In this document: piece by piece, positions 1 to 64,000 of the stretch
How the letters are laid out: every line of letters begins with the position of its first letter
Position numbering within the stretch: position 1 is the stretch's first letter
Virus record (IMG/VR): IMGVR_UViG_3300025389_001063
Reading direction: 5' to 3' (one strand)
DNA length: 64,000 nucleotides
Source of the DNA: a virus
Taxonomy: Duplodnaviria > Caudoviricetes
Translations under genes and position numbers: made by a program
Notes under the pieces: model-generated
Told to the model about the DNA's origin: nothing
What the model saw: the letters and a program-made list of their open reading frames with translations, nothing else
Database searches by the model: none

Positions 1-503
1 CTATTGGCAATTTCTAAACAGAAATCAAATTTATCTGGTGCCATCATAATATTAACATGTGTTCTTAAATCATTATGCAAAAGTTTAATTACATTTAAAA
101 AATGTTCTGGATTACCATATTCTGGATGAAAACTTAAACATACATGATCAAAATATTGTTTATGACTTTCCCACCATTTAATAGTTCTTGAACTGTTACT
201 AATAAGTCCAACCCTTGCTCCTAACGATGTTACATGTTGGCAAAGTTCTGTAAAGTGTTTATACAATGTAACTTCACCACCAGTAAATTCAAAATAAACT
301 TTTTTTGGAGCAACTTGATTTACAACTTTAGTAACAAAGTTTTTAACTGCTCCAATGTCTGGCCATTTTTTAGAACCATCGTGTAACCCTTCTGGACAGT
401 AACTACAAGAAAAATTACAGGTATTACCTAAACACCAGTTAACTACAAACCAGTTTTTATTTAAAGGATTTTGATGATCTAATAGAATATAAGAATGTTT
501 CAT
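1..503 (-). CDS. Radical SAM protein, runs off the left edge of the window (partial)
   Basis: Manual minus-strand translation from ATG 503: MKHSYILLDHQNPLNKNWFVVNWCLGNTCNFSCSYCPEGLHDG. It has the CxxxCxxC motif and resembles 17319-18215. Confidence 0.8.
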   Translation of the reverse strand, partial: MKHSYILLDHQNPLNKNWFVVNWCLGNTCNFSCSYCPEGLHDGSKKWPDIGAVKNFVTKVVNQVAPKKVYFEFTGGEVTLYKHFTELCQHVTSLGARVGLISNSSRTIKWWESHKQYFDHVCLSFHPEYGNPEHFLNVIKLLHNDLRTHVNIMMAPDKFDFCLEIAN

Positions 504-608
504 GACATTACTATATAAGTGTTTTTGATAATTTACAACGTTATTATTGGCTCGATAGATATTGTAATAAATTAAATAATATGCTTTAATAGTTGCTAGG
601 AGAATATT

Positions 609-1070
609 ATGCCCGTATTGTATATGTTAGTTGGTGTTCCTGCTTCTGGAAAGAGTACTTGGGTAAAGAAGCATCAGAACAGCAATACTCTTGTAGCAAG
701 TTCGGATGATTTTATAGAGAAACAAGCCGAGAGACTGGGTTCTACGTATAATGATGTCTTCAATGACTATGTTAAGGCAGGAAATACTCATGCTATTGAA
801 ACTGCCCGCAAAGCCTTTAGTGATAAAATGGATTTAATTTGGGATCAGACAAATCTCACAAAAAACGGTCGTCGTAATAAATTAAAGATGGTTCCAAAAG
901 ATTATAAAAAGATTGCTGTCTTCTTTTCCATTCCACATATGGACGTTCTTAAGAAACGTTTAGCAAGTCGTCCAGGTAAAAACATTCCAGACTATGTTAT
1001 GAATAGTATGATTAAAACTATCGAAAAACCATCCAAGGACGAAGGATTTGACGATGTGATTACAGTGTAG
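609..1070 (+). CDS. P-loop kinase (AAA_33 / polynucleotide 5'-kinase-like)
   Basis: Walker A GVPASGKST, DQTN motif and LKKRLASR lid. Confidence 0.8.
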   Translation: MPVLYMLVGVPASGKSTWVKKHQNSNTLVASSDDFIEKQAERLGSTYNDVFNDYVKAGNTHAIETARKAFSDKMDLIWDQTNLTKNGRRNKLKMVPKDYKKIAVFFSIPHMDVLKKRLASRPGKNIPDYVMNSMIKTIEKPSKDEGFDDVITV

Positions 1071-1091
1071 TATAATCTACATAATGGAGTA

Positions 1092-1484
1092 ATGAAAATG
1101 AAAACCTTCACAAAAACAATCGTCGTTGGATTAATCTTATGTTCTAATCCTCTCTATGCACAAACTTATTTAGAATCTAATAAAGAAGAAGTTCCTTGTG
1201 AATGGGAGTCTGAAACAGATAGTGGCAAGGGAATATGCCATATTATAGCACAAGGTACTCAGATGGGAGAAACTACTACTTCCTTCCGAATTAGTAACCG
1301 ACCAGAAGTGTTTACAATTAGCGATCAAGAGCAACCAACTATATCACTCGAAGAAAGTAAAGACCATTGGAAGATTGTTTGGAAAGGCAAACTGCTAGAA
1401 GATAATTGGCAAGAAATTGGTGGAAATCACGCTACAGAAACAATCAGATTAAGTAATGGATTAAAAGTTATACTTCATCGATAG
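1092..1484 (+). CDS. Hypothetical secreted protein
   Basis: ORF with SD (GGAG) and a signal-peptide-like N-terminus. Confidence 0.6.
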   Translation: MKMKTFTKTIVVGLILCSNPLYAQTYLESNKEEVPCEWESETDSGKGICHIIAQGTQMGETTTSFRISNRPEVFTISDQEQPTISLEESKDHWKIVWKGKLLEDNWQEIGGNHATETIRLSNGLKVILHR

Positions 1485-1485
1485 G

Positions 1486-1513
1486 TTGACAGCATCCACT
1501 CCTGTGCTATTAT
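1486..1513 (+). promoter_or_regulatory. Early sigma70-type promoter (example of a recurring GTTGAC...TGCTATTAT class)
   Basis: TTGACA-N16-TATTAT followed by AAGGAG SD. Similar elements occur near 1807, 2255, 2588, 8578, 10021, 11399, 15429, 38695, 44326, 49983, 55962 and 57852. Confidence 0.7.
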
Positions 1514-1540
1514 GTATTATAGGCAATAAGGAGCAAGCAG

Positions 1541-1804
1541 ATGGTTTACTTAGTTTATCACATTAAACGTAAACAATCCGTTAAATGGTATCTTACAGAA
1601 CGTGGAGCCAAAATTGGTAAGGCTGCTATGAATCGTAAGGCCGGACATGAGGCATACGGTGTTATGGAAGAAAATGCTTTCAACACTGTATACAATCAAA
1701 AGGTTGCTGTTAAGAACTTAATGAATGGTAAAGATGTTTACATTAACCAGCAAGATGTTGGTGGTGTTTGTGATCCGTCCACCGAAAGGTACTGGTCCAT
1801 GTAA
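1541..1804 (+). CDS. Hypothetical early protein
   Basis: ORF after promoter and AAGGAG SD. Confidence 0.7.
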   Translation: MVYLVYHIKRKQSVKWYLTERGAKIGKAAMNRKAGHEAYGVMEENAFNTVYNQKVAVKNLMNGKDVYINQQDVGGVCDPSTERYWSM

Positions 1805-1859
1805 GGTTGACATACTTCGCAAAGGTGCTAATATATAATTGTAGATAAAGGAGCAGGCT

Positions 1860-2045
1860 ATGTTTGATGTTCGCAAAACTGATCACTGGACTTTCGCAGA
1901 CTTTATTGAGGAGATTATTGATTTAAGTGAGATACTCGAAATTCCAGGTATCAGTGATAAGCGTGGCTTGTTAATTAAGGAAGTGTGGAAGCGTTTTCCT
2001 AATGAATGTACAGCATTAGGATTGACAGACGGACTTACACAATAA
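1860..2045 (+). CDS. Hypothetical early protein
   Basis: ORF after promoter and AAGGAG SD. Confidence 0.65.
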   Translation: MFDVRKTDHWTFADFIEEIIDLSEILEIPGISDKRGLLIKEVWKRFPNECTALGLTDGLTQ

Positions 2046-2046
2046 A

Positions 2047-2268
2047 ATGGTAAAGTCCATAATACATGTTAACCAACATGTAATTCGTTCCAATCATAAG
2101 ACTGGTTCTCGCGAGCCAGTCATAACCGTTAAGCAAGGTAAGAAGAATACCTATGCCCACGAAGTTGAGATACTAGGACCAAGCCGTGTTGTTTATAGTC
2201 CGGACAAGCCTTTGAGTTGTGGAGCAAGAGTTTGGATTGAAACGACTAGTGAGGTTGACATAAAGTAA
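2047..2268 (+). CDS. Conserved phage hypothetical protein
   Basis: IHVNQHVIR...PLSCGARVWIET is a sequence type common in large phages. Confidence 0.65.
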   Translation: MVKSIIHVNQHVIRSNHKTGSREPVITVKQGKKNTYAHEVEILGPSRVVYSPDKPLSCGARVWIETTSEVDIK

Positions 2269-2282
2269 ATAGGTACTATAGT
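2255..2282 (+). promoter_or_regulatory. Sigma70-type promoter upstream of the candidate ncRNA
   Basis: TTGACA (2255-2260), N16, TATAGT. The predicted start site falls close to the 5' arm at 2294. Confidence 0.55.
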
Positions 2283-2293
2283 AAGTATATAAA

Positions 2294-2584
2294 GTGTTGC
2301 TACATCTACACATCAACAACAGATTCGCGATATGTTGGCTGTTGGTCTAATGGATAGGACGCCTTCGCGTAGGAAATGTGGGTTCGATGCCCATACAGCA
2401 GGTGTGTAGATGTAGCAACATTAAGAGTTGCTGGATTACTATTGAGCGGTTTCTAGATCTGCTCATGTGCTTACCAGTAGAGGGTCCCGATACCTCTATA
2501 AAAACAGGGGTGAATTTGGAGTCTGGACCGTAGGACGCCACGGATGAGCATACTAGTCACTGCTTCGAATCGGAAATGTCCTAC
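2294..2584 (+). ncRNA. Candidate structured ncRNA with a tRNA-elbow module inside a 21-bp terminal stem, plus further hairpins
   Basis: 2294-2314 pairs with 2401-2421. The enclosed segment has a D arm (GTCT-AATGGATA-GGAC) and a T arm (GTGGG-TTCGATG-CCCAT). The region is GC-rich with no credible ORF. Confidence 0.6.
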
Positions 2585-2620
2585 ACTTGACAACATTTCT
2601 ATATATGTTATTATAACATT

Positions 2621-2770
2621 ATGGACAATAAGGTGAAAGTTTGGATTGTTCTTAAGAATGGCAAAGTGGACGAAGTATTCGTAAATGAATCTGCCGCTAT
2701 TAGTCATCTTAATAAACTTAATAGCCAACACGTTCACGCTGAACTCATTATCAAAGAGGTCAAACGATGA
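2621..2770 (+). CDS. Small hypothetical protein (49 aa, not in ORF track)
   Basis: MDNKVKVWIVLKNGKVDEVFV... follows a TTGACA promoter and its stop overlaps the next start (ATGA). Confidence 0.55.
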   Translation: MDNKVKVWIVLKNGKVDEVFVNESAAISHLNKLNSQHVHAELIIKEVKR

Positions 2771-3180
2771 CATACGCAATTCCCGCAGTTGGAACAGATA
2801 TTGAAGTTTGTATTGCCAATCCACTTCCAATTTCTGCTCGCTATCCAGGTATGCCAGATCGTAATTGGTACCGCGGCAAGATCCTAAAGTCATTAAATTG
2901 GATGACAGGTGACATGTTCTGTTTGTCAACAGACAATAGAGAATCACCTGTTCGTGTACTAGACAAGGACAGAGTATTAGAACTGCGATTAGCAGAAAGT
3001 TCTGTAGAGGTAAAAGAGAATTCTAATTTCCACTGCTATCAAGTTGACGGCAGTAAGGGATCTGTATATAATGTAATCAACGATAGCGGTAAGTGGACAT
3101 GTGATTGTCCTGCGTTCTCCTTCCGCAAAGGTAAGAAGGTAGAGTGTAAGCATATTAAACAGATACAGGAATCGTTGTAA
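2767..3180 (+). CDS. SWIM zinc-finger protein
   Basis: C-terminal WTCDCPAF...CKHI (CxC...CxH). Confidence 0.7.
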   Translation: MTYAIPAVGTDIEVCIANPLPISARYPGMPDRNWYRGKILKSLNWMTGDMFCLSTDNRESPVRVLDKDRVLELRLAESSVEVKENSNFHCYQVDGSKGSVYNVINDSGKWTCDCPAFSFRKGKKVECKHIKQIQESL

Positions 3181-3578
3181 TGGCTGATATCAATGAAATG
3201 GTTGGACTAACCTTTCACCACATTGAGGGTAAGGTTGAGGATGACGAATTGCTGTTCGTTGGAGTAGGCGATGTTCCTACCTTTAAGTTCTACCACAAGC
3301 AGGATTGCTGCGAGAATGTAAGCATTGCAGAGATCCACGGTGACCTTGAGGATCTTGTAGGAGTGCCAATTCTCGAGGCTCGCGAGGATACGCAGGAAGG
3401 CGTAGTCGGTTATTTTGAAAGTTCCACTTGGACTTTCTATAACTTCCGCACCATTAAGGGTTCTGTAACCGTTCGTTGGTTAGGTACTTCAAATGGCTAC
3501 TATAGCGAAAGCGTAGACCTGATACGATTACCAACTGAATATGAAGAAATAGTAAAGGATGTGAAAGATGAAGATTAG
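3180..3578 (+). CDS. Conserved phage hypothetical protein
   Basis: YHKQDCCENV and WLGTSNGYYSE motifs; translationally coupled to the previous gene. Confidence 0.65.
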   Translation: MADINEMVGLTFHHIEGKVEDDELLFVGVGDVPTFKFYHKQDCCENVSIAEIHGDLEDLVGVPILEAREDTQEGVVGYFESSTWTFYNFRTIKGSVTVRWLGTSNGYYSESVDLIRLPTEYEEIVKDVKDED

Positions 3579-3756
3579 TGTTGACTTCAATGATGAGATT
3601 ATAACCGGTTTGGTTATTGAAAGTCTCAAGAATGATTACGACCTTTGTGATGAGGATGAGGTGCGTAATGCCATACAAGTCGTGTTGGAATATTATATGG
3701 CTCCAGGCGAATGGGCAGATTGGAATGCCTCAAAGAAAGAAATAAGTTATGAGTGA
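3568..3756 (+). CDS. Hypothetical protein
   Basis: Overlapping ORF chain with SD. Confidence 0.55.
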   Translation: MKISVDFNDEIITGLVIESLKNDYDLCDEDEVRNAIQVVLEYYMAPGEWADWNASKKEISYE

Positions 3757-4021
3757 TCTTGTAAAGAAATTACGATCATATCCATCTTCCACTTGTAAGG
3801 ATGCGGATATCTATGCTGCTGCTGACAGGATTGAGGAACTAGAGGCTTCTATTGATAAAAACGACGAATGGGCAAAGTGGTTCATTGAGAAAACTGACAC
3901 CCGTATTGCGGAACTAGAGGCGGCGTTACAGCCGTTTGCTGAACTAGGCGATAACTTCTCTGATAGCGAAGTGATGGAAAGCATACGCCATGCCCGTAAG
4001 GTAATAGGAGAGAAAGAATGA
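3749..4021 (+). CDS. Hypothetical coiled-coil protein
   Basis: AADRIEELEA / RIAELEAAL motifs typical of small phage proteins. Confidence 0.6.
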   Translation: MSDLVKKLRSYPSSTCKDADIYAAADRIEELEASIDKNDEWAKWFIEKTDTRIAELEAALQPFAELGDNFSDSEVMESIRHARKVIGEKE

Positions 4022-4347
4022 CTAAAGTTCTTTATAATACTCACTGGGGTATATACAGCATTCCACTTGAAGTTCTAAAAAGATATAATGAACTTACTGG
4101 AATTGATCATGATGTTCTCCTTACCTTTTCGGACGAGATTCCTCGTCACGATCCTTTGCTTGTTCAAGCCTTTGAAGAGTATCTTGCTGAAGAAAAGAAC
4201 TTAAACAATACAGACGTTCGCATTACAGAAATTCGAGGTAATCGTTATAGAATACAAGAATATGATGGCAACGAAAGCGTAATCGAGCCTGAAGATGAGG
4301 TCTGGATAGAAGTGAATGAAGGTGGTCATGAATCTATACTCAATTAA
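4018..4347 (+). CDS. Conserved phage hypothetical protein
   Basis: IPRHDPLLVQ...YRIQEYDGNE motifs. Confidence 0.6.
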   Translation: MTKVLYNTHWGIYSIPLEVLKRYNELTGIDHDVLLTFSDEIPRHDPLLVQAFEEYLAEEKNLNNTDVRITEIRGNRYRIQEYDGNESVIEPEDEVWIEVNEGGHESILN

Positions 4348-4476
4348 ATGGCGAACACATCCATATCATCCAATTAAGAGACCAGCACCACTGTTGTGTC
4401 GACATTATACAGCCTTTATTATCTATCCAAATTATTCTTATTTGATCAAGCGAGTAAACAGCAGGAGACCGAAGAG

Positions 4477-4803
4477 ATGACCACTTGGAATGATATTGAA
4501 AGAGTTCGCTGCTTAGATGAACTTTGTGAGAAGTTGGGCTTCACATATCAACCCGATGGGTATGGCACCAGTCATATCTTGCTTAATGCTACCGATGAGT
4601 TAGTTGTCTATGCTAAACACATAAGTCTCTATCGTGGTAATGTAGAAGATATGATTAACTTCCTTAAAGGTTGGGAGCAGGCACATCTGTATCTCAATAT
4701 TCTAGGTGCTATTAATGAAAAGAGGATCGAACGGTCAAAGTTAGACTATCGCAATAAGCATTTGGTTAAAATCATTAAAGGAAAAGATGACATACTCTGT
4801 TGA
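4477..4803 (+). CDS. Hypothetical protein
   Basis: Start moved to ATG 4477, which follows an AGGAG SD. Confidence 0.6.
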   Translation: MTTWNDIERVRCLDELCEKLGFTYQPDGYGTSHILLNATDELVVYAKHISLYRGNVEDMINFLKGWEQAHLYLNILGAINEKRIERSKLDYRNKHLVKIIKGKDDILC

Positions 4804-5035
4804 AGTAGAACATTACGATAAACAACTTGGTAAATGTCTTAACTATCTACGACTAAATGGAAAGAATCCACAACCAGCAATATCAGGTTTATCATATTAT
4901 GATAAATTAATCTCACAGATGGAACAGGAAATGGATATTAAAGTTCATTGGTTAGATGGCGAGGCTCGTGTTTGGTATAAATTAGAATTTGAAAATGAAA
5001 ATAAATTCTTATTATGGTTGATGAGGTTCTCATGA
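4787..5035 (+). CDS. Hypothetical protein
   Basis: Ends FLLWLMRFS; part of an overlapping ORF chain. Confidence 0.55.
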   Translation: MTYSVEVEHYDKQLGKCLNYLRLNGKNPQPAISGLSYYDKLISQMEQEMDIKVHWLDGEARVWYKLEFENENKFLLWLMRFS

Positions 5036-5250
5036 ATTCTCCGCAGACTAAGTATCTCTGGCACGATGGTGCTAAAAGATATTACATTAAAGATCCCGTT
5101 GACGGCGGTCGCGTCTTGAGAAATGATTCACGAGACAAAATCTTTGCGTGGTGTAAGCAACATTGTAATGGTGATTACTGGATTGGCATGGGCTTTGGCA
5201 TGTTTGAATTAGATAGCGATGCTGCTCTATTTTTGTTGAGGTGGTCGTGA
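5032..5250 (+). CDS. Hypothetical protein
   Basis: Ends DAALFLLRWS; coupled start at 5032. Confidence 0.55.
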   Translation: MNSPQTKYLWHDGAKRYYIKDPVDGGRVLRNDSRDKIFAWCKQHCNGDYWIGMGFGMFELDSDAALFLLRWS

Positions 5251-5754
5251 TTAGTCGTTGTAACCTTTAGAAACTTTACGCTGACCTTTGTATGCCTTCA
5301 TTCCTTTAATAGGTATATTCAATTTACCAGCAAGTTCAATAATGCTTGGTGGTATCTTATCTTGTGGAATATCTGGATTAATTTCAATATGACTTATGAA
5401 AGGTTGTTTGAGAGGAATCGGAACTAGAACTTCTTCTTCCTTTTCTGGATCCTTACCTTTAGGAGTGCCTTTATAATAAGGGGACCAACCAAATAGTTGT
5501 ACTTTTATACCTGCTCTTCTTAGGGCATCACGATCTATAGCAAATTGAGCAGCACCTTCATAATTTGGGAAGCGATAGAATTGATCGCGAGTTAGACTAA
5601 TAACAGGATTAGTTCTACCCATCTCAGAACCATGTGTGGCTACACGAGGGAGGATCTTACCACTTTGTAAGATCTTTTCTAATATAGAAAAACTGTATAC
5701 ACTGTGGTATAAGAGGTTGGCTCCAACGGCTTCGACGAGTTCTGAAATCTTCAT
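5251..5754 (-). CDS. Hypothetical late protein with an MKISELVE N-terminus
   Basis: TAAATA lies 5 nt before the ATG. LYH and ISLTRD motifs are weakly ADP-ribosyltransferase-like. Confidence 0.6.
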   Translation of the reverse strand: MKISELVEAVGANLLYHSVYSFSILEKILQSGKILPRVATHGSEMGRTNPVISLTRDQFYRFPNYEGAAQFAIDRDALRRAGIKVQLFGWSPYYKGTPKGKDPEKEEEVLVPIPLKQPFISHIEINPDIPQDKIPPSIIELAGKLNIPIKGMKAYKGQRKVSKGYND

Positions 5755-5762
5755 ACTATTAT

Positions 5763-6047
5763 TTACAGGATTACGTCTATGATTACGTCCTTAACTACTT
5801 CTTCTGCGATCTCGACGCCTTCTTTCTCTAACTCTGCTTCAACTTCTTTAATAAGTTTTTTACTCTTTTTCTTTAATCTACAAAATCCACGCACTACTGA
5901 TTCAAATAGTGGTTTTGCTACAGTTGGTGCTACTACTGAAGCAACACCTACAACTATGCCTGGAAGAAGTGCTGCTTCTACAACGGCTGCTCCAACTGCT
6001 ATTACTGCTACCGAAGTAACTGTTGACTGAATATGTTCTTGCTTCAT
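5763..6047 (-). CDS. Small membrane protein with an acidic tail
   Basis: Start ATG 6047 after GGAG SD; hydrophobic Ala/Val-rich segment. Confidence 0.55.
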   Translation of the reverse strand: MKQEHIQSTVTSVAVIAVGAAVVEAALLPGIVVGVASVVAPTVAKPLFESVVRGFCRLKKKSKKLIKEVEAELEKEGVEIAEEVVKDVIIDVIL

Positions 6048-6120
6048 TTCGATTCTCCACGTATATTTAACAAGAAATAACCCGCTATATCTTAAAATAC
6101 CAGTTAATAAATAGAAGAAC

Positions 6121-6864
6121 ATGACACAGAGAAACAGAAAAGAATATAGATCAATCTTTATCTCAGATGTACATTTAGGTACAAAATACGCCAACGCCGA
6201 ATTACTCCTAGAATTTCTAAAAGATACAAGAGCCGAAAGATACTATCTAATCGGTGATATTATTGATGGTTGGTCTATGAAGAAGAAAGTGTACTGGCCA
6301 CAAGCACATAATAACATAGTACAATACTTTCTAAAACTATCCAAAAACGATCACAAGGTTTTTTACATAACAGGTAATCACGATGAGTTCTTAAGAGAAT
6401 ACGGTGGAACCACAATGGGAAATATTCATCTTGTAAATGAATGTATCCATCACGGTGAGAATGGAAAAAGATATCTAGTTATCCATGGTGACCAATTTGA
6501 TCTTGTTACCACTAACGCTAAATGGTTAGTTCATATCGGCAGTTGGGCATATGATTGTATGATTGAACTTAATACAAAATTACAATGGCTTTATAGAACT
6601 TTGGATATTAAAGGTTTCTCATTAAGTGCTTGGGCAAAGCATAGTGTTAAAGAAGCAGTAAACTTTATTGGTGATTACGAAGATGTTGTTTCAGACTATG
6701 CTGCTAAAAAATGTGTTGACGGAGTTATATGTGGTCACATACATTTTTGTAATATCAAAGAGATGAACGGCATACAATATATGAATACAGGTGACTGGGT
6801 AGAATCATGTACTGCTATAGTTGAACATCACAATGGAAAGTTTGAGTTGTTGAGGTTCTTATGA
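6121..6864 (+). CDS. plcP: PlcP-type phospholipase C (LpxH-like metallophosphoesterase)
   Basis: Motifs FISDVHLG, GDIIDGW, YWPQ, GNHDEFLR, HGDQFD, SLSAWAK..VKEAVNFIG, DGVICGHIH and YMNTGDWVESCTA. It sits next to an Agt-like glycosyltransferase. Confidence 0.8.
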   Translation: MTQRNRKEYRSIFISDVHLGTKYANAELLLEFLKDTRAERYYLIGDIIDGWSMKKKVYWPQAHNNIVQYFLKLSKNDHKVFYITGNHDEFLREYGGTTMGNIHLVNECIHHGENGKRYLVIHGDQFDLVTTNAKWLVHIGSWAYDCMIELNTKLQWLYRTLDIKGFSLSAWAKHSVKEAVNFIGDYEDVVSDYAAKKCVDGVICGHIHFCNIKEMNGIQYMNTGDWVESCTAIVEHHNGKFELLRFL

Positions 6865-7577
6865 GTAATTTAGAAAAAAATTATCGCAAGATTTATGAAA
6901 ATCATCATGGTTCTATCCCAAAAGGCTATCATATTCATCACAAGGATGGAAATCATCTAAACAATCATATAGATAACTTACAATGCGTATCAGTACAAGA
7001 TCATTTTAATATTCATTTCTCTCAAGGAGACTGGGGTGCTTGTTATGCTTTATTCAAAACAGGGCATATGACATTAACTCCAGAGCAGAGATCAGATATT
7101 GCTAGTCGCCGCGAAAAGAAAAAAGTAGAAGATAAAGAACATATTTTTCTTAATCCAGAATTTGTTGCTATGGTTGCCGAAATAAATAGCAAAAGATTAC
7201 AAGAATTAGCAAAAGAAGGTAAACATCCGGCACAATTAGAAAAAAATAGAAAAAAGTTATCCGAAAGAAATTCAAAAACACAAAGCGACTTATCTAAAAA
7301 AGGAAAACACGTTTTCCAAAAAAAGGAACATCGTGAAAAACTTTCTAAAATAGTTAGCGAATCTAATAAAAGACGAGCAACTGGAACTAACTGGTGGAAT
7401 AATGGACAGAAAAATAAACAATCAAAGGAATGTCCAGGCAATGGTTGGACCATTGGGAGGTTAGAGGTTAGTGGCTCTAAAGGATTCAAATGGTGGAATA
7501 ATGGAATTAATAATGTTTTTACAAAAACTTTCCCAGGCAATGACTGGGTATCAGGAAGAATAAAAGAGGATAAATGA
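6861..7577 (+). mobile_element. HNH homing endonuclease with duplicated C-terminal WWNNG DNA-binding repeats
   Basis: HIHHKDGNHLNNHIDNL...H motif and two WWNNG...PG..W..GR repeats. It is wedged between plcP and agt with 4-nt overlaps. Confidence 0.8.
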
Positions 7578-8581
7578 TGAAAATTGTTATTTTTTCAGAT
7601 GCTTCGAGTAAGAATCAAATAAATGGCGTAAAATATACAATTGAACAAACTAAAAAATGTCTTGAATTAAGAGGTTATACTGTTACAATAATTGGACCAG
7701 ATGACTATAAGGTTACAGTTCCTCTTCAACCTTCAACTGGTATCTATATGCCAATATTTCCTCTTGGTCTTGTTGAAGATGCACTCGAGGACGCAGATTA
7801 TATTCATATAGCGACGGAGGGATCAATTGGACTTGCTGCCAGATACGCCTGTAAAAAACAAAAAAAGAAATATACTACAAGTTTTCATACTAAATTTCCA
7901 GACTACCTTTATGAACATGCTTATATTCCACCCAGAGTTACTGGTCGGTATTTTCGTTGGTTTCATCGAAACAGCAGTTCTGTTCTCGTTACAAACGCCG
8001 CCATGGTTAACTATTGTTCTAAACTGGGCATCAAACACCTAACAATCTGGTCAAGGGGTGTTGATACAAATCTATTCAAACCAGATCCTAATTTTAAGAG
8101 ACAAGGATCTGCTATTCGTGCTGTCTACGTTGGTAGAGTTAGTGCCGAAAAGAATCTAGAAGCATTTCTCAAAATAGAAAATCCTAATATCATAAAATAT
8201 GTCATTGGTGACGGACCACAATTAGATTCCTATAAAGTATTATATCCTGATGCTTTTTTTCTTGGTAAGAAGACACATGAAGAAATTGCTAAATTATTAC
8301 AAACAATGGATGTCTTTGCTTGGCCTTCGCTAACGGATACATTTGGACTTGTTGTATTGGAGGCTATGGCTTGTGGATTACCTGTTGCTGGATTCGATAA
8401 TGAAGTTAATCGTTACCTTATTGAAGATGGTATTTCTGGATCATTAATGAAATTTGATCTTGAAGAAGGTATATTAGCATCTTTTCAATGCTTGAAGAAA
8501 GAAGATGCTATCGCTCGTGCCCAAAAGTTTTCCTGGGACGCAGCAACAGATCAATTTGTTGACAATCTAGTTAAGTCTTGA
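7574..8581 (+). CDS. agt: GT4 glycosyltransferase, Agt-like (glycolipid synthase)
   Basis: Motifs QINGV, IHIATEGSIGLAAR, YTTSFHTKFPDY, WSRGVD, YVGRVSAEKNL and FPS-like WPSLTDTFGLVVLEAMACGLPV. Confidence 0.75.
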   Translation: MMKIVIFSDASSKNQINGVKYTIEQTKKCLELRGYTVTIIGPDDYKVTVPLQPSTGIYMPIFPLGLVEDALEDADYIHIATEGSIGLAARYACKKQKKKYTTSFHTKFPDYLYEHAYIPPRVTGRYFRWFHRNSSSVLVTNAAMVNYCSKLGIKHLTIWSRGVDTNLFKPDPNFKRQGSAIRAVYVGRVSAEKNLEAFLKIENPNIIKYVIGDGPQLDSYKVLYPDAFFLGKKTHEEIAKLLQTMDVFAWPSLTDTFGLVVLEAMACGLPVAGFDNEVNRYLIEDGISGSLMKFDLEEGILASFQCLKKEDAIARAQKFSWDAATDQFVDNLVKS

Positions 8582-8611
8582 CATAGTTCTTAAAGGTGTT
8601 ATTATAACACT

Positions 8612-9241
8612 ATGAGATATCAGTTTCCAAAGATTGAGCATATTAACGATGTGCTACCCGCTATTCAGGACTCTCCCGAATTTATTGTGGCGGAGCGTGA
8701 ATACTTCACTGTGATTAACTATTTGGTTTCACATCCGGAGACCTTTCCCGAAGTGGACGAATCTCCCGAATTAGAATATGATCTGATCGCAAAGCGTAAC
8801 GCTATCCGTCGTGAATGCCGCGGACTTATCTTCTGTAAGACTACCGGTAAGATACTTCGGAGACCGTTTTCCAAATTCTTTAATATTGGAGAGCGAGACG
8901 AAACCCAACTTCATTTGTTAGACTTCACTGGTTCGCACGAGGTCTTTACCAAGGAAGACGGTTCTATGGTAACTCCATTTGAAGTTGGTTTTGGTTCCGG
9001 TGTAATCCGTTGGGCGACAAAGATGGGATTATCGGATGTGGCTCTGAACGCAGAAGTGTTTGTGGCAGAAAATCCAAAGTATCAAGAGTTTGCCAAATGG
9101 TGTATTGCCAATCGGCTAACTCCTATATTTGAATGGGTAAGCCGCAAGAATAGAATTGTTCTCGACTATCCCGAGGATAATCTTATTCTTCTTGCTGTTC
9201 GGCATATGGAGACGGGAGAATATCTTCCTTTGAAGGTATAG
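8612..9241 (+). CDS. rnlA: T4 Rnl1-like RNA ligase, N-terminal piece (motifs I to IIIa)
   Basis: ECRGLIF, RPFSKFFN, motif I TKEDGS, TPIFEW and LILLAVRHMETGEY. The ORF stops before motifs IV and V. Confidence 0.85.
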   Translation: MRYQFPKIEHINDVLPAIQDSPEFIVAEREYFTVINYLVSHPETFPEVDESPELEYDLIAKRNAIRRECRGLIFCKTTGKILRRPFSKFFNIGERDETQLHLLDFTGSHEVFTKEDGSMVTPFEVGFGSGVIRWATKMGLSDVALNAEVFVAENPKYQEFAKWCIANRLTPIFEWVSRKNRIVLDYPEDNLILLAVRHMETGEYLPLKV

Positions 9242-9941
9242 ATCCTAAATACTTCTCTATTGATGCTAAAGACAAACAGGTTCTTCTTTTGATTAACTCT
9301 TTGTTTTTAGCATCATTAAATGTTTCTTCAGTAAGTTTATCATAATGTATATAAAACTTTTGTAAGAACTTAATACATCTACCTTTTATAAGATTTTTCT
9401 TTCGGTCCTCATTAAACTTTATACCTGTTTGACCTAATGAAATTTTGCGGCGATCTTCCTCTGTTCTTTTAGATCCTTTCCATAAGGACCGCAATTTAGA
9501 ACGAGTTTCTTCGGAAACAATTCTACCTGTATTTCTTATTATTAGTGCTTCACGGACATGCTCAGGTCGAGGTTTTCCCTTATAACGATCTTTAGCCATA
9601 CTCGCATGTTCTTCTTTAATTGCTGTATATAATTTTGAATTAAGTTTTGTAGGCCATCTATTACTCGTTGACATTCTTTTATACGCACATAACATTCTAT
9701 ATTTCGGATCACCGATAACCATTCTTGTTAATAATAGATGACAAATATAATGTTCTCTACAAGTAAGAAGAACGAGATTATCTTTAGAATTACTTCCTCC
9801 TAAAGATTTTGGAAAAATATGATGAGATTCTAAAGTGCCATCGAACTTTTTGGATCTATTTTCGGATTTGGCTTTCTCAATAATGGCAAGATACCAATTT
9901 GTATATTTGTTTGTGAGAAAATATGTGCTATAAATATTCAT
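9183..9941 (-). mobile_element. MobE-like HNH/NUMOD3 homing endonuclease inserted antisense into the RNA ligase gene
   Basis: HHIFPKSLGGSNSKDNLVLLTCREHYICHLLL and NUMOD3-like repeats. Start ATG 9941 follows an AGGAG SD; its last codons overlap rnl on the opposite strand. Confidence 0.85.
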
Positions 9942-10007
9942 GCTGTTGCTCCTATAAAGCGATAGAGTAGTTGGGAACGCCAATTCCGTGAACTACACTC
10001 TTATTTA
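9942..10007 (-). repeat. Endonuclease leader element, copy A (late promoter, hairpin, SD)
   Basis: Near-identical to 20941-21008. Minus strand reads ATAAATA-AGAGTGTAGTTCACGGAA-TTGGCG-TTCCCAACTACTCT...AGGAGCAACAGC-ATG. Confidence 0.85.
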
Positions 10008-10020
10008 TTCTCCTAACAGG

Positions 10021-10048
10021 TTGACTGCTTTAGATATGATGCTATTAT
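10021..10048 (+). promoter_or_regulatory. Early promoter dedicated to the C-terminal RNA ligase piece
   Basis: TTGACT-N16-TATTAT, then AGGAG SD, then ATG 10067. Confidence 0.65.
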
Positions 10049-10066
10049 ACATTATAGGAGATTGTC

Positions 10067-10729
10067 ATGGACTTAATCAATCAACTTTTGGAACGCATTA
10101 AAACTTTGGACATCCCTGTTGTGGCAACACACGACCCTGTTGTTGATCCAAAGGCTTTTATGGATTATGTCCGCGACCTTAAGGATGCTGAAGGATTTGT
10201 TATTGCGTGGCCTTCCGGATACCGCGTAAAAACTAAAGCAGCAGATTACCTCCGCCTCCATAAAGTTAAGGACTCGCTCAGTCAGGAAAAGAATGTTATC
10301 GAAATGCTTATTAGCGAATCAATCGATGACGCTAAACCTTTCATGAGTGCCGAAGATCGTAAGAGAGTAGAGGAGTTTGAAGATGGATTTTGGCAGAATG
10401 TTGAATATTCTGCTAAAGAGTTTGAATCTTACTTTAATAGATTATCTATTGATCGTAAGACTTGGTCTCTAGAACATATGAAAGATATGAACGCGAAGAA
10501 TCCATTTTCTTCAAACATTGTGTTCAACTTGTACAATGGTAAAAGTGCTCTCGATACAATCATTGAGATCATTACTAAAAACTTATCAACTCAAACTCAA
10601 GTAGATAAAGTCCGCTGCCTTTGGGGTGGACTTTATTGGAATTATTCCTTTGGTGAAGAACAACAAAAAGTTGCCTCTGGCTTCTTTGGCAAGTGGGCTG
10701 AACATAAACATGTGGAGCAATTACAATGA
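10067..10729 (+). CDS. rnlA: T4 Rnl1-like RNA ligase, C-terminal piece (motifs IV and V plus helical domain)
   Basis: Motif IV AEGFVI, motif V RVKTKAADYLRLH, then IDDAKPF. Confidence 0.85.
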   Translation: MDLINQLLERIKTLDIPVVATHDPVVDPKAFMDYVRDLKDAEGFVIAWPSGYRVKTKAADYLRLHKVKDSLSQEKNVIEMLISESIDDAKPFMSAEDRKRVEEFEDGFWQNVEYSAKEFESYFNRLSIDRKTWSLEHMKDMNAKNPFSSNIVFNLYNGKSALDTIIEIITKNLSTQTQVDKVRCLWGGLYWNYSFGEEQQKVASGFFGKWAEHKHVEQLQ

Positions 10730-11160
10730 TGAAGGAGAATAGAATGCGTAAGATACTTTTAACAACTGCTGTTATCGCAGCACTTGCTATTCCTGCTGCA
10801 ACACCTGCCGATGCTTGGTGGCGAGGTGGTGGTTGGGGTTATGGCGGCGGCTGGGGCGGCTACGGAATGGGTTACGGTGGTTGGGGTTACGGAGGCTATG
10901 GAATGGGGATGATGGGCGCTGCTGCTGGTGGAGCATTACTTGGTGGTATCGTTGGTGGTGCTATTGCTGCTCAAGCTGCTCGTCCAGTTTATGCTGCTCC
11001 TGCTCCAGTTTATGCTGCTCCTGCTCCGGTAGTAGTTGAACAACCTGCAACAGTAGTAGTTGAACAACCTGCCCCTGTAGTTGTTGTAAAACGTAGATGT
11101 CAAATTATGCAAGAATGGGATGCATTAGAAGGCTATGTTTACAAAAAGGTATGTCTATGA
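10726..11160 (+). CDS. Secreted Gly/Tyr/Trp-rich protein with Pro-Val repeats
   Basis: Signal peptide (A-D-A), GGWGYGG repeats, tandem PVYAAPA and VVVEQPA repeats, and a C-terminal Cys pair. Confidence 0.7.
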   Translation: MMKENRMRKILLTTAVIAALAIPAATPADAWWRGGGWGYGGGWGGYGMGYGGWGYGGYGMGMMGAAAGGALLGGIVGGAIAAQAARPVYAAPAPVYAAPAPVVVEQPATVVVEQPAPVVVVKRRCQIMQEWDALEGYVYKKVCL

Positions 11161-11254
11161 TTACTGATATAATTTATGGAATGATATATCTAGGTGAGAT
11201 TGTAGCAGTCTTCACTGTTATAATCTCAATCTACTCAATCTTTAAGGGAAACAA

Positions 11255-11398
11255 ATGAGTGCATGGCTTATAGCAGTAACGGGAACAATCTATGCCGTAG
11301 TGGCAATTGAACAATTTTTAAAAGGCAATATGTCTATGACTATAGTTTATAGTGGATATGCCTTTAGCAATATTGGACTTTATCTTCTGGCTAAGTAG
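11255..11398 (+). CDS. Small membrane protein (47 aa, not in ORF track)
   Basis: MSAWLIAVTGTIYAVVAIEQFLKG...YAFSNIGLYLLAK. Confidence 0.55.
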   Translation: MSAWLIAVTGTIYAVVAIEQFLKGNMSMTIVYSGYAFSNIGLYLLAK

Positions 11399-11446
11399 TT
11401 GACACAGTTATTACAAGTGTTATTATATACTACAGGAGACAGACAG

Positions 11447-11887
11447 ATGACTAAGGTAATTGTGTTCGATATTGACGGAACATTAGCCGATATGGAACAC
11501 CGTAGACAATGGTTTGACGGTGGAAAAAAGAACTGGAATGCGTTCTTTGCTGCTCAGCATTTGGATCCAACACACGAAGATATTGTTTGGATGCTGAATC
11601 AGTTTCACCAGAGTGGTAATACAATTCTTATCTGTACTGGACGTAACGAAGGACACAGAGAAATATCTGAAGAGTGGTTAACAAAGAACAACATCGAGTA
11701 CGATAAGATGTATATGCGTCCACTTAACGATTTCCGTCAAGATGGCGTTGTTAAAGTTGATCTGTTAGCAAAAATCCGAGAAGAATACGGTGAACCTTGG
11801 TTGTGGATTGATGATCGCAAACAGGTTGTGGATGCTATTCGTGCTGAAGGAGTTCGTGTTCTTCAAGTTTGTGAGGGCGATTATTAA
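11447..11887 (+). CDS. HAD phosphatase (T4 Pnkp 3'-phosphatase domain-like)
   Basis: DIDGTLAD, TGR, MRP..D.RQD..VK and IDDRKQVVD motifs. Start ATG 11447 follows an AGGAG SD. Confidence 0.85.
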   Translation: MTKVIVFDIDGTLADMEHRRQWFDGGKKNWNAFFAAQHLDPTHEDIVWMLNQFHQSGNTILICTGRNEGHREISEEWLTKNNIEYDKMYMRPLNDFRQDGVVKVDLLAKIREEYGEPWLWIDDRKQVVDAIRAEGVRVLQVCEGDY

Positions 11888-11920
11888 AGTAGCATATATA
11901 GAACTTGTCAGGAGAAAACT

Positions 11921-12286
11921 ATGAACAAGTTCTTAATTGCTGCCTTAATCGCCTTTACACCATATAATGCCTTTGCTAAATCTGTAGTAGAAAAAGAATT
12001 CAAACCAGATCCAGGATGTGTTACTAAGGAAGTAGCAGATAATGTTATTAATAATGGTGGTTATGAACTTCTTGTTAGAGGTATAGATCCTCAAAAGAAG
12101 ATTATAGAGTTTTGGTTCAGTGGTGCTAAACAAATGGTTATGCTCACATACGAACTACCTAAGGATGCTAAACCAGAATCAATAAAGCAAGTCTGCGTTG
12201 TAGGTTATGGTGAAAACATAGTGTTTAATGGAGATACAGTAGATCTTCTAAAGAAGGCCCTAGATAAAGTAAGCCCAAAGACATAA
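11921..12286 (+). CDS. Hypothetical secreted protein
   Basis: Signal peptide and a Cys pair. Confidence 0.6.
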   Translation: MNKFLIAALIAFTPYNAFAKSVVEKEFKPDPGCVTKEVADNVINNGGYELLVRGIDPQKKIIEFWFSGAKQMVMLTYELPKDAKPESIKQVCVVGYGENIVFNGDTVDLLKKALDKVSPKT

Positions 12287-12329
12287 GTATATTTGGTTTC
12301 CTATTTGGACTTCTACACATGGAGGAATC

Positions 12330-12554
12330 ATGTTAAATCCTAACGTCGGTGAATACTCATTGGCTACTGATCCAATGAAATATAATTTGAGATTTGCGTT
12401 TGTTTACGAAAATAATACAATTGGTCTTAGAAAAAATAACTTATCACAAAGACATAACGAACTAACTGAAGAAGAACGAAAAGAACTTTCTAATTTAATA
12501 ATTATAGAAGATTACCTCCAAAAAAGAATAAAAGAATTAAAAGAAATAACATGA
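12330..12554 (+). CDS. Hypothetical protein
   Basis: GGAGG SD. Confidence 0.55.
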   Translation: MLNPNVGEYSLATDPMKYNLRFAFVYENNTIGLRKNNLSQRHNELTEEERKELSNLIIIEDYLQKRIKELKEIT

Positions 12555-12772
12555 GTGAAGAATGGTTATATCAGGCAACTAGTACTCAAGCCGAATTAGA
12601 TATTGCTCGTAGAAAAATAGAACTCCTCGAGCAATTCTATCGTAATATTGTTGAATTAACAATTAATCATGACTTTATAGAAAGTAAAGACGGACACGAC
12701 TATGCAAGTGTTAGTCCTCAAAAATTAGGGGACTTACTTGCAAAGGTTGATCCTGAATGGTTTAAACACTAA
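12551..12772 (+). CDS. Hypothetical protein
   Basis: Coupled ORF. Confidence 0.55.
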   Translation: MSEEWLYQATSTQAELDIARRKIELLEQFYRNIVELTINHDFIESKDGHDYASVSPQKLGDLLAKVDPEWFKH

Positions 12773-12810
12773 TATAATTTGCTTCATTGCGCCGGTTAAA
12801 TATCCTTACC

Positions 12811-13392
12811 ATGAATACACACATACTTGCAATCCACGGTGCTTATAGTTCACCATTTATTTTTAACTACTTACAAAAGCAGTTACCAAAGTCTTACAAG
12901 TGGCAATTCTTTGATTACAGAGATAATCCAGAAGGACATATGGGTCCACTTATTGATCAACTACAAAAGTGTATGGTCAACGAGTGCCACGTAATTGGAC
13001 ATTCGATGGGAGGACTACTTTCTCTTTGGTTAGGTGAAAATCTAGCAGTAAAATCAATAACAACAATAGCAACACCACTAGATGGATTAGATGTAAATTT
13101 ATTACAATCAATGATGACCCGCAGTCCATTTATTAAAGAAATGGCACATGGTAGCAAGTTTATAAAATTCATACACAATCAATCATTCCTAATGCCAGTT
13201 CAACATATAGTTTCAACTAAAGGTTATAATCCATATATCTATGAAGAAAGCGATGGCGTTGTAACTATGCGTTCACAGCGTGGATGGAATATTGGCGAGA
13301 TTCACGACATTCCTGCTAACCATGCCGAAATTATGATGCATGAAGATACTGTAAAGTTGGTAAAGACCTTTATTGACACAAACAACGAATAA
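12811..13392 (+). CDS. Alpha/beta hydrolase (lipase/esterase-like)
   Basis: IHG oxyanion loop, GHSMGG nucleophile elbow, SDGVV and NH motifs. Confidence 0.8.
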   Translation: MNTHILAIHGAYSSPFIFNYLQKQLPKSYKWQFFDYRDNPEGHMGPLIDQLQKCMVNECHVIGHSMGGLLSLWLGENLAVKSITTIATPLDGLDVNLLQSMMTRSPFIKEMAHGSKFIKFIHNQSFLMPVQHIVSTKGYNPYIYEESDGVVTMRSQRGWNIGEIHDIPANHAEIMMHEDTVKLVKTFIDTNNE

Positions 13393-13406
13393 TACTATAA
13401 TGTATT

Positions 13407-13967
13407 ATGATCATTAAAGAACGTGATGTAATGGTGGACATCGAAACACTTGCCACCGGTCCAAACGCTGTCATCCTTACAATTGGTGCTTTAAGATTTG
13501 ACCCATATGGAGATGATCGTGATCGCAATGTTAAAAACATGCCTCATTTTTATTGTCGGGTTGATCCTGAAAGTTTTGATTATCCAGAGGCTGAAATCAA
13601 CAATGAAACCTTAGCATGGTGGAGTAAACAACCTCCTGAAATACAACACGAAGCATTTGGTGAAGGTGTTGAACGTTTACCTATCAAAGAAGCATTAACA
13701 CAATTCTTTGATTTTTGTAGACCACTAGATAGAATTTGGGCAAATGGTCCTGCCTTTGATATTATTATTTTAGAAACTGCTGCTAAACATGCCGGAGTGC
13801 CTGTACCTTGGAATTTCTGGCAGGCTCGAGATTGTAGAACCGTATTTCGCTTAAATCCACAAAGAGATCAAAAATCAAATAACCATAATGCCTTAGACGA
13901 TTGCTGGGTACAGACCTATAAATTACAGCAATGTTTAAAGGCATTAAATGTAACAAAGATGGACTAA
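13407..13967 (+). CDS. DEDDh 3'-5' exonuclease (phage/RNase AS-like)
   Basis: MVDIETL, WANGPAFD, RDCRT and HNALDD motifs. Confidence 0.8.
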   Translation: MIIKERDVMVDIETLATGPNAVILTIGALRFDPYGDDRDRNVKNMPHFYCRVDPESFDYPEAEINNETLAWWSKQPPEIQHEAFGEGVERLPIKEALTQFFDFCRPLDRIWANGPAFDIIILETAAKHAGVPVPWNFWQARDCRTVFRLNPQRDQKSNNHNALDDCWVQTYKLQQCLKALNVTKMD

Positions 13968-13984
13968 ATATCTAAGAGGAGCCT

Positions 13985-14167
13985 ATGGAAACCTTTGAAT
14001 TAAATGAGAATCACCAATTAGTAATATGTTTAATAATGCTTTGTAAAATGACAAAACATACTGACCCAGCGGCATATGCACAATACAAAGCACATTTAAA
14101 ACTATTAGAAGAAGCAATGATGAAGGAATTTGACGATGAGAATGTGGGAAATACACGCTGCCATTAA
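13985..14167 (+). CDS. Hypothetical protein
   Basis: GAGGAG SD. Confidence 0.5.
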   Translation: METFELNENHQLVICLIMLCKMTKHTDPAAYAQYKAHLKLLEEAMMKEFDDENVGNTRCH

Positions 14168-14345
14168 GCAAGCAGGAAACCAAAGAATCGTCAATATTCA
14201 AGTTCAAGCACCAAATCAAATTGTGGCTAAAGAATTAGCCAAGGCCCAATACGCCGGCTCAGATGTAGTTTTAAGAGGTACTCCTAGAGAAGTTAAACCT
14301 CTTAAAACAAATCAAAAAAACGATCCTCGACAATTTAAAAAATAA
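14136..14345 (+). CDS. Hypothetical protein
   Basis: Overlapping ORF with a basic composition. Confidence 0.5.
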   Translation: MRMWEIHAAIKQAGNQRIVNIQVQAPNQIVAKELAKAQYAGSDVVLRGTPREVKPLKTNQKNDPRQFKK

Positions 14346-14353
14346 ATTAATAT

Positions 14354-14743
14354 ATGATTGGTTGGATTATTCTCTCATTTGCTATCGGCATGGCTGTTGG
14401 CATGTATCTATTAATATCAGACTATTGGTTGAACGTTGTCTTAGTTCTTGACTACGTGTATGAAAAGATAGTATTATTTTCTAAGAGATGGAGAAAGAGT
14501 ATGTCTTTTAAACAAATCTATGGTGACGATCAAATTTATGTTTCTACAAATGATATATATGGTGGACAAGAATTAAGAATTACTATGAATTCCATATCTA
14601 AAGAAAATCTAAATTGGTTACAGAATTTTAGAATGGAACACGAAAAAGAAAAGAAACTTCGTGAAGAAAATATCGCAGTAAAGAATGCCTGGGAACAATA
14701 TCAAGTTGTTAAAACATTAGCACAAAAGGAAACAGTGGGATGA
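14354..14743 (+). CDS. Hypothetical protein with an N-terminal transmembrane segment
   Basis: Hydrophobic N-terminus and coiled C-terminus. Confidence 0.55.
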   Translation: MIGWIILSFAIGMAVGMYLLISDYWLNVVLVLDYVYEKIVLFSKRWRKSMSFKQIYGDDQIYVSTNDIYGGQELRITMNSISKENLNWLQNFRMEHEKEKKLREENIAVKNAWEQYQVVKTLAQKETVG

Positions 14744-14979
14744 GTGAAAGACTCTTTGATAAGTTTATCGAATCTCTAGAAGAACTTATTGATACACAAG
14801 ACGATATGTGGGAAGAAGAGAAACATGAGAATGTTCATGCTCGCCGTAAAATATATGAGGAAAGATTTATTCCAGCAAGAGACAAATTAAAAAGAACACT
14901 AGATGATTATATCGATGAAAGAATATTAAAAGGTCTTCAGAAACACGGAGTAAGAAGAACTTATACCAATCCTGAATAA
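14740..14979 (+). CDS. Hypothetical protein
   Basis: Coupled ORF, helical and charged. Confidence 0.55.
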   Translation: MSERLFDKFIESLEELIDTQDDMWEEEKHENVHARRKIYEERFIPARDKLKRTLDDYIDERILKGLQKHGVRRTYTNPE

Positions 14980-15028
14980 CCTTTTTTATAATCTGGATAT
15001 ATAATGATGTCAACATTAGGATCCAGAC

Positions 15029-15427
15029 ATGAAGAAGATTTTAATAGCAATAGCACTTTTAATTTCAACTCCAGTATACGCAACACAGATTGTAGTAGAT
15101 AAAAGAACACAAACAATGTATGTAGATAGTCCAGAAGGAACATTTACATGGAAAGTATCGACAGCAAGGAAAGGTTATAGGACACCAAGTGGAACTTTTT
15201 ATCCTTATTCGCTCCAGCCTATGCATTATAGTAAAAAGTATGATAATGCTCCCATGCCTCACAGTATCTTTTTTAATGGCGGTTATGCTATACATGCTAC
15301 TCCTCATGTGGGTGCTTTGGGTCGGCCTGCTAGTCATGGTTGCGTACGTCTATCACCTGCTAATGCCCGGACGCTATACGGAATAGTAAAGCGTGATATA
15401 GGTTACACAACAATCCATATACAATAG
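15029..15427 (+). CDS. L,D-transpeptidase (YkuD family), secreted
   Basis: Signal peptide, TPSGTF, and the HxX14-17[ST]HGC motif GYAIHAT...ASHGCVRL. Confidence 0.9.
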   Translation: MKKILIAIALLISTPVYATQIVVDKRTQTMYVDSPEGTFTWKVSTARKGYRTPSGTFYPYSLQPMHYSKKYDNAPMPHSIFFNGGYAIHATPHVGALGRPASHGCVRLSPANARTLYGIVKRDIGYTTIHIQ

Positions 15428-15468
15428 GTTGACACTGTTCATTAAGTAAAGTAATATAAGAACATGAT

Positions 15469-15544
15469 GGGGGATTAGCTCAGTTGGGAGAGCGACTGAT
15501 TTGCATTCAGTAGGTCATCGGTTCGATCCCGGTATCCTCCACCA
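15469..15544 (+). tRNA. tRNA-Ala (UGC)
   Basis: Full cloverleaf, G3:U70 pair, encoded CCA. Confidence 0.95.
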
Positions 15545-15547
15545 TAT

Positions 15548-15626
15548 CGGAGTATAGCGCAGCCTGGTTTAGCGCATCTGCTTTGGGAGCAGAGGGTCGC
15601 AAGTTCGAATCTTGCTACTCCGACCA
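15548..15626 (+). tRNA. tRNA-Pro (UGG)
   Basis: Cloverleaf, TCTGC-TTTGGGA-GCAGA anticodon arm, encoded CCA. Confidence 0.95.
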
Positions 15627-15642
15627 ACATAAAGGAAAGAAA

Positions 15643-15903
15643 ATGAGAGCAAGTCATATATTAGTTGATTCATTAGAACAGGCACAAGCAATTCTTGCAG
15701 AAGCAAATGCTTTGAATTTTGGATCACTAGCACAGCAACATAGTAAGTGTCCAAGTAAGGCTCAAGGCGGCGACTTAGGTGATTTTGGTCCCGGTATGAT
15801 GGTTAAACCATTTGAAGATGCTACAGTAGCAACTCCTGTTGGATCTATCAGCGAACCAGTACAAACACAGTTTGGATATCATTTAATTCATCGTACAGGT
15901 TAA
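15643..15903 (+). CDS. ppiC: Parvulin-type peptidyl-prolyl isomerase
   Basis: RASHILV, HSKCPS, GGDLG, MVKPFE and QTQFGYHLI motifs. The start was moved downstream of the tRNA. Confidence 0.9.
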   Translation: MRASHILVDSLEQAQAILAEANALNFGSLAQQHSKCPSKAQGGDLGDFGPGMMVKPFEDATVATPVGSISEPVQTQFGYHLIHRTG

Positions 15904-15908
15904 TTATT

Positions 15909-16040
15909 ATGAATAAAGATGAATTAAAAGGACCACATTGGACTGTATTACTTGTTATTCTTTGTGTTATGGCAATAGCAAGTTATTTTGCCTTTGCTAC
16001 AGGACTTATAGGTAATATAACAATAGTACCTAGCGAATAA
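15909..16040 (+). CDS. Small single-pass membrane protein (43 aa, not in ORF track)
   Basis: MNKDELKGPHWTVLLVILCVMAIASYFAF... Confidence 0.45.
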   Translation: MNKDELKGPHWTVLLVILCVMAIASYFAFATGLIGNITIVPSE

Positions 16041-16350
16041 GTTTTTCTCTTACAAGGTGTTCTAATAATGGATCATCTTCATATCTTATGAGAGCAAAGT
16101 CGACATGATTAATTGCTTTCTCTAAAGGAATGTCAAACCATTCACCGTTTAATCTATATCTATCAAGGTGTTTATGAATGACAGATTCTAATAGTTTTGT
16201 TTTTTTAGAATCTGTTTTTCGAAGTTCTATTATTTTTAATTTGTGAGGATGTCCAGTTTGTAGATTCTTTAATCTACGTTCTGGATTCTTGCTTATTCCA
16301 ATTTTGTATGGAGGATTTTCTGATCCAATTATATAGATATAACTTGACAT
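16030..16350 (-). CDS. GIY-YIG family nuclease (T5orf172-like)
   Basis: YIYIIG...YKIGISKNPERRLKNLQTG...E...H...GEWF. Start at ATG 16350. Confidence 0.8.
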   Translation of the reverse strand: MSSYIYIIGSENPPYKIGISKNPERRLKNLQTGHPHKLKIIELRKTDSKKTKLLESVIHKHLDRYRLNGEWFDIPLEKAINHVDFALIRYEDDPLLEHLVREKLIR

Positions 16351-16378
16351 TCGAATACTTATAAGGATATAATACAAC

Positions 16379-17089
16379 ATGCCTACAATGCGAATCATAA
16401 TACCTGCAAGAATGAAAAGTATAAGACTTCCTAATAAACCTCTAGCAATGATTGGAGATATAACACTTATCGAAAGAGTTCATCAAAAGGCTTGTGCTAC
16501 AGATTATCTTGTTACTGTTTTAACCGATAGTCAAGAACTTAAAGATCAATTTCCTAATTGGGACATAAGATTAACACCAGAAGACTGTGCTACAGGAACA
16601 GACAGAATTGCTAGTGTTGCAGATCAATTTCAAGAAGATATTCTTGTAAACTGTCAAGGTGATTTGCCATTTATTGATTCTTATCAAATTGTAGATACTG
16701 CTATAACTTTGGAAAGAACTAAAGCAGATGTTGCTACATTAGTTCATGATATGGATCTTAATAAATTAGAAGATCCTAATACTGTAAAGGCAATATGCTG
16801 TCAAGTTGCTCCAGACTTAGATCCAAAAATTATGAGAGCACATTGGTTCCTCAGAAGTTCTCTAAAATATGGATATCAACATGTTGGTGTGTATGCTTAT
16901 CGTCGAGAATTCTTACAAGTACTTTCTTCTGAAAGAACTCCGCATGAAGTAGCAGAAAATCTTGAACAGTTGAGATTCTTAGAACTTGGATATAAAATTG
17001 CTGCTCTACATACCGATCCGGTGCCGTTAGAGGTTAATACTCCAGAAGATCTCGAAGCAGCAAATAAATATTTGTATGAGATTTTATGA
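16379..17089 (+). CDS. kdsB: CMP-KDO synthetase (3-deoxy-manno-octulosonate cytidylyltransferase)
   Basis: IIIPARMKSIRLPNKPL, TGTDRI, VNCQGDLP, HVGVYAYR, AENLEQLRFL and VNTPEDL motifs. Confidence 0.9.
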   Translation: MPTMRIIIPARMKSIRLPNKPLAMIGDITLIERVHQKACATDYLVTVLTDSQELKDQFPNWDIRLTPEDCATGTDRIASVADQFQEDILVNCQGDLPFIDSYQIVDTAITLERTKADVATLVHDMDLNKLEDPNTVKAICCQVAPDLDPKIMRAHWFLRSSLKYGYQHVGVYAYRREFLQVLSSERTPHEVAENLEQLRFLELGYKIAALHTDPVPLEVNTPEDLEAANKYLYEIL

Positions 17090-17318
17090 ATTTGATATTA
17101 AGACAAAGGAATCGGGCCCAGCATCAAGATCCCTTTGTCTAAGTAAAAAACGTCTAGGAGCAAGTGATCAGTCATCTTGTGTAAGCCAAGGACTTCGTCC
17201 ACATAAGGGCGAAAAAAGTCATCTTATGGGTACAACAAGAGTTAAAGTTGCTGGTAAAAAGATTAAAGGTAAGAAGTATGGTGGTCCACTTCCTGATTGG
17301 GGTAGCCACAAAAAATAA
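17076..17318 (+). CDS. Small basic late protein (MRFYEF N-terminus)
   Basis: ATAAATA lies 5 nt before the ATG; Lys-rich. Confidence 0.6.
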   Translation: MRFYEFDIKTKESGPASRSLCLSKKRLGASDQSSCVSQGLRPHKGEKSHLMGTTRVKVAGKKIKGKKYGGPLPDWGSHKK

Positions 17319-18215
17319 TCATTCTTTTCTTGCTTTTCTATCAAGGCCGTTTTTACAGATTTCTTTAGAACAAATAACAGGATCTTTAGGCCACTCAATA
17401 GGCATATTATAAATGTTACCTATTACTCCTCCTTCATGACACCACCCTCTAGAAACATTTCCTCTGGGATCAATTACTAAAGTATCAATTCCTGCATAAC
17501 AGGTCATATTAGTATAAGAAGATTGTTCTGATGTTTTAATAACTATACCAGTTGGATCAATTGATATATCCTCATTGAATGAATTTTCGATTGATTCTTT
17601 CATTTTATTAAATTTATACCATTGTCGATGAGTGTAGGGGAGATATGTATTATTTCCTTTTCCAAAATCACTGTAAAGAAGTTGTAAATTACCTAAACCG
17701 TATTTTCTTCTAAAATATTTTACATACTTAATACCTCTATCAAAAACTTCATCGTGATTTGTAACTGGAAATAAAATTTCCATTTCTACAGGATGATATT
17801 TGTCATTCTCTCTTAATAAAGAAATAACATTTTCTATATGAGATATATCACAAAATTCTTGATGAACAGAAATAATTACTTTTGATAAAAATTGTCGAGA
17901 TTTCTTCCACCAATCTAAACTTGCACTTCCATTTGTTCTAAGAATTAAATTTGTGGGATAGTTGTGTAGACGATTTCCTATATTGGGAATTTTTTCATAA
18001 AGAGTAGGTTCACCACCTATAAATTCAAATATCACATCTCTTCCTAGAGAATCATAATGTGCAAAAATATCTGTACAAACATTAATGATAGTTTCGTCAT
18101 TAGGATAAGGATTATCTCCTCTTTTGAGAAGATCTAAGCAGTAACTACAATTGTAATTACAACTATTACTTAAAACCCATTCTACTATAGTCTTAGGTCG
18201 TTCAAAGTCATCCAT
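17319..18215 (-). CDS. Radical SAM protein with a C-terminal SPASM/Twitch-like domain
   Basis: CNYNCSYC, GGEP, TNG, CYAG...WC and C-terminal C...C motifs. Confidence 0.85.
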   Translation of the reverse strand: MDDFERPKTIVEWVLSNSCNYNCSYCLDLLKRGDNPYPNDETIINVCTDIFAHYDSLGRDVIFEFIGGEPTLYEKIPNIGNRLHNYPTNLILRTNGSASLDWWKKSRQFLSKVIISVHQEFCDISHIENVISLLRENDKYHPVEMEILFPVTNHDEVFDRGIKYVKYFRRKYGLGNLQLLYSDFGKGNNTYLPYTHRQWYKFNKMKESIENSFNEDISIDPTGIVIKTSEQSSYTNMTCYAGIDTLVIDPRGNVSRGWCHEGGVIGNIYNMPIEWPKDPVICSKEICKNGLDRKARKE

Positions 18216-18720
18216 CTAAATAATTTAGCCAACTTTCGTGAGGAACTTGCCATTCCTTCTTTTTACGATTGTTAGCCAGCATCCAGTAATTTGGCATTTC
18301 TGGATCTATCTTTGGACGAATTTTAGCATTATTGCCTTTGCTATTATTACAAGGATAACATGCTGTAACAACATTATGCCAAGTTGTTTTACCACCCTTA
18401 GATACAGGAACAACGTGGTCAATTGTACATTGTTTAACTGTTAAATTGTCTCCACAATATTGACAAGTGTAGTTGTCGCGTAGAAAAACCCATCTACGAT
18501 TAAATCTTACACGGGACTTTGGTTGCCAATATTCATTGAGCATAATAACTGCGGGTACTTTAATAGTATGATTGGGAGAATGTATCTCCCAATTATCATA
18601 TTCGTGTAGTACCTTAACTTTATCTAACCAAATATATCGTATTGCACTTTGCCAATCTATTGCCGACAATGGAACTAAATTCATAGGTTGTGCGTCAGCA
18701 TTTAACAATAATGTATTCAC
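18208..18720 (-). CDS. HNH endonuclease (McrA-like, LLLNAD N-terminus)
   Basis: VFLRDNYTCQYCG, TIDHVVPVSKGG and NVVTACYPCNNSKG motifs. Confidence 0.85.
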   Translation of the reverse strand: MNTLLLNADAQPMNLVPLSAIDWQSAIRYIWLDKVKVLHEYDNWEIHSPNHTIKVPAVIMLNEYWQPKSRVRFNRRWVFLRDNYTCQYCGDNLTVKQCTIDHVVPVSKGGKTTWHNVVTACYPCNNSKGNNAKIRPKIDPEMPNYWMLANNRKKKEWQVPHESWLNYLDG

Positions 18721-18765
18721 ATCAAACCTCTATACTAAATAGTATGTCAACCATAGGAGACTCTG

Positions 18766-19437
18766 GTGTATTTACAGAACAAATATACCACTTGGTATTA
18801 TTTAATAATAGCACAGGCCCAGAAAAGAATCAACCTGCCTATTTTCGTTGAGAAACATCATATCATTCCAAAATCATTAGGTGGTAATAATAGTGATGAC
18901 AATTTGGTTAGATTAACACCGAGAGAGCACTTTGTTTGTCATCTTCTCTTAACGAAAATGGTTACAGGTGATGCCCAAAGAAAAATGTGGTTTGCTTCTT
19001 ATTTAATGATGCGAGGAACAAAAAGATATAAACCTTCTGGAAGATTATATGAGATTCTTAAACAGAAAATGATACAATCACTTAAAGAAAGACCTGGACC
19101 AAATTTAGGAAAAAAACTTTCTGAAGAACATAAGAAGAAACTTAGTTTAGCACAAAAGGGAATTCCTAAAGGACCAATGTCTGAAGAGCATAGAGAGAAA
19201 CTAAGAAAACCTAAAACAGAAGAGCATAAGAAGAAACTATCAGAAGTAAGATTAGGTAAATCTTGGGGACATAAACATTCGGAAGAAACTAAACAAAAAA
19301 TGTCTAATTGGCAAAGGGGTATTCCTAAACCTAAAGTAACATGTGAGCATTGTGGGAAAGAATTGTCACTAATGAATTATAAAAAATGGCATGGAGATAA
19401 ATGTGTCAACTGCGGCGGTAAGAGTCATGTAAAATGA
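18766..19437 (+). mobile_element. MobE-like HNH/NUMOD3 homing endonuclease
   Basis: EKHHIIPKSLGGNNSDDNLVRLTPREHFVCHLLL, several SEEHKKKLS repeats and a C-terminal CxxC. Confidence 0.85.
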
Positions 19438-19927
19438 TCATGCCTTCGGGCAATTGTCTTCGGGCTGTGTAGGATCCATTTTCTGCTAGCCAAATTATTT
19501 CTGAAAGTTGTTTAGGACGAGAATTTAATGCTTCTTCTACAAAGTCTCGGAGAAATTCAAAAGTATCTCCGATTCTTCTAAAAAGATTATCATTAATCGC
19601 ATCGCTATAATCATAATAACTGTGACTTCCCATAGAAGTATAATATCTTAAACTAATACCTTTTCTACGAGCATACATTGGACAAAAACTTGTGAGGAAT
19701 AAGCAATCCTCAGCAAGCCATCTTGAACGGTGAACAGATTCACCTGTTTTCTTTATTTCGTCTAAAGTAAGGATAAATGATTTTTCTGGAGGAAAGCCCT
19801 TTTTCTCCACATAGTCTGCTAAAAAGTAAACCAAGTATGCTTCTATGTCGCCTTCGAGTTCATACCCATGTTTTTCACTGGTATATTTTACAACATCATA
19901 GAAGGCCGAAACATAGGCTCTTTCCAT
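19406..19927 (-). CDS. Hypothetical protein
   Basis: Start moved to ATG 19927, 4 nt after TAAATA. Confidence 0.6.
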   Translation of the reverse strand: MERAYVSAFYDVVKYTSEKHGYELEGDIEAYLVYFLADYVEKKGFPPEKSFILTLDEIKKTGESVHRSRWLAEDCLFLTSFCPMYARRKGISLRYYTSMGSHSYYDYSDAINDNLFRRIGDTFEFLRDFVEEALNSRPKQLSEIIWLAENGSYTARRQLPEGMIILHDSYRRS

Positions 19928-19940
19928 ATTGTATTTAATA

Positions 19941-19967
19941 GAAAAGCCAGAACAAGTCTGGCTTTTC
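19941..19967 (-). terminator. Intrinsic terminator-like hairpin
   Basis: GAAAAGCCAG / CTGGCTTTTC 10-bp inverted repeat downstream of 20024-20302. Confidence 0.6.
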
Positions 19968-20023
19968 ACTGGTTTTCTAAAAATTATTTGCGCTATGCGC
20001 TTCAATATAATTGTTTGATAAAT

Positions 20024-20302
20024 TTACTTTTTCATGTTCACAAAATCGTAGAACATTTGTGCTGTTTTAAGGATTTGATCGGCTCCTGGAATCTGTGGAG
20101 CTTCAACAGTAGTAACGACTTGGTCGCCATCTTTCTTAACAGTTAATTCAAACTGTCCCCACTTAGCCTGGTAGTCATTCCAGAGCTGAGTCTGTGCCAT
20201 TTCTAATAGTTGAGTTCTTATCTCGTAGCCATTTTTCGAAAATTTAACTTCTGGGATATACTTGTTCATCTCTGTGGTCTTTTCTTCGGTATATTTAAAC
20301 AT
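20024..20302 (-). CDS. Conserved large-phage hypothetical protein
   Basis: SKNGYEIRTQLLEMAQ motif and AGGAG SD. Confidence 0.7.
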   Translation of the reverse strand: MFKYTEEKTTEMNKYIPEVKFSKNGYEIRTQLLEMAQTQLWNDYQAKWGQFELTVKKDGDQVVTTVEAPQIPGADQILKTAQMFYDFVNMKK

Positions 20303-20349
20303 TTTGTTTTCTCCTGTGTGTGTATGATGTTTATTTATAACAGATAAAA

Positions 20350-20940
20350 CTATGCTTGTAAATCTTTTTTTCTATTCTTTGCTGCCAAACTTAATTTTTC
20401 TCGGTGTTCATCACTAAAAGTTATTCCTTTTCTTGATTCTGATATTTTCTTCTTTGTTTCTTCAGACCTTTTACTTCCTTTAACTGCTCCGCCTACTATA
20501 TTAGTCTTAGATGCTAGACTCATTTTCTGCTTTGTTTCTTTTGATACTATTTTTCCTTTATGGGCTCTACTTATAGCCTCTCTATGTTGATCAGTTCTTC
20601 CAATAAGTTTATGTGCTTCAGAAAGTTGTATTCGTAGAATTTCAAACATTCTTGAGCACGGAACATATCTATCCATTGATTTAGTTTTTCTGTTCATCAT
20701 AGAATTTAAGGCAAATATCATCTTACTTTTATTTTTATCAGATGTTATTCTAACTAATAACAAATGGCATATAAAGTGTTCTCTTGCGGTTAAGACAGCA
20801 AGATTATCTGCGTCATTTGTTCCGCCTAATGATCTTGGAATGATATGATGTTTTTCTTTATACCCTTCTAACTTTCGGGTCTTTGCTCTATTACAAATGT
20901 CTTGATAAATTTTGAGATATTTGTTATCAATAAATATCAT
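20350..20940 (-). mobile_element. MobE-like HNH/NUMOD3 homing endonuclease
   Basis: EKHHIIPRSLGGTNDADNLAVLTAREHFICHLLL and SEETKKKIS repeats. Confidence 0.85.
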
Positions 20941-21008
20941 TGCTGTTGCCCCTTGTAAGCAATAGAGTAGTTGGGAATTGGCGTTCCGTGAACTACACTC
21001 ATATTTAT
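20941..21008 (-). repeat. Endonuclease leader element, copy B
   Basis: Minus strand reads TATAAATA-TGAGTGTAGTTCACGGAA-CGCCAA-TTCCCAACTACTCT...AGGGGCAACAGCA-ATG. The 6-nt loop is the reverse complement of copy A. Confidence 0.85.
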
Positions 21009-21063
21009 ACCAGAGGAGTAATAGCTTTAGTTTTCTTTCGGATCAGTATATGTTAAATACTTA

Positions 21064-21360
21064 ATGAAAAGACAAACAAGATCAATACTACAGGAACTAA
21101 ACTCTTATGCTACTAAAAAAGATGTCGAGTTAATTGTAGAAAGCAGAGCATTACATGTTATCAATGGTGCTATTAATATCCTAGATATGGTTAGAGAAAA
21201 CTTTCCAGAAGAAGTTGCTCTTGATCTTGAACGCCGCTTAATCAATAGTATACGCGGCAGTGATCCTGATAAATTCCGTCGAGGTATTCGTAAAATACAA
21301 GAATCAAAGAGAGCAGGAACACGCCTTGCTCGACTAGATGACCCCAATTCTGACTCTTAA
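21064..21360 (+). CDS. Conserved late hypothetical protein
   Basis: TAAATA lies 4 nt before the ATG. RSILQEL...RRLINSIRGSDPDKFRRGI. Confidence 0.7.
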   Translation: MKRQTRSILQELNSYATKKDVELIVESRALHVINGAINILDMVRENFPEEVALDLERRLINSIRGSDPDKFRRGIRKIQESKRAGTRLARLDDPNSDS

Positions 21361-21437
21361 CAATTGAATATTTTTTCAAATGATAAATAATTGTAACGAG
21401 GTCTAGATAGTCCTCGACATTTTTTAGGAGAAATAAT

Positions 21438-21953
21438 ATGGCCGATCTATACGGTACAACAGTTGCAGCTAATGCTGCTAAGATTACAACAGGCGTTACA
21501 GTAACAGGTCCTGCTCTTTATATGTACGAAGTAGACTTCAAAATTGCAGTCAATCAGGCTGACGGTTCACGTGAAGTAACTTGGTTACTTTACAACATCA
21601 GTGAGCAACTTGGATATACTCCAGTTGTACTCGGAACACTTGGTGCAGTTGCTTACAATCAAAGCGGTGGTGCTGGTACTGCAAATGGTACAATCCGTTT
21701 TGCTATCGAAGCAAAAGGTTCAGAAGTTCTTTCAGTAGACTCTGCTACTAATCACAGTTATGTATGGTCAGGTGCAACAACTGAGCCAACTGTAAATTAC
21801 TTATTACCAAATGGTACTGCTGGTTCAGCAGTTTTCTCAACTGCTCTTCAGACATACCTAAGAACTTTTACTGCTTGGGCTTACACTGATGATTCAGGTG
21901 CAGCACAGACAGCTAATCTTTCAAGTGCAACTGTTACAGCATTCACTTTCTAA
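21438..21953 (+). CDS. Probable abundant virion structural protein
   Basis: Late promoter, strong AGGAG SD, Ala/Thr/Gly-rich beta-type composition, C-terminal F, and its own terminator. Confidence 0.6.
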   Translation: MADLYGTTVAANAAKITTGVTVTGPALYMYEVDFKIAVNQADGSREVTWLLYNISEQLGYTPVVLGTLGAVAYNQSGGAGTANGTIRFAIEAKGSEVLSVDSATNHSYVWSGATTEPTVNYLLPNGTAGSAVFSTALQTYLRTFTAWAYTDDSGAAQTANLSSATVTAFTF

Positions 21954-21975
21954 TTAAAAGAGAATATTAATTAAG

Positions 21976-22003
21976 AAGGGTGGTTTTTATACCACCCTTT
22001 TTT
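21976..22003 (+). terminator. Intrinsic terminator
   Basis: AAGGGTGGT / ACCACCCTT stem followed by a T-run. Confidence 0.8.
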
Positions 22004-22021
22004 ATTGACATAATTATAATA

Positions 22022-22402
22022 ATGCAACGGTTTCGAATTACTACTCTTGTTGATATCACACGAACATTAGTATTCAATGAATATTTAGACCCACTAAAGA
22101 AAAAACAACAAGATAACTTTAATACTCTTCATCAAACACTTGAAATGAGAGCAAATATTTTTACGGAGAAAAATCCTGAAAGAAAGATAATTAATTGGAA
22201 TGGTAAAAAACAATTAACTTGGGTGTGGGAATTTTATATTGAACGTGATGATATTTTTTTAAAAGATAATGATCCTGCTGGATTGATGAAACAAGACATA
22301 GAATATGTACCTTTTATAAATGATTGTGAAGAAACTGCGAAATTTAAAAATTGTTTTTTCTCAATTAATAAAAATATTAGGGTTGAATTTATTAGTACTT
22401 AA
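22022..22402 (+). CDS. Hypothetical protein
   Basis: RITTLVDITRT motif; start moved to ATG 22022. Confidence 0.65.
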   Translation: MQRFRITTLVDITRTLVFNEYLDPLKKKQQDNFNTLHQTLEMRANIFTEKNPERKIINWNGKKQLTWVWEFYIERDDIFLKDNDPAGLMKQDIEYVPFINDCEETAKFKNCFFSINKNIRVEFIST

Positions 22403-22524
22403 CTTATAGTCAACCTACCACTAAATATTGTTGTAAGAAGGCAAACACCAGGCATATATATTCCGAGGCCCATTAAGGCAGCAACACGAGAATCGTTGCT
22501 CGAGAAAGAAAAGGAATTAAGCCG

Positions 22525-22761
22525 ATGGCACCTAGACCAGCTGCTCAAATTGAAAAAGAATCCTTAGAAGCTCATGTTGAGTTATGTCAACAGAGATATG
22601 AAACCTTGGAAAACAGACTTTCGATCATCGAAAGAAAGGTAGACGAGATCAGTAAAGATATTACTGACGGAAATCAAACAATGGTTAAGGTTCTTATTGG
22701 ATCAGCAGGAACTATTGTAGCAGGATTATTATCAACCATAGTCGTATTATTAATGAAGTAA
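22525..22761 (+). CDS. Coiled-coil protein with a C-terminal membrane anchor
   Basis: SLEAHVELCQQRY heptads and a hydrophobic C-terminus. Confidence 0.65.
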   Translation: MAPRPAAQIEKESLEAHVELCQQRYETLENRLSIIERKVDEISKDITDGNQTMVKVLIGSAGTIVAGLLSTIVVLLMK

Positions 22762-22781
22762 CATATACTAAATATGTTACT

Positions 22782-23231
22782 ATGAGATTTAGAGAATTTA
22801 AACCCCAACAGCAAATAGACGAATTAATGCCAGCTATCGGTCAAGCACTAAAAGGTGTTGGTGGAGCAGCTATTCAAGCAACCCGTAATGCTGCTACTAT
22901 GGGGGCAAAAGCAGTTACTGGTGCTGCCAAAGGTGTTAAAACTGTAGGATCTACTGCAAAAGCAGTTGCTCAATCTAATTTGGGAAAATCTAGTTCTAAT
23001 CCAATAACTATTCCAGCAGTTGGATCAGAGATTGTTCTTCCGGATAAAGATACTAAAAAACCTGCATCATATACTATTAAATCTATGAGAGGTAATGATG
23101 TTGAATTATCTCCAGTTACTAAAGCCTCTCAAAGTAATGATCCAAAACTATCTCTTAAAGTAAATCGTAGAGATTTAGAAAACACACTTAAGGCAGTAAG
23201 CCCAGAAACACAAGGTAAGACAACATTATGA
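22782..23231 (+). CDS. Late hypothetical protein (MRFREF N-terminus)
   Basis: TAAATA lies 7 nt before the ATG. Confidence 0.65.
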   Translation: MRFREFKPQQQIDELMPAIGQALKGVGGAAIQATRNAATMGAKAVTGAAKGVKTVGSTAKAVAQSNLGKSSSNPITIPAVGSEIVLPDKDTKKPASYTIKSMRGNDVELSPVTKASQSNDPKLSLKVNRRDLENTLKAVSPETQGKTTL

Positions 23232-23461
23232 GAATTAGAGAGCTAGTTAATCCAAACTTATTAATTGCTCTCACAAATGAGGAAGCAGCCTTCCTTCGCA
23301 AGAATAAAGGTCAAGAAAGAATTAACCTCCATTCACTATCTGAACGCGAAATACGAGTCGCAGAAAACTTGATTATTAAAGACGTTTTATGTAAACTAAC
23401 TGATACTCAACTAATGGTGAATGATTATGTCGGATCTAAAACACAAAGAAATAGCCAGTAA
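23228..23461 (+). CDS. Hypothetical protein (MRIREL N-terminus)
   Basis: Coupled ORF. Confidence 0.6.
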   Translation: MRIRELVNPNLLIALTNEEAAFLRKNKGQERINLHSLSEREIRVAENLIIKDVLCKLTDTQLMVNDYVGSKTQRNSQ

Positions 23462-23870
23462 GTTAGAAAGCATAAGCGAAGATGTTATTCGCAGCGGAGC
23501 AATACCTATTGTTACCAAGAATGGCATATTAATCGGCACATATATGATCCAGCCTAAAAATGGACAATTTTACATAAAGAATGGTTCTCAAGTATTACAT
23601 GTTACATATTCAAAAAGTGCGGCTATGATAGTTGCTCGTATGCTTCTTAAAAGAATTAATGGTGATCGAGTTAAAGAAGTATTAGATGCAGATCGTATTG
23701 CTTTTAGCTGTCGTAATGATTTAGAATTTTATAAGCATCAGATAAAAGTTGCTGAAAAGAAGAATAACTTCCTCAAAGAAGAACTATATACAACAAGATT
23801 TGAGGTTACTGATGCAAAGTATCAGTATGCTAAAGATATACTACAGAAAAGTTATTCTTTGTTATTCTAA
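23421..23870 (+). CDS. Hypothetical protein
   Basis: ORF in a late gene cluster. Confidence 0.6.
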   Translation: MIMSDLKHKEIASKLESISEDVIRSGAIPIVTKNGILIGTYMIQPKNGQFYIKNGSQVLHVTYSKSAAMIVARMLLKRINGDRVKEVLDADRIAFSCRNDLEFYKHQIKVAEKKNNFLKEELYTTRFEVTDAKYQYAKDILQKSYSLLF

Positions 23871-23911
23871 ACGAGTGATAAATAATATAACATCCAAAAC
23901 AGGAAAACAAC

Positions 23912-24919
23912 ATGAGAACCAGTGACTTTACAACTAAACCAAGTTCAAAAGTAATGAACGAGACCCTTAGCAAGAAGTTTGGCGAGAAGCTAGACCTTGA
24001 GAATTACAGCGACGAACAACTCAATAAGGCTGCTGGCTTAATTGAAAGCAGAATTGCTGTTCTTAAAAAGGGCAGGTTTAATGAGACACTGGAAAGTGAA
24101 GAGTTCTATCGTTTAAAACTTATGCACGATATTGTTAGAACTGCTATCACTGAAAGAGCAAAGAATCCATATGCGATTGGAATGGCTGCTGCTAAAAAAC
24201 AAGCAGGTATTACAGCAAAACATGCACACGATCTTCCAAAGAAGGTTGTAAAGAAAGGCCATGAGATTGCTAAGAAAATTAAAGAAGAAAAGAAAGTCGA
24301 TGAAGAGCCAAATGAAGGAAATGCATTTGGTAAAGCTGTAAGAGATGCTAAAAAAGATGGCATTCAAAAGGGTGAAAAGATTAAAGTTGGCAGTAAGACT
24401 TATCCAGTTAAAGAAACATCTAAAAAGAAGAACACAATGAAAGAATCATACGATCGTTATATTGCAGAAGGTGAAGAAGGTAAGGCTGAGATTATCATGG
24501 CTGTTAAGGACATGGTTGACAAGTTTACTACTTGGTCAGAGAATATTGCTCAGATGCAGGCACAGACTGCTATGGAAATGGCTGACAGCATTCGTAACGA
24601 GATGGGTAATGATCAAGCAGAACAATTTATTTCTTCAGTTCAACCTGCACTAGACGCTGCATTCCAGGCAGTTAAATCAGCACGTGAAGCACTTAATAAT
24701 ACTGTTGGAACACTAACAGGTGAGGCTCCTGCTCCAATGGGTGCTGAACCAGGAATGGGCAGTGACGATATGGATACAAGCGTAGGACCAGACATAGATA
24801 TAGATGCAGAAGTTCCAGGAGATGATGCAGAAGTTGATGTTGCTGCTCCAGTAGATCGTATGAAGCGTGAAAGTATTGAGAGTCGTCTACGTCTTGCAAA
24901 AATTTTGGTTGGAAAATGA
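23912..24919 (+). CDS. Probable prohead core/scaffold-like protein
   Basis: Late promoter, charged coiled-coil, acidic Pro-rich tail, and repeated (L/I)xE potential protease sites. Confidence 0.5.
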   Translation: MRTSDFTTKPSSKVMNETLSKKFGEKLDLENYSDEQLNKAAGLIESRIAVLKKGRFNETLESEEFYRLKLMHDIVRTAITERAKNPYAIGMAAAKKQAGITAKHAHDLPKKVVKKGHEIAKKIKEEKKVDEEPNEGNAFGKAVRDAKKDGIQKGEKIKVGSKTYPVKETSKKKNTMKESYDRYIAEGEEGKAEIIMAVKDMVDKFTTWSENIAQMQAQTAMEMADSIRNEMGNDQAEQFISSVQPALDAAFQAVKSAREALNNTVGTLTGEAPAPMGAEPGMGSDDMDTSVGPDIDIDAEVPGDDAEVDVAAPVDRMKRESIESRLRLAKILVGK

Positions 24920-25251
24920 AATTAAATGAACTCGATAGCACAAGCGATAATCTTGTGCTATTAATGAGAAACTTAGTATCACAAGCAAATAGTAAACAAC
25001 AGCCCAGTTATCTATCCTGGGCTGCTCTTAATTCATTACTACAAAATGTAGGTGATGAACAATTTGATTACGACAGTTTTAAACAAGTTTACGATACTAA
25101 TCCTATGTTAAAAAAATTAGTTTATAAGTTTGACGGTCGTGGTGTTGAACTTAAAACATATGGAACTGATCCTAAAAAATCAAAAGGTGGCGAAAAAGAA
25201 ACTAGCATTTCTAAAATGGCTAAAAGTGCTGCTAAACGTCGTTTAGGTTGA
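24916..25251 (+). CDS. Hypothetical protein (MKLNEL N-terminus)
   Basis: Coupled ORF ending in basic MAKSAAKRRLG. Confidence 0.6.
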   Translation: MKLNELDSTSDNLVLLMRNLVSQANSKQQPSYLSWAALNSLLQNVGDEQFDYDSFKQVYDTNPMLKKLVYKFDGRGVELKTYGTDPKKSKGGEKETSISKMAKSAAKRRLG

Positions 25252-25283
25252 TAATTTGCAAACTAGAAGTTAAAATGTAAACA

Positions 25284-25961
25284 ATGACATTATTACAACC
25301 AAAGTTTGATTATGCTCCAATTAATCGTAAATCAGAAGATGGTAAAAGACTTTATCAATGCCCAGATGGAAACTCTGTTCCAAGCGTAACTACTATCCTT
25401 GATAAGACTAAAGACAAAACTCACCTAATCGAGTGGCGTAAACGTGTTGGCGAAAAGAAAGCACAAGAGATAGTAACTGAAGCAGCAGGTGTTGGTACTA
25501 GAATGCACACTTTCTTAGAAAAGTATATCGAAACAGCAGAGTGGCCAGATCCTGGAACTAATCCCTATTCTCAACAAGCATGGAAAATGGCTGAAAGAAT
25601 ACGTGACGAAGCTTTGATAGATATTGATCAAATATGGGGTAGTGAAGTTAATTTATATTTTCCTCAGATTTATGCAGGAACAACAGATCTGCTCGGAGTC
25701 TATAAGGGCAATGAAGCAATTATGGATTTTAAGCAAACTAATAAACCCAAGAAAGAAGAGTGGGTTGAAGATTATTATCTACAACTAGTAGCGTATGCTG
25801 AAGCACATAACGAAGTGTATGGAACTAAGATTAATCAAGGTCATGTTTTTATGTGTAGTCGTGAATTAGTATATCAGCAGTTTGATTTAACACCCGATAA
25901 GTACGATTACTGGCGAGATAAATGGTGGCGCCGGGTGGAGCAGTATTACTTGAGCAACTAA
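25284..25961 (+). CDS. PD-(D/E)XK exonuclease (phage Cas4-like/RecB family)
   Basis: PSVTTIL, GTRMH, YAGTTD, MDFKQT and QLVAYA motifs. Confidence 0.85.
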   Translation: MTLLQPKFDYAPINRKSEDGKRLYQCPDGNSVPSVTTILDKTKDKTHLIEWRKRVGEKKAQEIVTEAAGVGTRMHTFLEKYIETAEWPDPGTNPYSQQAWKMAERIRDEALIDIDQIWGSEVNLYFPQIYAGTTDLLGVYKGNEAIMDFKQTNKPKKEEWVEDYYLQLVAYAEAHNEVYGTKINQGHVFMCSRELVYQQFDLTPDKYDYWRDKWWRRVEQYYLSN

Positions 25962-25993
25962 ATATATATGAAACACTTTGTGGAGTAATATAG

Positions 25994-27640
25994 ATGGCAG
26001 TGGTCCAAATCTCGAGAATTCAGCAACGTAGAGGTAAAAAGAACTCATCTACAGGATTTCCTCAGTTAGCAAGCGGTGAAATAGGCTGGGCGATTGATAC
26101 ACAAGAACTTTATATAGGAAACGGTGCTGTATCTGAAGGTTCTCCATATGTTGGTAATACACAGATTTTGACAGAACATGTTAATATTCTAGATTTTATT
26201 GGATCATACCAATATCAAAGACATAATCCAATTATTCAAACAGGACCTGTCGCAACTAATCCTATACAAAGAACTCTACAAGAAAAATTAGATGATATAG
26301 TTAATGTTAGAGACTTTGGTGCAATCGGCGACGGTATCACTGACGATACTGCTGCTATTCAAAGAGCTATCGATCAATTATTTTTAAATGATTCAACTAA
26401 AAACAATGTAACTTCTAGATTTATTTTATACTTTGAACCAGGAATTTATATTATTTCAGATGAAATTAGAATTCCTCCTCATACATATCTTCAAGGATCA
26501 GGAATAAACTCTACAGTTATTGAACTTATAGATACATCTATGAGTAATTCTTTGATGCGCACAGTAGACAGTAATAGTATTCCTGGTACCTATACTCCCT
26601 TTGACAGTATGGGATATCCACAAAGACCTAGAAATATCGTCATACAAGATATGACTCTTAAAACTGATTTAGCAAATACTATTCTTCTTTTAGATAATGC
26701 AGATACTTGCTCCTTTAATAGAATTGCATTCATGGGAACATTTGTTAATGGACTTACTCCTACAGGTGATGATCTTGCAAATCAACCAGTAAGACAAACA
26801 GGTGTGTGGATGCGAAGTGCTAGTGGTATATTCCGTCCTGATAACGTAAATTTTACAGATTGTGTTTTTAATAAAACTGGGTTTGGGGTATTTTCTTTAG
26901 GAGATTCTAATAATATAGGATTCATCAAATGCCAATTCTATCAATTATTTGATGGTATTAATCTCGGAGGTGGGGTATTTGGATCTGTTAATCTTAAAGT
27001 AGATCTTTCTTATTTTGATCTTGTTGATCGTTATGGAATTTGGATTAAATTAGGATACGGAAATACTTCATCTAACAACAAATATATGCTTGTTGGTAAC
27101 GATAATCAAGATTATGCTAACGCATCTTACGCTATTTTAAGATTTGATCACGATAACAATCAAAGCTTAAACGATTATTTTGAAAGAAATACAAAGTTAA
27201 AAGATCAATCCACATTTGGACTAGTTCCATTTTATCCAAATGTTCAATCAGGTGGATTAATAGTTGATCCTACTAACTTTGTTAAAACATTAGAAGAAAC
27301 TCCTGTATTGGCAATTGAATTTTTTCGTTTTCCACTTATCTCTTCATCAAGATACATTATCGATTATGTGATAAACAAAAGAACTCTTGGTGGCGCTATA
27401 AGAACTGGTAGAATATACATAACTGTTAACATGAATACAGGAACTTGTGCAATAGATGACGAATTTGACTACATAGGTGATACAACTGTTGAGAATGTAG
27501 TTTTTTCAACAGCGTTAGAAGATTATAACGGAGATGGCACTAAAGAAACGTTAGTTTTAAAAATGTATAATCCATCTGGTAACGGAACGGGATATGTAAA
27601 TTATACATATCGTACAATGTCATATTTTAATAGTCCATGA
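25994..27640 (+). CDS. Virion (baseplate/tail) protein with a pectate-lyase-like beta-helix
   Basis: MAVVQISRIQQRRG N-terminus; VNVRDFGAIGDGITDDTAAIQRAI and YFEPGIY motifs. Confidence 0.7.
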   Translation: MAVVQISRIQQRRGKKNSSTGFPQLASGEIGWAIDTQELYIGNGAVSEGSPYVGNTQILTEHVNILDFIGSYQYQRHNPIIQTGPVATNPIQRTLQEKLDDIVNVRDFGAIGDGITDDTAAIQRAIDQLFLNDSTKNNVTSRFILYFEPGIYIISDEIRIPPHTYLQGSGINSTVIELIDTSMSNSLMRTVDSNSIPGTYTPFDSMGYPQRPRNIVIQDMTLKTDLANTILLLDNADTCSFNRIAFMGTFVNGLTPTGDDLANQPVRQTGVWMRSASGIFRPDNVNFTDCVFNKTGFGVFSLGDSNNIGFIKCQFYQLFDGINLGGGVFGSVNLKVDLSYFDLVDRYGIWIKLGYGNTSSNNKYMLVGNDNQDYANASYAILRFDHDNNQSLNDYFERNTKLKDQSTFGLVPFYPNVQSGGLIVDPTNFVKTLEETPVLAIEFFRFPLISSSRYIIDYVINKRTLGGAIRTGRIYITVNMNTGTCAIDDEFDYIGDTTVENVVFSTALEDYNGDGTKETLVLKMYNPSGNGTGYVNYTYRTMSYFNSP

Positions 27641-28074
27641 TATTTTTTGAAAAATTTGAAGATAGAATTGCTTCCTGGGTTGCTTTTAGACAAAGCCTCG
27701 AAAAACATGTTGATCCGTTAACTGAAACTATTAACTTTTGGAATCAAGCACCTATTAGTTCTCGTACATGTGATCCATTTGATCCCTCAACTTGGCTTAA
27801 AGCATGGGATCTAATCGAAGACAATCACTATTGTGAATTTTCTAAGATTTTAGCCATTTATTATACCCTTGTTCTTACAGATAGATTCAGAGACAGTTAT
27901 TTTGAAATACAAATAGTAAATGATCATGAAGCACATGAAATGAAATATCTTTTAATCGTTGACGATTACGTTATAGGATACTATTATAACAGAGTAATAA
28001 CTTATGACGAGATTCCAAATGACCTAAATATCCAAGCATCTTATCCAATGTTGAACGACAACTTTACCTCTTAA
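27637..28074 (+). CDS. Hypothetical protein
   Basis: Coupled ORF with W..AP and WDLI..N.YC motifs. Confidence 0.65.
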   Translation: MIFFEKFEDRIASWVAFRQSLEKHVDPLTETINFWNQAPISSRTCDPFDPSTWLKAWDLIEDNHYCEFSKILAIYYTLVLTDRFRDSYFEIQIVNDHEAHEMKYLLIVDDYVIGYYYNRVITYDEIPNDLNIQASYPMLNDNFTS

Positions 28075-28261
28075 GGTTAATTAATACTATACATTTTAAC
28101 GGTTAAGCAGTATAATAGCATTATGATTAGACAATTTATCCATTTGAGATCGAGAAATATACTACTAGAATATCCCGCTCAACCATTTCATAAATATTCG
28201 ACTTGTTTCAACAAGCAGTTCATAATATCTAAAACACACATTTCTGAATAAGGATACCACC

Positions 28262-30574
28262 ATGAGTTCACGTATAACAATCATTAAAAGAGACGGGAGA
28301 AAAGAAGATCTAAACTTAGACAAAATACACCGTGTTGTTTTCTGGGCCACTGAAGGTCTTACTGGTGTTAGTGCTAGTGAGTTAGAAATTCGTAGTCAAT
28401 TACAATTTTATAATAATATAAAAACATCCGATATTCAAGAAACTCTTATTAAGGCTGCGGCTGACCTTATTTCAGAAGAATCACCAAACTATCAATATGT
28501 TGCTGGTAGACTTATCAACTATTCCTTACGTAAAGAAGTTTATAATAATTATAAACCTTGTCATCTTTTAGAACTTGTTAAAAGAAATGTTGGATTAGGA
28601 TATTATACTCCCGAACTATTAGAATGGTATGACGAACACGAATGGAATAGATTAGATTCATATGTTAAACATGATCGTGATATGGATCTTACATATGTTG
28701 CTATGGAACAAATGCGTGGAAAATATCTTGTACAAAATCGTGTAACAGGAGAAATATTAGAAACTCCACAGGCATCATATATTCTTATTGCTGCGACCCT
28801 TTTTTCATCTTATCCAAAAGAAACTCGTATGTCTTGGATACGTGAATACTATGAAGCAATTTCTACACATGACATTTCATTACCTACACCAGTTATGGCA
28901 GGTGTTCGTACACCACAACGTCAATTCAGTTCATGTGTTCTTATTGAGACTGCTGACAGTTTAGATAGCATTAATGCTACAACTTCTGCTATAGTAAAAT
29001 ATGTTTCACAGAAGGCAGGTATCGGCTTAGGTGCTGGTCGTATTAGAGCATTAGGTTCTCCAATACGTAACGGTGACGCAAGTCACACAGGCGTTGTACC
29101 TTTCTTTAAAATGTTCCAAGCGGCAGTTAGATCCTGTTCGCAAGGAGGAGTTCGTAATGGTGCGGCCACATTGTATTATCCAATATGGCATTACGAAGTC
29201 GAAGATCTCCTTGTCCTTAAAAATAGTAAGGGCATTGAGGACAATAGGGTTCGTCATATGGACTATGGGGTACAGTTTAGTAGACTGTTCTATCAACGTT
29301 TGATTCAAGGAGGTGATATTTCTCTTTTTAGTCCTAATGACGTTCCCGACATGTTCGAAGCATTCTTTAGTGATCAAGATAAATTTGCTGAACTTTATGA
29401 AAAGGCCGAAGCCAATCCTAAATTAAGAAAGAAAAAAGTTAAGGCAATTGATTTGTTCTCTGCATTTATGAGAGAACGTAAAGACACAGGCCGCATATAT
29501 CTACAAAACGTAGACAATGCTAACACACATGGATCATTTGATGAGAAAGTTGCTCCAATTAAACAAAGCAATCTTTGCTGTGAAATTGATCTACCCACAA
29601 AGCCACTTACACACATTTTTGACGAAGAAGGACGTATTGCTCTTTGTACTCTAAGTGCTATTAATTGGGGTAATATAAGAGAACCTAAAGATTTCGAAAA
29701 GCCTTGTGCTTTAGCAGTCCGCGGACTTGATGCATTATTAAGTTATCAAAGTTATCCAGTAAAGGCTGCTGAGATCGCAACTAAAGAATATCGTCCTCTT
29801 GGTGTAGGAATTATTAATCTTGCTTATTGGCTTGCTAGAAATGACCTAAGTTATTCTAATCCAGCAGCATTAGCAAAGATTGATGAATACGCAGAAGCAT
29901 GGAGTTACTATCTAATTAAAGCCAGTGTCGATCTTGCCAAAGAGCAAGGAGCATGTGGTAAGCCAGAAGATACAAAGTATGCAAAGGGCATTGTACCAAT
30001 CGATACTCGTAAAAAAGATCTTGACGAAGTTGTTCCTCACGTTGAACGTATGCCTTGGAATTCTCTAAGAGAAGACCTTAAGACATATGGAATTCGTAAT
30101 GCTACACTGATGAGTTTAATGCCGGCTGAGACTAGTGCTCAGATAGCAAATGCTACAAACGGCATTGAACCGCCTCGTTCATACATTTCAATTAAACAAA
30201 GTAAACATGGTGTTCTAAAACAAGTTGTTCCAGAATATCGTCGTCTTAAGAATAAGTATGAATTACTTTGGGATCAACAAAGTCCAGAAGGTTACTTAAT
30301 GATTTGTGCTGTACTACAGAAGTACATTGATCAAGGTATTTCTGTTAATACAAGTTATAATCCACAGTTCTATGAAGAAGAAAAGATCCCAATGAGTGAA
30401 ATGTTAAAACATGTTCTTATGTTTTACAAGTATGGAGGTAAACAGCTCTATTATTTTAATTCATATGACGGCCAAGGTGAGATAAATGTTAATAAACTAG
30501 TAAATGAAGAATTACCAGAATCACAAGAGGCAGAATTTGTCGACGATGCCGACTGTGAATCATGTAAAATTTAA
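28262..30574 (+). CDS. nrdA: Ribonucleotide reductase class Ia alpha subunit
   Basis: ATP-cone IIKRDG, TPVMAG, SSCVL, SNLCCEI, MPAETS and C-terminal DCESCKI. Confidence 0.97.
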   Translation: MSSRITIIKRDGRKEDLNLDKIHRVVFWATEGLTGVSASELEIRSQLQFYNNIKTSDIQETLIKAAADLISEESPNYQYVAGRLINYSLRKEVYNNYKPCHLLELVKRNVGLGYYTPELLEWYDEHEWNRLDSYVKHDRDMDLTYVAMEQMRGKYLVQNRVTGEILETPQASYILIAATLFSSYPKETRMSWIREYYEAISTHDISLPTPVMAGVRTPQRQFSSCVLIETADSLDSINATTSAIVKYVSQKAGIGLGAGRIRALGSPIRNGDASHTGVVPFFKMFQAAVRSCSQGGVRNGAATLYYPIWHYEVEDLLVLKNSKGIEDNRVRHMDYGVQFSRLFYQRLIQGGDISLFSPNDVPDMFEAFFSDQDKFAELYEKAEANPKLRKKKVKAIDLFSAFMRERKDTGRIYLQNVDNANTHGSFDEKVAPIKQSNLCCEIDLPTKPLTHIFDEEGRIALCTLSAINWGNIREPKDFEKPCALAVRGLDALLSYQSYPVKAAEIATKEYRPLGVGIINLAYWLARNDLSYSNPAALAKIDEYAEAWSYYLIKASVDLAKEQGACGKPEDTKYAKGIVPIDTRKKDLDEVVPHVERMPWNSLREDLKTYGIRNATLMSLMPAETSAQIANATNGIEPPRSYISIKQSKHGVLKQVVPEYRRLKNKYELLWDQQSPEGYLMICAVLQKYIDQGISVNTSYNPQFYEEEKIPMSEMLKHVLMFYKYGGKQLYYFNSYDGQGEINVNKLVNEELPESQEAEFVDDADCESCKI

Positions 30575-30583
30575 GAGGAAACA

Positions 30584-31696
30584 ATGACTTCAGTTTTTAA
30601 TAGTAATAATCGTTCCGACCACACTAAGTCATTAGCGTTTCTCGACTCTAATGGCGGTGTTACTGTACAGCGTTATGATACTATGAAGTATCGTCAGTTT
30701 GAGAAACTTACTGAAAAGCAGTTATCATTCTTTTGGTTACCACACGAAGTAGATATTCTACGTGATGCGAAAGACTTCAAAGATCTAAACGATCATGAGC
30801 AACATATTTTCACTAGTAATCTAAAAAGACAAATACTGTTAGATAGTGTTCAAGGTCGTGCTCCAACATTAGCATTTGGTCCTATCTGTAGTTTACCAGA
30901 ATTAGAAACTTGGATTAATACTTGGACATTCTTTGAGACTATTCACAGTCGCAGTTATACACATATTATTAGAAACATTTATCCTAATCCAAGTAAAGTG
31001 TTTGATGATATGTTAGACGTTAAAGAGATTGTAGATTGTGCTACAGATATTAGCAAGTACTATGATCAATTAATAATGCTTAATAATATGAGTCAAAGAG
31101 AAAGAGATAATTGCTTTGACGAACCAACTAACAAGAGTCACAAGAAAGCACTTTGGATGGCTCTTATGTCAGTTAACATCCTAGAAGGCATTCGTTTCTA
31201 TGTTTCATTTGCTTGTTCTTGGGCATTCGCCGAAGTTAAGAAGATGGAAGGCAATGCTAAGATTATTAAGTTCATTGCTCGTGATGAGAATTTACATCTT
31301 GCTGGAACACAAGCATTATTAAAGATACTTCCGAAGGATGATCCAGACTACGCCATAATTGCTAAAGAGTGTGAATCAGAATCTATTAAACTATTTGAAG
31401 ATGCTGTTGAACAAGAAAAGACATGGGCAAATTATTTGTTCAAAGATGGCAGTATGATTGGACTTAACAATCAATTACTTTGTGATTATGTTGAATGGAT
31501 TGCCAATAAGCGTATGACTGCTGTTGGTTTACATACAAAGTTCAAAGGAGGAACTAATCCCTTACCGTGGACACAAAAATGGATTTCTGGAGCAGAGGTA
31601 CAAGTTGCTCCACAAGAAACAGAGATAACTAGTTACATCGTTGGCGGAGTTAAACAGGACGTCGATGATCAGAGTTTCAAAGGTTTTTCATTATAG
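30584..31696 (+). CDS. nrdB: Ribonucleotide reductase class Ia beta subunit
   Basis: FFWLPHEV, LDSVQGR, ETIHSRSY, LEGIRFYVSF, RDENLH and VAPQETE motifs. Confidence 0.97.
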   Translation: MTSVFNSNNRSDHTKSLAFLDSNGGVTVQRYDTMKYRQFEKLTEKQLSFFWLPHEVDILRDAKDFKDLNDHEQHIFTSNLKRQILLDSVQGRAPTLAFGPICSLPELETWINTWTFFETIHSRSYTHIIRNIYPNPSKVFDDMLDVKEIVDCATDISKYYDQLIMLNNMSQRERDNCFDEPTNKSHKKALWMALMSVNILEGIRFYVSFACSWAFAEVKKMEGNAKIIKFIARDENLHLAGTQALLKILPKDDPDYAIIAKECESESIKLFEDAVEQEKTWANYLFKDGSMIGLNNQLLCDYVEWIANKRMTAVGLHTKFKGGTNPLPWTQKWISGAEVQVAPQETEITSYIVGGVKQDVDDQSFKGFSL

Positions 31697-31704
31697 GAGT
31701 CGAA

Positions 31705-31974
31705 ATGTTAACTGTATATTCAAAACCGAACTGCCCCCATTGTGAACTTGCTAAAAGTTGGCTTGATTCAAATAAAATAGATTATGAGTCTGTTAATATA
31801 ACAGAAGATTTTGATGCATTGGAAATGATAAAAGAACATGGACATAAGTCTGTTCCTCAAATCTATCTTAATGGTGAAGTACTTGTTCCAGGAGGATGGG
31901 ACGGATTAAAACATCAAGACCCAGCAGTATTAAAAGAACAAATTGAATTAAACGACTTAAGAGGATTTGCCTAA
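31705..31974 (+). CDS. Glutaredoxin
   Basis: CPHC active site and SVPQIY. Confidence 0.9.
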   Translation: MLTVYSKPNCPHCELAKSWLDSNKIDYESVNITEDFDALEMIKEHGHKSVPQIYLNGEVLVPGGWDGLKHQDPAVLKEQIELNDLRGFA

Positions 31975-32288
31975 TGCTAATAAAAACATTTAAACCTAAC
32001 GATATAGTAAGTATGAAATTAATAACTGGTGAAGAAATTATTACTAAGTTAGTAGAAGTTAATGAGTCGGGGTATACAGTTAGTAAACCATTAGTTTTAT
32101 CAATAACTCAGAAAGGTCCAGCGATGACTCCTTTCTTATTAACTGCTGAAATTAATGATAACATCATACTTTCAAAGAATGTTGTTGTCGCTACAGCAAA
32201 TACAGATAAGTTTACATCTGATCAATATATTTCTGGCACTACAGGTATACAACCTGCCACTTCTGGTGATATAGGAAAATTAATTTAA
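31974..32288 (+). CDS. Conserved hypothetical protein (Sm-like fold suspected)
   Basis: SMKLITGEEIITKL..., a motif common in T4-like phages. Confidence 0.6.
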   Translation: MLIKTFKPNDIVSMKLITGEEIITKLVEVNESGYTVSKPLVLSITQKGPAMTPFLLTAEINDNIILSKNVVVATANTDKFTSDQYISGTTGIQPATSGDIGKLI

Positions 32289-32563
32289 CCTGATTTTACT
32301 GTAGATTGTCCTTGAACAATTGTTTGTGCGCCGCAATTTCGTGTATCGTTATTGCGGTGTATTTTTATACCATAACAAAGAACTGTACCACTAGTACCTT
32401 GGGCTGCTGGATCACTATGTCCAGCATTGTCTGGATTTGCATGGTCACCTTTAACAATTACATTCTTACCACCAATCTTAACGGTTGTATTTGACGGTGT
32501 TTTAAAAGATCCTTCACCGTGACTATCTTTGTCGCCTTCTACTGCCCAGAGTTCTAAACCCAT
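32285..32563 (-). CDS. PAAR-like spike-tip protein
   Basis: Three degenerate repeats (AVEGD..SHG, IVKGD, HRNND...CG) with V.IGG / STV beta motifs. Late promoter and SD present. Confidence 0.7.
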   Translation of the reverse strand: MGLELWAVEGDKDSHGEGSFKTPSNTTVKIGGKNVIVKGDHANPDNAGHSDPAAQGTSGTVLCYGIKIHRNNDTRNCGAQTIVQGQSTVKSG

Positions 32564-32615
32564 GTTAATCTCCCTACTATTTACCGATAAATATTTTCAT
32601 AACTAGGAATTTATT

Positions 32616-34433
32616 ATGGCAGATCAACCAGATCCGGATACAAAGGGACCTCCTAACGCTCCTAAACCAAATGATAAACCTCCAGATCAATCATACGACC
32701 CATCAAGTGATGGTGGTAGATTTGAAATCCAGCCAAATACCTATGACAAAACAGGAGCACTTCCTAGCGATATATTAGCAAAAAGAAGTTCGGCTAGAAA
32801 GAAAGTAGTAAAAAAGAAATCACCTTCTGGTCAAACAAATTCATCTGATTCTTTGAGTAATCAAGCAAATCAAAATACTGCTGATACTGCTGGTCCTACT
32901 CAAACAAAACCAGCACAAGATCAATATCCTACAGGGCCTGGTGGCTCAACTAATGGTGCTAATGGACCCCCTACATCTACACCAAGTTTTACTCCTACTT
33001 CTACACCGACACCAACACCAACTACCCAACCTTCTGTTCCGCCAAACAGTGGAACTAACAAATCAACTCAACCAAACAATGCACCACCAAATCCTGATCC
33101 AACAAGAGGAACACCAACAGGACTAACTGTAAAAAGTGGAGCAATCAGAGGACCAGCAGCAGCAGGAACTTATGCATTAGGTCATGCTATTCAAGATTCA
33201 ATTCCAGGATTTAATCGATTTACAGCATTTAACGATGAATATCATCAAGGAACTAATTCATTTCACGCTAAAGGATTAGCACTTGATTTTACAGTTAATT
33301 CAGGCGCTGCTGGTAGTCAAGCAGCAGCAAATGCAGTTTCTCGATTATTAAGTCAAAACGGTATTCGTGGAACAATAATAAATGAATACTTGCATCCATC
33401 AGCAAGAGCCACCGGAGGGCATATTCACGTTAATTATGCATCTTATGCTGATGCAGCAAAAGGAGCGCAAGTATTTGGAGCCGCTGGTTCTAACAATAAT
33501 CTTATAGCTGGTAGTGGCCCATTTGATCCCAAAGGAGTTCAATCAGGAGCAGTATCTATGTCAGATAGAGTGTCTTTAGCATTAGCTGCTGGATTTACAA
33601 GTGCTGAAGCAGCAACAATGGGTGCTATATCACAGGCAGAATCATCTGGTAATTCTAATGCACATAATACAAATGCCAGTACTGGAGATAACTCCTATGG
33701 ACTTTGGCAAATTAATATGATTGGAAATCTAGGGCCAGCAAGAGATGCGTTATTTAGACAGAACATTCCAGGATATACAGGATATGAATCTTTAAAAAAT
33801 CCGTGGATTAATGCTCAAGCGGCTAGACTAATTTATAATCAACAAGGTTTTCGCGCTTGGTCTACATATACAAACGGATCGTACGGAAAATATACCAACG
33901 ATGCTTTAAATGGTATAGGAGCAGGATCTGAAACAGCAGGAACAGGAAATGCTACAGGATCTGGTCAATATCCTTCGTCTTCAAGTGGATTAAATGTTAA
34001 TGGAACTACAGGAAGTGGTGGAAGCAATAATCCATATGCAGGTGGTCAACCACAACTTGGAATTTTTTCTTTAGCACAATTTCTTCAACAAAATGTTGGA
34101 GGTTTCCAGTCTGTTTCTTCATTTACTAATCCGCCATCTAATTCTTCAAATCCTTCTGCATATTCTAATGGATTAGCATTAGATTTTAAAATAAACAATC
34201 CAACTACAAATTTAGCTGAACAAGATACTCAATATATTAAAAATTTCTTAAATGCAAATAATATCTCCGGAACTGTAACTGACTTTTATCTCACATCGTC
34301 ACCTATTACAGCAGGATATATTCATATAGAACTTGCTAACAAAAGTGCAGCAGACCAATTGTCTGTTTACCTTGCTAATTTATCAGATTTTAACGCAACA
34401 GTTGCTAATACTACTGTTGTAAATGGAAATTAA
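32616..34433 (+). CDS. Virion-associated peptidoglycan hydrolase: low-complexity N-terminus, M15-like peptidase, lysozyme/SLT-like domain, degenerate second M15-like domain
   Basis: HAKGLALD...GHIH; ISQAESSGN...SYGLWQIN...NAQAA...AWSTY; and YSNGLALD...GYIHI. Confidence 0.7.
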   Translation: MADQPDPDTKGPPNAPKPNDKPPDQSYDPSSDGGRFEIQPNTYDKTGALPSDILAKRSSARKKVVKKKSPSGQTNSSDSLSNQANQNTADTAGPTQTKPAQDQYPTGPGGSTNGANGPPTSTPSFTPTSTPTPTPTTQPSVPPNSGTNKSTQPNNAPPNPDPTRGTPTGLTVKSGAIRGPAAAGTYALGHAIQDSIPGFNRFTAFNDEYHQGTNSFHAKGLALDFTVNSGAAGSQAAANAVSRLLSQNGIRGTIINEYLHPSARATGGHIHVNYASYADAAKGAQVFGAAGSNNNLIAGSGPFDPKGVQSGAVSMSDRVSLALAAGFTSAEAATMGAISQAESSGNSNAHNTNASTGDNSYGLWQINMIGNLGPARDALFRQNIPGYTGYESLKNPWINAQAARLIYNQQGFRAWSTYTNGSYGKYTNDALNGIGAGSETAGTGNATGSGQYPSSSSGLNVNGTTGSGGSNNPYAGGQPQLGIFSLAQFLQQNVGGFQSVSSFTNPPSNSSNPSAYSNGLALDFKINNPTTNLAEQDTQYIKNFLNANNISGTVTDFYLTSSPITAGYIHIELANKSAADQLSVYLANLSDFNATVANTTVVNGN

Positions 34434-34462
34434 TACATAATAAATATTATAAGGAGTAAACT

Positions 34463-36010
34463 ATGACAGGACTGGTAGGTATAAGAGCAGCATCAAGTTC
34501 AGCAGGACCCGGAGATGCTTTTTCAGGATCTCCTATTCTTTCTGGATCATCTTTTGCTTCTGGATCGTCGTTACCACCTACAAGTGATTCATTTTCTTCT
34601 ATAGGTGGATTAGGAAACTATTCAACAGCAAATGTTAGTCCTTCTCAATATCAAGGAGGTTTTGGTTCAAGCGGACAAAATGCAGGTCAGGCAGCAGCAG
34701 ATTCAACTGCTAGTCAATCAAGTTCTAGTAGCAGTAGTGACAATACTGGAAAAAATCCTCAAAGAGGTTCTAGTACTAGAAAAAGAATGAGACGTGTTGA
34801 TAATAAAGATTCTAGTTTAAGAGAACCACAACCAGCAGATGATAGAGTTAAATCTGCAACTAGTGATGATGCTGATATGTTCTTGGGTTTAAAAAGTTTA
34901 ACACAAGAAGGAAGTAGTGGAAATAATGATGGTAGTTCTTTTTTAATTGATAGTATTCCTCCTAACTTAAACGGTGTAATACAAAGTTTTGTTCCTCAAG
35001 TAGCAGGAATGCAATCATTATTAGGACAAATACCTAGTGCATCTTTAGGACAATTTTTAAATAATATACCATCAAGTTTACAAAGTTTATTACCAGCAGG
35101 AATGTTACCGGGAGTAACAAGCGGTTCTAATGTAAATTTAAGTACTATACAAAATTTAGCAAGCCAAGCAGGATTATCACAAAGTGCATTGTCAGGGTTA
35201 TTAGGATCTAATGTAGGTAGTTCTGGAGGCAGTGGGTCTTTGCCAAGTCTTGCAAATGGTTTACAAAGTTCAGCGATATCGGGACTTTCACAAGCAATTC
35301 CTTCCAATATTGCTCAATCATTGTTCAATCCTAGTCAATTAACCAGTATGCTTCCTGCTAATTTACAAAACTTAATTCCTCAAGTTCCTCCAATATTCTC
35401 AGAAGGTGCAGAAAATCTTACATCAGCAGTAGCAAATGCTGCTCCTCAGATGGCTCCAAATAGCGACCAACCTAGTGGTGGTCAGGGAAGTAATGGATGT
35501 AACCATGTTGATCCTTCCAACGATGGAAAAAATAATACTAATACTCGTTATATTGATTATACACAAATGTTGTCACAAAATTTCTCCCTAGGTCAATTAA
35601 CACTCTTGTCTGGTGTTGCTCCTGGTAGATTCCCACTAAGCGGAAAAGATTTAGATAAAGTTACTAAAAGTCTTTCTGGCGTTGCAGAAAATGTTTTAGA
35701 ACCTTTAAAAACTGCTTATGGAGCATTTACTATTGTAGGTGGACTAAGAGATGATGGCGAACATAAGGATGGAAAATGTATAGATCTTTCATGGGCATGT
35801 AGTCAAACCAAATTAATGGAAATTGCTCAATATGTACAAAACAGTCTTCCTGTATCCGAAGTTCAAATGCATCAAGGAAAAGGAAATGTAGGTTGGTTGC
35901 ATATTAAATACGACAATGGATCTTGTGGTGCTAGTGCCCAAACAAATAGTCCAGCAGGTGGACAAACTTCTGGATTAGTTGATTGGTCAACAATTCCATA
36001 TACATTTTGA
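34463..36010 (+). CDS. Gly/Ser-rich virion protein with a C-terminal M15-like peptidase domain
   Basis: LSQNFSLGQLT, NVLEPL...G, GEHKDGKCID and WLHI motifs. Confidence 0.65.
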   Translation: MTGLVGIRAASSSAGPGDAFSGSPILSGSSFASGSSLPPTSDSFSSIGGLGNYSTANVSPSQYQGGFGSSGQNAGQAAADSTASQSSSSSSSDNTGKNPQRGSSTRKRMRRVDNKDSSLREPQPADDRVKSATSDDADMFLGLKSLTQEGSSGNNDGSSFLIDSIPPNLNGVIQSFVPQVAGMQSLLGQIPSASLGQFLNNIPSSLQSLLPAGMLPGVTSGSNVNLSTIQNLASQAGLSQSALSGLLGSNVGSSGGSGSLPSLANGLQSSAISGLSQAIPSNIAQSLFNPSQLTSMLPANLQNLIPQVPPIFSEGAENLTSAVANAAPQMAPNSDQPSGGQGSNGCNHVDPSNDGKNNTNTRYIDYTQMLSQNFSLGQLTLLSGVAPGRFPLSGKDLDKVTKSLSGVAENVLEPLKTAYGAFTIVGGLRDDGEHKDGKCIDLSWACSQTKLMEIAQYVQNSLPVSEVQMHQGKGNVGWLHIKYDNGSCGASAQTNSPAGGQTSGLVDWSTIPYTF

Positions 36011-36037
36011 CACAATCTAAATCCTATGCTATAAATA
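36007..36037 (+). promoter_or_regulatory. Composite early/late promoter for the tmRNA
   Basis: TTGACA (36007-36012), N17, TATAAATA (36030-36037). Confidence 0.7.
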
Positions 36038-36039
36038 GT

Positions 36040-36348
36040 TCATCATTGTTGATATCAATGTAATAAAACGAACTGGACGCCGGGGCGGTACCGGCCGCCT
36101 CCACCATAGTAGCATTGTTTCCTAGGCCTGGCCCATGAAATCGCCCTTTGCGGTTGACAGTGCTACTTTGATGGGGGCGACAAAGGATTGACAGGCGAAT
36201 AAAGATTGAAGTAGATGGTCCGGCGAAAGCTCGGTTAACGCAATAAAACTAATAAATGCAGCAAACGATAACTTTGCTCCATCTAAGGTTTCTGCTCTAG
36301 TAGCTTGACCTTAATGAGCCCGCCGGAGCTCGGAAACAGAATCCGGCA
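36040..36348 (+). ncRNA. ssrA: Circularly permuted two-piece tmRNA (alphaproteobacterial type)
   Basis: The acceptor piece ends CGCCTCC-A-CCA at 36106. An intervening hairpin follows. The coding piece starts GGGGGCG at 36173 (G3:U70 pair). Tag ORF 36258-36308 reads AANDNFAPSKVSALVA*. The ends are approximate. Confidence 0.9.
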
Positions 36349-36403
36349 CTTAATTCAAAAAAATATTTGCTTAATCATAGTATTATGTGCTATGATTATA
36401 AAT

Positions 36404-36589
36404 ATGAGCACCAAAAAGAAAACTTGTGAAACTTGTGTTTTTTGGCATGTTCCAAAAGGTTCAAGTATCGACGTCGAAAATGAGTGTCGCCGATACCCAC
36501 CCCGAAGGATCATTAATTCAGAATCTGAATTCCCCGAAACTTATCATAATGATTGGTGCGGGGAATATAAGAAAGATGAAAAGAAATAA
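36404..36589 (+). CDS. Small Cys-rich (Zn-binding) protein
   Basis: CETC...CRRYPP...WCGEY; start moved to ATG 36404. Confidence 0.6.
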   Translation: MSTKKKTCETCVFWHVPKGSSIDVENECRRYPPRRIINSESEFPETYHNDWCGEYKKDEKK

Positions 36590-36660
36590 CCCGCTACTGG
36601 TCTGTGCCGCCAAGCCCATAGGGGACGGACAGCCAAAGAGGGCCAAAATTGCCCACTTAT

Positions 36661-36690
36661 AAGAAGAGTCCTAAGGGGCTCTTCTTTTCT
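36661..36690 (+). terminator. Intrinsic terminator
   Basis: AAGAAGAGTCCT / GGGGCTCTTCTT stem followed by TTCT. Confidence 0.7.
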
Positions 36691-36739
36691 ATTGATTAGT
36701 TTCGAATTTGATTATATACTTTTGTTATAGGAGAATTCT

Positions 36740-37015
36740 ATGAGCAGAGTGTTGAAACGAACTTTGTGGAAATTATCCCAATTCTTTGGAGTAATCTTTG
36801 GTGCCTTCGTATATGTTGTCGGTAGTGCTTATCTCGGATATCTTCTTTTTGGAAAACCTGAAGCAGGATTATTTACATTCCTTGGTAGCGGAGTGTTAGC
36901 AACAATAATTAAATGGACCTACGATGACGCAAAGCGTGAGATTGAACGTGAAAACGAAGAACTCTTGCGTAAACTTCAAGTAGAAGATATTAAAAAAAAG
37001 TGTAATATAAAATGA
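36740..37015 (+). CDS. Hypothetical membrane protein
   Basis: Two hydrophobic segments and AGGAG SD. Confidence 0.6.
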   Translation: MSRVLKRTLWKLSQFFGVIFGAFVYVVGSAYLGYLLFGKPEAGLFTFLGSGVLATIIKWTYDDAKREIERENEELLRKLQVEDIKKKCNIK

Positions 37016-37281
37016 TACAGAAAATTACCGCAGATCTCACCCATCTTCCGGATCAAGTATTAACGGGTCCACTTCAAATCAACGACGATTATCCTGGATT
37101 TTTTCTTCGAGGTGATGCTACCCTTTATTATGCTATATGTTTGGAAAATGTCCTAGAAGCCCTAAAAAGAGACATAAATCCGGACCCAGTTTATGAAGAA
37201 TCTCTCCATAAGTTGTTGCGTTCCTTGCGAGGAAATCGTATAAGTAGTATAGAAGATGACGACAACGACGTAGGATGTTAA
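37012..37281 (+). CDS. Hypothetical protein
   Basis: DDYPGFFLRGD motif; coupled ORF. Confidence 0.6.
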   Translation: MIQKITADLTHLPDQVLTGPLQINDDYPGFFLRGDATLYYAICLENVLEALKRDINPDPVYEESLHKLLRSLRGNRISSIEDDDNDVGC

Positions 37282-37866
37282 ATGGCAAGAACTAAAGAAC
37301 TCGATTTACCAGACTTATCATCAACATTATCTCTAGAAGATCATGGGATTTTCTTACTTTATGACGAAATCACTAGTGCCAATACTAGTGATGCTATTGA
37401 GTTCATTTTAAAAAAATGTCTAATGCCCGTAAAAAATCGTCCAAAGAATTTAACTATTATAATCAATAGTATGGGAGGAGACGTAACTTCCGCTTTCGCA
37501 CTCATTGATATAATGCTAGGCAGCAAAATACCAGTACATACACTAGGACTTGGACAAATTAGTTCTGCTGGATTGCTTATTTTTATGGCTGGTGCTAAAG
37601 GAAGTAGAACACTTACTCCAAATACTAGTATATTAAGCCATCAATTTAGTTGGGGAACTGAAGGTAAAGAACACGAACTTCTAGCCGCAGTTAAAGAATA
37701 TAATTTAACAAGTAAGCGTATGCTTAATCATTATAAAGCATGTACTGGACTAACAGATGCTAAAATCAAAAAAATCCTAATGCCTAGTTCAGACGTTTAT
37801 CTAGATTCACAAGAAGCAATAGAATATAATATCGCAGATAAAGTAGTTTCCACATATCTTCCATGA
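37282..37866 (+). CDS. Divergent ClpP-like serine protease
   Basis: IINSMGGDV, GQISSAG (Ser), SHQ (His) and SDVYLDSQEAIEYNIAD (Asp). Confidence 0.85.
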   Translation: MARTKELDLPDLSSTLSLEDHGIFLLYDEITSANTSDAIEFILKKCLMPVKNRPKNLTIIINSMGGDVTSAFALIDIMLGSKIPVHTLGLGQISSAGLLIFMAGAKGSRTLTPNTSILSHQFSWGTEGKEHELLAAVKEYNLTSKRMLNHYKACTGLTDAKIKKILMPSSDVYLDSQEAIEYNIADKVVSTYLP

Positions 37867-37890
37867 TAAGTAGTTGCCAAGGAGGTTCCT

Positions 37891-38688
37891 ATGGCAAGTA
37901 TTCTATCATATACACTACCTATATTCGCAAAAATATTACCAAATCCACATCAGGTCTTTAAGGATGAACCATATGGTGACAAGCCCGGGCAGACTGCTGA
38001 TTGTTATTTTCTTAAGAAGAATAATGGATCTAATCCTACAATAATTTTCATACACGGCGGAGGATGGGGAGCAGGTGATAAATCTGCTTACGAAGGAAGA
38101 GCAAAGAAATATGGACTTGCTGGATTTAATGTTATATCATTAAACTATACTTTAGCAACACCAGACACTTCTACACATTGGGATGCTCAATTACAAGATG
38201 TACGAGCAGCATTAAATTGGGTTAAGAGTAATGCTCAAAAATGGGGCATTGATCCGTACAAGATTGCTGTAGGCGGTGATTCAGCGGGTGGACATCTTGC
38301 TCTTTGGCTCGGGTTAGAACCAGGCGTTAAAGCAGTTCTTAACATGTTTGGACCTTGCGATTTAACACAACCACAAATGGCACAGGTTATGGCTGGACTA
38401 GATGTATTTGGACATCAGACTTATGAACAGAATCCACAACTCTATATAGATGCTAGTCCAATTTTTAAAATGACTGGAGGTTATCCTCCAACATACATTG
38501 TCCATTCTACAGATGATGCTATTGTTCCATATGTTGAGGCACAGACTTTGGTTAATAAGTTAACACAACTATCAGTCTATAATATACTTCTAACATATGT
38601 TGGTGGACATGATCTTAGCAAAGTTCCATCTTACAAAGTAACTTGGCTTGAACTTAAAGGATTGTGGTTCCTTCTAGGACAAGTTTAA
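37891..38688 (+). CDS. Alpha/beta hydrolase (HSL-like esterase)
   Basis: HGGGW, GDSAGGHL, HSTDDAIVP and GGH motifs. Confidence 0.85.
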   Translation: MASILSYTLPIFAKILPNPHQVFKDEPYGDKPGQTADCYFLKKNNGSNPTIIFIHGGGWGAGDKSAYEGRAKKYGLAGFNVISLNYTLATPDTSTHWDAQLQDVRAALNWVKSNAQKWGIDPYKIAVGGDSAGGHLALWLGLEPGVKAVLNMFGPCDLTQPQMAQVMAGLDVFGHQTYEQNPQLYIDASPIFKMTGGYPPTYIVHSTDDAIVPYVEAQTLVNKLTQLSVYNILLTYVGGHDLSKVPSYKVTWLELKGLWFLLGQV

Positions 38689-38728
38689 TCAAGGTTGACT
38701 ACTATAGCAGTGATGCTATAGTAGTTTT

Positions 38729-38965
38729 ATGTTTATAACAGAATCACCTAAAACAAAGTTTGTCAAAATGACAGATAAAGATCCACGATGGATTCAATCT
38801 GATGGGTTAGCATGGTATGAGCGTGCCTGTTTAGAAGTTAGTCCAGAATGTCCTAGTGAGGTGGTCTTTATACTTCAAAACGCTATGAGTAAAGGATGGA
38901 TTACTCAATCTGTTTATGTTCCAGAAAAGACGCTAATGTGGGAAACCCTAGGAGGTTCAAAGTGA
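38729..38965 (+). CDS. Hypothetical protein
   Basis: ORF after an early promoter. Confidence 0.55.
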   Translation: MFITESPKTKFVKMTDKDPRWIQSDGLAWYERACLEVSPECPSEVVFILQNAMSKGWITQSVYVPEKTLMWETLGGSK

Positions 38966-39372
38966 GTTTTCATTTAGTCGGCCCATATCTTACTACTACC
39001 AAATATAACAGCAAGAAGAAAAAGAGCAATAGTAAGAAACTTGCCCAAGCCACAGCCGAACATGATAAGTGGCTTATGGACCGTGGTCTTCATCCTAGCC
39101 AGCGTAACCTACAGAAAGCCTTTAAGGGCAAATATAAGGCAGCATTACCTGATCTTAAAGTAGAGAGTAACTATCCACTTTCTAATGTTATTGAGGCCAA
39201 TGGCTTTAGACGCGGCGTCATGCATAATCTACATAAAGAAAATGCTGCTACTCAGCAGGCTATTTTAGACAAGGCTAAACTAGTTGATCAGGCTTATAAC
39301 AAGGGTCCATTTATGGTTATGAGTAAAAGTGATGACCCCACAAAAAGTGGTAGTAAAAGTCGCCGTGGCTAA
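38896..39372 (+). CDS. Basic hypothetical protein (true start probably about 38961)
   Basis: Lys-rich; ends AYNKGP...GSKSRRG. Confidence 0.55.
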   Translation: MDYSICLCSRKDANVGNPRRFKVSFHLVGPYLTTTKYNSKKKKSNSKKLAQATAEHDKWLMDRGLHPSQRNLQKAFKGKYKAALPDLKVESNYPLSNVIEANGFRRGVMHNLHKENAATQQAILDKAKLVDQAYNKGPFMVMSKSDDPTKSGSKSRRG

Positions 39373-39402
39373 GATAAATAATAGAAAGAAGGATACCGAA
39401 CC

Positions 39403-40095
39403 ATGGCATCAGGATTTTCAAATTCACAAGATCAATTAACACCTACATACTATCGTGTGTATATCAATTTAAGTGGTTACTCATCAACTGCTACTTCTAC
39501 AGCATCGGGAGCAGTTGAGCCATTTGATTACGATAGTTTTGCTACACTTAATACTACAACAAATAACTCAATACGTCGTGCTAGAGGAAACATTCGTTGG
39601 AATGCTATTCTTAACCAACTTCAACTATTTTCAAACTGTGAAATCCTAGACGTTACTGCCACAACGGCTGGTCCAGCGTTTGAAACAGCAGCAGATGATG
39701 TTGCTACTGCACTTGCTTTTACAGTTGGATATTATCAAGAAGAATACATTTACAATGGCTGGTTAAAACTAACTGGTGGTGCTGTTCTAAGTGACGGAGC
39801 AACTCCACTAGATGGTCGTCCTTGGGAACAACTTTCAAGATCATATCAAGCATCTAATATAGCAGCCGCTATTCAAGAAGCAGTAACAAGAGGTATTACA
39901 CTTGGTAGTTCAAGTGGTTATACTCGTCGTTATAGAACACTTGATGTTTTTAGCTCAGGTGGATATGAGCAGAGAGATCTCGATGTTACAATAACACAAC
40001 CAGATACTCCTGCTAACATTTGGGCAACTATTACATCATGTAGTGTTATTGAATCAATGACTCAGGAAACAATAGATACTGCGTCAGATACGTAA
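39403..40095 (+). CDS. Probable virion structural protein
   Basis: Late promoter; Thr/Ser/Ala-rich; RRARGNIRWNAI motif. Confidence 0.6.
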   Translation: MASGFSNSQDQLTPTYYRVYINLSGYSSTATSTASGAVEPFDYDSFATLNTTTNNSIRRARGNIRWNAILNQLQLFSNCEILDVTATTAGPAFETAADDVATALAFTVGYYQEEYIYNGWLKLTGGAVLSDGATPLDGRPWEQLSRSYQASNIAAAIQEAVTRGITLGSSSGYTRRYRTLDVFSSGGYEQRDLDVTITQPDTPANIWATITSCSVIESMTQETIDTASDT

Positions 40096-40109
40096 GGTAG
40101 AATAAAGAA

Positions 40110-41453
40110 TTGTTTTTCGCATTAATAACGCTGCTGACTGCTTTGGTAATCAGCAGCGTCGCTATTTACTACTCAGTTTCTGGACTTGCTGCTATCTTCG
40201 CAGCATCAGCAATACCTATTATTATAATGGGTATGAGTTTAGAAATTGGCAAACTTGTAACTGCTGTTTGGTTACATAAGAATTGGAATTCTGCCCCTAA
40301 GATATTACGAACATATTTTATGATTGCTACATTGGTTCTAATGTTTATTACATCAATGGGTATCTTTGGTTTTTTATCAAGAGCACATATTGAACAATCA
40401 GCACCAATTGGAGATATTGCTGCTCAGATTGAAATGATTGACGCAAAGATACAAACTAAAAAAGAAGAAATTACTAACGCTCAAACAACTATTAAAGGCT
40501 TAGATGAAGTTGTTAATCAATATCTAACAAAAGGTACAGACGTTAAATCAGTAACAAGTGCTAATAGTGCTCGTAAACAGAATTCAGGTGAGCGTAACAA
40601 ATTACAAAAACAAATTGATCAAGTACAAAAGGATATTGCTAAACTCAACGAAGAGAAGTTTCCGTTAAGTCAAAAGATTCGCAAAGCAGAAGCAGAAGTT
40701 GGACCTATCAAGTATATTGCTCAAATGATTTATGGAGATAATCCAGATAAGAATCTATTAGAAAAAGCAGTAACATGGATGATATTTGTTATTATCTTTG
40801 TATTTGATCCACTTGCTGTTCTACTGCTTATAGCAAGTCAAATCGGGTTTGAACAAGCAAGCGAACATAAGAAGTTTGTAAAGGCAGAAGCAGAACGTGC
40901 TAAACGTGAAGCAGAGGAAGAAATTGAACGTATTAAACGTGAAAAAGAAGAGAAAGCAGAACGTAAACGTAAAGAAGTTGCTGCTGAAGAAGAACGTCAA
41001 AGATTAGAAGAAGAAGCCGTTGCTGAACGTAAACGTATTGATGCTGAATTAAGAGCAGAACGTAAACGTCAAGAAGCAGAAATAGAAATGAAACGTCTAG
41101 AAGCAGAAGCAGAAGTTTCTCGCTTAAAGATTGCTGCTGAAGAAGCAGAGCGTAGACGTATTGAAGAAGAATCAAATGCTCGTAAGATTTTAGAACAAGA
41201 AATAGAACTTGCTAAAGAGATTGTTGAAAAGCCAGTTAGAAAGCCAAGAGTTAAAAAAGAACCAGTAATAAAAACTCCAGAACAACTTGCAGAAGAAGTT
41301 ACTAACGATCTTGATGCTTGGAATAAAATGATTGAAGAAGCAGAAAAGGCAGTAGCAGAAGAAAAAGTTCTCAAAGAAGTTACCTTGCCTAAAAAAAAAG
41401 AAAACTTTATAAAAAAAGAGGGAAATCGTCAGATCAAAGTAGAGAAGAAGTAA
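40110..41453 (+). CDS. Membrane protein with a long charged coiled-coil
   Basis: N-terminal TM helices, GFLSRAH, EAEVGPIKYIA, VFDPLAVLLL and E/R/K-rich repeats. Confidence 0.75.
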   Translation: MFFALITLLTALVISSVAIYYSVSGLAAIFAASAIPIIIMGMSLEIGKLVTAVWLHKNWNSAPKILRTYFMIATLVLMFITSMGIFGFLSRAHIEQSAPIGDIAAQIEMIDAKIQTKKEEITNAQTTIKGLDEVVNQYLTKGTDVKSVTSANSARKQNSGERNKLQKQIDQVQKDIAKLNEEKFPLSQKIRKAEAEVGPIKYIAQMIYGDNPDKNLLEKAVTWMIFVIIFVFDPLAVLLLIASQIGFEQASEHKKFVKAEAERAKREAEEEIERIKREKEEKAERKRKEVAAEEERQRLEEEAVAERKRIDAELRAERKRQEAEIEMKRLEAEAEVSRLKIAAEEAERRRIEEESNARKILEQEIELAKEIVEKPVRKPRVKKEPVIKTPEQLAEEVTNDLDAWNKMIEEAEKAVAEEKVLKEVTLPKKKENFIKKEGNRQIKVEKK

Positions 41454-41491
41454 TTGATAATTTAAAAGATAGAATTTATAGATCAAAAAAA

Positions 41492-41695
41492 TTGTTCAGA
41501 CCTATGGATTTTCTTTTTAATGAATATCAATTAAATCGATTTGCTGATATAGATTTAACAAATCAAGATCTATCAAATCCAGAGATGTTAAGACTAATTA
41601 AGTATGTTGATTCTATACAAGCAAAAGAAATACAATTTGAAGATATGCCGGCAAAGTATAGACAAATGTTAGCGGATTTAATTTACAGTGTCTAA
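41492..41695 (+). CDS. Hypothetical protein
   Basis: Short ORF; start uncertain. Confidence 0.4.
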   Translation: MFRPMDFLFNEYQLNRFADIDLTNQDLSNPEMLRLIKYVDSIQAKEIQFEDMPAKYRQMLADLIYSV

Positions 41696-42059
41696 AAAAT
41701 TAATAATAGTTACCCCGCCAGATTACTATCATGCAAATGCTACAAGAATATTATTAATCAATCCAACTTCTGAAGAAAAAGAAGAAATTCAAGAATGGCT
41801 TAAGAAACATAATGAATTTGAAATAATTCTATATCTTTATAACAATAATCATGATATAATTTGGCTTCTCAATAAATTAGAAATATCAGATTCAGTTTAT
41901 TTTAATGTTGACAACAGTGAAGATATTTCATATTATTATAGTAGTTACATAATATCTTTCCCAAAAGTAACTTTCAAAACAAAATTTGATTATTCTATAA
42001 TCAACAATGACAAGGTGGAAAAAATCGATGAGTTTATTCAACGACAACATGTGGGTTAA
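41688..42059 (+). CDS. Hypothetical protein
   Basis: IIVTPPD motif. Confidence 0.55.
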   Translation: MSKKLIIVTPPDYYHANATRILLINPTSEEKEEIQEWLKKHNEFEIILYLYNNNHDIIWLLNKLEISDSVYFNVDNSEDISYYYSSYIISFPKVTFKTKFDYSIINNDKVEKIDEFIQRQHVG

Positions 42060-42288
42060 CGATAATAACACTGGTCGTCTTTTTAAGGGCACCAAAATAT
42101 ATGTTAAAAACAATGACGTAAACAAAGCATTACGTAAATTTAAAAAGAGACTCCAAGATGAGGGTTGGTTTAATGAATTACGTAAAAGAGAACATTATGT
42201 CTCTAGAGGCGAGAAAAAAAGAAAGAAGCTTGCTGCTGCTATGAGTAGAGATCGTAAACGTATTTCTCAATGGTTACGTGATAACTGA
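42028..42288 (+). CDS. rpsU: Ribosomal protein bS21
   Basis: VKNNDVNKALRKFKKR...ELRKREHYVSRGEKKRKK. Confidence 0.88.
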   Translation: MSLFNDNMWVNDNNTGRLFKGTKIYVKNNDVNKALRKFKKRLQDEGWFNELRKREHYVSRGEKKRKKLAAAMSRDRKRISQWLRDN

Positions 42289-42358
42289 AAATTAATATTA
42301 TGAATATAATTAAATCATTATCTTGTAATTTAATGATTTAATTATTATATATAAGTAT

Positions 42359-42421
42359 ATCTGCTACGTTGCTCTAGTAGAATGTAGTAGATTTCTTGCT
42401 TAACAAAGGAGAAAACACATG
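42359..42421 (+). promoter_or_regulatory. ROSE-like RNA thermometer in the dnaK leader
   Basis: A 12-bp 5' hairpin, then UCUU(G)CU pairing with the AGGAGA SD. Confidence 0.55.
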
Positions 42422-44320
42422 GCAAAGATAATCGGTATTGACCTCGGAACCACCAATAGCTGCGTTGCAGTTTTAGAAAACGGAACCCCCAAAGTAATTG
42501 AAAACGCAGAAGGTGCTAGAACAACACCAAGTATTGTTGGCTATGCTGACGATGGTGAAGTTCTAATCGGTCAACCAGCAAAGCGTCAAGCAGTAACTAA
42601 TCCAACTAACACAATTTATGCTGCTAAACGTTTCATCGGACGTCGCTTCAAAGAAGATGCTGTCCAAAAAGAAGTAAAGAATGCTCCATATAAAGTTGTG
42701 GAAGCAAAAAGTGGTGATGCGTGGATTAACGCAGGTGGCAAAGACATGGCACCTCAGCAGATATCAGCGGAAGTCCTTCGCAAAATGAAAAAGACTGCTG
42801 AAGACTATCTCGGTTATTCTGTTACAGAAGCAGTTATCACAGTTCCTGCTTACTTTAACGATGCCCAACGTCAAGCAACTAAGGACGCTGGTAAGATCGC
42901 AGGGCTTGAGGTAAAGCGTATCATCAACGAACCAACTGCTGCTGCTCTTGCATTTGGATGTGATAAGAGTGATAAGAAGGATCGTAAGGTAGCAGTATAC
43001 GATCTCGGTGGTGGTACATTTGATATTAGTATAATTGATATCGCTGACACCGACGGTGATAAGCAGTTTGAGGTTCTATCCACAAACGGTGATACACATC
43101 TCGGTGGTGAAGACTTTGACCAAAGAGTCATTGATTACCTTGTAGACGAATTTAAAAAGGAACAAGGCATTGATCTAAAGAAGGACACTATGGCTATTCA
43201 GCGTCTTAAAGAGGCTGCTGAAAAGGCAAAGATTGAGTTATCATCGGCAACTCAAACTGATGTCAATCTTCCTTATATCACTGCTGATGCTTCTGGACCT
43301 AAGCATTTGACGGTCAAAATCACCCGTTCAAAGTTTGAGGCGCTTGTGGAGGATTTGGTTCAGCGCTCTATTGCGCCATGTCAAATCGCCCTTAAAGACG
43401 CAGGTCTTAAGGCTACTGATATCGACGATGTGATATTAGTAGGCGGGCAAACTCGAATGCCAATGGTTCAAGAAGCAGTTGAAAAGTTCTTCGGTAAAGC
43501 ACCACGTAAGGATGTGAATCCAGATGAAGCAGTTGCCGTTGGTGCTGCTATCCAAGGTGCAGTATTAGGAGGTGATAAGAATGACGTATTATTACTTGAC
43601 GTTACTCCGTTGTCACTTGGTATTGAGACAATGGGAGGTGTCTTTACAAAACTCATTGACAAAAATACAACTATTCCTACTAAGAAGAGCCAAGTCTTCT
43701 CAACTGCTGAAGACAATCAGCCTGCCGTTACTATTAAGGTTGGACAGGGTGAAAGAGAACTTTTCGAGTATAATAAGTTACTTGGACTTTTTAATCTCGA
43801 AGGTATTGCTCCTGCTCGTCGTGGTATTCCACAAATTGAAGTTACATTCGATGTGGATGCTAACGGTATTCTTAGTGTTTCTGCAAAAGATAAGGGAACA
43901 GGTAAAGAACAAAAAATCACTATTCAAGCGAATGGTGGTTTAACTGAGGCTGAAATTGACCAAATGGTTAAAGATGCCGAAGCGAATGCCGCAGAGGATC
44001 ATAAGAGAAGGGAGCTCATAGATGCTCGCAACAATGCAGATGCTAATGTAGCAAATATTCGCAGAGAACTTGAAGAGCATGGCGACAAAATATCTGCTGA
44101 TGATAAGCAGAAAATCGAAGATGTTCTTAAGGATGCAGAGGAAACTATCAAGGGAGAAGATAAAGAAGCTATTGATAAGGCTACACAGAAAATCTTCGAA
44201 GTTGCCGGTCCTCTATTCGCCGCCGCACAAGCAGCAAAACAAGAAGAACAATCAAGTAATAGCGACCCTGAAGTAAATCCAGATGTTGTTGACGCTGAAT
44301 TTACCGAAGTAAAAGAGTAA
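42419..44320 (+). CDS. dnaK: Hsp70 chaperone DnaK
   Basis: [25 protein letters not shown] and a C-terminal DAEFTEV. Confidence 0.98.
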
Positions 44321-44362
44321 AACTCTTGACAAATTGTAGTTTAAGTACTACATAATAAATAG

Positions 44363-44445
44363 TTGAGCGGGATTGCCAAATGGGGTTCCGCTCAATATAC
44401 CGAAAGGTAAACAAAATCTTGCTTAATAAAGGAGATAAGAAGATG
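44363..44445 (+). promoter_or_regulatory. ROSE-like RNA thermometer in the sHSP leader
   Basis: Hairpins TTGAGCGG/CCGCTCAA and TACC-GAAA-GGTA, then UCUU(G)CU-UAAUAA-AGGAGA. Confidence 0.65.
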
Positions 44446-44868
44446 AATCAGACATTAAATTATGCCCCACTTACACGATTTGCTGTAGGTTTTGAAGATT
44501 TATTCAGAGAAATGGATAAACTTCACCTTAACAACACAAATGCAGCATATCCTCCATACAATATCGTAAGTATCGATGAGGATCGATTTTTAATCGAAAT
44601 TGCTGTAGCAGGCTTTGCAGAAGACGAGTTAGATATTACTCTAGAAAGAGGTCAACTTGTTATAACAGGCAATAAATCAGAAGATGAGGAACCTCGCAAT
44701 TTTGTTCATCGAGGCATTGCAACAAGAAATTTCACAAGAAATTTCCGATTAGCAAACTTTATCGAAGTTAATAATGCGAGCCTTAAAAATGGTCTTCTTG
44801 TAATAGAATTAAAAAGACTTATTCCTGAAGAAATGAAGCCTAAGAAAATTGCAATCGCTCATAAGTGA
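44443..44868 (+). CDS. Small heat-shock protein (Hsp20/IbpA-like)
   Basis: YPPYNI, IEIAVAGF, HRGIATRNF and NGLLVIEL motifs. Start ATG 44443. Confidence 0.93.
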   Translation: MNQTLNYAPLTRFAVGFEDLFREMDKLHLNNTNAAYPPYNIVSIDEDRFLIEIAVAGFAEDELDITLERGQLVITGNKSEDEEPRNFVHRGIATRNFTRNFRLANFIEVNNASLKNGLLVIELKRLIPEEMKPKKIAIAHK

Positions 44869-44881
44869 TTGTACTATATAA

Positions 44882-44908
44882 GTGTAGGGGCAATACCGTC
44901 CCCTACAC
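44882..44908 (+). terminator. Terminator-like hairpin
   Basis: GTGTAGGGG / CCCCTACAC stem without a clear T-run. Confidence 0.5.
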
Positions 44909-44921
44909 TGATAAATATAAA

Positions 44922-45236
44922 ATGGTGAAAAATATAATGACTGTTGTTGATCCTGTTGCTGTAGAAAAAACCAAGTTAAAAATTGAAGAACCTGGTTTTT
45001 ATAAGGTTATTTTCTTAAATGACAATGTTACTCCTATGGAGTTTGTTGTTGAGATATTACAGAAAATCTTTAAACATGACTTAGAAACTAGCCAGAAGAT
45101 TATGCTAACTGTACACACCGAAGGATCTGCTGTAGCTGGTGTCTATACATATGAAATAGCCGAACAGAAAGGTGTTGAAAGTACTGTTCTTGCTCGAAAT
45201 AATGGATTTCCTCTTCAAGTAAAAGTTGAAAAATAA
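44922..45236 (+). CDS. clpS: N-degron adaptor ClpS
   Basis: YKVIFLNDNVTPMEFVV, MLTVHTEGSAVAG and FPLQVKVE motifs. Confidence 0.93.
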   Translation: MVKNIMTVVDPVAVEKTKLKIEEPGFYKVIFLNDNVTPMEFVVEILQKIFKHDLETSQKIMLTVHTEGSAVAGVYTYEIAEQKGVESTVLARNNGFPLQVKVEK

Positions 45237-45799
45237 TGAGTTTGAGAGAACTTACATTTGAAAGGCATAAAATTGCCGAAAGGCAAGAATTTGTAAAAGT
45301 TCTTTTCTCTGGAAATATTAATCCATTGTTTTATGCAACATTTCTAAAAAATCAACATCCTATGTATGAGTTTTTAGAAGTTAATGCAGATATAAATCGT
45401 GTCACAGAAGGACTTTTTGATTATCACAGATCTTTCAAAATTCTAGAAGATTATTTAGAACTTTGGCCAGATGATGAAGATAACAAACCAACTATCCTTC
45501 CTGTAGTAAAAGATTACCTAGATCATATTAAACATCTTTCTGCTACTGAACCTAGATTATTAATGGCTCATATCTACGTAAGACATATGGGAGACTTAGC
45601 AGGTGGACAAATGATTGCTAAAAAAGTTCCAGGATCTGGAAAATTTTATCAATTTAAAGATCCTAATGCACTTAAATTAGCAATCAGAGAAAAACTCGAC
45701 GATTCGTTATCTGAGGAAGCAAATACTTGTTTTGACTTTGCTATTAGAACGTTTAACGAATTAATGCTCTTAGATATACCAAAATATAACAATGAGTAA
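45236..45799 (+). CDS. ho1: Heme oxygenase (phage HO1/HemO type)
   Basis: LRELTFERHKIAE (proximal His) and AHIYVRHMGDLAGGQMI. Confidence 0.9.
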   Translation: MSLRELTFERHKIAERQEFVKVLFSGNINPLFYATFLKNQHPMYEFLEVNADINRVTEGLFDYHRSFKILEDYLELWPDDEDNKPTILPVVKDYLDHIKHLSATEPRLLMAHIYVRHMGDLAGGQMIAKKVPGSGKFYQFKDPNALKLAIREKLDDSLSEEANTCFDFAIRTFNELMLLDIPKYNNE

Positions 45800-46472
45800 T
45801 GTTTGGCCCCGTCTTATAGAGATTCAAGATCTCTTCATAGATAAACTTAATAAAACAGGTTTAGAAATATTCGAACCAGGGATGGATCGATTTAATCAAC
45901 CTGGTTGGGTTAATAGAGTTTGGGGTAGTAGAAATTATCGTCGTGCTCATGTTGATGTTGTAGATGCTCGCGAAACTAAAGGGCTGTGGATGATGCATTG
46001 CTGTATCTTTCCACATGTTGATAATAATGCTCCTATCTTTGGATATGATGTTGTAGCAGGTAAGAATAAGATCACAGGATGTTTCCATGATTTTTCAATT
46101 ACAGATGATCCTAGTCATCCCTTAATAGAATGGTTTGGAAATGAAGTTAGTAAACTAACATGGCGTAAAAAAAGAGATCTTCCAGATTGGGCACAGCGCA
46201 TCTTTAGTGAACACATGATTGCTGCTGGTAATGTTTCTAAAGAAGATGAATTAGATCAAATCTTTGCTATGATTGAAAAGAATCTTTCACACTATTTAGA
46301 ATGTGTAGGAGAAACAAGCGGTACTACATTTAATAATGCAGAAGAACAAAACTATTACTGCGAAAATCAGAAGCAAAACCCGCATACTCCTAAGGTTATG
46401 TCTAGTTTAGGGCTAGATGAGGAAGATGTGAGAGTGTTCATACAGGACTGTTTGTTCCCTGAAATAGTATAA
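45792..46472 (+). CDS. pcyX: Ferredoxin-dependent bilin reductase (PcyX/PcyA-like)
   Basis: YRRAHVDVVD, LWMMHCCIFP, PIFGYD, FHDFS, WAQRIFS, QNYYCENQKQNPHT motifs; adjacent to heme oxygenase. Confidence 0.8.
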   Translation: MSNVWPRLIEIQDLFIDKLNKTGLEIFEPGMDRFNQPGWVNRVWGSRNYRRAHVDVVDARETKGLWMMHCCIFPHVDNNAPIFGYDVVAGKNKITGCFHDFSITDDPSHPLIEWFGNEVSKLTWRKKRDLPDWAQRIFSEHMIAAGNVSKEDELDQIFAMIEKNLSHYLECVGETSGTTFNNAEEQNYYCENQKQNPHTPKVMSSLGLDEEDVRVFIQDCLFPEIV

Positions 46473-46482
46473 ATATATCATC

Positions 46483-47961
46483 ATGAGATTTAGAGATTTT
46501 AACACCACTATTGTAGAAGAAAATCAAATTACTTCTAATCCTGTAGATCAGCTAAAAAATATATTACTATCAAATGAGCCCGGTAGTGCTCCATATAATT
46601 TTGCTCTTAATCTTTCTAAAAAAATAGCAAATATTATCAAATCTTCATCTTCAAAAAAACCTATTGATACACAAGAACCAGTTAATTCTCCTGAAGAGAC
46701 TCCAGAAAAACCAGCATTAGAGGCATTAGGCGATTTTAATATTAGTAAAGAACCTAAATTACCTCCAGAACTCTACCTTCTTTATAAGCATATTCCAGAA
46801 GTAATGGAACTTATCAATGCTAATCCAGAAGTAGCAAAAAAATTAAATGCGGCAAATAAAAAATATGGTAGAAAAGAATTTACAAGAGGAAAAACTACAC
46901 AACAATCAATAACAACACAATCACAACAAAATATTTTAGAGTTAACAAAAGAAATTGCAAATAGAGTTGGAATGGGTGGTAATGATTTTTGGATTAATAC
47001 TTTAATTGGCCAATTAACTCCACTAACTGACGACGAAAAGAAAACATTCTTATTAGCATGTAAAGGCGGACATGCCCTTAATTGGGCAGGTATGTTACAA
47101 TCTGAACAAGGAATGGTAGAAACTTATCTCGATAATAAAATTAAGCCTTTTTGGAAGAAGATATCTTCTGGAATTTATTCTATGCCTTTAGCAGCATCTG
47201 TAGGGGGCGGCCAATCTGGAAATGGTGAAGCTATGGTTGCTATAATGGTTGGAGGTCGTAAGCCTGAAAAGGGAGATCTCGAGGTTAATGGGAAAAAATT
47301 TGAAGTAAAAGCAACTCAAGCAGATATTAAATCAACTGGAAGTGTGCAAATTAACGAAGCTTGGTTAGAAGGTGATTCAACAAAAGCAACTGATGTTAAA
47401 AATGCGTTAGTTAAATGGCTTAAAGAAAATAAACTAGACAGATTAATTACAGAAAAATTAATTGCTGCGGCTGATTTTAGACCTCAAAAAATTAATGGTA
47501 TGAATTTTATTCTTAGTAAACTCACTCGCACACAAGCAGTTAAACTCTTATTATCAATACACAGTACTGTATTTCCTGCTATAGCAAGTAAAAGACCGTC
47601 GGTATTAAAATATTTTACATCAAAAATGTTGAAAAAAGGAAAAGTTCCTCAATTAGATATTGAAGACGTAAAAAAATATCAAGGTGGAATGGCAATCTTT
47701 GAATATGCTATGGGTAAACACGAAGCTAGAAACTTTTTATTTTTAAGTTCTGTAAAAGGTAGAACAGATATCGGATTTGTTATAACAATGGGCGCAAAAT
47801 CAACTGTTATGAAAGCAACAACACCAGGAAGTCCTGTACAATTAAGTTCTGGGATCACTTTTCAAGGAAGTGGAATTAAAAAAGCCTCGCCCGGCATCAA
47901 ATGTTTTATAGAAAGAACTGATGACGGATTTGATATGAAGATTAAAGAAGTTAATCAATAA
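46483..47961 (+). CDS. Large late protein (MRFRDF N-terminus) with a PD-(D/E)XK-like nuclease motif
   Basis: TATAAATA lies 7 nt before the ATG. GNGEAM...KGDLEVNGKKFEVKA. Confidence 0.55.
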   Translation: MRFRDFNTTIVEENQITSNPVDQLKNILLSNEPGSAPYNFALNLSKKIANIIKSSSSKKPIDTQEPVNSPEETPEKPALEALGDFNISKEPKLPPELYLLYKHIPEVMELINANPEVAKKLNAANKKYGRKEFTRGKTTQQSITTQSQQNILELTKEIANRVGMGGNDFWINTLIGQLTPLTDDEKKTFLLACKGGHALNWAGMLQSEQGMVETYLDNKIKPFWKKISSGIYSMPLAASVGGGQSGNGEAMVAIMVGGRKPEKGDLEVNGKKFEVKATQADIKSTGSVQINEAWLEGDSTKATDVKNALVKWLKENKLDRLITEKLIAAADFRPQKINGMNFILSKLTRTQAVKLLLSIHSTVFPAIASKRPSVLKYFTSKMLKKGKVPQLDIEDVKKYQGGMAIFEYAMGKHEARNFLFLSSVKGRTDIGFVITMGAKSTVMKATTPGSPVQLSSGITFQGSGIKKASPGIKCFIERTDDGFDMKIKEVNQ

Positions 47962-48011
47962 TAAAATATACATATAATTTTATAAATAGCTGTACATAAT
48001 TGGAGACAGCT

Positions 48012-48626
48012 ATGCAGATCACTAAAGATCAACTTGATAAAGCAATACCACTTGCTCGAGATGGCGATATAGAAAAATACTATCAGCCACTAGTTAATGC
48101 TATGAATAAATTCCAAATTAATACTAAATTAAGAATTGCTGCGTTTTTAGCAAACTTAGCACACGAAAGTGGTTCTTTACGTAATGTTGAAGAGAATCTT
48201 AATTATAGTTCTAATAGATTAATGCAGGTTTTCCCACGTTATTTCAGAGGAAGAAACGTTTGGGCATATAATCATCATCCAGAAATGATTGCTAATGTTG
48301 TATATGCTGCTAGAATGGGAAATGGTGATTCAAGATCCGGAGACGGATGGAAATATAGAGGTCGAGGTTTTATACAATTAACAGGTAAAGCAAATTATGA
48401 AGAATTAGGAAAAGCAGTAGGACAGGATCTAGTTACTAATCCAGATTGGGTAGAAACTCCAGAAGGAGCATCAACAAGTGCTGCTTGGTTCTGGCAGTCA
48501 CATGGTCTTAACGAACTTGCTGATCAAAATCGTTTAAGAGATATTACATTAAGAATTAATGGCGGATTGAACGGACAAGACGAACGTATCGCTTTCTTCA
48601 ATCGCATTGAAAAAATATTAGGATAA
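48012..48626 (+). CDS. GH19 endolysin
   Basis: LAHESG..ENLNYS, YRGRGFIQLTGKANY, AWFW and INGGLNG motifs. Confidence 0.92.
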   Translation: MQITKDQLDKAIPLARDGDIEKYYQPLVNAMNKFQINTKLRIAAFLANLAHESGSLRNVEENLNYSSNRLMQVFPRYFRGRNVWAYNHHPEMIANVVYAARMGNGDSRSGDGWKYRGRGFIQLTGKANYEELGKAVGQDLVTNPDWVETPEGASTSAAWFWQSHGLNELADQNRLRDITLRINGGLNGQDERIAFFNRIEKILG

Positions 48627-48637
48627 AGGAGTGTGAA

Positions 48638-49117
48638 ATGTTTGGTTTTCTAAGCGGTATGGGAGCAAGAATAGTAACGATCCTAGTTGTTCTAGTATTA
48701 CTAATTGCTGCCTTTTTTTATGTAAAAAGTTTACAATCTAGCCTAGAGGCTGCTAAAGCAGAACAGGCTAGATTAGTTGATGTTGTTAGTTCACAAAAAT
48801 TAGCAATGGATCAACTTAAAATGGATATTACTAGAATGAATAATATTCAAACAGAATATGGTAAAAAAGTCAGCGATTTTGACAACAAAGTTAAAGATAT
48901 TTCTGACAAGTTCAATAAAGATAAAAATGGAAAACCTAGAGATTTTGGAAAGGATATTGCTACTCATCCAGATGCAATGGAATTATCAATTAACAGAGCA
49001 ACAATAGATGCTCATCGTTGTAATGAATTAATAACAGGATCACCACTAACAAAAGATGAACTATCAGGTAAAGTTAAAAATTCGATATGCCCAGAACTAT
49101 TAGGAGGCAAGAGATGA
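48638..49117 (+). CDS. Probable inner-membrane spanin (Rz-like)
   Basis: N-terminal TM and coiled-coil; follows the endolysin and overlaps a lipoprotein gene. Confidence 0.65.
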   Translation: MFGFLSGMGARIVTILVVLVLLIAAFFYVKSLQSSLEAAKAEQARLVDVVSSQKLAMDQLKMDITRMNNIQTEYGKKVSDFDNKVKDISDKFNKDKNGKPRDFGKDIATHPDAMELSINRATIDAHRCNELITGSPLTKDELSGKVKNSICPELLGGKR

Positions 49118-49446
49118 ATAAAGTTTTAATAATAATGTCTGCTCTAGGATTAGCAGCATGTAATAGCACAACAATGATTAAACCAGAAATTCAAAATCGT
49201 CCTAATATTGTTCTTCCACAAGTACGTCCGGTTGAGCAATTACCAGTTAAATGGACTGTACTTACTCGTAAGAACATGGAATCAAAGTTAAAGGCATTAG
49301 AAGCAAATGGAGGTACTGCTACATTCATTGCTACTACTCCTGAAGGATATAAGAATCTAAGTCTTAATGCTGCTGAACTTCGTCGTTATATCGAAGAACA
49401 AAATGCTAAAATGGACGCATTAGAGAAATATTACGAAGGACAATAA
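49114..49446 (+). CDS. Probable outer-membrane spanin lipoprotein (Rz1-like)
   Basis: Lipobox LGLAAC at the start ATG 49114; Pro-rich. Confidence 0.65.
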   Translation: MNKVLIIMSALGLAACNSTTMIKPEIQNRPNIVLPQVRPVEQLPVKWTVLTRKNMESKLKALEANGGTATFIATTPEGYKNLSLNAAELRRYIEEQNAKMDALEKYYEGQ

Positions 49447-49986
49447 ATGTCAAAAGATGTAACATGCCCTGATCCATCTGCTACTGCTGATACTGTAGCA
49501 GATGCTACAAAAGAAGTTGTTCACAAAGCAACTGAACATCCAATTTGGCAACAATTACTTACAACTATAGCAGCAAAGCCTGAAGACTTTGTTATGTGGT
49601 TTTTATTAATTGTGTTAATGACTATGTTTACGTTTTTAATATGGTCATGGCATAGAAGTAAAACAAACAAATTTGATTTGGAAGATTTAGTTTGTATAGA
49701 TGGTAAACTTAACGAAAGCAAGATGAATCGATTTGTTGCTTTCGTTATTAGTACTTGGGGATTTATATATCTACTTGTTACTAAACAATTTACAGAATGG
49801 TTTTTTATGGGATATATGGGTGCTTGGGTAAGTAATGCTTTATTAGCAACATATCTTCGTCAACGTGATAAAGAAATTGATCAGAACTATCAATTACAAT
49901 TGGCAAAAGCACAAGCAGATAATCCAAATATAGTTACAGATCCTACTGCCAATTTACCAGCAAATGATCAAGGTAATACAGGTTGA
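49447..49986 (+). CDS. Membrane protein, holin candidate
   Basis: Two to three TM segments at the end of the lysis cassette. Confidence 0.5.
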   Translation: MSKDVTCPDPSATADTVADATKEVVHKATEHPIWQQLLTTIAAKPEDFVMWFLLIVLMTMFTFLIWSWHRSKTNKFDLEDLVCIDGKLNESKMNRFVAFVISTWGFIYLLVTKQFTEWFFMGYMGAWVSNALLATYLRQRDKEIDQNYQLQLAKAQADNPNIVTDPTANLPANDQGNTG

Positions 49987-50049
49987 CAAATAAATCTTAA
50001 TACATTATTATTAACCTAACTAAGGAGAATATAACAGTGAGTCATATAA

Positions 50050-50268
50050 ATGGCTAAAGAAGAGTTGATTGAGTTAATGGGTACAGTTACTGAAGTATTA
50101 CCCAATAGTATGTATAGAGTTACCGTTAAAGAAAATGGACATGTAGTTCTTGCTTACGGTAGTGGAAAGATAAGACAAAACAAGATCAAAATACTTGAAG
50201 GTGATGTTGTTACATTAGAAATGAGTCCCTATGATTTAGAAAAGGGCAGAATCAAGTATAGACATTAA
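50050..50268 (+). CDS. infA: Translation initiation factor IF-1
   Basis: [19 protein letters not shown]...[30 protein letters not shown]. Confidence 0.96.
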
Positions 50269-50275
50269 ATAACTA

Positions 50276-51094
50276 ATGCTACCTTTACCATATCATAACG
50301 AAACTGAGGGAACTCGTATATTTCAGAGTTTCCAAAAATTCTTTAACAAAGAAGTTACACCTAAGCAGGTGGTTTCTCATCTCAGAAAAATTGTAGGTCC
50401 AAATGTTGTAATAACAACACAAAAGAGTACAAATGTTGAGAATAATGATTTAAATCTTAATGCTTATTATGATCCTGACGAAGATGAACAAGAAGAAAAA
50501 CCATTTGAAATAATGGTGGTATTCCCAAAAGAAAACCCAAATGTCACTATGGATAAAGAGGGATGGCGTGAATTCGCCACGAAGGTCATAGACTTTCTCG
50601 AACACGAGATGATACATCAGGCTCAATATAGATCTCGTGAGTTTCGCCCTGGTAGGCAATATCGAAGCAGGCACACGGATCCAACCATTAAACAGAGTCA
50701 AGAATATCTGGGAAATCCGGACGAGATAGAAGCCTATGCGTATAATCTTAGTCGTGAGCTATTGAGAAAAACTAATAATGACTATGATCGCACAATGCGT
50801 CTGCTAAAAAACTTTAGTCAAACTGCTATGACAAAGGACCAAGCAGGTCGACTGCTTAGTCCTAATCTTTCTGCTTACTTCAAAGATTTTAATTATGATA
50901 CAACTCATCCAGTTCTTAAAAATCTTATGAAAAAGACTTATCAATTTGTTCAACAGCAAATGAAACAAAAGCAGAGAGAAGCCCGTGTTGCCGAACGCAA
51001 CTCACAAATCGAACGAGAGACGGAACGAGTAAAAGAGAGTCTTGAACGACTTGACAAAGAGTTTGGATCATCATATACTATTATAGTAGAATAG
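50276..51094 (+). CDS. Zincin-like (HExxH) hypothetical protein
   Basis: LEHEMIH and YLGNPDEIEAYA motifs; TAAATA lies 4 nt before the ATG. Confidence 0.6.
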   Translation: MLPLPYHNETEGTRIFQSFQKFFNKEVTPKQVVSHLRKIVGPNVVITTQKSTNVENNDLNLNAYYDPDEDEQEEKPFEIMVVFPKENPNVTMDKEGWREFATKVIDFLEHEMIHQAQYRSREFRPGRQYRSRHTDPTIKQSQEYLGNPDEIEAYAYNLSRELLRKTNNDYDRTMRLLKNFSQTAMTKDQAGRLLSPNLSAYFKDFNYDTTHPVLKNLMKKTYQFVQQQMKQKQREARVAERNSQIERETERVKESLERLDKEFGSSYTIIVE

Positions 51095-51118
51095 AAATCC
51101 AAACATAGGAAAATCCGA

Positions 51119-51880
51119 ATGTCCGTTACCGGTGTTGAAATTAGCGAGTTTGAAACTCTTGAAGTTCTTGCGGCTGCTATTGCTGCTTTCGAACACAATA
51201 AAGGCTACATCAAACATAACGAACCAACATTTATATACGATGACGCACATATTACCAAATATGCTAATAAAGAAATTCTAAGATATCACTTTATGGTTGA
51301 TTACTACGGTAATAATGGTAATAAACCTCCTGTTATTAAAGTCTCTGATGAACATAGAGAAAAAGCAAAAGAAATTCGTGAATATACTAAAAAAGAAATC
51401 TTTAATCTCCTAAACAATAAACATGGTTATACAACTGACCTATATACTATTCTTAATAACGAGTATGCAGGAGCAAATAAGTTTGGATGGATTGCTTCTG
51501 CTCCGCTCTATTTCCAAAACGGTAAAAATAAAGATTTATATAAAGAAAAATTAAACAGTATTCAAAGTAACTATGTTGGTGCTATAGGTGGCAAGGTATT
51601 TTTAAAAGATTTTGAAATTATTAAAAATAATAAGAGTAATAATTTTCCAGGATGTGTTGTTCAAGGTATTTGTGAAGGAAACTTGTTTCTATTCTTTTCA
51701 TCACACGATTGGAGTGGATTTAAGGTTGGTGACAAAGTTAATATCGAAGGCAAAGTAAAAGATCACGTTTTAGAACAAAATACAATCCCTATGACTAAAT
51801 TAAACAGAGTCTACGAAAGGACACAGAATGGCAGTAGAAGGACAATACGGACAGTCAGTGACAGTGACTTGTTCCGATAA
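51119..51880 (+). CDS. Hypothetical protein with a probable C-terminal OB fold
   Basis: YVGAIGGKV...GKVKDH...TKLNRV. Confidence 0.6.
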   Translation: MSVTGVEISEFETLEVLAAAIAAFEHNKGYIKHNEPTFIYDDAHITKYANKEILRYHFMVDYYGNNGNKPPVIKVSDEHREKAKEIREYTKKEIFNLLNNKHGYTTDLYTILNNEYAGANKFGWIASAPLYFQNGKNKDLYKEKLNSIQSNYVGAIGGKVFLKDFEIIKNNKSNNFPGCVVQGICEGNLFLFFSSHDWSGFKVGDKVNIEGKVKDHVLEQNTIPMTKLNRVYERTQNGSRRTIRTVSDSDLFR

Positions 51881-52073
51881 TGGAAAATCACAAATAGCAG
51901 AAGTATTAAAATTTCAAGAAGGACAAAGACTAATAGTAAGTCTTAATCGAACTATTCGCATGGAAATGGTATACAATCCCCGTAGTAAGTTGTATATTGC
52001 TAATCAAAGTGGCCTAGAATTTGTTTCTAGTGGTCCTAATTTTATTCAACGTGCGGAGGTTAAAAGACGCTAA
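51828..52073 (+). CDS. Hypothetical protein
   Basis: ORF coupled to clpP. Confidence 0.6.
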
Positions 52074-52672
52074 TGGCATTAGTTCCAGTTGTTATTGAAA
52101 AAGAATCAGGCGGTGAACGCTCTTATGATATCTATAGTCGTTTGCTTAAAGATCGTATCATTATGCTCGAAGGAGAAGTTGGCGATCACATGAGTGGAGT
52201 AATTTGTGCTCAATTACTCTTCCTCGAAAGTCAAAATAGTAAAGATATCTATATGTACATTAATAGTCCCGGTGGATCAGTTACTTCTGGTATGGCTATC
52301 TACGATACAATGCAATTCATTAAACCAGATGTTGTTACTATTGCTATGGGACAAGCATGTTCGATGGGTTCACTATTAGCACAAGCAGGTGCTCCAGGTA
52401 AAAGACTTATACTTCCACATGCTCGTCACATGATACATCAACCAAGTGGCGGAGCAAGAGGACAGGCAACTGATATCCAAATTCAGGCACGTGAGATACA
52501 AAAGATGAAAGAATATCTCACAAATATCTACGTTAAACATAATTCGCAAAGTAAACTATATGATGAACTTGCTGCTGATATGGAACGTGATTATTTCATG
52601 AGTGCCGCAGAAGCAGTTGCTTATGGTCTTGCTGATCGTGTTATTGAAAAAAGGGAAGAAGCCGTTGAATAA
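52073..52672 (+). CDS. clpP: ATP-dependent Clp protease proteolytic subunit
   Basis: [37 protein letters not shown] and ERDYFMSA motifs. Confidence 0.97.
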
Positions 52673-53477
52673 ACTTCTAATGTGTCCACCGATGTATTTT
52701 AATGTCGATTATGACATTAATCCATGGATGAGTGACAATATAAATCAAGTTGACAAAGAATTAGCAGAGAAGCAATGGCGTAAACTTTATAATGCTCTCC
52801 GCGATGTTGCTGATGTTTATCTAATAGATCCACAACCAGGATTACCAGATATGGTGTTTACTGCTAATGCTGGATTCTATAAGAGAAAACATAATATGGT
52901 TTATATTTCTAATTTTAGAAATGAACAGCGTAAGGGTGAAGAAGTACACTTTATCGAATGGTTTAAAGAAAATGGATATTCTATTGTTTATACACACTAT
53001 CCATTTGAAGGTGAAGGTGATCTCTTAAAAGGTGATATGGACAATCACTGGATCGGATGGGGATTTAGAAGTGACAAGAGAATTCACGACGAATTTCCTT
53101 TTACTAACATAGACAACTTAAAAAAGTTACATCTTGTTGATCCACGCTTCTATCATCTTGATACTTGCTTTGCTCCCCTAATGAGAGAGAAAGGAGTACT
53201 TTGGTATCCGGATGCGTTTAGTGAAGAATCACAGAAGAAGATTAGAAAGTATACTGATAGAAAGTTTTCGGTAGAGGTAACAGAGGAAGAAGCATTGACC
53301 TTTGCTTGTAATGCTGTTATTATTAAGAATCATGTGTTCATGCCCGAATGTAACTCAGTCGCAAACAAACTTAGTATGTTAGGATATAAAGTACAACAGT
53401 TTGATATGAGTGAGTTTATGAAATCAGGTGGAGCATGTAAGTGCCTAGTTATGAAGATCGGAAAGAAGGACGATTAA
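52665..53477 (+). CDS. Amidinotransferase / dimethylargininase (pentein) family protein
   Basis: [34 protein letters not shown] and C-terminal KSGGACKC. Confidence 0.85.
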
Positions 53478-53478
53478 T

Positions 53479-53946
53479 ATGTACAAGGTTAGTACTGTAG
53501 AAAAGAAAAACGTTGTCGAAAAAGAATCTTTCACAAAAGATGGCAAGTTTGCTATCATTAAACAAGGTTATAGATGGGGTTACTTTACTACAGACGAGAA
53601 ACCTAATCTTGAAAATTACGATCCAGAAGAAGGCCTTATGATTTATGATTATAATGTTGATGATCATAGTTTTGACGACGGGTGTTGGATTGAATTTGAA
53701 TACGACGACGAATTAACTGAAGATGAACAGGCTGAGTTTGAAGATGCGTTCAACGAAAACTGGTATTCGGGCGTTGAAGATTTAGGCTGGGATCAAGACG
53801 AAAGTGAAGTGATCTTCTACGGTGAACTCGAAGTTGAAGAAATCAAAGAAGAAAATGATGACTTAGACAATGTTGCTGACGGAACTACTCGATCTCACGT
53901 TATTGAAGACGATGACGATGATATTGAAGAATACGAACGAGACTAA
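53479..53946 (+). CDS. Highly acidic hypothetical protein
   Basis: Asp/Glu-rich ORF. Confidence 0.65.
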   Translation: MYKVSTVEKKNVVEKESFTKDGKFAIIKQGYRWGYFTTDEKPNLENYDPEEGLMIYDYNVDDHSFDDGCWIEFEYDDELTEDEQAEFEDAFNENWYSGVEDLGWDQDESEVIFYGELEVEEIKEENDDLDNVADGTTRSHVIEDDDDDIEEYERD

Positions 53947-54485
53947 TGAAAGTTCATATTGGACGTTATCCAAGTAACTGGGTTACTAAAAGAAATCCAA
54001 ATGCTGAACAAAAAGTTCAAGTAAGGATTGATCCTTGGGATACTTGGAACATGGCAGAAACATTGGCAGATATTATACTGCCAATGCTGAAACAACTACG
54101 TGATGAGAAACACGGTTCTCCTGGAGGATTAAAACCTTTTAATGAAACTTCTAACTCTCCACAAGGCTGTTTTGATTGGTACAAGGATGATGATAACAAG
54201 GCTTGGGAATTAGGTCATAAACAATGGCATGAGATTATGGATAAAATGATTTGGTCATTTGAACAAATTGTTGATCGTGATAGAGACAGTCAATTTCACA
54301 GTGGTACACATGATATTAAATGGGTTCCTATTAAAGACGCAGACGGAAACACCACAAGTTATCAAATGGTAAAAGGTCCTAAAGATACACATAAATTTGA
54401 CCAAAAAGGTTACACAGAGTATTATGAGAAAATACAAGAAGGTTTAGATCTTTTTGGAAAATATTATATGAATTTATGGGACTAA
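53946..54485 (+). CDS. Conserved T4-like hypothetical protein
   Basis: IDPWDTWNM..TLADII.PML, W.EIMDKMIWSF and GLDLFGKYY.NLWD motifs. Confidence 0.7.
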   Translation: MKVHIGRYPSNWVTKRNPNAEQKVQVRIDPWDTWNMAETLADIILPMLKQLRDEKHGSPGGLKPFNETSNSPQGCFDWYKDDDNKAWELGHKQWHEIMDKMIWSFEQIVDRDRDSQFHSGTHDIKWVPIKDADGNTTSYQMVKGPKDTHKFDQKGYTEYYEKIQEGLDLFGKYYMNLWD

Positions 54486-54509
54486 TAAATAAATAGGAGA
54501 GTATAGCGA

Positions 54510-54580
54510 GCGGGATTAGTTTAGGGGTAAAACTAAAGATTTCCAATCTTTCGTCATCGGTTCGATTCCGTTATCCCGCT
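54510..54580 (+). tRNA. tRNA-Gly (UCC), no encoded CCA
   Basis: GCGGGAT/ATCCCGC acceptor stem, AAAGA-TTTCCAA-TCTTT anticodon arm, U73, followed by CGG. Confidence 0.88.
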
Positions 54581-55298
54581 CGGTGTACTTTTCTTCCCAC
54601 AATTTTATTCTTTCTAATAATTCTTCAAATGTTATGTCACATTTACCAGATTTAACTTTATTTTCTGAGTGTAATATTATTCTACAATTAGCAGGATGAG
54701 ATATAATTTTCGAATCAATATTATTAGCGAATCCATAACTAACTGATATAATATGATCTCTGCTAACTCCTGATATGTTCTTTGGTTGTTTTTTTCTTTT
54801 TTTTCCTGGACAAGTATACCATCCATATTTTTCTATTAGTTCCAAATCAAACTCTTCAGGATAATGATATATATTAAATCTAAACCTTGAGGCAGAATAG
54901 TATTTTTCTTTAAGTGTTTTAATGTATGGCGAACATCGTCGTATAGATCCATCTAAATTTCTATTAGAGTAATATTGATTAGTATGTTTACATAAAATAA
55001 ATTTTACTTTAGAACAAGGATGTTTTTCGATTGGCTGCGGCCCCCTTTTTCGAGGAGTTTTATTTGTTATTTTAGCAGCACAACTCTGAGAACAATATTT
55101 GTTTTTTCTTTTACTATATTCAAGCGGTGTTTGGCAATAATTACAATTAGTAGGATTTAGTTGATATTTTTTTATCGAGGCTTCTTTATTAACTTTGTTT
55201 CTATATTTTGTCCCGCACGACAATGAACAAAATTTTCCAAAAGATCCGTTACTTAGGATAAATTCTAAATTACATTCTTGACATATCGCTCGTTTCAT
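54516..55298 (-). mobile_element. Zn-finger/HNH homing-endonuclease-like gene ending antisense inside tRNA-Gly
   Basis: CxxC clusters and SRDHIIS...HPANC...EN. Start ATG 55298 lies 5 nt after TAAATA. Confidence 0.75.
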
Positions 55299-55361
55299 TG
55301 TAGTATTTAGCATAAGATATATAAATAAGTTCAGAGTGGTAAACCCGCTCCAAGGACACAA

Positions 55362-55949
55362 ATGATTCCAATACTGGATCAAAATAATATCTATAGAAAA
55401 TTTAATTTCTCCAGTCTTTTTACAGATAAAGAAGATAAGGAGATTTGTAGAATTGTTAAAGAAATTATCGATTCTGGAAATTATTATACCAACAGTCCAA
55501 AATATCAAACAAAAGAAAATGTATTCGGACGACAAGAAGAAATTTGGATGAAACTTCGTATGACTTTTGTTTTATCTGTTTTTTTATATCTAGGTCGAGA
55601 AGTTAAAATATCTAATGTCTTAGCGTGGAGCTTTATGACTAATCATGATACAGCAGAAAATAGAGATAATCTCTGGCACAATCATCTTTCAGATCCAAAT
55701 AAAACAAAATTAAGCGGAATTTATTATGCTTACATACCGGATGATGTGAGAGATTATGATACCTGCGGAACAGAATTTGCTCCAAACGGAGTAGATGCTC
55801 CAGAAAGATTCTTTGTACGTCCTGCTCCTAAAACTTGGCTAATATATCCCAGTAAAATATGGCATCGTCCTGGAATAATTCAAAGTCACAAAAATAGATT
55901 TGTAGTAGCGTGTGATGTAGAATTAAACGATGTACAATTAAAAATATGA
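55362..55949 (+). CDS. Putative 2OG-Fe(II) oxygenase-like protein
   Basis: WHNH, SGIYY, GTEF, YPS..WHRP and RFVVA double-stranded beta-helix motifs. Confidence 0.6.
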   Translation: MIPILDQNNIYRKFNFSSLFTDKEDKEICRIVKEIIDSGNYYTNSPKYQTKENVFGRQEEIWMKLRMTFVLSVFLYLGREVKISNVLAWSFMTNHDTAENRDNLWHNHLSDPNKTKLSGIYYAYIPDDVRDYDTCGTEFAPNGVDAPERFFVRPAPKTWLIYPSKIWHRPGIIQSHKNRFVVACDVELNDVQLKI

Positions 55950-56123
55950 TAAAATAATATCTTGACGCAATCCAAACGATATAGTAAAAATCAATACAGT
56001 TATAAGACAAGATTATAAATACTTGTCAGAGTAATAAGATACTTTAACCAGGGAGGTGTTGAGTAAACTACTCATATAACTTGTGTAAAATATGCCAAAC
56101 TTTAACTTTAAGGAGAATAAGAC

Positions 56124-56891
56124 ATGGCAATATTAACTAAGACTGCCGCAGTTTCAGACACAGACGCACAAGTAGTCGATTTACGTGGTATGTGGATCGG
56201 ACTAGTAACACTCAATGTTTTTTACCTAATTGTACGTATATATGAACAAATCTTTGGCTGGAGAGCTGGCCTTGATTCGTTCGCTCCAGAGTTCCAGACA
56301 TATTGGATGTCAATCCTATGGACTGAAATTCCTCTAGAACTAGTTTCGGGTTTAGGCCTCGCAGGTTATCTTTGGAAGACTCGCGATCGTAACCTTGCAG
56401 CAGTTTCTCCACGTGAGGAAATGCGCAGACTAGTTGTTCTTGTACAGTGGCTCGTAGTTTACGGCATTGCCATTTATTGGGGTGCTTCGTTCTTTACAGA
56501 GCAGGACGGTACTTGGCACATGACAGTTATTCGTGATACAGACTTTACTCCAAGTCACATCATTGAGTTCTATATGTCATATCCAATCTACAGCGTTATT
56601 GCTGTTGGTGCTTTCTTCTATGCAAGAACACGTATTCCATACTTCGCTCAAGGCTATTCATTAGCATTCTTGATCGTTGCTATTGGACCATTTATGATTA
56701 TTCCAAACGTTGGTCTCAACGAGTGGGGTCATACTTTCTGGTTCATGGAAGAACTCTTTGTAGCACCGCTACATTGGGGCTTTGTGTTCTTTGGTTGGAT
56801 GGCACTAGGCGTATTTGGTGTTGTTCTACAGATTCTAGGTCGTGTTCACGCTCTAGTTGGCAAAGAAGGTGTTGCTCTACTAACAGAGTAA
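56124..56891 (+). CDS. pmoC: Particulate methane monooxygenase subunit C (stand-alone)
   Basis: GWRAGLDSFAPEFQTYW, WGASFFTEQDGTWHMTVIRDTDFTPSHIIEFY and NEWGHTFWFMEELFVAPLHWGF. Strong SD; upstream TTGAC and TATAAATA promoters. Confidence 0.97.
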   Translation: MAILTKTAAVSDTDAQVVDLRGMWIGLVTLNVFYLIVRIYEQIFGWRAGLDSFAPEFQTYWMSILWTEIPLELVSGLGLAGYLWKTRDRNLAAVSPREEMRRLVVLVQWLVVYGIAIYWGASFFTEQDGTWHMTVIRDTDFTPSHIIEFYMSYPIYSVIAVGAFFYARTRIPYFAQGYSLAFLIVAIGPFMIIPNVGLNEWGHTFWFMEELFVAPLHWGFVFFGWMALGVFGVVLQILGRVHALVGKEGVALLTE

Positions 56892-56912
56892 ACCCTGTTA
56901 AAAACCCTCCCA

Positions 56913-56946
56913 AGAGCCGCTCGCGCAATGCGGGCGGTTTCTTTTT
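56913..56946 (+). terminator. Intrinsic terminator after pmoC
   Basis: GCCGCTCGC / GCGGGCGGT stem followed by a T-run. Confidence 0.8.
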
Positions 56947-56958
56947 GATAAATACACC

Positions 56959-57855
56959 ATGTGTATTGTTATTGGAAAATACTTTGAAGGAACTGGTTGG
57001 GTTGCTGTAAAGAACCGTGATCGTAACTATATCCCCGAAATTAGTTTTAAGAAGAAAATTGGTGATGGTGTAGAAATACTTTACTTCTGGGATGACATTA
57101 CACAGTATTGCGAAGGAATGAATTCCGCAGGTGTAGGTGTACTAAGTGCTAGTCTTATGGTTATGGACGACGAGAAAGAAATAGAGAAGCGTTCAAAGAC
57201 TCCAAGTAAAGACGGTGCAAAAATTAAAAAAGCATTAACATTTCCAAATATTAAAGCAGTTGCTATGAGTCTTATTAAACAAAAACTTACAGGCAATACA
57301 CTTATATTCAATCAAGAAACTATGTATCTACTCGAAGGTGCCTGGAAGCCAGGAGAATATAAATCAAAGGGATATGATTATATTATTAAAGAAATTCCAA
57401 AGGATCAAACAGTTGTAAGAACTAACTACGGTATTTGGATACCTTGGGCAGGATATCAGCGTGGAGTTGACGACAATCAAACAATGAGTCGTATTAGTGC
57501 CGAATCACGTAGACTTATAGGCGAAGATGTTGTTAAAAAAGCAGAAGACCCCGAAGATATTCTAGATGGCTTAACATTAGATTATACACACGACGGACAA
57601 CTTAATGCTTTACGCACAACTACTAAAAAGAAAAAAATGCGTACTACAAGTCAGATAATGATTATTCCAAAAGAAAAAACTATGTATGTTCGTCCTGTAC
57701 AAAGTAATATGAAGTTCAACTTCTGGGAATTAAATGATCCAAAACAACAGACATGGATCGAGATTCTAAGTAATCGTGTATTGTATATGAATCTTAAAGA
57801 CAGTGATCCAGGAAACGATCCACCGTTTGATCATAAGTTAGATCATAATTCTTGA
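56959..57855 (+). CDS. Probable Ntn-hydrolase (N-terminal Cys nucleophile)
   Basis: Begins MCIVI; KNRD, GMNSAGVGV, VRTN and TTSQ motifs. Confidence 0.6.
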   Translation: MCIVIGKYFEGTGWVAVKNRDRNYIPEISFKKKIGDGVEILYFWDDITQYCEGMNSAGVGVLSASLMVMDDEKEIEKRSKTPSKDGAKIKKALTFPNIKAVAMSLIKQKLTGNTLIFNQETMYLLEGAWKPGEYKSKGYDYIIKEIPKDQTVVRTNYGIWIPWAGYQRGVDDNQTMSRISAESRRLIGEDVVKKAEDPEDILDGLTLDYTHDGQLNALRTTTKKKKMRTTSQIMIIPKEKTMYVRPVQSNMKFNFWELNDPKQQTWIEILSNRVLYMNLKDSDPGNDPPFDHKLDHNS

Positions 57856-57892
57856 CATAATCCAAATAAACATATATATTAATACTATGAAC

Positions 57893-57982
57893 GGTGGGGT
57901 GCCTGAGAGGTCGAAAGGAGCGGTTTGCTAAACCGTCGTACCGGAAACGGTACCCAGGGTTCGAATCCCTGTCCCACCGCCA
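57893..57982 (+). tRNA. tRNA-Ser (GCU)
   Basis: Long variable arm, G73 and encoded CCA. Confidence 0.95.
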
Positions 57983-58059
57983 TTATATGCAGTTTTATGT
58001 GCGATAAAACTGGCTAAATACAAAACGAGCTTTTTATCGTAAACCAAAGGATTAATATT

Positions 58060-58176
58060 ATGCGTAAGTCCAAAGCAAAAGCAATCGCTATAGCACAGAC
58101 AGAAAAGCAGAATGCTATGTTTGTTATAACTTCAATGCTTGCTCTTGCTGTTATGCTAGTTTTTTACATAGCATAA
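58060..58176 (+). CDS. Small membrane protein (38 aa, not in ORF track)
   Basis: AAGGA SD; basic N-terminus followed by a TM segment. Confidence 0.45.
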   Translation: MRKSKAKAIAIAQTEKQNAMFVITSMLALAVMLVFYIA

Positions 58177-58314
58177 CTTAAAGACTTAAATTTCTAAAAA
58201 TTTAGAGTTTCCCATAACTTGGGAAAGGCAAGTTGAACGTTCTCATATTTCGTTCAACACTTACTATGTTCGTCTGGCATTGTGCTAACGAACTTAACAA
58301 GAAAGGTAAAAATT

Positions 58315-58803
58315 ATGTTTAATATGAAAAATATTGTGATGGCTGCTATTGTGGCTATTTGCTTTGCTACACCGGCATCAGCAGATCCTGTTACAGACCT
58401 TTTTGATGGAATGTTTGGACAGCCTCACACTCAGACTGCTGTAAAGCAGAGCCGTCATTCTCGACACACACAGCCTGCTCAAGAACAGGCAGATAACGGC
58501 GGACTATTCGGTGGCATTATTTCCGCTGGTCAGCGTATGGTTGCTTCTTTTTACGGACACGGTGAGAAGTTGAGCAAATATACTGCTAGTGGACAGCGTT
58601 TTAATCCACATGCTATGACAGCAGCACATAAGACACTTCCATTTGGTACACAACTTCATGTTTGTCACCGTGGATGTGTAACTGTAACTGTTAATGATCG
58701 CGGTCCATTTGTTCGCGGACGTCAATTAGATCTTTCATATGGCGCTGCTAGAGCAATTGGAATGACTAGTACAGCATCAGTGCATGTTGCTAGATTAAAC
58801 TAA
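58315..58803 (+). CDS. rlpA: RlpA-like double-psi beta-barrel lytic transglycosylase, secreted
   Basis: Signal peptide; ASFYG, TASGQRFNPHAMTAAHKTLPFGT, VNDRGPF and LDLSYGAA motifs. Confidence 0.9.
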   Translation: MFNMKNIVMAAIVAICFATPASADPVTDLFDGMFGQPHTQTAVKQSRHSRHTQPAQEQADNGGLFGGIISAGQRMVASFYGHGEKLSKYTASGQRFNPHAMTAAHKTLPFGTQLHVCHRGCVTVTVNDRGPFVRGRQLDLSYGAARAIGMTSTASVHVARLN

Positions 58804-58809
58804 TATTTT

Positions 58810-58838
58810 AGAGGCTGCTTCAGGAGCAGCCTCTTTTT
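58810..58838 (+). terminator. Intrinsic terminator
   Basis: AGAGGCTGCT / AGCAGCCTCT stem followed by a T-run. Confidence 0.8.
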
Positions 58839-58874
58839 ACGACTCGAGGCTAATTAATGTTATAGGAGCCTCAA

Positions 58875-59078
58875 ATGACTGTTGTAGATTTTGTTGTTTT
58901 TCAAGAAAAACAAAAACTTGTTAGAGAACTTAAAGAATGGCGTGAGAGACTTAATTTGGCTTATGAATTTGATTGGAAAGATCCCAGTAAACAAATATGT
59001 CATAGTGAAGTAGAAAGATTAAGAAAACTAGTCGAAATCGATGAAACAATTATTGACAAAATTTCTAAACATGTATAA
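58875..59078 (+). CDS. Hypothetical protein
   Basis: AGGAG SD. Confidence 0.55.
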   Translation: MTVVDFVVFQEKQKLVRELKEWRERLNLAYEFDWKDPSKQICHSEVERLRKLVEIDETIIDKISKHV

Positions 59079-59088
59079 AGTAAGTAAT

Positions 59089-59310
59089 ATGTTTCGACTT
59101 AAAAACTATATAGATTTTAATCATCTAAAAGAAATTAATTCGGGTTATTTCAAACATCTTTTTATAGCACTCTATTTTGTGTTTATAACTATTATTAGCG
59201 CCGTTACTGGATTAATACATGCTTTCATTCCTTTCCTATTTCCATTCACTCCTTACCTTCTTGTTAAAAAAGTAGTAGATGGAACTGAAAAATATTTCAT
59301 GAAAAAATAA
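59089..59310 (+). CDS. Small membrane protein (DUF6356-like pattern)
   Basis: HLKEI...YFKH...A...LIHAFIPFLF. Confidence 0.5.
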   Translation: MFRLKNYIDFNHLKEINSGYFKHLFIALYFVFITIISAVTGLIHAFIPFLFPFTPYLLVKKVVDGTEKYFMKK

Positions 59311-59311
59311 A

Positions 59312-60040
59312 ATGGAATTTCAAAAGATTTTAGAAGAAGGTATTACAATTCATAGTTCGGGTTCTTCCGGACCTTCAAAACCATTCTTCCAACCACCTAA
59401 AAAAATTAGAGCAGCAAATAGAATTTCTAGGATTGTTAACGGACTTACTGGAACTAGTAGAATCTATACTGTTATGAAAATGGATCATGCTGGTGGATTA
59501 TTTGGACAAACTCTTCCTGGTTATGAAATTGGAGCAATGACTATAATTGAAAAATTTAGTCCATATACGTTTATTAAAAATATAAAAAGATTTTCTCATT
59601 CACATATTACTCCATTACATGCTAAAGCAATAATGAAAACAAAAGGATTTAAAGATATTGATTTATCAAATATTACTATTATGTGTGGGGCAGAACCTGT
59701 TACTTGGGATATTATAGAAGCATTTGTATCTAAAGGATGTATATTTATTACTAATTGGGGAATGAGTGAAATAGGTCCTACAGCAATTAATTATAAATTT
59801 AAATCAATAGAAGAAGTTAATTATGTTAAAAGTATTTGTCCAAAAGATGCTACAATATTAGGAAATAAAAAGTATTGTGAATATAAAATAGATAATGAAG
59901 AATTAGTGGTAAAAGGTGATATTTGTATTTTCGATAATTGGTATTATACTAAAGACAAAGTTGTAGAGATAGATGATATATTATTTTATTCTGGAAGAAT
60001 AAATTTGGACGTAGACTTTAATAATCCAAAAAAAGGTTGA
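59312..60040 (+). CDS. Truncated adenylate-forming (AMP-binding) enzyme
   Basis: SSGSSGPSK, WGMSEIGP, YYTKD and YSGR motifs; only 242 aa. Confidence 0.65.
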   Translation: MEFQKILEEGITIHSSGSSGPSKPFFQPPKKIRAANRISRIVNGLTGTSRIYTVMKMDHAGGLFGQTLPGYEIGAMTIIEKFSPYTFIKNIKRFSHSHITPLHAKAIMKTKGFKDIDLSNITIMCGAEPVTWDIIEAFVSKGCIFITNWGMSEIGPTAINYKFKSIEEVNYVKSICPKDATILGNKKYCEYKIDNEELVVKGDICIFDNWYYTKDKVVEIDDILFYSGRINLDVDFNNPKKG

Positions 60041-60067
60041 CATGTTTCTAATCTTCGTGTATAAATA
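60037..60067 (+). promoter_or_regulatory. Composite early/late promoter of the tRNA operon
   Basis: TTGACA (60037-60042), N17, TATAAATA (60060-60067). Confidence 0.8.
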
Positions 60068-60096
60068 AAAGACAATAAGGAAACGTGAGTTCAAAA

Positions 60097-60168
60097 ATGA
60101 ATCAACGCAATAATCAAATTAGTATGGTATGCTGGTATGAAAATACCAGTCGGGGTCTTGCGTGGTGA
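60097..60168 (+). CDS. Attenuator leader peptide MNQRNNQISMVCWYENTSRGLAW (23 aa, not in ORF track)
   Basis: Read directly from the sequence. An in-frame alternative GTG start exists at 60085. The last codons overlap the 5' strand of the antiterminator. Confidence 0.7.
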   Translation: MNQRNNQISMVCWYENTSRGLAW

Positions 60169-60224
60169 TTTAAGAATCACATATACGTTTACAAGACCCT
60201 GGAAGTAAAATTCCGGGGTTTTTT
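60150..60224 (+). promoter_or_regulatory. Transcription attenuator: antiterminator 60150-60202 versus terminator 60196-60224
   Basis: GGGGTCTTG pairs with CAAGACCCT. ACCCTGGAA-GTAAAA-TTCCGGGGT-TTTTT is the terminator. The two share 60196-60202. Confidence 0.8.
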
Positions 60225-60242
60225 ATTGAGAGGAGAACGAAT

Positions 60243-60398
60243 ATGAAGTGGCCTAAACTAATACAAAAGATGTATAAAGCAATTATAGAACGTGATGAAG
60301 ATAAAGAAAAAGAGTTATACTTCAAAGCCATGAAGAAAAACTTCAAGGACAAGAAGGAAGAAAAGAAGATTACTGCTAAAAAGACTATTATAAAGTAG
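60243..60398 (+). CDS. Small Lys/Glu-rich protein (51 aa, not in ORF track)
   Basis: GAGGAG SD; first gene after the attenuator. Confidence 0.6.
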   Translation: MKWPKLIQKMYKAIIERDEDKEKELYFKAMKKNFKDKKEEKKITAKKTIIK

Positions 60399-60404
60399 TA
60401 ATCT

Positions 60405-60416
60405 TGTTGTTTGACA
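60405..60416 (+). promoter_or_regulatory. boxA-like antitermination element
   Basis: TGTTGTTTGACA resembles rrn boxA TGCTCTTTAACA and lies 26 nt before the first tRNA. Confidence 0.45.
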
Positions 60417-60441
60417 GTGTGAATAAGAATTTAGCATTTTT

Positions 60442-60516
60442 GCTCCCTTCGTCTAGCGGTTAGGACGTCGCCCTTTCACGGCGAAAACAGGGATTCGAAT
60501 TCCCTAGGGAGCACCA
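60442..60516 (+). tRNA. tRNA-Glu (UUC)
   Basis: Cloverleaf with encoded CCA. Confidence 0.95.
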
Positions 60517-60520
60517 ATAT

Positions 60521-60595
60521 GCTAGTGGGTCGGTATGGCATCGAAAGACTCTCATAAGATCTTCAAAATTGGTTCAATTCCAATCATTAGCACCA
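60521..60595 (+). tRNA. tRNA with CAU anticodon (elongator Met or Ile2), atypical
   Basis: Acceptor and T arms are intact, with CTCATAA loop and CCA. It has G at position 8 and a C-A mismatch in the anticodon stem, and lacks initiator features. Confidence 0.75.
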
Positions 60596-60606
60596 ATAAA
60601 TAATAT

Positions 60607-61290
60607 ATGCGTTTAATAATTTTAGGTGATAGTGGAGCAGCTGGAGATCATTCTTGGCCTAAGAAATTATCAAATAAACTAAATTGTGAATTAATAAATT
60701 TTGCCAAGCCTGCTGCACAAATTCTTTTACAAATACAATTAATGCAAGATTGGCTAATTGATAATGATTTAAATAAAAATGATATTATTATTTGGCAAAT
60801 AGGATGGTCTCTACATTCTGTTGTACATATAGGACACGAACATTTAGATTCCGTTCAAAAAGCAGATAGATTTGTAAAAAATAAATTGTTTATTTCTCAT
60901 TATCATATAAGAGACAATAAAATCGATAATAAAAAAAGAATATCTTTATTACCTATTAGTCCAATTCTTCATAAATTTTCTAATAGAAAAAAACCAAATG
61001 ATGATGCAGAAGTACTTCATCAATTACTTTTTATGCTTGTAATATTAAAGAAATTATGTCCTCACATATTAGTTACTCAATCACAAGAAGAATTTGTTAA
61101 GGACGAACATTGGAAAAACTTTAAAAAAATATTAATAGAAAAAGATATTGACTTTATCGAAGAAGGTATGTATAATTGGTGTATAAGTAATAACTTAGAT
61201 ACAGAATTTTTTCATCCAACTAACGAATCTTATGGTATATATGTAGAACAAAAAATATATCCTAAATTAAAAAGTTTAGGTTGGATATAG
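60607..61290 (+). CDS. SGNH/GDSL-like hypothetical protein
   Basis: ILGDS, WPKKL...NFAKP and FHPT motifs; ATAAATA lies 4 nt before the ATG. Confidence 0.55.
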   Translation: MRLIILGDSGAAGDHSWPKKLSNKLNCELINFAKPAAQILLQIQLMQDWLIDNDLNKNDIIIWQIGWSLHSVVHIGHEHLDSVQKADRFVKNKLFISHYHIRDNKIDNKKRISLLPISPILHKFSNRKKPNDDAEVLHQLLFMLVILKKLCPHILVTQSQEEFVKDEHWKNFKKILIEKDIDFIEEGMYNWCISNNLDTEFFHPTNESYGIYVEQKIYPKLKSLGWI

Positions 61291-61323
61291 GTAGACCTGA
61301 TAAATAATTATAGGAGGTCTACC
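61290..61323 (+). promoter_or_regulatory. SD-sequestering hairpin with a late promoter in its loop
   Basis: GGTAGACCT / AGGTCTACC stem; the loop contains ATAAATA and the 3' arm contains the AGGAGG SD. Confidence 0.75.
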
Positions 61324-61326
61324 AAT

Positions 61327-61755
61327 ATGCCTAGAGGAATTAAAGGAATACCAAAAACTTATCTTTGCTTACATTGTGGAAAAGAGAATAAATTCAGCTT
61401 TAGTAGTACAAATAAGTTTTGCGATAATAAATGTCAAAAAGAATTTGAAGGTAAAGAAAAAGTTAAACTATGGTTAAAGGGAGATAAAGAACCAACTAAA
61501 AGTATCATAGTTAGATATCTAAAAGAAACTAAAGGATATAAATGTGATGTTTGTGGTTTATCTGAATGGAACGGATCATCTATAACATTAGAAATTGATC
61601 ATATAGATGGCGACTCAACAAACAATCATCCTTCCAATTTTAGATACATGTGTCCAAACTGCCATTCGCAAACACCTACATATAAAGGTGGAAATAAAGG
61701 TAATGGCAGACCAAGACATCAAAAGGATTATACAATAATACGCTCTCTTAGTTAA
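61327..61755 (+). mobile_element. HNH endonuclease inside the tRNA array
   Basis: CDVCG, LEIDHIDGDSTNNHPSNFRYMCPNCHSQT; the stop codon lies within tRNA-Thr. Confidence 0.88.
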
Positions 61756-61815
61756 ATGGTATAACAGCTGATTAGTAATCAGTTATTGGCAGTTCGATTC
61801 TGTCAGAGAGCACCA
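61742..61815 (+). tRNA. tRNA-Thr (AGU)
   Basis: GCTGA-TTAGTAA-TCAGT anticodon arm, GCTCTCT/AGAGAGC acceptor stem and CCA. Confidence 0.9.
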
Positions 61816-61820
61816 TTTAA

Positions 61821-61894
61821 GCCGACATAGTGTAGTGGTAGCACGAGAGATTGTGGATCTTTTAGTCCAGGATCGTTACCCGGTGTCGGTACCA
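61821..61894 (+). tRNA. tRNA-His (GUG), no G-1, A73
   Basis: AGAGA-TTGTGGA-TCTTT anticodon arm; preceded by A; discriminator A; atypical T loop ATCGTTA. Confidence 0.85.
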
Positions 61895-61899
61895 TTTAT

Positions 61900-61976
61900 T
61901 GGCGTGTAGCTCAGTTGGTTAGAGCATTCGACTGATAATCGAAAGGTCGGTGGTTCAAATCTACCCATGCCAACCA
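61900..61976 (+). tRNA. tRNA-Ile (GAU)
   Basis: Canonical cloverleaf with CCA. Confidence 0.95.
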
Positions 61977-61981
61977 GTTAT

Positions 61982-62066
61982 GGGGGAATGTCCCGAGCGG
62001 CAAAGGGGGCGGACTGTAAATCCGCTGGCTAAGCCTTCGTAGGTTCGAGTCCTACTTCCCCCACCA
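61982..62066 (+). tRNA. tRNA-Tyr (GUA)
   Basis: Long variable arm and CCA. Confidence 0.95.
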
Positions 62067-62067
62067 T

Positions 62068-62141
62068 AGAGGTAAAGTGTTACGATAGCACATCGGTCTC
62101 CAAAACCGAGGGCGTGGGTTTGACTCCTACTACCTCTGCCA
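62068..62141 (+). tRNA. tRNA-Trp (CCA)
   Basis: TCGGT-CTCCAAA-ACCGA anticodon arm, G73, CCA; T loop TTTGACT. Confidence 0.92.
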
Positions 62142-62156
62142 AAATTTGTCGCGCTT

Positions 62157-62268
62157 GACCCGTCGCGGCAGACTTCCATACAATGCTTGGGAGTCAAATA
62201 AGTCCTACATCAACTGTGTAGGGGTATAATAGTCCGCATTCCAAAGCGTACTCGCTAACGGGTTGCCA
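62157..62268 (+). ncRNA. Candidate ncRNA with a tRNA-type acceptor stem and 3' GCCA but a non-tRNA body
   Basis: GACCCGT / ACGGGTT-G-CCA encloses three hairpins; it occupies a slot between tRNA-Trp and tRNA-Cys. Confidence 0.5.
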
Positions 62269-62272
62269 AATT

Positions 62273-62347
62273 GGGGAGGTGCCAGAACGGTTATGGGAAG
62301 GTCTGCAAAACCTTTATATGTGGGTTCGATTCCCATCCTCCCCTCCA
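62273..62347 (+). tRNA. tRNA-Cys (GCA)
   Basis: AAGGT-CTGCAAA-ACCTT anticodon arm, U73 and CCA. Confidence 0.93.
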
Positions 62348-62350
62348 ATT

Positions 62351-63238
62351 TTAGATTTTTAATCTTGCTTCTATATATTCAGCAATTTGTTCTGCGACAT
62401 TTACTTTAACATAAGTTTCAAAACCTTCAAAACCTGGAGCAGAATTTGCTTCACATACTTTGAACCCGTCGTTGTCAAATAATAAGTCGATGCCGGCTAT
62501 ATCTAATCCTAAGGCTCTTGCTGTTTTAATACAAAGTGTTTCTATTTCTTCTGTTACTTCAAATGCTTCACCAGTGCCGCCACCTGTGATATTAGCACGA
62601 AAGTCACCTTGTGGTCCTGTTCTTTTCATTGCACCAATAACTCTGTTACCTAAAACCCAAACACGAAGATCTGTGCCTTTGCTATTATCTATAAACTCTT
62701 GAACTATCATAATTTTCTTAAGACCTAGTCCGTCTATTAGTCCCATAAGGTCTTCAAATAATTTTTTATTCTCACAAAGATAAACACCTCTACCATAACT
62801 CCCTTGTAGAACTTTTACTACACAAGGAAATCCAATTTCTCCTTCTACTAAAGAACTAGAAACTGGAAACTTAACTAACATAGTTTTTGGAGTTGGAATA
62901 TTGTTTTGAGATAAAATTTGATGTGCTAATAATTTGTCTTTAACATTATTAATACCATCTATACTGTTAACTGTTGTTACAGATAATTTTTCAAGTTGTC
63001 TAATAACTGCTGAAGTAAAATAATTTGTTCCCGAACCTGTTCTATTTAGAACTATCTTAGGAAGAGTGATTTGTGTATTATTATATCTAACACTTTTTCT
63101 GTTATGTCTATTAACAATAATATCAAATTGATCAGGATTCATTAACTTAGCATTTAACTTTAGGTTACTAAATGCTTTCAAAAGTCTATCGTTTTCATAG
63201 TGTTCTATACTATGTTGACTCAAAATCCATATAGACAT
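62351..63238 (-). CDS. rimK: RimK-family ATP-grasp alpha-L-glutamate ligase
   Basis: DKLLAHQIL...IPTPKT, VVKVLQGSYGRGV, QEFI, DLRVWV, FRANI..GG, AGIDLL and EANSAPGF motifs. Confidence 0.85.
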   Translation of the reverse strand: MSIWILSQHSIEHYENDRLLKAFSNLKLNAKLMNPDQFDIIVNRHNRKSVRYNNTQITLPKIVLNRTGSGTNYFTSAVIRQLEKLSVTTVNSIDGINNVKDKLLAHQILSQNNIPTPKTMLVKFPVSSSLVEGEIGFPCVVKVLQGSYGRGVYLCENKKLFEDLMGLIDGLGLKKIMIVQEFIDNSKGTDLRVWVLGNRVIGAMKRTGPQGDFRANITGGGTGEAFEVTEEIETLCIKTARALGLDIAGIDLLFDNDGFKVCEANSAPGFEGFETYVKVNVAEQIAEYIEARLKI

Positions 63239-63475
63239 GCAGGGATCCTCTCGCATTGTATTTATTGCTATTAGTTTAGTAAAAACGTGTTATTATTCTC
63301 CTTTATTTTTCCGGTAAATATATAACCAACCAAATTTGGTGGTATTACTGATCGCATACGGACAGCCGATCAGCAGACGCAACTAAGGAGCAACATATCT
63401 ATGGCTCATAAGGATAATAATTAATCACCCCGCTCAAGAAGGGTAGTTAGTTGCGCTTATCATGAAAGGAAAAAT

Positions 63476-63964
63476 ATGAAGAAGATTATACTATTAGTAG
63501 CCATGTCTATTGCTTTGTCTGCGACATGCGATAGAGCATTAGCACGTAGTTATTATAAGAGTACTCAGTATTCATCACACGAACAGACATTTGACAATCC
63601 ATTAGATGCTATCTTTGGAGGTCAAAATTGGCATATGAACCCACAAATGGGTGAAGTTAAATTAAGACATGCTGGTCACTCTTCACAAAGTATTGTATCA
63701 TATGGCCGCATGTTACAACATCAGGGCATCCGCGTTTCGGAGCATCCTGCTTTCGGTGGTGTTCATCATGTTCACCACGGTCGCGGTCACTACGGTGGTC
63801 GTGCTATTGACATTAACGTTGGACGTGGAGTAGTCGAAGCAAGCAATCCTCGCACACGTCATTGGTTTGATGGTGTTGCTGCTAGAGCAAGAGCAGCAGG
63901 TTATATGGTTCTTTGGAAAGTAAAAGGCCACTTTAATCATATGCATATCGAAGCAAGAAGATAA
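63476..63964 (+). CDS. Secreted M15-like (Hedgehog/DD-peptidase fold) peptidase
   Basis: Signal peptide; GHYGGRAIDIN (H-x6-D) and GHFNHMHI motifs. Confidence 0.7.
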   Translation: MKKIILLVAMSIALSATCDRALARSYYKSTQYSSHEQTFDNPLDAIFGGQNWHMNPQMGEVKLRHAGHSSQSIVSYGRMLQHQGIRVSEHPAFGGVHHVHHGRGHYGGRAIDINVGRGVVEASNPRTRHWFDGVAARARAAGYMVLWKVKGHFNHMHIEARR

Positions 63965-63969
63965 TCAAG

Positions 63970-63998
63970 AAGGGCGGTATGTCCGTTGCCGCCCTTTT
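63970..63998 (+). terminator. Intrinsic terminator
   Basis: AAGGGCGGTA / TGCCGCCCTT stem followed by T residues. Confidence 0.75.
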
Positions 63999-64000
63999 AA

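Follow-up and report, generated by a model that had tools for sequence, protein, structure and literature searches.

The PlcP–Agt pathway of bacteria is known in Sinorhizobium (SMc00171), Phaeobacter (MED193), SAR11 (HTCC7211), Pseudomonas aeruginosa and Methylosinus trichosporium OB3b, in the last of which it has been knocked out (PMC4796936, PMC9239053, PMC8231724; knockout, PMC9239053). In cellular genomes, a family-4 glycosyltransferase (GT4) gene lies directly downstream of plcP at 51 of the 80 best plcP loci; conversely, plcP adjoins 58 of the 80 best cellular GT4 loci, and is directly upstream on the same strand in 55 of those. The window, i.e., the whole 64-kb stretch of phage DNA analysed here, carries a pair of the same families, in the same order (plcP, then agt), tightly linked and with the catalytic and signature residues kept. 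The phage pair differs from the bacterial pathway in being virus-encoded, in belonging to an old, separate viral branch, in having an HNH gene between its members, and in that no Pho box was found with it.

The phosphoesterase shares with LpxH (PDB 5B49, 5K8K, 5WLY, 8QJZ) a calcineurin-like core with a helical insertion, two metal ions and a diacylated substrate (predicted, for the phage protein), while unlike LpxH it has an extra WPQ..H segment and, where a genome contains both, is a distinct paralogue. Phosphorus is often the limiting resource for phage production, and the known phage strategies (pstS, phoA) aim at external phosphate. Like pstS, phoA and phoH of marine phages, plcP is a host-like gene of large aquatic phages, with phosphorus for phage DNA as the presumed gain; unlike these, it would tap an internal pool, the membrane phospholipid, and is paired with a second enzyme that would repair the membrane. 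The “putative UDP-2,3-diacylglucosamine hydrolase” of Pelagibacter phage Mosig and that of Synechococcus phage S-SRM01 belong to the same family (44% and 36% identity, respectively). Neither phage has an Agt partner, and the Mosig gene adjoins pstS. Unlike our reading of the window, these records and the virome “lpxH” entries are filed under lipopolysaccharide (LPS) biosynthesis.

The features of the locus are collected in Table 1. The operon proposed by the sequence-only reading (6121–8581) was recovered with all three ORFs exactly reproduced and the HNH gene as the sole intervening gene. Both the plcP/HNH and the HNH/agt junctions are ATGA stop/start overlaps, by which the three ORFs are translationally coupled. 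The Pfam matches are Metallophos (E 4e-11), HNH_3 (4e-14), and Glyco_transf_4 (9e-16) with Glycos_transf_1 (2e-19). No Pho box (CTGTCAT-N4-CTGTCAT-like) occurs near the operon, and the entire window yields three weak matches against 7.1 expected; the box is a feature of cellular regulation and not of the PlcP enzyme. A sigma-70 consensus scan of the wider region gave 15 sites (12.4 expected in shuffles), none of them directly upstream of plcP.

Table 1. Position of the plcP–agt pair and associated features within the window.
Feature	Position	Strand	Remarks
Divergent intergenic region, 72 nt, upstream of plcP	6049..6120	.	Sequence read directly
plcP-like gene, PlcP-class (LpxH-like) Mn-type metallophosphoesterase, predicted phospholipase C	6121..6864	+	247 aa; Pfam Metallophos
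Free-standing HNH_3 homing endonuclease at the plcP/agt junction	6861..7577	+	238 aa; Pfam HNH_3
agt-like gene, Agt-class GT4 (GT-B), predicted diacylglycerol glucosyl/glucuronosyl transferase	7574..8581	+	335 aa
Phage pmoC	56124..56891	+	Pfam AmoC, E 5.5e-108; context, identifies host

Every motif by which the two enzymes had first been recognised was located in the translations. In the phosphoesterase, these are YWPQ (residues 58–61), SLSAWAK (167–173), VKEAVNFIG (176–184) and NTGDWVESCTA (222–232). Their alignment columns show little or no variation across 149 PlcP-like rows, and true LpxH differs there; the matches are therefore not due to chance. The signature columns GNHD, CGHIH, WPQ..H and GDWVESCTA are common to the window protein and all 149 rows, and all seven metal ligands (D16, H18, D46, N86, H122, H206 and H208) are present and invariant. 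In a tree of 156 rows, in which six true LpxH served as the outgroup, a branch of length 2.67 with 100% support separated LpxH from every PlcP-like row, and the phosphoesterase grouped with the paralogues linked to agt, remote from true LpxH. In this tree, as in that of Agt, the characterised reference proteins are represented by orthologues from their own or from related genera. Measured against such proxies, the phosphoesterase is 49–51% identical to its counterparts in Agrobacterium tumefaciens and, in Methylocystis, Methylosinus and Methylocapsa, matches the product of the only plcP at E 1e-84 to 4e-90; the PlcP criterion of Sebastian et al. is E<1e-40 to MED193 PlcP, for which these proxies substitute. 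Identity with the plcP products of five type II methanotrophs is 50–53%. PlcP is further marked by linkage to a gene for a lipid devoid of phosphorus, be it agt, another glycosyltransferase gene or btaBA; in the window, the agt of the same operon provides this linkage. Judged by its sequence, the phosphoesterase is a member of the PlcP class and not an LpxH, in keeping with its original assignment.

Published features of Agt are the UDP-sugar motifs GRVAXEKN and FPSXTDTFG, a His104–Asp256 dyad, and a diacylglycerol pocket lined by His104, Thr162, Arg163 and Trp320 (PMC8231724). The window GT4, in which IHIATEGSIGLAAR starts at residue 77 and HTKFPDY occupies 105–111, carries GRVSAEKN (187–194), WPSLTDTFG (250–258), H105, D255, R161 and W321. 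The UDP-sugar motifs and the dyad are invariant among the aligned homologues, save for the S and W variants of the window itself. For the pocket, with equivalence taken from motif spacing and not from alignment to HTCC7211, H105, R161 and W321 are conserved, and the Thr position is Ser160, which varies between G, S and T among homologues. The protein is 38–43% identical to GT4s encoded directly downstream of cellular plcP (Thalassospira, Erythrobacter, Labrys, Methylocystis and others), where membership of the Agt clade calls for more than 25% identity to the enzymes of that group, a level that other GT4s do not reach. Each of the five type II methanotroph genomes contains exactly one match at E<=1e-20, located directly after plcP, and no other GT4 in these host-type genomes reaches E 1e-20. 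The PDB profile matches are GT4 enzymes only. In the Agt tree, the protein groups with plcP-linked Agt, and a branch supported at 99% separates the viral rows from the rest. The window GT4 is thus of the Agt class as originally read, with glycosyl transfer to diacylglycerol as its predicted activity.

Gene identity, family membership, conservation and gene context are established by this analysis; what we infer are the enzyme activities, when the genes are expressed, and the gain in phosphorus. On this footing, we consider it reasonably likely that the phage encodes a two-enzyme module for membrane lipid remodelling, which would convert phospholipid to glycolipid with a gain of phosphorus. PlcP, a predicted cytoplasmic, membrane-peripheral phospholipase C with an LpxH-like fold, would split host glycerophospholipids into diacylglycerol and a phospho-headgroup; with a UDP-sugar as the donor, Agt would then attach glucose or glucuronic acid to the diacylglycerol, yielding a phosphorus-free glycolipid and keeping the bilayer intact. 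The benefit would depend on a phosphatase, because the PlcP product is a phosphoester and not free phosphate: once hydrolysed by host phosphatases, the headgroup phosphate could feed nucleotide synthesis for the ~352-kb phage genome. Gene copies of its own would free the phage from the Pho-regulated plcP–agt of the host. The idea is directly testable, since the genes are short, their products soluble, and complementation mutants exist.

PlcP of this kind is encoded on at least 595 IMG/VR contigs, and the family also occurs in a cultured SAR11 phage and a cyanophage. At 57 of the 80 best viral loci (71%), a glycosyltransferase gene abuts plcP, 36 of the GT4-Agt type and 21 GT2/GT21-like; at the other 23, an adjacent glycosyltransferase of either type was not seen, a few of them being too short downstream to tell. 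The two partner types are unrelated, and diacylglycerol as the acceptor of the GT2-type enzymes is putative. An Agt partner was not found in any cultured phage, the best match being 29% identical. As in Mosig, pstS adjoins plcP in two viral loci (L233 and L235); the gene for a phosphate porin, OprO/P, does so in two others (L248 and L249), and phoH is situated ~700 bp upstream of plcP in four. These neighbours in related loci lend indirect support to phosphate scavenging; within the 64 kb of the window, none of pstS, phoH and ugd is present. As synonymous sites are saturated between the window and its own relatives, dN/dS was estimated from closer phage pairs, where values of 0.02–0.17 indicate purifying selection. 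Related plcP modules, to go by these sequences, probably draw phosphorus from the host membrane in hundreds of large aquatic phages. To a broader proposition we would give an even chance: that lipid remodelling is a widespread, mis-annotated auxiliary metabolism of methanotroph, SAR11, cyanobacterial and other phages, in which PlcP, usually with one of two unrelated putative diacylglycerol glycosyltransferases and frequently next to pstS, oprP or phoH, turns host phospholipid into phosphorus for phage DNA while membranes, including those bearing pMMO, stay functional until lysis.

The same neighbourhoods bear on whether the glycolipid itself, and not phosphorus, could be the aim, the altered membrane or surface lipids serving to exclude superinfecting phages, to resist grazers or to stabilise the envelope until lysis. 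The frequent glycosyltransferase partner at the best viral loci speaks for this, as do sugar-nucleotide enzymes encoded upstream of plcP in two contigs (L184 and L006); in L184, a sister contig of the window, the gene just upstream specifies UDP-glucose 6-dehydrogenase, which makes the UDP-glucuronate donor. Phage glycosyltransferases have been read as surface modifiers (PMC7029224), and lipid remodelling shifts the outcome of predator–prey encounters (PMC9457565). We nevertheless regard it as unlikely: it leaves unaccounted for the 23 best loci without a visible adjacent glycosyltransferase (a few of which are too short downstream to tell) and the recurrence of the phosphorus-uptake genes pstS, oprP and phoH beside plcP. 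Moreover, diacylglycerol glycolipids are bulk bilayer lipids and are not known as phage receptors.

Slightly less probable still is a joint action of the module with the phage pmoC, by which the intracytoplasmic membranes that oxidise methane would be preserved or rebuilt during infection, diacylglycerol and glycolipid keeping pMMO active and phosphorus release being secondary. The sequence-only reading had tied the pair to pMMO and these membranes and had called for a look at co-occurrence with pmoC. Locally, a functional link is possible, because in five contigs of the window’s own subclade agt is followed on its own strand, after ~1 kb, by pmoC and then by genes for Hsp20 and FtsH; the plcP–agt mutant of OB3b, furthermore, has defects in intracytoplasmic membrane packing at low phosphate (PMC9239053). 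As a general property, the tie does not stand. Five complete or near-complete plcP phage genomes are devoid of pmoC, so the module is not specific to methanotrophs; plcP is found in SAR11 and cyanobacterial phages, and in the window itself pmoC is 48 kb away from plcP–agt.

The phage pmoC reported at the outset was confirmed (Table 1), and the methanotroph host is supported: the window PmoC is 94–95% identical to that of Methylocystis. The host already owns plcP–agt, which counts against the remodelling reading. Identity between the phage and host proteins is 50–53% for PlcP and 38–39% for Agt, and both trees place the methanotroph sequences within Rhizobiales, at a large distance from the viral rows. 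We therefore reject a recent capture of the pair from Methylocystis; far more diverged from the host genes than pmoC is, it is an old phage module. The window clade consists of the same 14 viral rows in the PlcP and the Agt tree, a pattern of co-inheritance.

Phospholipid remodelling, our preferred reading, also has to be set against automatic annotation and the virome catalogues, by which the locus would be an LPS module, with a true LpxH (lipid A step 4) and an LPS-core glycosyltransferase. The database name is indeed “UDP-2,3-diacylglucosamine pyrophosphatase LpxH”, and viromes list lpxH under LPS biosynthesis; a KdsB-like cytidylyltransferase is encoded at 16379–17089; and for the AF2 model of the phosphoesterase (pLDDT 83.8), the nearest solved fold is LpxH, at 17–22% identity, the top 25 Foldseek matches all being LpxH structures. 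The protein nevertheless stays far under the cut-offs of both NCBIfam LpxH equivalog models (TIGR01854, 43.8 bits against 190; a second model, 50.5 bits against 134), and reads GNHD (residues 85–88) and CGHIH at the positions of GNRD and HGHTH in true LpxH. In seven beta- and gammaproteobacterial genomes with both paralogues, true LpxH scored 205–323 bits on the LpxH model, as opposed to 30–50 bits for the other paralogue in the five of the seven in which it was detected; the latter lies upstream of agt in all three cases checked. A model search found no true LpxH in the five host-type genomes. A search of these genomes for LpxI (PF06230) returned no match, which we do not take as absence. True LpxH identity is rejected on the model scores, the GNHD and CGHIH columns, the split in the tree, the paralogues and the host-type genomes, and with the GT4 grouping with plcP-linked Agt, an LPS module is very improbable. 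No more credible is a role for PlcP in lysis, as an accessory that would damage the inner membrane at a late stage of infection. Its predicted phospholipase activity and the occurrence of plcP without a glycosyltransferase in some phage lineages fit such a role, yet the stop/start overlap couples the gene tightly to that of a lipid-rebuilding enzyme, and plcP lies outside any lysis cassette, among metabolic neighbours.

In the searchable literature, we found no paper that describes the pair as a phage module, in line with the sequence-only reading, and viromes list the gene as “lpxH”. The words lipid, phosphate, phospholipase, LpxH and Metallophos do not occur in the main text of Chen et al. 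2020 (PMC7674155) or in the portions of its supplements that were searched, and the plcP gene goes unmentioned in the amoC-phage preprint and in the Mosig genome note. If our reading is right, a phage-run switch from phospholipid to glycolipid adds an internal reservoir of phosphorus to phage strategies. To an order of magnitude, and with textbook figures, a Gram-negative cell contains ~2e7 phospholipids and a 352-kb genome ~7e5 phosphorus atoms. The phospholipid pool would thus amount to some tens of genome equivalents, and would exceed that in a methanotroph, given its dense intracytoplasmic membranes. Viral “lpxH” hits in virome surveys would then count as genes of phosphorus and lipid metabolism, not of LPS, and phage infection would be tied both to methane oxidation in lakes and to MGDG and GADG, lipid signatures used as markers of phosphorus stress.

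The HNH homing endonuclease has inserted exactly at the plcP/agt junction, leaving both ORFs and their translational coupling intact. In relatives without the HNH gene, plcP and agt overlap directly, and in the sister contig L184, an HNH gene whose product is 67% identical occupies the same place.

Three plus-strand ORFs fill positions 6121-8581 of the window, each overlapping the next by an ATGA stop/start, and ORF and Pfam calls bear out the order plcP, HNH gene, agt proposed in the sequence-only reading, whose motif strings for the phosphoesterase and the GT4 all occur in these ORFs. A divergent intergenic region of 72 nt lies 5′ of plcP; neither a Pho box (motif search) nor a promoter (consensus scan) was found in it. 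The G+C content of the window is 32-42%, and putative ribonucleotide reductase-like and DnaK-like ORFs are also encoded. A 352,510-bp contig is listed as the source of the GT4 protein.

Features of the window considered in the text
Feature	Position	Strand	Remarks
Phosphoesterase ORF (plcP)	6121-6864	+	247 aa; Pfam Metallophos
HNH ORF	6861-7577	+	238 aa; Pfam HNH_3
GT4 ORF (agt)	7574-8581	+	335 aa; Pfam Glyco_transf_4 and Glycos_transf_1
RNA ligase, N-terminal piece	8612-9241		RNA_lig_T4_1
HNH-type ORF	9183-9983	-	
RNA ligase, C-terminal piece	10067-10729		T4_Rnl1_C
Small secreted-looking protein	10726-11160		Gly/Tyr/Trp-rich repeats, then Ala-Pro-Val repeats
Probable tRNA cluster	~15520-15640		83-88% identity to tRNA-Pro and tRNA-Asn genes of unrelated phages
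KdsB-like cytidylyltransferase	16379-17089		CTP_transf_3, 2e-27
Weak radical-SAM ORF	17319-18215	-	E 1.5e-4; 22.4 bits against a Pfam cut-off of 29.5
HNH-type ORF	18766-19437		
HNH-type ORF	20350-20940	-	
pmoC	56124-56891		
RimK-type ATP-grasp ligase	62351-63256	-	

By sequence, the phosphoesterase is PlcP-class and not LpxH, the related enzyme of the lipid A pathway. It scores 50.5 and 43.8 bits with the NCBIfam LpxH equivalog models (cut-offs 134 and 190), and PDB LpxH sequences match it with E ~1e-3 at best. In seven beta- and gammaproteobacterial genomes with both paralogues, true LpxH reaches 205-323 bits with TIGR01854; the plcP-like paralogue, found in five of the seven, scores 30-50 bits, in the range of the phage protein, and lies 5′ of an Agt-like GT4 in all three neighbourhoods checked. 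A maximum likelihood tree of 156 rows (6 true LpxH, 65 cellular PlcP-like including five methanotrophs, 85 viral) separates LpxH from all else by a branch of 2.67 substitutions per site (SH-aLRT 100%); this tree and that of Agt are quick LG+G4 searches, in which orthologues from the same or related genera stand for the characterised PlcP and Agt proteins. Residues 85-88 and 204-208 read GNHD and CGHIH in the window protein and all 149 PlcP-like rows, against GNRD and HGHTH in the six true LpxH, from which the W59-P-Q..H63 segment and the Y-x-N-x-GDWVESCTA block, present in the window and the same 149 rows, are missing. Bit scores, tree split and class-specific columns thus agree with the earlier call of PlcP and rule out a true LpxH. 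All seven metal ligands are intact. The 25 best PDB matches of an AlphaFold2 model (mean pLDDT 83.8) are LpxH structures, at 17-22% identity and TM 0.5-0.6; a helical insertion at about residues 128-196, of lower confidence, occupies the site of the LpxH lipid-binding lid.

The GT4 is likewise assigned by its sequence to the Agt class. A study of the SAR11 enzyme set the Agt group apart by the motifs GRVAXEKN and FPSXTDTFG, by a dyad of His104 and Asp256, and by an identity to other GT4s that stays below 25% (PMC8231724). The window protein carries GRVSAEKN, WPSLTDTFG, H105 and D255, together with equivalents of Arg163 and Trp320. These motifs, and an identity of 38-43% to GT4s of Thalassospira, Erythrobacter, Labrys, Caulobacter, Cupriavidus and others, agree with the Agt-like assignment first made by eye; no close NCBIfam equivalog or solved structure was found.

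The cellular homologues of the window pair form the canonical plcP-agt operon. In the 80 loci per collection, which are best matches and not a random sample, an Agt-like GT4 is directly 3′ on the same strand in 51 of the cellular plcP loci, and plcP adjoins the GT4 in 58 of the GT4 loci (directly 5′ on the same strand in 55). Methylocystis parvus, Methylocystis sp. JAN1, M. rosea, Methylosinus sporium and Methylocapsa aurea each have one copy of both genes, adjacent, matching the report that plcP is directly upstream of agt in all type II methanotrophs (PMC9239053). Loss of the pair in M. trichosporium OB3b abolished glucuronosyl-diacylglycerol, slowed growth at low phosphate and disturbed intracytoplasmic membrane packing (PMC9239053).

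Window PmoC shares 94-95% identity with its counterparts in Methylocystis genomes and MAGs, which identifies the host as a type II, alphaproteobacterial methanotroph; the sequence-only reading had supposed a methanotroph. The assignment is consistent with the large freshwater phages carrying pmoC that Chen et al. 2020 described (PMC7674155); the accessible text of that paper and its supplements mentions neither plcP nor agt. PlcP and Agt share 50-53% and 38-39% identity with their host-type counterparts, compared with 94-95% in the case of pmoC, and methanotroph sequences fall within Rhizobiales (99-100% support) in both trees, far from the phage rows, so that a recent capture from the host is ruled out. 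A branch with 99% support sets the viral Agt rows apart, and the same 14 viral rows are nearest the window in both trees (100% support), indicating that the two genes travel together. The phage pair is thus old and viral. Values of dN/dS among phage pairs (plcP 0.02-0.16, agt 0.08-0.17) point to purifying selection on both genes.

In relatives devoid of the HNH gene, plcP and agt overlap directly by ATGA. The HNH_3 gene sits at this exact junction in the window and its sister contig L184 (67% identical), both new junctions being tightly packed and both flanking ORFs intact; it is predicted to be a free-standing homing endonuclease from their common ancestor. The further free-standing HNH-type ORFs of the window have similar N-termini, GIY-YIG SegE-type endonucleases are directly 3′ of plcP in ten other viral loci, and homing endonucleases seem to target the plcP neighbourhood repeatedly. 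Directly 5′ of plcP-HNH-agt, L184 (6097-9830) encodes a UDP-glucose 6-dehydrogenase, two NAD-dependent epimerase/dehydratases and a methyltransferase. UDP-glucose 6-dehydrogenase yields UDP-glucuronate, the donor for glucuronosyl lipid, and these genes may provide a phage-encoded source of that donor for glucuronosyl-diacylglycerol.

Beyond this lineage, the closest proteins among the 8000 matches listed are 52-98% identical, on metagenome contigs as long as 345 kb. At least 595 IMG/VR contigs encode a relative of window PlcP, including complete, terminally repetitive genomes 168, 202, 338 and 480 kb in size. In two phages available in culture, plcP occurs alone and is recorded as UDP-2,3-diacylglucosamine hydrolase: Pelagibacter phage Mosig, where the protein is 44% identical and the gene is divergent from pstS, and Synechococcus phage S-SRM01, with 36% identity. 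An Agt-type GT4 is directly 3′ of plcP in 36 of the 80 best viral loci; in 21 (e.g., L192 5574-6281 and L226 5105-5815), where agt is missing, a GT2/GT21-like glycosyltransferase, possibly a processive diacylglycerol glycosyltransferase of the Pgt type, abuts plcP (15 upstream, 6 downstream). Two unrelated glycosyltransferase partners argue that the selected function is phospholipid cleavage followed by diacylglycerol glycosylation. Genes related to phosphorus are recurrent near plcP in the viral loci: pstS (Mosig, L233, L235), the phosphate-selective porin OprO/P (L248, L249), phoH about 700 bp upstream (L003/L178, L228, L247, L250) and adjoining ribonucleotide reductase (L187, L215). The porin (L248 8527-9933, Porin_O_P, 8.6e-47; also L249, L252) is directly 5′ of plcP and the GT2 gene, a three-gene phosphorus-stress island.

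The co-occurrence with pmoC raised earlier holds within the window's own subclade: in five contigs a single strand bears plcP and agt, then small ORFs (three of them in L182) and finally pmoC, whose product is 88-91% identical to that of the window. In the window itself, the pair and pmoC are 48 kb apart. The co-occurrence does not hold generally: pmoC is missing from five plcP phage genomes that are complete or nearly so and present in two partial records, which shows that the module is not confined to phages of methanotrophs. In L182 (12642-16522), pmoC is followed by Hsp20, M15 peptidase and FtsH genes. FtsH homologues (65-73% identical) lie about 2 kb from pmoC in Methylocystis loci (L256, L266, L270, L280 and others), and part of this host neighbourhood may have been copied into the phage.

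From the family membership, operon structure, conservation and gene context documented for the phage pair by sequence comparison, we infer a route from lipid to phosphate. PlcP would cleave host PE, PG or PC, releasing a phospho-headgroup and leaving diacylglycerol, which Agt would convert to MGDG or GADG. Host phosphatases would free the headgroup phosphate as a source for dNTP synthesis, and its own copy of the genes would let the phage bypass PhoB control in the host. By a rough textbook-based estimate, a single Gram-negative cell has ~2e7 phospholipid molecules, which corresponds to the phosphorus in tens of 352-kb genomes. The aim could instead be surface or lipid modification, support of pMMO membranes or help with lysis. 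A role in LPS is the only rival contradicted outright; no true LpxH was found in the five host-type methanotroph genomes searched, which makes a lipid A role in this host odd. Virome papers place viral “lpxH” under LPS biosynthesis, and a pelagimyophage study took phage glycosyltransferases as O-antigen modifiers (PMC7029224). In keeping with the earlier claim of novelty, no phage plcP or plcP-agt module is described in the full-text literature searched, which omits most subscription journals.

Downstream of agt, a T4 Rnl1-type RNA ligase is split in two ORFs separated by an opposite-strand HNH endonuclease gene, and the small secreted-looking protein directly follows the second piece; in viral locus L214, an intact Rnl1 is directly 3′ of plcP. 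The KdsB-like cytidylyltransferase and the weak radical-SAM ORF suggest more sugar-nucleotide metabolism in the window. A RimK 70% identical to that of the window is directly 3′ of plcP-agt in another giant-phage lineage (L006 9748-10632; L188), where the curli genes csgF and csgG are located some 4 kb upstream.

Follow-up and report, generated by a model that had tools for sequence, protein, structure and literature searches.

Can an RNA ligase remain a working enzyme when its active site is divided between two open reading frames (ORFs), with a homing endonuclease gene lying between them on the opposite strand? The question is raised by positions 8612–10729 of a 64,000-nucleotide stretch of DNA from a giant, uncultured member of the Caudoviricetes, the whole of which is called the window below. 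A sequence-only reading of the locus, made without database searches, had taken it to encode a two-chain nucleotidyltransferase analogous to the ribonucleotide reductase of Aeromonas phage Aeh1. Here the parts of the locus, its relatives, the traces of selection on it and its probable history are considered in turn.

Anatomy of the divided ligase locus

The upstream ORF, piece 1 (8612–9241, plus strand), specifies a 209 amino acid protein corresponding to the N-terminal part of the Rnl1 nucleotidyltransferase domain and carrying motifs I, III and IIIa. Motif I reads TKEDGS, in which K114 is the AMP-accepting lysine. In profile searches this protein matches positions 1–153 of the 227 in PF09511 (RNA_lig_T4_1; E = 2.5e-23) and positions 32–194 of the 377 in phrog_562; it aligns with residues 52–191 of T4 Rnl1. 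It ends in the sequence ...RHMETGEYLPLKV, with the stop codon five residues past TGEY. The ORF list and the profile matches thus bear out the original description of a piece that runs from motif I (KEDG) to motif IIIa and stops just past RHMETGEY.

Piece 2 (10067–10729, plus strand; 220 residues) opens with a helix, followed by strands bearing motif IV (EGFV; E42 and G43) and motif V (KTK; K55 and K57) and then by the C-terminal helical domain of Rnl1, which is recognized as PF20819 (T4_Rnl1_C) at 35.7 bits against a cut-off of 27. It covers positions 209–366 of phrog_562 and aligns with residues 212–360 of T4 Rnl1, its motifs IV and V lying opposite the EGYV...KIK region of the T4 enzyme. The two pieces match adjacent parts of the single ligases, 398–414 amino acids long, of the cultured phages Cr30, B23 and DSS3P8. 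By profile match and alignment, therefore, the window carries an Rnl1-type (T4 gp63-like) RNA ligase in two ORFs.

An AlphaFold model (pLDDT 87) of an intact sister protein, from locus L092, returned T4 Rnl1 as its top PDB match in Foldseek (2C5U, E = 2e-19), the top matches as a group being 2C5U, 5TT6 and 9DO4 (E = 2e-19 to 1e-17); these values describe the intact protein and not the split pieces. On this model the split falls in the loop between the strand at residues 195–203, with TGEY at 206–209, and the helix at 212–220. The window ligase therefore resembles T4 Rnl1 (gp63; 2C5U, 5TT6, 9DO4) in family, fold, motifs I, III, IIIa, IV and V and C-terminal helical domain, but the T4 enzyme is a single chain of 374 amino acids, whereas the alignment places a break in the window chain at about T4 residues 191–196. 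The identity to T4 Rnl1, taken on the L092 protein, is only about 24%. Downstream, and considered as context only, lies a gene for a Pnkp-type HAD phosphatase (11399–11887, plus strand; PF25109, E = 6.4e-29), whose product likely acts in the same RNA end-healing pathway as the ligase. A gene of this type also adjoins the split ligase in loci L004 and L006, and T4 likewise has a Pnkp-like partner gene nearby.

The gene between the two pieces (9183–9941, minus strand) had been read as a free-standing MobE-like HNH endonuclease gene, and this assignment is confirmed by its matches to PF01844 (23.6 bits; cut-off 21.4) and phrog_655 (E = 1.8e-41) and by 40–43% identity to genes annotated as MobE in Sinorhizobium phages. 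Translation likely begins at the ATG at 9941–9939, behind an AGGAG, giving a protein of 252 residues, rather than at a TTG at 9983; gene callers return the same ORF of 252 amino acids for L004 and L005. The protein is 98.8% identical to its counterpart in L004. The gene converges on piece 1 and overlaps it by 59 nt (9183–9241), so that its last 19 codons are read from the strand opposite the conserved ...LLAVRHMETGEYLPLKV terminus of that piece. Overlaps of this kind, 14–68 nt in length, are present in all 25 insert-bearing loci described below, and the endonuclease genes are themselves constrained (dN/dS 0.14–0.16).

The divergent control region (9942–10066) carries the endonuclease Shine-Dalgarno sequence (AGGAG) and an ATAAATA element on the minus strand, and what we term the restart module of piece 2 on the plus strand. 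The latter comprises a match to the sigma-70-type promoter consensus (10021–10048; TTGACT-16-TATTAT with an upstream TG), an AGGAG (10056–10060) six nucleotides before the start codon, and the ATG at 10067. The downstream half of the ligase is thus predicted, from these signals, to have its own starts of transcription and translation. Motifs IV and V, the TTGAC promoter and the AGGAG, all of which the earlier reading had assigned to piece 2, were found in place. Piece 1 is preceded by an early-like sigma-70-type match (8578–8605, plus strand; TTGACA-16-TATTAT with an upstream TG; 11 of 12 consensus matches). The ATAAATA element (10002–10008, minus strand) is conserved and resembles a T4 late promoter; it may be the late promoter of the endonuclease, which, owing to its antisense orientation, would depend on a promoter of its own. 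The late-promoter assignment is tentative, as the motif TATAAATA is not enriched within the window (10 matches against 9.8 expected).

This control block is conserved in 13 of the 15 split loci compared, and the promoter, Shine-Dalgarno sequence and ATG of the restart module are kept in most cassettes. Other split loci have a comparable Shine-Dalgarno sequence and start 9–16 codons upstream of a conserved IPVV, and a homologue of the piece 2 promoter persists in L170, a split locus without an endonuclease gene.

Distribution of the split and history of the cassette

Close relatives of the window were found by exact-protein look-ups. Among 158 complete related loci the ligase is intact in 130, interrupted at exactly the same site by an insert in 25, and split without an insert in three; L170, an extra look-up beyond these, brings the split loci to 29, of which 25 have the endonuclease gene. 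Every insert (25/25, 17 of them distinct) contains one antisense endonuclease ORF, of either the HNH or the GIY-YIG type. The two pieces are adjacent in every split locus, and in the endonuclease-free alleles they are separated by 101, 10 or 1 nt or overlap by 14 nt. Of the best 120 short homologues of piece 1, 111 stop 3–10 residues past TGEY, and KxDGS is retained in every one of the 120. By these comparisons many wild phages share the split, which spreads with the endonuclease and outlives the loss of the endonuclease gene. A scan of JGI metagenomes gave no relative closer than 59% identity, and megablast of positions 8500–10800 against cultured phages gave no match. Among the best-matching of 1680 cultured-phage records all the ligases are intact and none has this split; a literature search found no report of an endonuclease-split Rnl1.

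The cassette in the window belongs to a tract of about 1.5 kb (approximately 8830–10330; its ends are approximate), in which the endonuclease gene is flanked by some 350 nt of piece 1 and some 265 nt of piece 2. Sliding-identity analysis reveals that this tract is about 99% identical to L004, with flanks that are 55–70% identical. The outer parts of the L004 ligase are 87–94% identical in DNA to the intact L092 gene, and those of the window are closest to another intact gene, L096. Since mosaicism confounds a tree of the whole protein, that tree was superseded by separate trees of the core beside the split and of the outer parts. The split state requires three to four changes on the core tree versus nine on the outer tree. 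For the core, the AU test does not exclude a single split clade (p-AU 0.62; 0.36 once the junction columns are removed); for the outer parts such a clade fails the test (delta lnL 585, p-AU 1e-5). The endonuclease gene also bears signs of mobility, namely presence/absence polymorphism and co-converted flanks. On this evidence homing with co-conversion brought the cassette into the ligase gene of the window phage along with a ligase core that had been split beforehand, and the same occurred independently in the L004 backbone. The original claim that an endonuclease had split the active site stands as a statement of anatomy, the active site being spread over two ORFs. As an event at this locus it does not stand: the fragmentation did not arise here de novo, and a pre-split core and its restart signals were copied in.

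The order of events could also have been the reverse, with the ligase splitting first and the gap then serving as a landing pad for successive endonuclease genes, so that the endonuclease would be a lodger and not the cause. Such an order would fit the switching of nuclease type between HNH and GIY-YIG at least four times on the split-core tree, the existence of split alleles without an endonuclease gene, and the single origin of the split core that the AU test leaves standing. We nevertheless think it unlikely. Although L170 has no endonuclease ORF, it keeps the promoter block of the cassette, down to the element that precedes the endonuclease start, and is therefore derived and not ancestral; furthermore, the endonuclease-free alleles are nested beside endonuclease-bearing ones, and the gene is present in the great majority of split loci, as counted above. 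A two-chain ligase is unaffected by either order.

Tentatively, and with confidence a little short of even, we propose that the mobile unit is a cassette consisting of the endonuclease, the restart module, and a replacement core, already fragmented, for the gene that it targets. This core may withstand cleavage and may have co-adapted to functioning as two chains. Each homing event would then overwrite the middle of an intact ligase, the nuclease module would be exchangeable, and fragmentation would act as a ratchet, with loss of the endonuclease leaving a permanent two-gene ligase.

Selection on the two pieces and the nature of their product

One critical question is whether the pieces are maintained by selection. 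The window cassette is so recent, at about 99% identity to L004, that its own open frames are uninformative on function, and the case rests on older split lineages. In hand-chosen split pairs dN/dS is 0.08–0.23 for piece 1 and 0.12–0.39 for piece 2, in comparison with 0.11–0.33 for intact genes; pairwise dS is saturated for many pairs, as is NG86 dS for the deepest. The ligase core beside the split gives 0.04–0.14 at dS above 1.4, and clades in which every member is split give 0.08–0.18. The comparison with unsplit homologues that had been suggested as a check thus yields 0.04–0.39 for split pieces against 0.11–0.33 for intact genes; the window-versus-L004 value stems mainly from changes that the two backbones accumulated while still intact, and was not counted toward function. 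By these ratios purifying selection acts on both pieces about as strongly as on intact genes. Residues E42, G43, K55 and K57 are invariant in all 23 stand-alone piece 2 proteins. In the whole-protein tree the split clades sit on rather long branches, which could indicate some relaxation of constraint.

These data bear directly on the suggestion that the gene has lost its function or is losing it, the cassette being very recent, the ligase dispensable given other ligase-like genes, and the ORFs open merely for want of time to decay. The near-identity of the tract to L004 does point to a young event, and L008 has a gene of the Rnl2 type close to its split ligase. Elsewhere, however, this split core has diverged to the dS values above 1.4 just given with dN/dS far below one, the low ratios of the all-split clades agree with this, the catalytic residues are invariant in 120/120 piece 1 and 23/23 piece 2 sequences, and split alleles that have no endonuclease are still open. 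A dying gene is accordingly rated a rather poor prospect, slightly below the reversed order of events.

A further explanation would have the halves kept for a role other than ligation, such as tail-fibre attachment or separate binding functions, with no ligase being formed. T4 gp63 has, besides ligation, a separable activity in tail-fibre attachment, and the phrog_562 annotation likewise gives tail-fibre attachment, so that this activity and not ligation could be what selection maintains. Against it, the invariant residues are those of nucleotidyl transfer (K of KxDG, EG of motif IV and KxK of motif V), the two pieces are never found apart, and the Pnkp-type phosphatase stays adjoining. This explanation is regarded as improbable.

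That the pieces are rejoined into a single-chain enzyme, by an unrecognized ribozyme, a split intein, bypass or frameshifting, is very improbable: a novel RNA element could escape Rfam, and the ORFs of L055 and L136, which abut or overlap in different frames, are readable as programmed frameshifting, but there is no Rfam match, the endonuclease ORF fills 9183–9941 and promoters and Shine-Dalgarno sequences take up the remaining 124 nt or so, neither piece has a Hint or intein domain, the tail of piece 1 is only 3–7 residues and piece 2 starts about 10–15 residues before IPVV, the relative frame of the two pieces differs between loci, and a Shine-Dalgarno sequence and start codon are conserved ahead of piece 2. 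The permissive Rfam scan (positions 8000–11500, E ≤ 1) gave only chance matches to miRNA models and a pseudoknot, and Pfam recognized neither an intein nor a Hint domain in the two pieces; together with endonuclease-free spacers of at most 101 nt, this led us to reject a group I intron or split intein. The absence of a recognizable intron, noted at the outset from the letters alone, was in this way upheld and extended to inteins.

A ligase that works as two chains is likely, given purifying selection on both pieces and the retention of the catalytic residues. The persistence of endonuclease-free split alleles whose spacers leave far too little room for a ribozyme lends it further support. The initial analogy with a two-chain nucleotidyltransferase is backed by comparison: the same split in divergent phages, intact catalytic residues, purifying selection and split alleles free of the endonuclease. 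In our judgement the cassette-split Rnl1 is probably made as two separately transcribed and translated pieces, which assemble into a ligase with a composite active site. The divergent control region would supply a promoter, Shine-Dalgarno sequence and ATG, restarting the ligase just before a native helix, and the two polypeptides would associate non-covalently. Piece 1 would bring the AMP-accepting lysine and motifs III and IIIa, and piece 2 motifs IV and V and the C-terminal domain. The composite site would then seal broken RNA alongside the neighbouring Pnkp-like phosphatase, while the endonuclease would be expressed from its own, probably late, promoter.

Known systems and what the split ligase means

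The 'genes-in-pieces' nrdA of phage Aeh1 was reportedly described by Friedrich and co-workers in 2007. In that phage the order nrdA-a / mobE / nrdA-b specifies a fragmented ribonucleotide reductase (Crona et al. 2011, PMC3045599), the only endonuclease-fragmented enzyme for which experiments have demonstrated function in separate chains (PMC3045599). Both loci have a free-standing MobE-type HNH gene inside an enzyme gene, between two secondary-structure elements, and in both the active-site residues are shared out over two separately translated polypeptides, with no intron or intein. The host gene differs, being Rnl1 in the window and nrdA in Aeh1, as does the endonuclease gene, which is antisense and overlaps the upstream piece in the window but has the same orientation as its host gene and overlaps nrdA-b in Aeh1 (PMC3045599). 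A predicted promoter of its own for piece 2 is a feature of the window, unlike Aeh1. The Aeh1 tails are essential assembly domains (PMC3045599), whereas those of the split ligases are short and variable: 3–7 residues on piece 1, and on piece 2 a head that is mostly native helix plus about six extra residues. By comparison with the Aeh1 arrangement, which is unique among 1200 nrdA genes (PMC3045599), the split Rnl1 is represented by hundreds of wild sequences with exchangeable nuclease types. The function of the Aeh1 enzyme has been shown by experiment; that of the split Rnl1 is predicted from sequence.

Two other groups of elements invite comparison. The fractured genes that carry split inteins together with a free-standing endonuclease (Dassa et al. 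2009, PMC2677866) are similarly conserved phage genes in two ORFs around an endonuclease gene, and come mainly from metagenomes (PMC2677866). They have intein halves; the window pieces have none by Pfam and their tails are too short, so that no protein splicing is expected. The free-standing endonucleases of T-even phages are reported to spread by co-conversion of flanking markers (PMC2988022; PMC10448857). They share with the present elements an HNH or GIY-YIG plus NUMOD3 architecture and a mosaic footprint of near-identical DNA around the endonuclease gene with divergent flanks. They normally lie between genes, whereas the window element lies inside one and co-converts a pre-split core of its target.

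The split Rnl1 probably adds a new member, and a widespread one, to the known class of "genes-in-pieces". If true, it would be the second endonuclease-fragmented enzyme, after Aeh1 NrdA, to work as separate chains, and one with a different fold. ORFs of about 200 amino acids annotated as "RNA ligase" and of this kind should not be labelled truncated pseudogenes, and a naturally split Rnl1 is a possible scaffold for conditional or two-component RNA ligases. The more than 100 wild alleles form a natural series, from intact through split with HNH and split with GIY-YIG to split minus the endonuclease. This series opens to testing how an enzyme tolerates a break in its active site, whether homing disseminates a version of the target core adapted to being split, and whether fragmentation outlasts the selfish element behind it. 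If the tentative cassette proposal is also true, such cassettes would constitute a natural route from selfish elements to stable multi-subunit enzymes.

Organization of the split ligase locus

The sequence-only reading placed three open reading frames (ORFs) in this region, and an ORF check bore out their positions. Piece 1 (8612-9241, + strand; 209 aa) matches positions 1-153 of 227 in PF09511 (E 2.5e-23) and, in a profile search, positions 32-194 of 377 in phrog_562, corresponding to the N-terminal two thirds of the model for the Rnl1 nucleotidyltransferase; the remainder is matched by piece 2 (10067-10729, + strand; 220 aa; phrog_562 positions 209-366 and PF20819, the Rnl1 C-domain). Alignment to the solved T4 Rnl1 pairs residues 52-191 with piece 1 and 212-360 with piece 2, and therefore places motif I (TKEDGS, K114) in the former and motifs IV (EGFV) and V (KTK) in the latter, a divided active site as had been proposed. 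No second Rnl1 was found within the 64-kb window. The claim that the gene lacks an intron agrees with a negative permissive Rfam scan, and a Pfam search revealed no intein at the locus. Strong sigma-70-type promoter matches on the + strand start at 8578 for piece 1 (TTGACA-16-TATTAT) and at 10021 for piece 2 (TTGACT-16-TATTAT). Piece 2 in addition has an AGGAG Shine-Dalgarno (SD) sequence 6 nt 5′ of its ATG; a TTGAC promoter and an AGGAG for this piece had both been noted previously. Piece 2 carries a C-terminal extension of ~20 residues (EEQQKVASGFFGKWAEHKHVEQLQ; 10660-10729), which is common to the intact ligase locus L096, absent from other split alleles, and overlaps at its end the following gene, which starts at 10726. 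The small ORF at 10726-11160 (+) encodes a product that is hydrophobic at its N-terminus and has a stretch rich in Gly, Tyr and Trp as well as AAPAPV/VVEQPA repeats; this ORF exhibits only weak sub-threshold Pfam matches (cuticle/chorion/PXPV) and is missing or highly different in L004, the split locus sharing the window's cassette.

The minus-strand ORF between the pieces is an HNH endonuclease (PF01844 above cut-off; phrog_655, E 1.8e-41), and its description as MobE-like held up at 40-43% identity to genes annotated as MobE in Sinorhizobium phages. It probably starts at the ATG at 9941, with AGGAG upstream, in agreement with the gene of 252 aa called in L004. Its final 59 nt are the antisense of the conserved C-terminus of piece 1. 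Within the end of piece 1, just where the antisense ORF stops, is a hairpin with a T-rich tail that resembles a terminator (9155-9181, +). The first 21 kb of the window contain four further HNH endonuclease genes: 6861-7577 (+), flanked by metallophosphatase and glycosyltransferase genes; 18208-18720 (-); and 18766-19437 (+) and 20392-20934 (-), both MobE-like and paralogous to the gene inserted in the ligase (~36-40% identity).

Distribution and movement of the split

A protein search restricted to lengths of 114-366 aa yielded 319 piece 1 relatives, mostly of 190-226 aa. Among the best 120 of these, KxDGS is kept in all, and (T/S)GxY is followed 3-10 residues later by a stop in 111. The cultured relatives Cr30, B23, and DSS3P8 possess a single ligase gene (398-414 aa). 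We gathered 160 related loci from IMG/VR, JGI metagenomes, and exact-protein look-ups; the 158 complete loci comprise 130 intact genes, 25 with an insert of 640-950 nt at the window's site, and three split without an insert. L170, with a piece 1 69% identical to the window's, is an additional split locus without an endonuclease gene. Every one of the 25 inserts (17 distinct) holds a single ORF, antisense to the ligase, which enters the 3′-end of piece 1 by 14-68 nt. Two unrelated nuclease families are represented, often in combination with NUMOD3 motifs: HNH (the window, L004, L012, L019, L022, L036, L128, and L129) and GIY-YIG (L006, L008, L011, L014, L017, L023, and L076). A C-terminal stretch of the window's HNH protein is 29% identical to the L014 GIY-YIG protein over 92 residues (E 2e-4), a similarity partly due to their common antisense overlap.

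The window and L004 are ~99% identical in DNA from ~8830 to ~10330, a tract that takes in the endonuclease gene together with ~350 nt from piece 1 and ~265 nt from piece 2, and 55-70% identical beyond. The outer ligase parts and neighbor genes of L004 are 87-94% identical to the intact locus L092, and the middle 584 nt of the L092 ligase gene are replaced by 1439 nt in L004; the window's outer parts, including the C-terminal extension, resemble those of L096. Because a near-identical tract sits in unlike flanks, each resembling an intact locus, the same cassette and flanking core must have been copied into two different backbones. Endonuclease-free relatives of both backbones still have whole ligase genes.

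The ligase alignment was partitioned into a core that brackets the split, running from IRRECRG to SQEKNVIEML, and the remaining outer parts, and AU tests were applied to a one-clade constraint on all 21 split alleles. The core tree has three split-state changes, its largest all-split clade containing 19 of the 21 (SH-aLRT 98); a single clade is not rejected (p-AU 0.62), the constrained tree being 10 lnL units higher, nor is it after removal of the junction columns (four changes, p-AU 0.36). In contrast, the outer parts require nine changes and reject one clade (delta lnL 585, p-AU 1e-5). The split-type core thus follows a history separate from that of the outer parts and passes from one backbone to another, so that the split core itself is what spreads; the data are compatible with a single origin or a few. 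Nuclease type switches at least four times on the core tree, where the three alleles without an endonuclease gene nest next to alleles that have one, a pattern consistent with endonuclease genes being exchanged and lost while the split itself persists.

Restart signals and endonuclease-free alleles

Thirteen of the 15 cassettes compared have a common layout upstream of piece 2: a conserved tacRct..TATTTAT block upstream of the endonuclease start (9995-10012, - strand, in the window), a -35 TTGAC(A/T) plus a -10 element, a purine-rich SD, and a start codon 9-16 codons 5′ of the invariant IPVV motif. The reverse complement of the TATTTAT block (ATAAATA, TATAAATA) resembles a T4 late promoter and may be directed at the endonuclease gene, a reading kept tentative because TATAAATA showed no enrichment across the window. 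L170 has lost the endonuclease ORF and retains the restart block near base-for-base (TTGACT-16-TATTAT, AGGAG, ATG) within a 101-nt spacer (junction 4640-4765). The spacer of L010 is 10 nt (4537-4660); in L055 stop and start are 1 nt apart, with GGAG upstream (4549-4670), and L136 shows a 14-nt overlap between its ORFs, with GGGGAG upstream (937-1060). All four spacers are unable to hold a ribozyme, and the frame of piece 2 relative to piece 1 varies among loci. These four alleles look like relics after endonuclease gene loss.

Probable function of the two-piece ligase

The closest precedent is the nrdA-a/mobE/nrdA-b arrangement of Aeh1. The window differs in that the host gene is an Rnl1-type ligase, the endonuclease gene is antisense, the split ligase has a dedicated promoter match, and its pieces bear very short tails; the split ligase also has exchangeable nucleases and a wide natural distribution. 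No description of an Rnl1 in split form turned up in a full-text literature search.

Comparison with unsplit homologues, a check that had been proposed, gave dN/dS values of 0.04-0.39 for split pieces and 0.11-0.33 for intact genes (17 pairs). Pairwise values were 0.08-0.23 for piece 1 (one near-identical pair, 0.5), 0.12-0.39 for piece 2, and 0.04-0.14 at dS above 1.4 for the core beside the split (window against L170, L171, L012, and L014), dS being saturated for the deepest pairs. The endonuclease genes (0.14-0.16) are constrained as well. The window's own split event is too recent for a selection signal, split clades stand on long branches in the whole-protein tree, and what selection maintains could be a function of the protein other than ligation. 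E42, G43, K55, and K57 are invariant in all 23 stand-alone piece 2 proteins. For the intact L092 protein, an AlphaFold model (pLDDT 87) whose best PDB matches are T4 Rnl1 locates the break in a loop between the strand at 195-203 with TGEY and the helix at 212-220. TGEYLPLKV-stop plus MDLINQLLERIKTLDIPVV is equivalent to TGEYASYKVMVENAKAWNIDVV, almost no residues being lost. A Pnkp-type phosphatase gene stays adjacent to the ligase; an Rv2179c-like 3′-5′ exoribonuclease gene (13407-13967, +; PF16473, E 3.5e-36), a few genes downstream of both, may belong to the same RNA-processing neighborhood. Taken together, the dN/dS values, invariant residues, loop break, near-complete sequence, adjacent phosphatase, and constrained endonuclease genes favor a two-chain ligase, in which the pieces would be translated separately and then assemble non-covalently into a composite active site.

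Follow-up and report, generated by a model that had tools for sequence, protein, structure and literature searches.

Directly 5' of the main tRNA gene cluster in a giant phage from freshwater and in related phages, we identified a conserved module that consists of a very short leader ORF followed by a terminator and an alternative antiterminator. The stretch of phage DNA analyzed here (64,000 nt, referred to as the window) carries one such locus, and 13 more distinct loci were found in related freshwater pmoC jumbo phages (n = 14 in total). Common to all 14 are an ORF of 23–25 codons, a hairpin within this ORF, an antiterminator that overlaps an intrinsic terminator, and a stop codon placed within the 5' half of the antiterminator (Table 1). 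On the basis of these sequence elements, their conservation, their co-variation and their linkage to tRNA genes, we favor, with some confidence, the interpretation that the module is a translation-coupled transcription attenuator of the trp/his type that heads the main tRNA cluster of the phage. The pace of ribosomes over the tiny ORF would then probably tune transcription of the tRNA genes.

Table 1. Features of the leader module and of the genes 3' of it, in window coordinates.
Feature	Start	End	Strand	Detail or basis
Promoter-like TTGACA-N17-TATAAATA	60037	60067	+	TTGACA 60037–60042; TATAAATA 60060–60067
5' untranslated leader	60068	60096	+	Nearly invariant columns among homologs
Leader ORF, 23 codons, MNQRNNQISMVCWYENTSRGLAW	60097	60168	+	Stop TGA 60166–60168
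Region 1, ACGCAA, codons 3–5	60105	60110	+	Complementary to region 2 core UUGCGU; candidate anti-antiterminator
P1 hairpin, GCUGGUAU-GAAA-AUACCAGU	60131	60150	+	Within codons 12–18 (C-W-Y-E-N-T-S)
Antiterminator (2:3)	60151	60201	+	Truncated-transcript folding
Intrinsic terminator (3:4)	60193	60224	+	Stem 60196–60204:60211–60219, loop GUAAAA, U6
51-aa Lys/Glu-rich ORF	60243	60398	+	Strong SD GAGGAG 60230–60235; first gene 3' of terminator
Decayed internal promoter, TTGACA without good -10 box	60411	60440	+	Comparison with relatives
tRNA-Glu(UUC) and tRNA(CAU)	60442	60595	+	First tRNAs 3' of the putative switch
tRNA-Thr(AGU), His, Ile, Tyr, Trp, 131-nt spacer, tRNA-Cys	61742	62347	+	tRNA search

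Identity across the module is 67–88% among the 14 distinct loci. At the nucleotide level, the module is 82–88% identical, compared with 72–77% for the flanking protein gene. tRNA genes always occur immediately 3' of the module. The 5' neighbor varies between loci, and may be an AMP-binding-like gene, a 232-aa gene, a 240-aa gene, a 66-aa/DPBB gene or tRNA-Ser. Synteny indicates that the module is independent of the upstream 242-aa gene in L083, L085, L086, L089, L090, L093 and L094, and it is entirely absent from more distant homologs of this gene. The hairpin is thus almost certainly not a mere terminator of the 242-aa gene beside an unrelated promoter. The -35 box at 60037 does overlap the stop codon of that gene, as such an arrangement might suggest, but the promoter is 5' of the terminator rather than 3', and a module that moves separately from the gene contradicts this explanation. 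Searches with model R1 returned one match in the window and one in L087; the window phage has a single module.

The composite promoter motif occurs twice in the 64 kb, where 0.02 copies are expected; the second copy is located at 36007. The -35 box and GTATAAATA are retained in 13 of 14 homologs, the exception being L093 (TTGACT). Alone, TATAAATA shows no enrichment in the window (10 seen and 9.8 expected), so a role as a late promoter is at most putative. The promoter and 5' untranslated leader have a mean pairwise identity of 85%, compared with 72–77% in the flanking protein gene. A Shine-Dalgarno (SD)-like AAGGA is present at 60077–60081, 15 nt 5' of the ATG, and GUGAG at 60085–60089. Most homologs have a poor SD, with AAGGA 15 nt away and just GAG close to the ATG.

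The leader ORF is preserved among homologs despite in-frame indels of 3 nt; in L086 the ATG has been relocated, and in L089 a TAG stop comes earlier. The position of the stop codon, which in the window (60166–60168) sits on the 5' side of the antiterminator's apical hairpin, is invariant except in L089, where it occurs 3 nt earlier. In the variable zone, frame 0 has no stops in 141 codons, 49% NAN codons and a single GNN codon, a frame-specific bias; frame +1 is likewise almost open (2 stops). The codons TGG TAT GAA (Trp-Tyr-Glu) are invariant in all homologs. The C-terminus of the leader peptide drifts (SRGLAW, ARGVLVR and KQGVLTM all occur). That the peptide sequence is not conserved argues for translation per se, and not for a functional peptide.

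Truncated transcripts of every homolog, including L094 and L096, fold into P1 and the antiterminator. P1, which is possibly a pause hairpin, has 94.8% of cells paired on alignment A3, and G-C to G-U changes are confined to its 3' arm. The basal helix of the antiterminator pairs CGGGGUCUUG (60151–60160) with CAAGACCCUG (60192–60201) and is extended by CGUG/UACG and GUGAUU/AAUCAC; a middle helix (60161–60164:60184–60187) and an apical hairpin (60165–60170:60175–60180) complete the fold. The terminator, ACCCUGGAA-GUAAAA-UUCCGGGGU plus U6 (60196–60224; −17.6 kcal/mol), has a GC-rich stem of 9–12 bp, and 92.8% of its cells are paired over 12 homologs. An automated terminator scan of the window did not list it. 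The 5' arm of the terminator (60193–60204) overlaps the 3' arm of the antiterminator (60192–60201), which makes the two folds mutually exclusive.

A further pairing involves codons 3–5 of the leader. Complementarity between this segment (region 1) and region 2 occurs in 11 of 12 homologs and changes in concert: ACGCAA:UUGCGU in the window, ACGCCA:UGGCGU in L018, CUAUGCAA:UUGCAUAG in L089 and GCAUAAG:CUUAUGC in L086. It is weak in L085, and in L094 and L096 region 1 pairs with a shifted partner. As the candidate anti-antiterminator strand, region 1 would complete a trp-like layout of 1:2, 2:3 and 3:4 pairings. Each locus's own 2:3 pairs have energies of −14 to −18 kcal/mol. In permutation tests, the own pairing ranks within the best 2 of 5,040 for 2:3 and the best 4 of 5,040 for 1:2 (with a looser definition of 1:2 the rank is weaker, 387 of 40,320), values that overstate independence because the homologous loci are related to each other. 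Column-wise covariation in a model-fitted alignment was not above that of shuffles; the covariation support derives from register-shifted helices in divergent members.

A previous, sequence-only reading of this DNA had proposed a trp/his-type attenuator, and this core is supported by the ORF and folds in 14 loci, by co-variation within the 2:3 and within the 1:2 arms, and by the module's linkage to tRNA genes. Every sequence feature that it listed was found in its place, including the composite promoter (60037–60067), the 23-codon ORF (60097–60168), the antiterminator, here given co-varying arms of 60151–60160 and 60192–60201, the mutually exclusive terminator, and eight downstream tRNAs plus a tRNA-Ser(GCU) at 57893. 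It described the 2:3 and 3:4 pairings and overlooked region 1 as a candidate anti-antiterminator.

The 163-nt leader folds far better than shuffled sequences (z = −4.96; 0 of 200 shuffles as good), and the 5' untranslated leader and the 5' arm of P1 are invariant beyond what pairing requires. Both observations would be expected of a ligand- or protein-controlled riboregulator, in which a phage or host protein or an uncharged tRNA stabilizes one fold and the ORF is incidental. We consider this very improbable, given that it accounts for neither the ORF, the replaced start nor the placement of the stop, and that no riboswitch model matched. Specifically, no T-box model (specifier loop, T-box sequence, stem I) matched in the window, L085, L086 or L089. 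With Rfam 15, the module had no match at E ≤ 1 (window) or E ≤ 0.1 (L085, L086 and L089), the output consisting of tRNAs and sub-threshold chance matches.

For the attenuator, we infer that the ORF is translated and that ribosome position determines which fold forms. Transcription from a strong promoter (60037) would produce a leader of roughly 150 nt bearing the 23-codon ORF. Region 1 could pair with region 2 (60151–60164), region 2 with region 3 (60184–60201) to form the antiterminator, and region 3 with region 4, giving the terminator that precedes U6. With no ribosome loaded, 1:2 would form and the terminator would follow. A ribosome that reaches the UGA inside region 2 would mask this region, again leading to termination. 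A ribosome stalled in codons about 2–10 (perhaps up to the invariant Trp-Tyr-Glu) would cover region 1 and leave region 2 free, so that the antiterminator forms and RNA polymerase continues into the 51-aa ORF, tRNA-Glu, tRNA(CAU) and beyond. The stall-productive codons were previously placed at 8–17; we replace these by about 2–10 (at most about 15), because region 1 corresponds to codons 3–5. Equilibrium folding combined with a ribosome footprint yields the terminator state at almost every codon position, so a switch of this kind must be kinetic.

In 11 of 14 loci, tRNA-Glu(UUC) occupies the first or second tRNA position 3' of the module; L085, L094 and L096 are the exceptions. An intact promoter, TTGACA-N17-TATATT or TATAGT, separates the terminator from tRNA-Glu in most relatives, thus the tRNAs in those phages do not depend on read-through. 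The tRNAs at 61742–62347 are on the same strand, 3' of two protein genes (one of 227 aa, the other an HNH endonuclease), and could be driven independently by further promoter-like sites at 61148 and 62155. The earlier claim that the module gates the array is therefore too strong. These promoters are also what might be expected if the module were an independent small gene that encodes a structured small RNA (perhaps with a small ORF), in which the alternative fold is no switch and the tRNAs have their own promoters. It would then be a promoter-to-terminator unit whose full-length minimum-energy structure is compact, in the terminator state and closed by long-range pairs. The same composite promoter type is found 5' of another putative stable RNA at 36007, and the other tRNAs of the phage have plain promoters and no leader. 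We regard a small RNA as unlikely nonetheless, since it leaves unexplained why the ORF persists through indels, start relocation and a stop shift despite a drifting peptide, and why the antiterminator pairing, useless in a terminated RNA, co-varies. The lack of an Rfam family match also counts against it.

If the module is an attenuator, the identity of the signal may be sought in the codons of the leader, whose composition is mixed and enriched for the identities of downstream tRNAs. The predicted stall-productive zone includes Asn, Ile, Met, Lys, Thr, His, Gln, Arg, Phe, Tyr, Cys, Trp and Glu, mostly identities of downstream tRNAs, so slow decoding by these species would raise transcription of the cluster. 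In six loci, 11/16 (window), 14/17, 17/17, 15/17, 13/17 and 16/17 of the sensing-zone residues are matched by a cognate tRNA gene in the 6 kb downstream, compared with 1–2 of 5–6 tail codons in five of the six loci and 5 of 7 in L094 (Fisher p 0.0004 to 0.037); the zone limits and the 6-kb distance were picked once an initial codon-level test over 4 kb had given no tracking. The last 5–7 codons of the leader are not enriched for downstream tRNA identities. For the whole leader compared with array identities, p is about 0.02–0.03. The number of window leader codons read by array tRNAs is unremarkable (8 of 22; p = 0.29). The sequence-only reading had counted seven of the eight array identities within ten codons (8–17), a correct count with a probability of <0.001 under a proteome null, for codons chosen post hoc.

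In the specific version of that reading, the leader audits precisely the tRNAs of the array, with one codon for each, gates the array and evolved to supply tRNAs on demand against anticodon nucleases. That leaders sample the tRNAs of their arrays holds as a group-level enrichment. The suggested comparison of leader composition with each array gave weak locus-specific tracking at the identity level (own-array assignment, 7 of 720 permutations among related loci) and none at the codon level within 4 kb downstream. Codons for Asn, His, Tyr, Lys and Gln are abundant in the leader zone, and enzymes such as colicin E5 and PrrC classically target the corresponding tRNAs. One study (PMC10264068) proposes phage tRNAs as a counter to tRNA-cleaving nucleases. 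Still, the window is the poorest match of the six loci, with Gln, Arg, Val and Ser codons that have no downstream tRNA, Asn present four times and His absent. Furthermore, L018 keeps the invariant CWYE core yet has no Trp or Tyr tRNA within 12 kb downstream, and the gate would be bypassed by internal promoters. Thus, an audit in this strict form is quite unlikely, and a link to anticodon-nuclease defense is speculation. It is possible, though doubtful, that the attenuator leader is a general sensor of decoding speed, composed of the amino acids that the phage's own tRNA cluster serves, such that a shortage of the corresponding host tRNAs (due to codon-usage mismatch, host shut-off or anticodon-nuclease cleavage) stalls ribosomes in codons 2–15 and increases the supply of replacement tRNAs.

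Attenuation coupled to ribosomes is an established mechanism in amino-acid operons and in one synthetase operon. Like trpL, hisL, pheL, thrL and leuL, the phage module has a short leader ORF, alternative 2:3 and 3:4 pairings with a candidate 1:2 pairing, an intrinsic terminator, a stop codon that would let the terminating ribosome mask region 2, and an intra-leader hairpin as a possible pause signal. It differs from trpL/hisL-type leaders in being phage-encoded and in having an additional hairpin, P1, that stands by itself between regions 1 and 2. It is set apart from plain members of this type because the leader lacks a tandem run of one regulatory codon and the downstream genes are tRNAs and the 51-aa ORF, not biosynthetic enzymes. 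The multivalent leaders of ilvGMEDA, ilvBN and thr likewise report several amino acids or tRNAs from one leader, but with repeated codons of 2–3 amino acids, whereas the phage leader has 10–14 different residues, mostly once or twice each. The pheM leader of pheST attenuates a component of the translation apparatus, in that case a chromosomally encoded bacterial aminoacyl-tRNA synthetase, via Phe codons; the phage module would control tRNA genes themselves. T-box riboswitches also exert terminator/antiterminator control in response to tRNA status, but they act by direct binding of uncharged tRNA and lack a leader ORF. A full-text literature search found no published trp-operon-style control of tRNA genes, or in phages.

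It has long been asked why tRNA genes are carried by large phages and how they are expressed. With a conserved ribosome-coupled switch 5' of a tRNA cluster, translation performance itself would regulate the supply of tRNAs and, if the leader does sense decoding speed, a virus would have demand-driven tRNA supply. This would connect phage tRNAs with current work on tRNA-targeting defense. The element is roughly 200 nt in length, which makes the idea directly testable, and the 14 loci with co-varying alternative pairings provide a basis for the design of mutations.

The 51-aa ORF has no Pfam or PHROG family and no relatives detectable by word search or in Atlas. It is missing from other relatives of the phage and present in the window, L013, L085 and L086.

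All of the elements that the sequence-only reading had assembled into a leader-peptide attenuator were found in the window where it had placed them, from the promoter-like site to the downstream tRNA genes. The module has the architecture of trp/his-type attenuators, including a candidate 1:2 element. Unlike in these, no single regulatory codon occurs in a run, and the genes downstream are tRNA genes. No published description was found of leader-peptide attenuation acting on tRNA genes, or of any in phages. Judged from the sequence, an attenuator is probably the best explanation of the module.

The fold of the leader is much more stable than those of shuffled sequences (z = -4.96). The terminator was missed by the built-in promoter/terminator scanner, and Rfam scans of the module region in the window and three relatives returned tRNAs only. 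The composite promoter-like sequence occurs in only two copies in the window. As a late-promoter motif, TATAAATA alone is not enriched there, so the late-promoter label is unproven. A different frame contains another 23-codon ORF (MKIPVGVLRGDLRITYTFTRPWK) that overlaps both leader and antiterminator; it is present in the window, L013 and L086 only (L-numbers denote the related phage loci compared), and is probably not a gene.

Features of the module and its surroundings (window coordinates unless a locus is named)
Feature	Position	Remarks
DUF6356 gene and short (242-aa) AMP-binding-like gene	59041-60040	pair conserved in many contigs of freshwater phages
Promoter-like TTGACA-N17-TATAAATA	60037-60067	sequence
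Other copy of the composite	36007-36037	
Leader ORF	60097-60168	23 codons
Region 1 (ACGCAA)	60105-60110	codons 3-5
P1 hairpin	60131-60150	within leader codons 12-18
Second ORF (MKIPVGVLRGDLRITYTFTRPWK)	60137-60208	another frame
Antiterminator	60151-60201	three-tier stem-loop; basal 3' arm overlaps terminator 5' arm
Partner of region 1 (UUGCGU)	60158-60163	antiterminator 5' strand
Intrinsic terminator	60193-60224	good, U6
Gene order 3' of terminator		SD + 51-aa ORF, tRNA-Glu, tRNA(CAU), two protein genes, Thr/His/Ile/Tyr/Trp/Cys tRNAs
TGTTGTTTGACA	60405-60440	-35 region of tRNA-Glu promoter
HNH endonuclease gene	61327-61755	3' end overlaps tRNA-Thr start by 14 nt
tRNA-Trp/tRNA-Cys spacer	62142-62272	131 nt
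Promoter-like TTGACC-N18-TACAAT	62155-62184	within the spacer
Structured RNA, ~85 nt	L085:2439-2525; L086:7454-7540; L089:5728-5815; L094:2822-2905; L096 about 2660-2745	L096 on reverse strand
tRNAs Asn GTT, Asp GTC, Ser TGA, Leu TAG, Lys TTT	L087:11631-19854	window's own phage, downstream of window

Relatives of the module were gathered via flanking-gene anchors and DNA-pattern scans. Thirteen further distinct copies were identified (L013, L015, L018, L066, L083, L085, L086, L089, L090, L091, L093, L094 and L096), counting once each the same locus L066/L068 and the nearly identical L091/L092. Short-pattern matches were mostly due to chance and were removed by blast or a covariance model: real matches numbered 2 of 61 for a 19-mer in metagenomes (L066, L068) and 0 of 27 in the genome collection (best 19.7 bits). 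Two exact-word scans of the leader in IMG/VR gave no matches, and blastn against 50,697 phage records recovered no relative of the locus except tRNAs and the HNH gene. Both the module and the adjacent tRNAs are missing from IMG/VR loci whose upstream gene shares 44-48% identity, and from the more distant L080-L082. Because distant homologs of the upstream gene come without the module, synteny was reached through closer relatives. The 227-aa protein, for which the IMG/VR search gave no relative, has relatives in a large protein collection that served as synteny anchors. Neither it nor the 51-aa protein has a Pfam or PHROG family, and the 51-aa ORF has no relatives by word search or in Atlas.

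The leader ORF spans 23-25 codons in every module copy. Every indel within it (window, L015, L094/L096) has a length divisible by three, and the 1-nt indel of L013 is located in the 5'UTR. In L086 the usual ATG is lost, and a new in-frame ATG, 10 nt further upstream, is better spaced from the SD. L089 ends one codon earlier, at TAG. Peptide conservation among module copies is limited to C-W-Y-E. The C-termini (SRGLAW, ARGVLVR, TGRVLMR or KQGVLTM) follow nucleotide rather than amino-acid constraints. Retention of length and frame alongside a drifting peptide is consistent with a leader in which translation counts and the product does not. Frame 0 of the variable zone contains 0 stops in 141 codons, with 49% NAN codons and just one GNN; frame +1 is nearly open too, with 2 stops.

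In every homolog, truncated transcripts fold into P1 plus an antiterminator that takes up the 5' arm of the terminator. The basal arms of the antiterminator vary by clade with complementarity retained: GGGGUCUUG:CAAGACCC in the window, GGGGUUC:GAACCCC in L085, GGGUUCUUAUGC:GUAUAAG(C)AACCC in L086 and CGGGGUUCUAA:UUUGGAACCCCG in L096. Among seven clade representatives, the assignment of each arm to its own partner (2:3) is within the best 2 of 5040 permutations. Pairing of the terminator across homologs is 93%. Column-wise covariation in a model-fitted alignment was not above shuffles, owing to the similarity of most members and the register shifts of the divergent ones.

Codons 3-5 of the leader (region 1) are complementary to part of the antiterminator 5' strand (region 2), and the two partners change in concert across relatives (ACGCCA:UGGCGU, CACGUCA:UGGCGUG, GCAGCGCAA:UUGCGUUGU, CUAUGCAA:UUGCAUAG and GCAUAAG:CUUAUGC). 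Own 1:2 pairing ranks 4 of 5040 permutations, and 387 of 40320 under a looser definition; in L094 and L096, codons 3-5 pair instead with the apical part of the antiterminator. Region 1 would thus supply a trp-like 1:2 element, the fourth segment of the module. When a ribosome footprint was slid along the transcript, equilibrium folding gave the terminator state at nearly all positions; this element would explain such a preference of full-length transcripts. The predicted switch must therefore be kinetic and ribosome-dependent, which equilibrium folding cannot probe.

With no ribosome on the leader, 1:2 would pair and transcription would terminate; a ribosome at the UGA, inside region 2, would also lead to termination. 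A ribosome that stalls while its A site is at about codons 2-10 would cover region 1, allowing the antiterminator to form and the polymerase to read through. The latest productive stall would be at codon 15, before the ribosome front edge gets to 60151. The stall codons proposed earlier, 8-17, overlap this predicted zone only partially.

Leader composition was compared with the tRNA set of each array. No tracking was seen when loci were compared at the codon level in 4-kb windows (0.43 vs 0.42). A second test, refined after this failure, was made at the identity level, with loci having 6 kb of downstream sequence only and with the stall-productive (sensing) zone only. Zone residues with a cognate downstream tRNA gene numbered 11/16 in the window, 14/17 in L018, 17/17 in L068, 15/17 in L085, 13/17 in L089 and 16/17 in L094, the window being the weakest match. 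In the tail, the last leader codons, 1-2 of 5-6 matched in five of the six loci (5/7 in L094). Overlap of the zone and tRNA sets gave Fisher p values of 0.0004-0.037, for related loci and with limits set post hoc. Assignment of leaders to their own arrays ranks 7 of 720, which is weak tracking. The sensing zone and most downstream clusters alike lack Leu, Ala and Gly and have almost no Ser or Pro. CWYE is retained in L018 although no Trp or Tyr tRNA was seen nearby. The mirroring of downstream tRNA identities by leader residues is suggestive; this grading reflects both the relatedness of the loci and the refinement of the tests once the first had failed.

The upstream neighbour of the module differs among loci (an AMP-binding-like gene, a 232-aa gene, a 240-aa gene, a 66-aa/DPBB gene or tRNA-Ser). 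Only one module was found per locus, and a tRNA block always lies downstream, either directly or past the 51-aa ORF and/or a conserved structured RNA. In 11 of the 14 distinct loci, tRNA-Glu(UUC) comes first or second among the tRNAs. In most relatives the terminator is followed, ahead of tRNA-Glu, by an intact promoter (TTGACA-N17-TATATT or TATAGT); read-through is thus predicted to add to tRNA transcription rather than to be its sole route. This promoter is decayed in the window and L090, where the -10 box is lost, and read-through may be of greater weight in the window. The more specific proposal, that the leader audits the tRNA pool and gates the array against nucleases, is in part supported by the zone/tRNA identity match, but the poorer match in the window and the intact promoters of most relatives speak against it, and we consider it unlikely.

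The conserved structured RNA (ACAGGCTGCTGCTCCCT..GCATAAGAGCAGCCCTCGAC..GTACGTGG..CGTACAAGTGGTTTC.GCGAGG) separates the first tRNA from the module (or 51-aa ORF) in five relatives. Covariation is seen in two of its hairpins. The window lacks this RNA, and Rfam gave no match to it.

Letter-identical copies of the 242-aa protein encoded upstream of the module occur on lake-metagenome contigs of up to about 352 kb, where the neighbours include stand-alone pmoC/AmoC, dnaK, ribonucleotide reductase and many tRNAs. Such a setting agrees with the freshwater pmoC jumbo phages of PMC7674155, a paper with no mention of promoters, terminators or tRNA regulation. For the DUF6356/AMP-binding-like pair, a protein search gave 267 relatives, often beside pmoC and a DPBB/RlpA-like gene.

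The spacer between tRNA-Trp and tRNA-Cys yielded no tRNA call and no Rfam match. The HNH gene within the tRNA block looks like a recent homing-endonuclease insertion, because some relatives (for example L015, L083 and L091) pass directly from a 229-aa gene to tRNA-Thr with no HNH gene between. Beyond the window, five further tRNAs occur one at a time between protein genes within the next 10 kb. The promoters of other tRNAs of this phage are plain; among the five, tRNA-Asn, the one whose upstream region was read, is directly preceded by a plain promoter-like site.

Follow-up and report, generated by a model that had tools for sequence, protein, structure and literature searches.

A candidate small non-decoding RNA gene with tRNA-like ends in the tRNA array of a giant phage, and a putative phage-specific RNA family to which it belongs

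The stretch of DNA analysed here (64,000 nt; the window) comes from a methanotroph-type giant phage of low G+C content (~35%) carrying pmoC, ribonucleotide reductase and a permuted tmRNA, and its sequence was also found on a 351-kb metagenome contig. ARAGORN calls a tRNA array in the order Thr-His-Ile-Tyr-Trp, followed by a 131-nt stretch and then Cys, with CCA encoded in every tRNA. Within the 131-nt stretch lies the unit under study (~50% G+C), 15 nt after the end of tRNA-Trp and 4 nt before the start of tRNA-Cys (Table 1). The first-pass annotation, made from the sequence by itself, had described a 7-bp acceptor-type stem (GACCCGT/ACGGGTT) followed by a discriminator G and CCA in tRNA register, and these coordinates, neighbours and strands are as it gave them. 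The gene convergent on the array (62,351–63,256, minus strand) encodes a RimK-type ATP-grasp ligase, ~50% identical to proteins of T4-like cyanophages annotated ‘ribosomal protein S6 glutaminyl transferase’ and with very many relatives on large metagenome contigs. The closest relative identified by this adjacent RimK (L015, 86% identity) has no copy of the unit at the corresponding place; L015:1,910–2,220 carries a His-Ile-Met-Cys array where the window has His-Ile-Tyr-Trp-X-Cys (X, the unit), so the Tyr-Trp-X block appears to have been exchanged for a tRNA-Met between these close relatives. RimK relatives at about 70% identity have a different gene context.

Table 1 Features of the window at and around the unit, with the parts of the window copy named after the family consensus.
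Feature	Position	Strand	Remarks
Two-piece tmRNA	36003-36350		
tRNA-Trp(CCA)	62068-62141	+	Upstream neighbour of the unit; ARAGORN
5′ leader GUCGCG	62148-62153	+	Family consensus (A/G)CCGCG; can pair with CGCGGC 62164-62169 (helix S1)
CUU linker	62154-62156	+	Loop 1 of the possible pseudoknot; U 62156 is position -1
Unit under study	62157-62268	+	112 nt, between tRNA-Trp and tRNA-Cys
P1 5′ strand GACCCGU	62157-62163	+	Acceptor-like stem; G 62157 is the predicted RNase P site (+1)
CGCGG(C)	62164-62169	+	3′ strand of S1; CGCGG invariant
P2 hairpin GACUUCCA-UACAAUGCU-UGGGAGUC	62171-62195	+	Lineage-specific insert; holds TACAAT
Junction AAAUAAG	62196-62202	+	Family motif A-U/G-AAG-UC
P3 hairpin UCCUACA-UCAACUG-UGUAGGG	62203-62223	+	In place of the anticodon arm; loop not conserved
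GGGGU + AUAAU	62222-62230	+	GGU is the P4a 5′ strand; remainder is the internal loop (N)AAU
P4 hairpin AGU-C-CGC (AUUCCAAA) GCG-U-ACU	62231-62252	+	T-arm-like; conserved UUCCA at 62239-62243
CGCUA	62253-62257	+	GCU is the P4a 3′ strand; a single A joins P4a to P1
P1 3′ strand ACGGGUU	62258-62264	+	
Discriminator G and encoded CCA	62265-62268	+	Predicted mature 3′ end
tRNA-Cys(GCA)	62273-62347	+	Downstream neighbour of the unit; ARAGORN

The three internal hairpins that had been described are present, and the unit has a minimum free energy of -39 kcal/mol (z = -3.27). When the 131-nt spacer is shuffled, 0.36% of the shuffles yield a 7-bp stem with NCCA that fills it; on the plus strand of the window two further non-tRNA units have such a stem and NCCA, one of which was read and lies in a coding frame, the other within the 23,912–24,919 ORF. 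As had been expected, tRNA and RNA finders pass over the unit: it is missed by ARAGORN and by 4227 Rfam models, at the gathering score and also at E ≤ 10. On the minus strand (62,204–62,222) the reverse complement of P3 followed by ACTTATTTGA scores as terminator-like downstream of rimK, probably incidentally.

Searches of viral and metagenome contigs with exact and end-anchored patterns from the window copy yielded chance matches only, and blastn against GenBank phages returned no match for this copy or for three other members of the family described below. No locus related by two neighbour proteins was found among the viral contigs, and the unit is 100% identical in seven contigs of the window phage population, which therefore provide no covariation. 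Homologues were reached through a 227-aa protein encoded at 60,607–61,290 of the window, which led to other pmoC phages and to unexplained gaps in their tRNA arrays. They occur in four related pmoC-phage loci, beside tRNA-Trp or tRNA-Cys: an 83-nt version lies in a gap directly after tRNA-Trp in L048, an 82-nt version between tRNA-Trp (upstream) and tRNA-Cys in L045, and an 86-nt version before a truncated tRNA-Cys in L046, with tRNA-Cys starting 4–5 nt after the homologue in L045 and L046.

Three patterns built from the conserved blocks were then run over viral contigs and syntenic copies were added, giving 31 distinct family members of 71–154 nt (stem to CCA). All of the search patterns included CGTCGCGG, and only the window copy and those of L045, L046 and L048 were found without it. 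A covariance model (R1) built from two members unrelated to the window phage (L065 and L054) gave 34 hits in 703 kb, one per locus, and matched the window copy at 33.9 bits (E 1.3e-5) under default filters. With filters off it did not return the 126-nt window copy (62,146–62,271), which is attributed to the hit-length limit of this 89-position model. Together with the homologues and the covarying helices described below, the R1 match bears out the suggestion that the tRNA slot holds a new, non-tRNA small-RNA gene with tRNA-type ends, as far as sequence comparison can tell.

The family extends well beyond what had been noticed at the window locus. Grouped by the proteins shared in their flanks, its carriers make up at least three phage groups unrelated to one another, with roughly a dozen singletons besides; member-bearing contigs range from 34% to 57% G+C and carrier genomes from 40 to 382 kb. 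Exactly one copy is present in each of five whole viral records (5/5), among them three complete genomes of 40.5, 162 and 382 kb. Roughly half of the members occur on their own, away from tRNA arrays, and about ten sit ≤35 nt upstream of an ORF on the same strand. No protein is common to all carriers, whether flanks or whole genomes are compared, and the complete 40.5-kb phage has no protein common to all the others compared with it (the 162-kb phage, the 382-kb phage and the window); neighbour families encoding an exonuclease, an endolysin, a tail fibre or a terminase are common only within phage subgroups. A pattern without the leader, which recovers 12 of the viral members, gave five chance hits and no member among 185,579 genomes, one for each bacterial or archaeal species, and R1 found nothing in 151 genomes of one alphaproteobacterial order, that of a Bradyrhizobium genome; a host-derived origin of the family is thus not supported by either search. 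No member tested matches Rfam. The family appears to be confined to uncultivated phages, and the unit is best described as a putative member of a previously unannotated, phage-specific RNA family.

Several broken or recombined copies were also seen (L058:2,146–2,235, L067:2,482–2,575, L091:2,575–2,621 and L093:1,701–1,817). L058 and L067 have lost the 3′ strand to other sequence beginning immediately behind GCTAACGG, which in L058 is tRNA-Trp; L091 keeps the 5′ block alone, joined to TAACGGACC; and L093 has TTCA in place of GCCA and runs into a terminator.

In its 5′ half the family consensus reads (A/G)CCGCG, CUU, the P1 strand G-R-Y-C-C-G-U, CGCGG, an optional P2, A-U/G-AAGUC and P3, and in its 3′ half GGGGU, (N)AAU, P4 with a (U/G)UCCA loop, (y)GCU-A, the P1 strand ACGG-R-Y-Y and GCCA, after which AUU is common. 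Some 40 positions do not vary, although the phages span 34–57% G+C. The CUU linker is found in 27 of the 31 members, U(-1) in 27, G(+1) in 30, GCUA before ACG in 28 and GCCA in 26; two members have two nucleotides before CCA and CCA is absent from three. The window copy has UCGCG-CUU-GACCCGU-CGCGG and ACGGGUU, with a U-G wobble at the first leader base where the family has C-G, and then AUAAGUC, P3, GGGGU, (N)AAU, P4 with a UCCA loop, GCUA and GCCA (62,198–62,268). It is atypical in its P2 insert, its weak P4 (3 + 3 pairs) and an A-C mismatch in P4a. Thus, the 15-nt gap after tRNA-Trp, although of the length first given, is not a spacer: GUCGCG-CUU is conserved family sequence, and the conserved unit starts upstream of 62,157.

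Homologue search and covariation, proposed at the outset as checks, agree on three helices. In P1, 98–100% of alignment cells are paired, with compensatory changes at positions 1–4 (both sides changed in 4/7 pairs) and an invariant inner CCGU/ACGG. The P4 hairpin with its UCCA-type loop (UUCAA in L054) is present in 31/31 members (median, 7 contiguous pairs; 27 different strands), and both sides have changed in 7/7 modelled pairs. P4a (GGUx with yGCU) has x and y paired in 21/31 members by automatic anchoring (shuffle p 2e-4, five pair types), and in about 26/31 once five mis-anchored cases are read by eye. Every member has a hairpin at P3, without a conserved loop; its size runs from a C(UNCG)G mini-hairpin up to some 50 nt, and UUCG or UACG frequently forms the cap. 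For the nested structure as a whole, 97% of cells are paired, compared with 84% in shuffles and 28–50% with partners slid, a figure that leans towards structure because the alignment was fitted to the model; the P1 count (based on MAFFT) and the P4 and P4a counts (alignment-free) are free of this bias. All G-U wobbles lie on the unit's own strand, which argues that the structure belongs to RNA rather than DNA.

The family alignment also alters how parts of the window copy are read. Hairpin 1 (P2) exists, but the closest relatives have neither it nor the loop pairings proposed for it (AATGC with GCATT): P2 has no counterpart in L045 and L048 (alignment) or in L046 and L071 (ungapped sequences), and its site is taken by longer hairpins in members of roughly 150 nt. 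The proposed GCGG/TCGC extension of the terminal stem is possible in the window copy, but in the family the GC of GCUA pairs with GGU in P4a, and the partner of CGCGG is the leader. Similarly, the absence of a D arm and of an anticodon loop holds, but the absence of a TTC loop does so only in part, as the AUUCCAAA loop of the third hairpin contains the conserved, T-loop-like UUCCA. The leader CCGCG, present in 12/12 matches of the pattern that does not contain it, is complementary to the invariant CGCGG directly after the P1 5′ strand and can pair with it in every member counted. Both strands of this helix (S1) are invariant and therefore show no covariation; a sixth pair (A-U, G-U or G-C) is present in about 60% of members, as read by eye. 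RNAalifold gives an alternative in which P1 is extended by G-C and C-G pairs to the GC of GCUA, and this is disfavoured because P4a covaries.

Pairing of the leader with CGCGG would create an H-type pseudoknot with a 3-nt loop 1, and, if both helices form, S1 and P1 would stack into a quasi-continuous, nicked helix of 12–13 bp ending in GCCA. This is the length of a tRNA acceptor stem plus T stem, and three nucleotides are able to cross the deep groove of a 7-bp helix in pseudoknot geometry. If the leader is needed in the mature RNA, a cut at 62,157 would sever it, and the mature 5′ end could then lie upstream of 62,157. Bacterial RNase P is reported to cut a pseudoknot substrate in loop 1 when given an RCCA 3′ end (PMC12710915).

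Taken together, the alignment describes a tRNA-like frame: a 7-bp terminal stem, a discriminator G and CCA, and what looks like a T-arm domain made of P4a, an internal loop and P4. A D arm is missing, and in its place stands the invariant CGCGG, whose sole invariant partner would be the leader CCGCG. Likeness to a canonical tRNA (RF00005) includes the 7-bp acceptor stem, the single discriminator, CCA, U(-1)/G(+1), a U-U-C-N-A loop and a three-arm junction. In contrast to tRNA, the family lacks a D arm, an anticodon loop and the G53-C61/TPsiC consensus; its T-like arm is split by an internal loop, one A lies between this arm and the acceptor strand, and the loop has C instead of a purine at the fourth T-loop position. 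The P3 loop of the window copy (UCAACUG) has C at the position equivalent to 33, where tRNA has U33. RF00005 gives no match on the unit at E ≤ 10, and no Rfam model, including any for the tRNA-like domain of tmRNA, bacterial Y RNA-like RNAs or other curated tRNA mimics, matches the unit or the members tested. A likeness to Y RNA suggested by the word ‘UGGUCCG’ was likewise dropped, Rfam giving no match; the helix pattern of the unit differs from the Ro-binding helix of Y RNA.

The nearest parallels in kind, not in family, are the rnaC and rnaD genes of phage T4 (species 1 and 2 RNAs), which encode stable RNAs of unknown role and are also non-tRNA RNA genes at tRNA-like spacing in a phage tRNA cluster: rnaD lies 1 nt after tRNA-Arg and rnaC 6 nt after rnaD, rnaC has a T-arm-like hairpin, and CCA follows rnaD. 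R1 with filters off on the T4 tRNA region gave a best score of 5.7 bits (E 3.3), i.e. no homology. The present family differs in its invariant leader and CGCGG core, in having no canonical T arm, and in being spread over unrelated phages with about half of its members outside tRNA clusters. The tRNA region of phage T5 also encodes stable non-tRNA RNAs. A second parallel is the 3′ tRNA-like structure of plant RNA viruses such as turnip yellow mosaic virus, an NCCA-ended acceptor arm built with a pseudoknot, as proposed for this family, and recognised without any decoding by RNase P, the CCA-adding enzyme and a synthetase. It forms the 3′ end of a eukaryotic-virus RNA genome and its pseudoknot is local, whereas the unit is a separate gene of a DNA phage and its pseudoknot strand would come from the leader.

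On this evidence we consider it probable, though well short of certain, that the unit encodes a small structured RNA that does not decode, has a tRNA-like frame, belongs to a phage-specific family, is probably matured by RNase P and 3′ processing, and acts through host factors that read acceptor ends. The combination of U(-1), G(+1), a 7-bp stem and GCCA is the sequence signature of a good bacterial RNase P substrate, and the RNA would presumably be matured by tRNA-processing enzymes, as suggested earlier. It would be transcribed together with the tRNA array; RNase P would cut at 62,156/62,157; and the 4-nt trailer would be lost when tRNA-Cys is excised and trimmed, leaving a stable product of roughly 112 nt, or ~125 nt with the leader retained. 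Excision of tRNA-Trp and tRNA-Cys would free the unit in any case, and its fold should stabilise the RNA. Such an RNA could offer a tRNA acceptor end and a T-loop-like elbow to host factors without codon reading; candidate targets are RNase P, the CCA-adding enzyme, a synthetase, and defence toxins that modify CCA ends. A conserved host component is suggested as target because the carriers share no phage protein while the core is invariant across phages of very different G+C content. Likewise, one copy per unrelated phage, and absence of the family from the bacteria, cultured phages and Rfam models searched, argue for a function under selection that is exerted via such a component. The RNA may also be co-induced with the tRNAs, be aminoacylated or act as a decoy, as raised by the first-pass annotation.

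The strongest rival holds that the fold is a processing or punctuation element, recruiting RNase P and 3′ enzymes to cut polycistronic transcripts or to give mRNAs protected ends, the RNA itself being a by-product. Plant mitochondrial t-elements are tRNA-like punctuation of this kind, giving mRNAs defined ends. The stand-alone members fit such a role, or one in cis, lying co-directionally between ORFs, with those ≤35 nt before an ORF start preceding a ribosome-binding site and an intrinsic terminator following some (L093, L058), and the consensus RNase P features together with the lack of any partner protein point the same way. However, some 40 positions are invariant although RNase P does not depend on any particular sequence; an extra cutting site is not needed inside a tRNA array; and one copy per genome is few for such a system. 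We therefore hold this explanation to be unlikely, though it deserves to be kept in view.

A bolder form of the preferred reading, a tRNA-like RNA addressed to host acceptor-end readers, would make the family a phage-wide, pseudoknotted acceptor-arm mimic that serves counter-defence or hijacking by absorbing, or being charged by, host acceptor-end enzymes; we regard it as rather doubtful. Its targets may include toxSAS and MenT-type toxins, which disable the tRNA 3′ end in abortive infection, a synthetase, or RNase P. Host toxins are described that read the acceptor stem and modify the CCA end, namely FaRel2 (PMC11245113) and MenT (PMC10435456), and phage tRNAs are described as countering tRNA-directed defences (PMC11555353); since both such toxins and such tRNAs are known, a decoy role is plausible. 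If true, it would be the first RNA decoy of this type in DNA phages, a bacterial-virus counterpart of the plant-virus tRNA-like structures, and would introduce RNA as a further level in the arms race over tRNA-targeting defence.

Less likely again is a catalytic or ligand-sensing RNA, i.e. a new self-cleaving ribozyme or a riboswitch-like aptamer in which the variable helices serve as scaffold for a core made up of pseudoknot and junction strands. An invariant core, peripheral helices free in length and sequence, a possible pseudoknot, restriction to phages (as in several small ribozyme classes) and the position of some copies directly upstream of ORFs would all suit it, but no Rfam ribozyme or riboswitch matches even at E ≤ 10, and the NCCA end, U(-1)/G(+1) and placement in a tRNA slot are better explained by tRNA mimicry. 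The words GCUAACG and GAUAUAAGUC recall core elements of group I introns; neither these introns nor self-cleaving ribozymes give an Rfam match, and the unit is too short for a group I intron. Mimicry of helix 18 of 16S rRNA (GGCUAAC, CCGCGGUAAUAC) was also considered and rejected, as eight members compared with E. coli 16S and 23S rRNA score within shuffles, and so was the idea that AUGAUGA in the large forms is a C/D box or kink-turn, for which snoRNA matches are insignificant.

The tRNA slot, acceptor stem, CCA and T-loop-like hairpin suggest a decoding tRNA that has either decayed to a pseudogene or been rewired into a highly unusual form, but we consider this very improbable: no member has a conserved 7-nt anticodon loop, P3 varying in size between the UNCG-capped mini-hairpin and some 50 nt; covarying helices would not persist in a pseudogene across phages that are unrelated; and the tRNA model finds nothing even at the relaxed threshold. 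Hardly any weight is left for the caveat that TTGACC-N18-TACAAT is an internal sigma-70 promoter for tRNA-Cys (10/12 match at 62,155–62,184) and the fold accidental, as TACAAT is part of the 26-nt insert that the related phages L045, L046 and L048 do not have, TTGRYC belongs to a conserved, covarying RNA stem, the region contains 9 promoter-like sites against 11.2 in shuffles, and the fold is kept across the 31 members.

For fifty years a handful of stable RNAs without an assigned role have been known from phage tRNA clusters, and they have been regarded as oddities of T4 and T5. The difference here is one of scope, a single, sharply conserved family present once per genome in phages of 40 kb to 382 kb without common proteins. 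For the preferred reading, a non-decoding RNA with a tRNA-like frame, the family supplies a testable model (leader pseudoknot, RNase P site and CCA end), and also a seed alignment for annotating thousands of viral contigs.

Other units were noted in the arrays of the related phages. ARAGORN calls a tRNA-SeC(UCA) at L061:686–763, in a 16-tRNA phage array that also holds a family member. Units resembling tRNAs but not called by ARAGORN lie at L048:4,255–4,335, directly after the homologue, and in the 734-nt Ile-Lys gap of L045 (6,962–7,695); they start with GCGGGCGGGGGG and combine a T arm and CCA with a loop reading CUCAUAA or CUCAUAC (CAU anticodon), and the L045 gap seems to contain several more. 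After tRNA-Ile in two related pmoC phages (L046:6,927–7,030 and L048:7,056–7,160) there is a conserved unit of ~100 nt, ACCGGTTTCGGT-S-GCCCGGTCT...CCAAGGGCAAGATG-Y-AGATAAAACCGA, followed by another tRNA-like unit, with an Rfam tRNA at L048:7,168–7,250.
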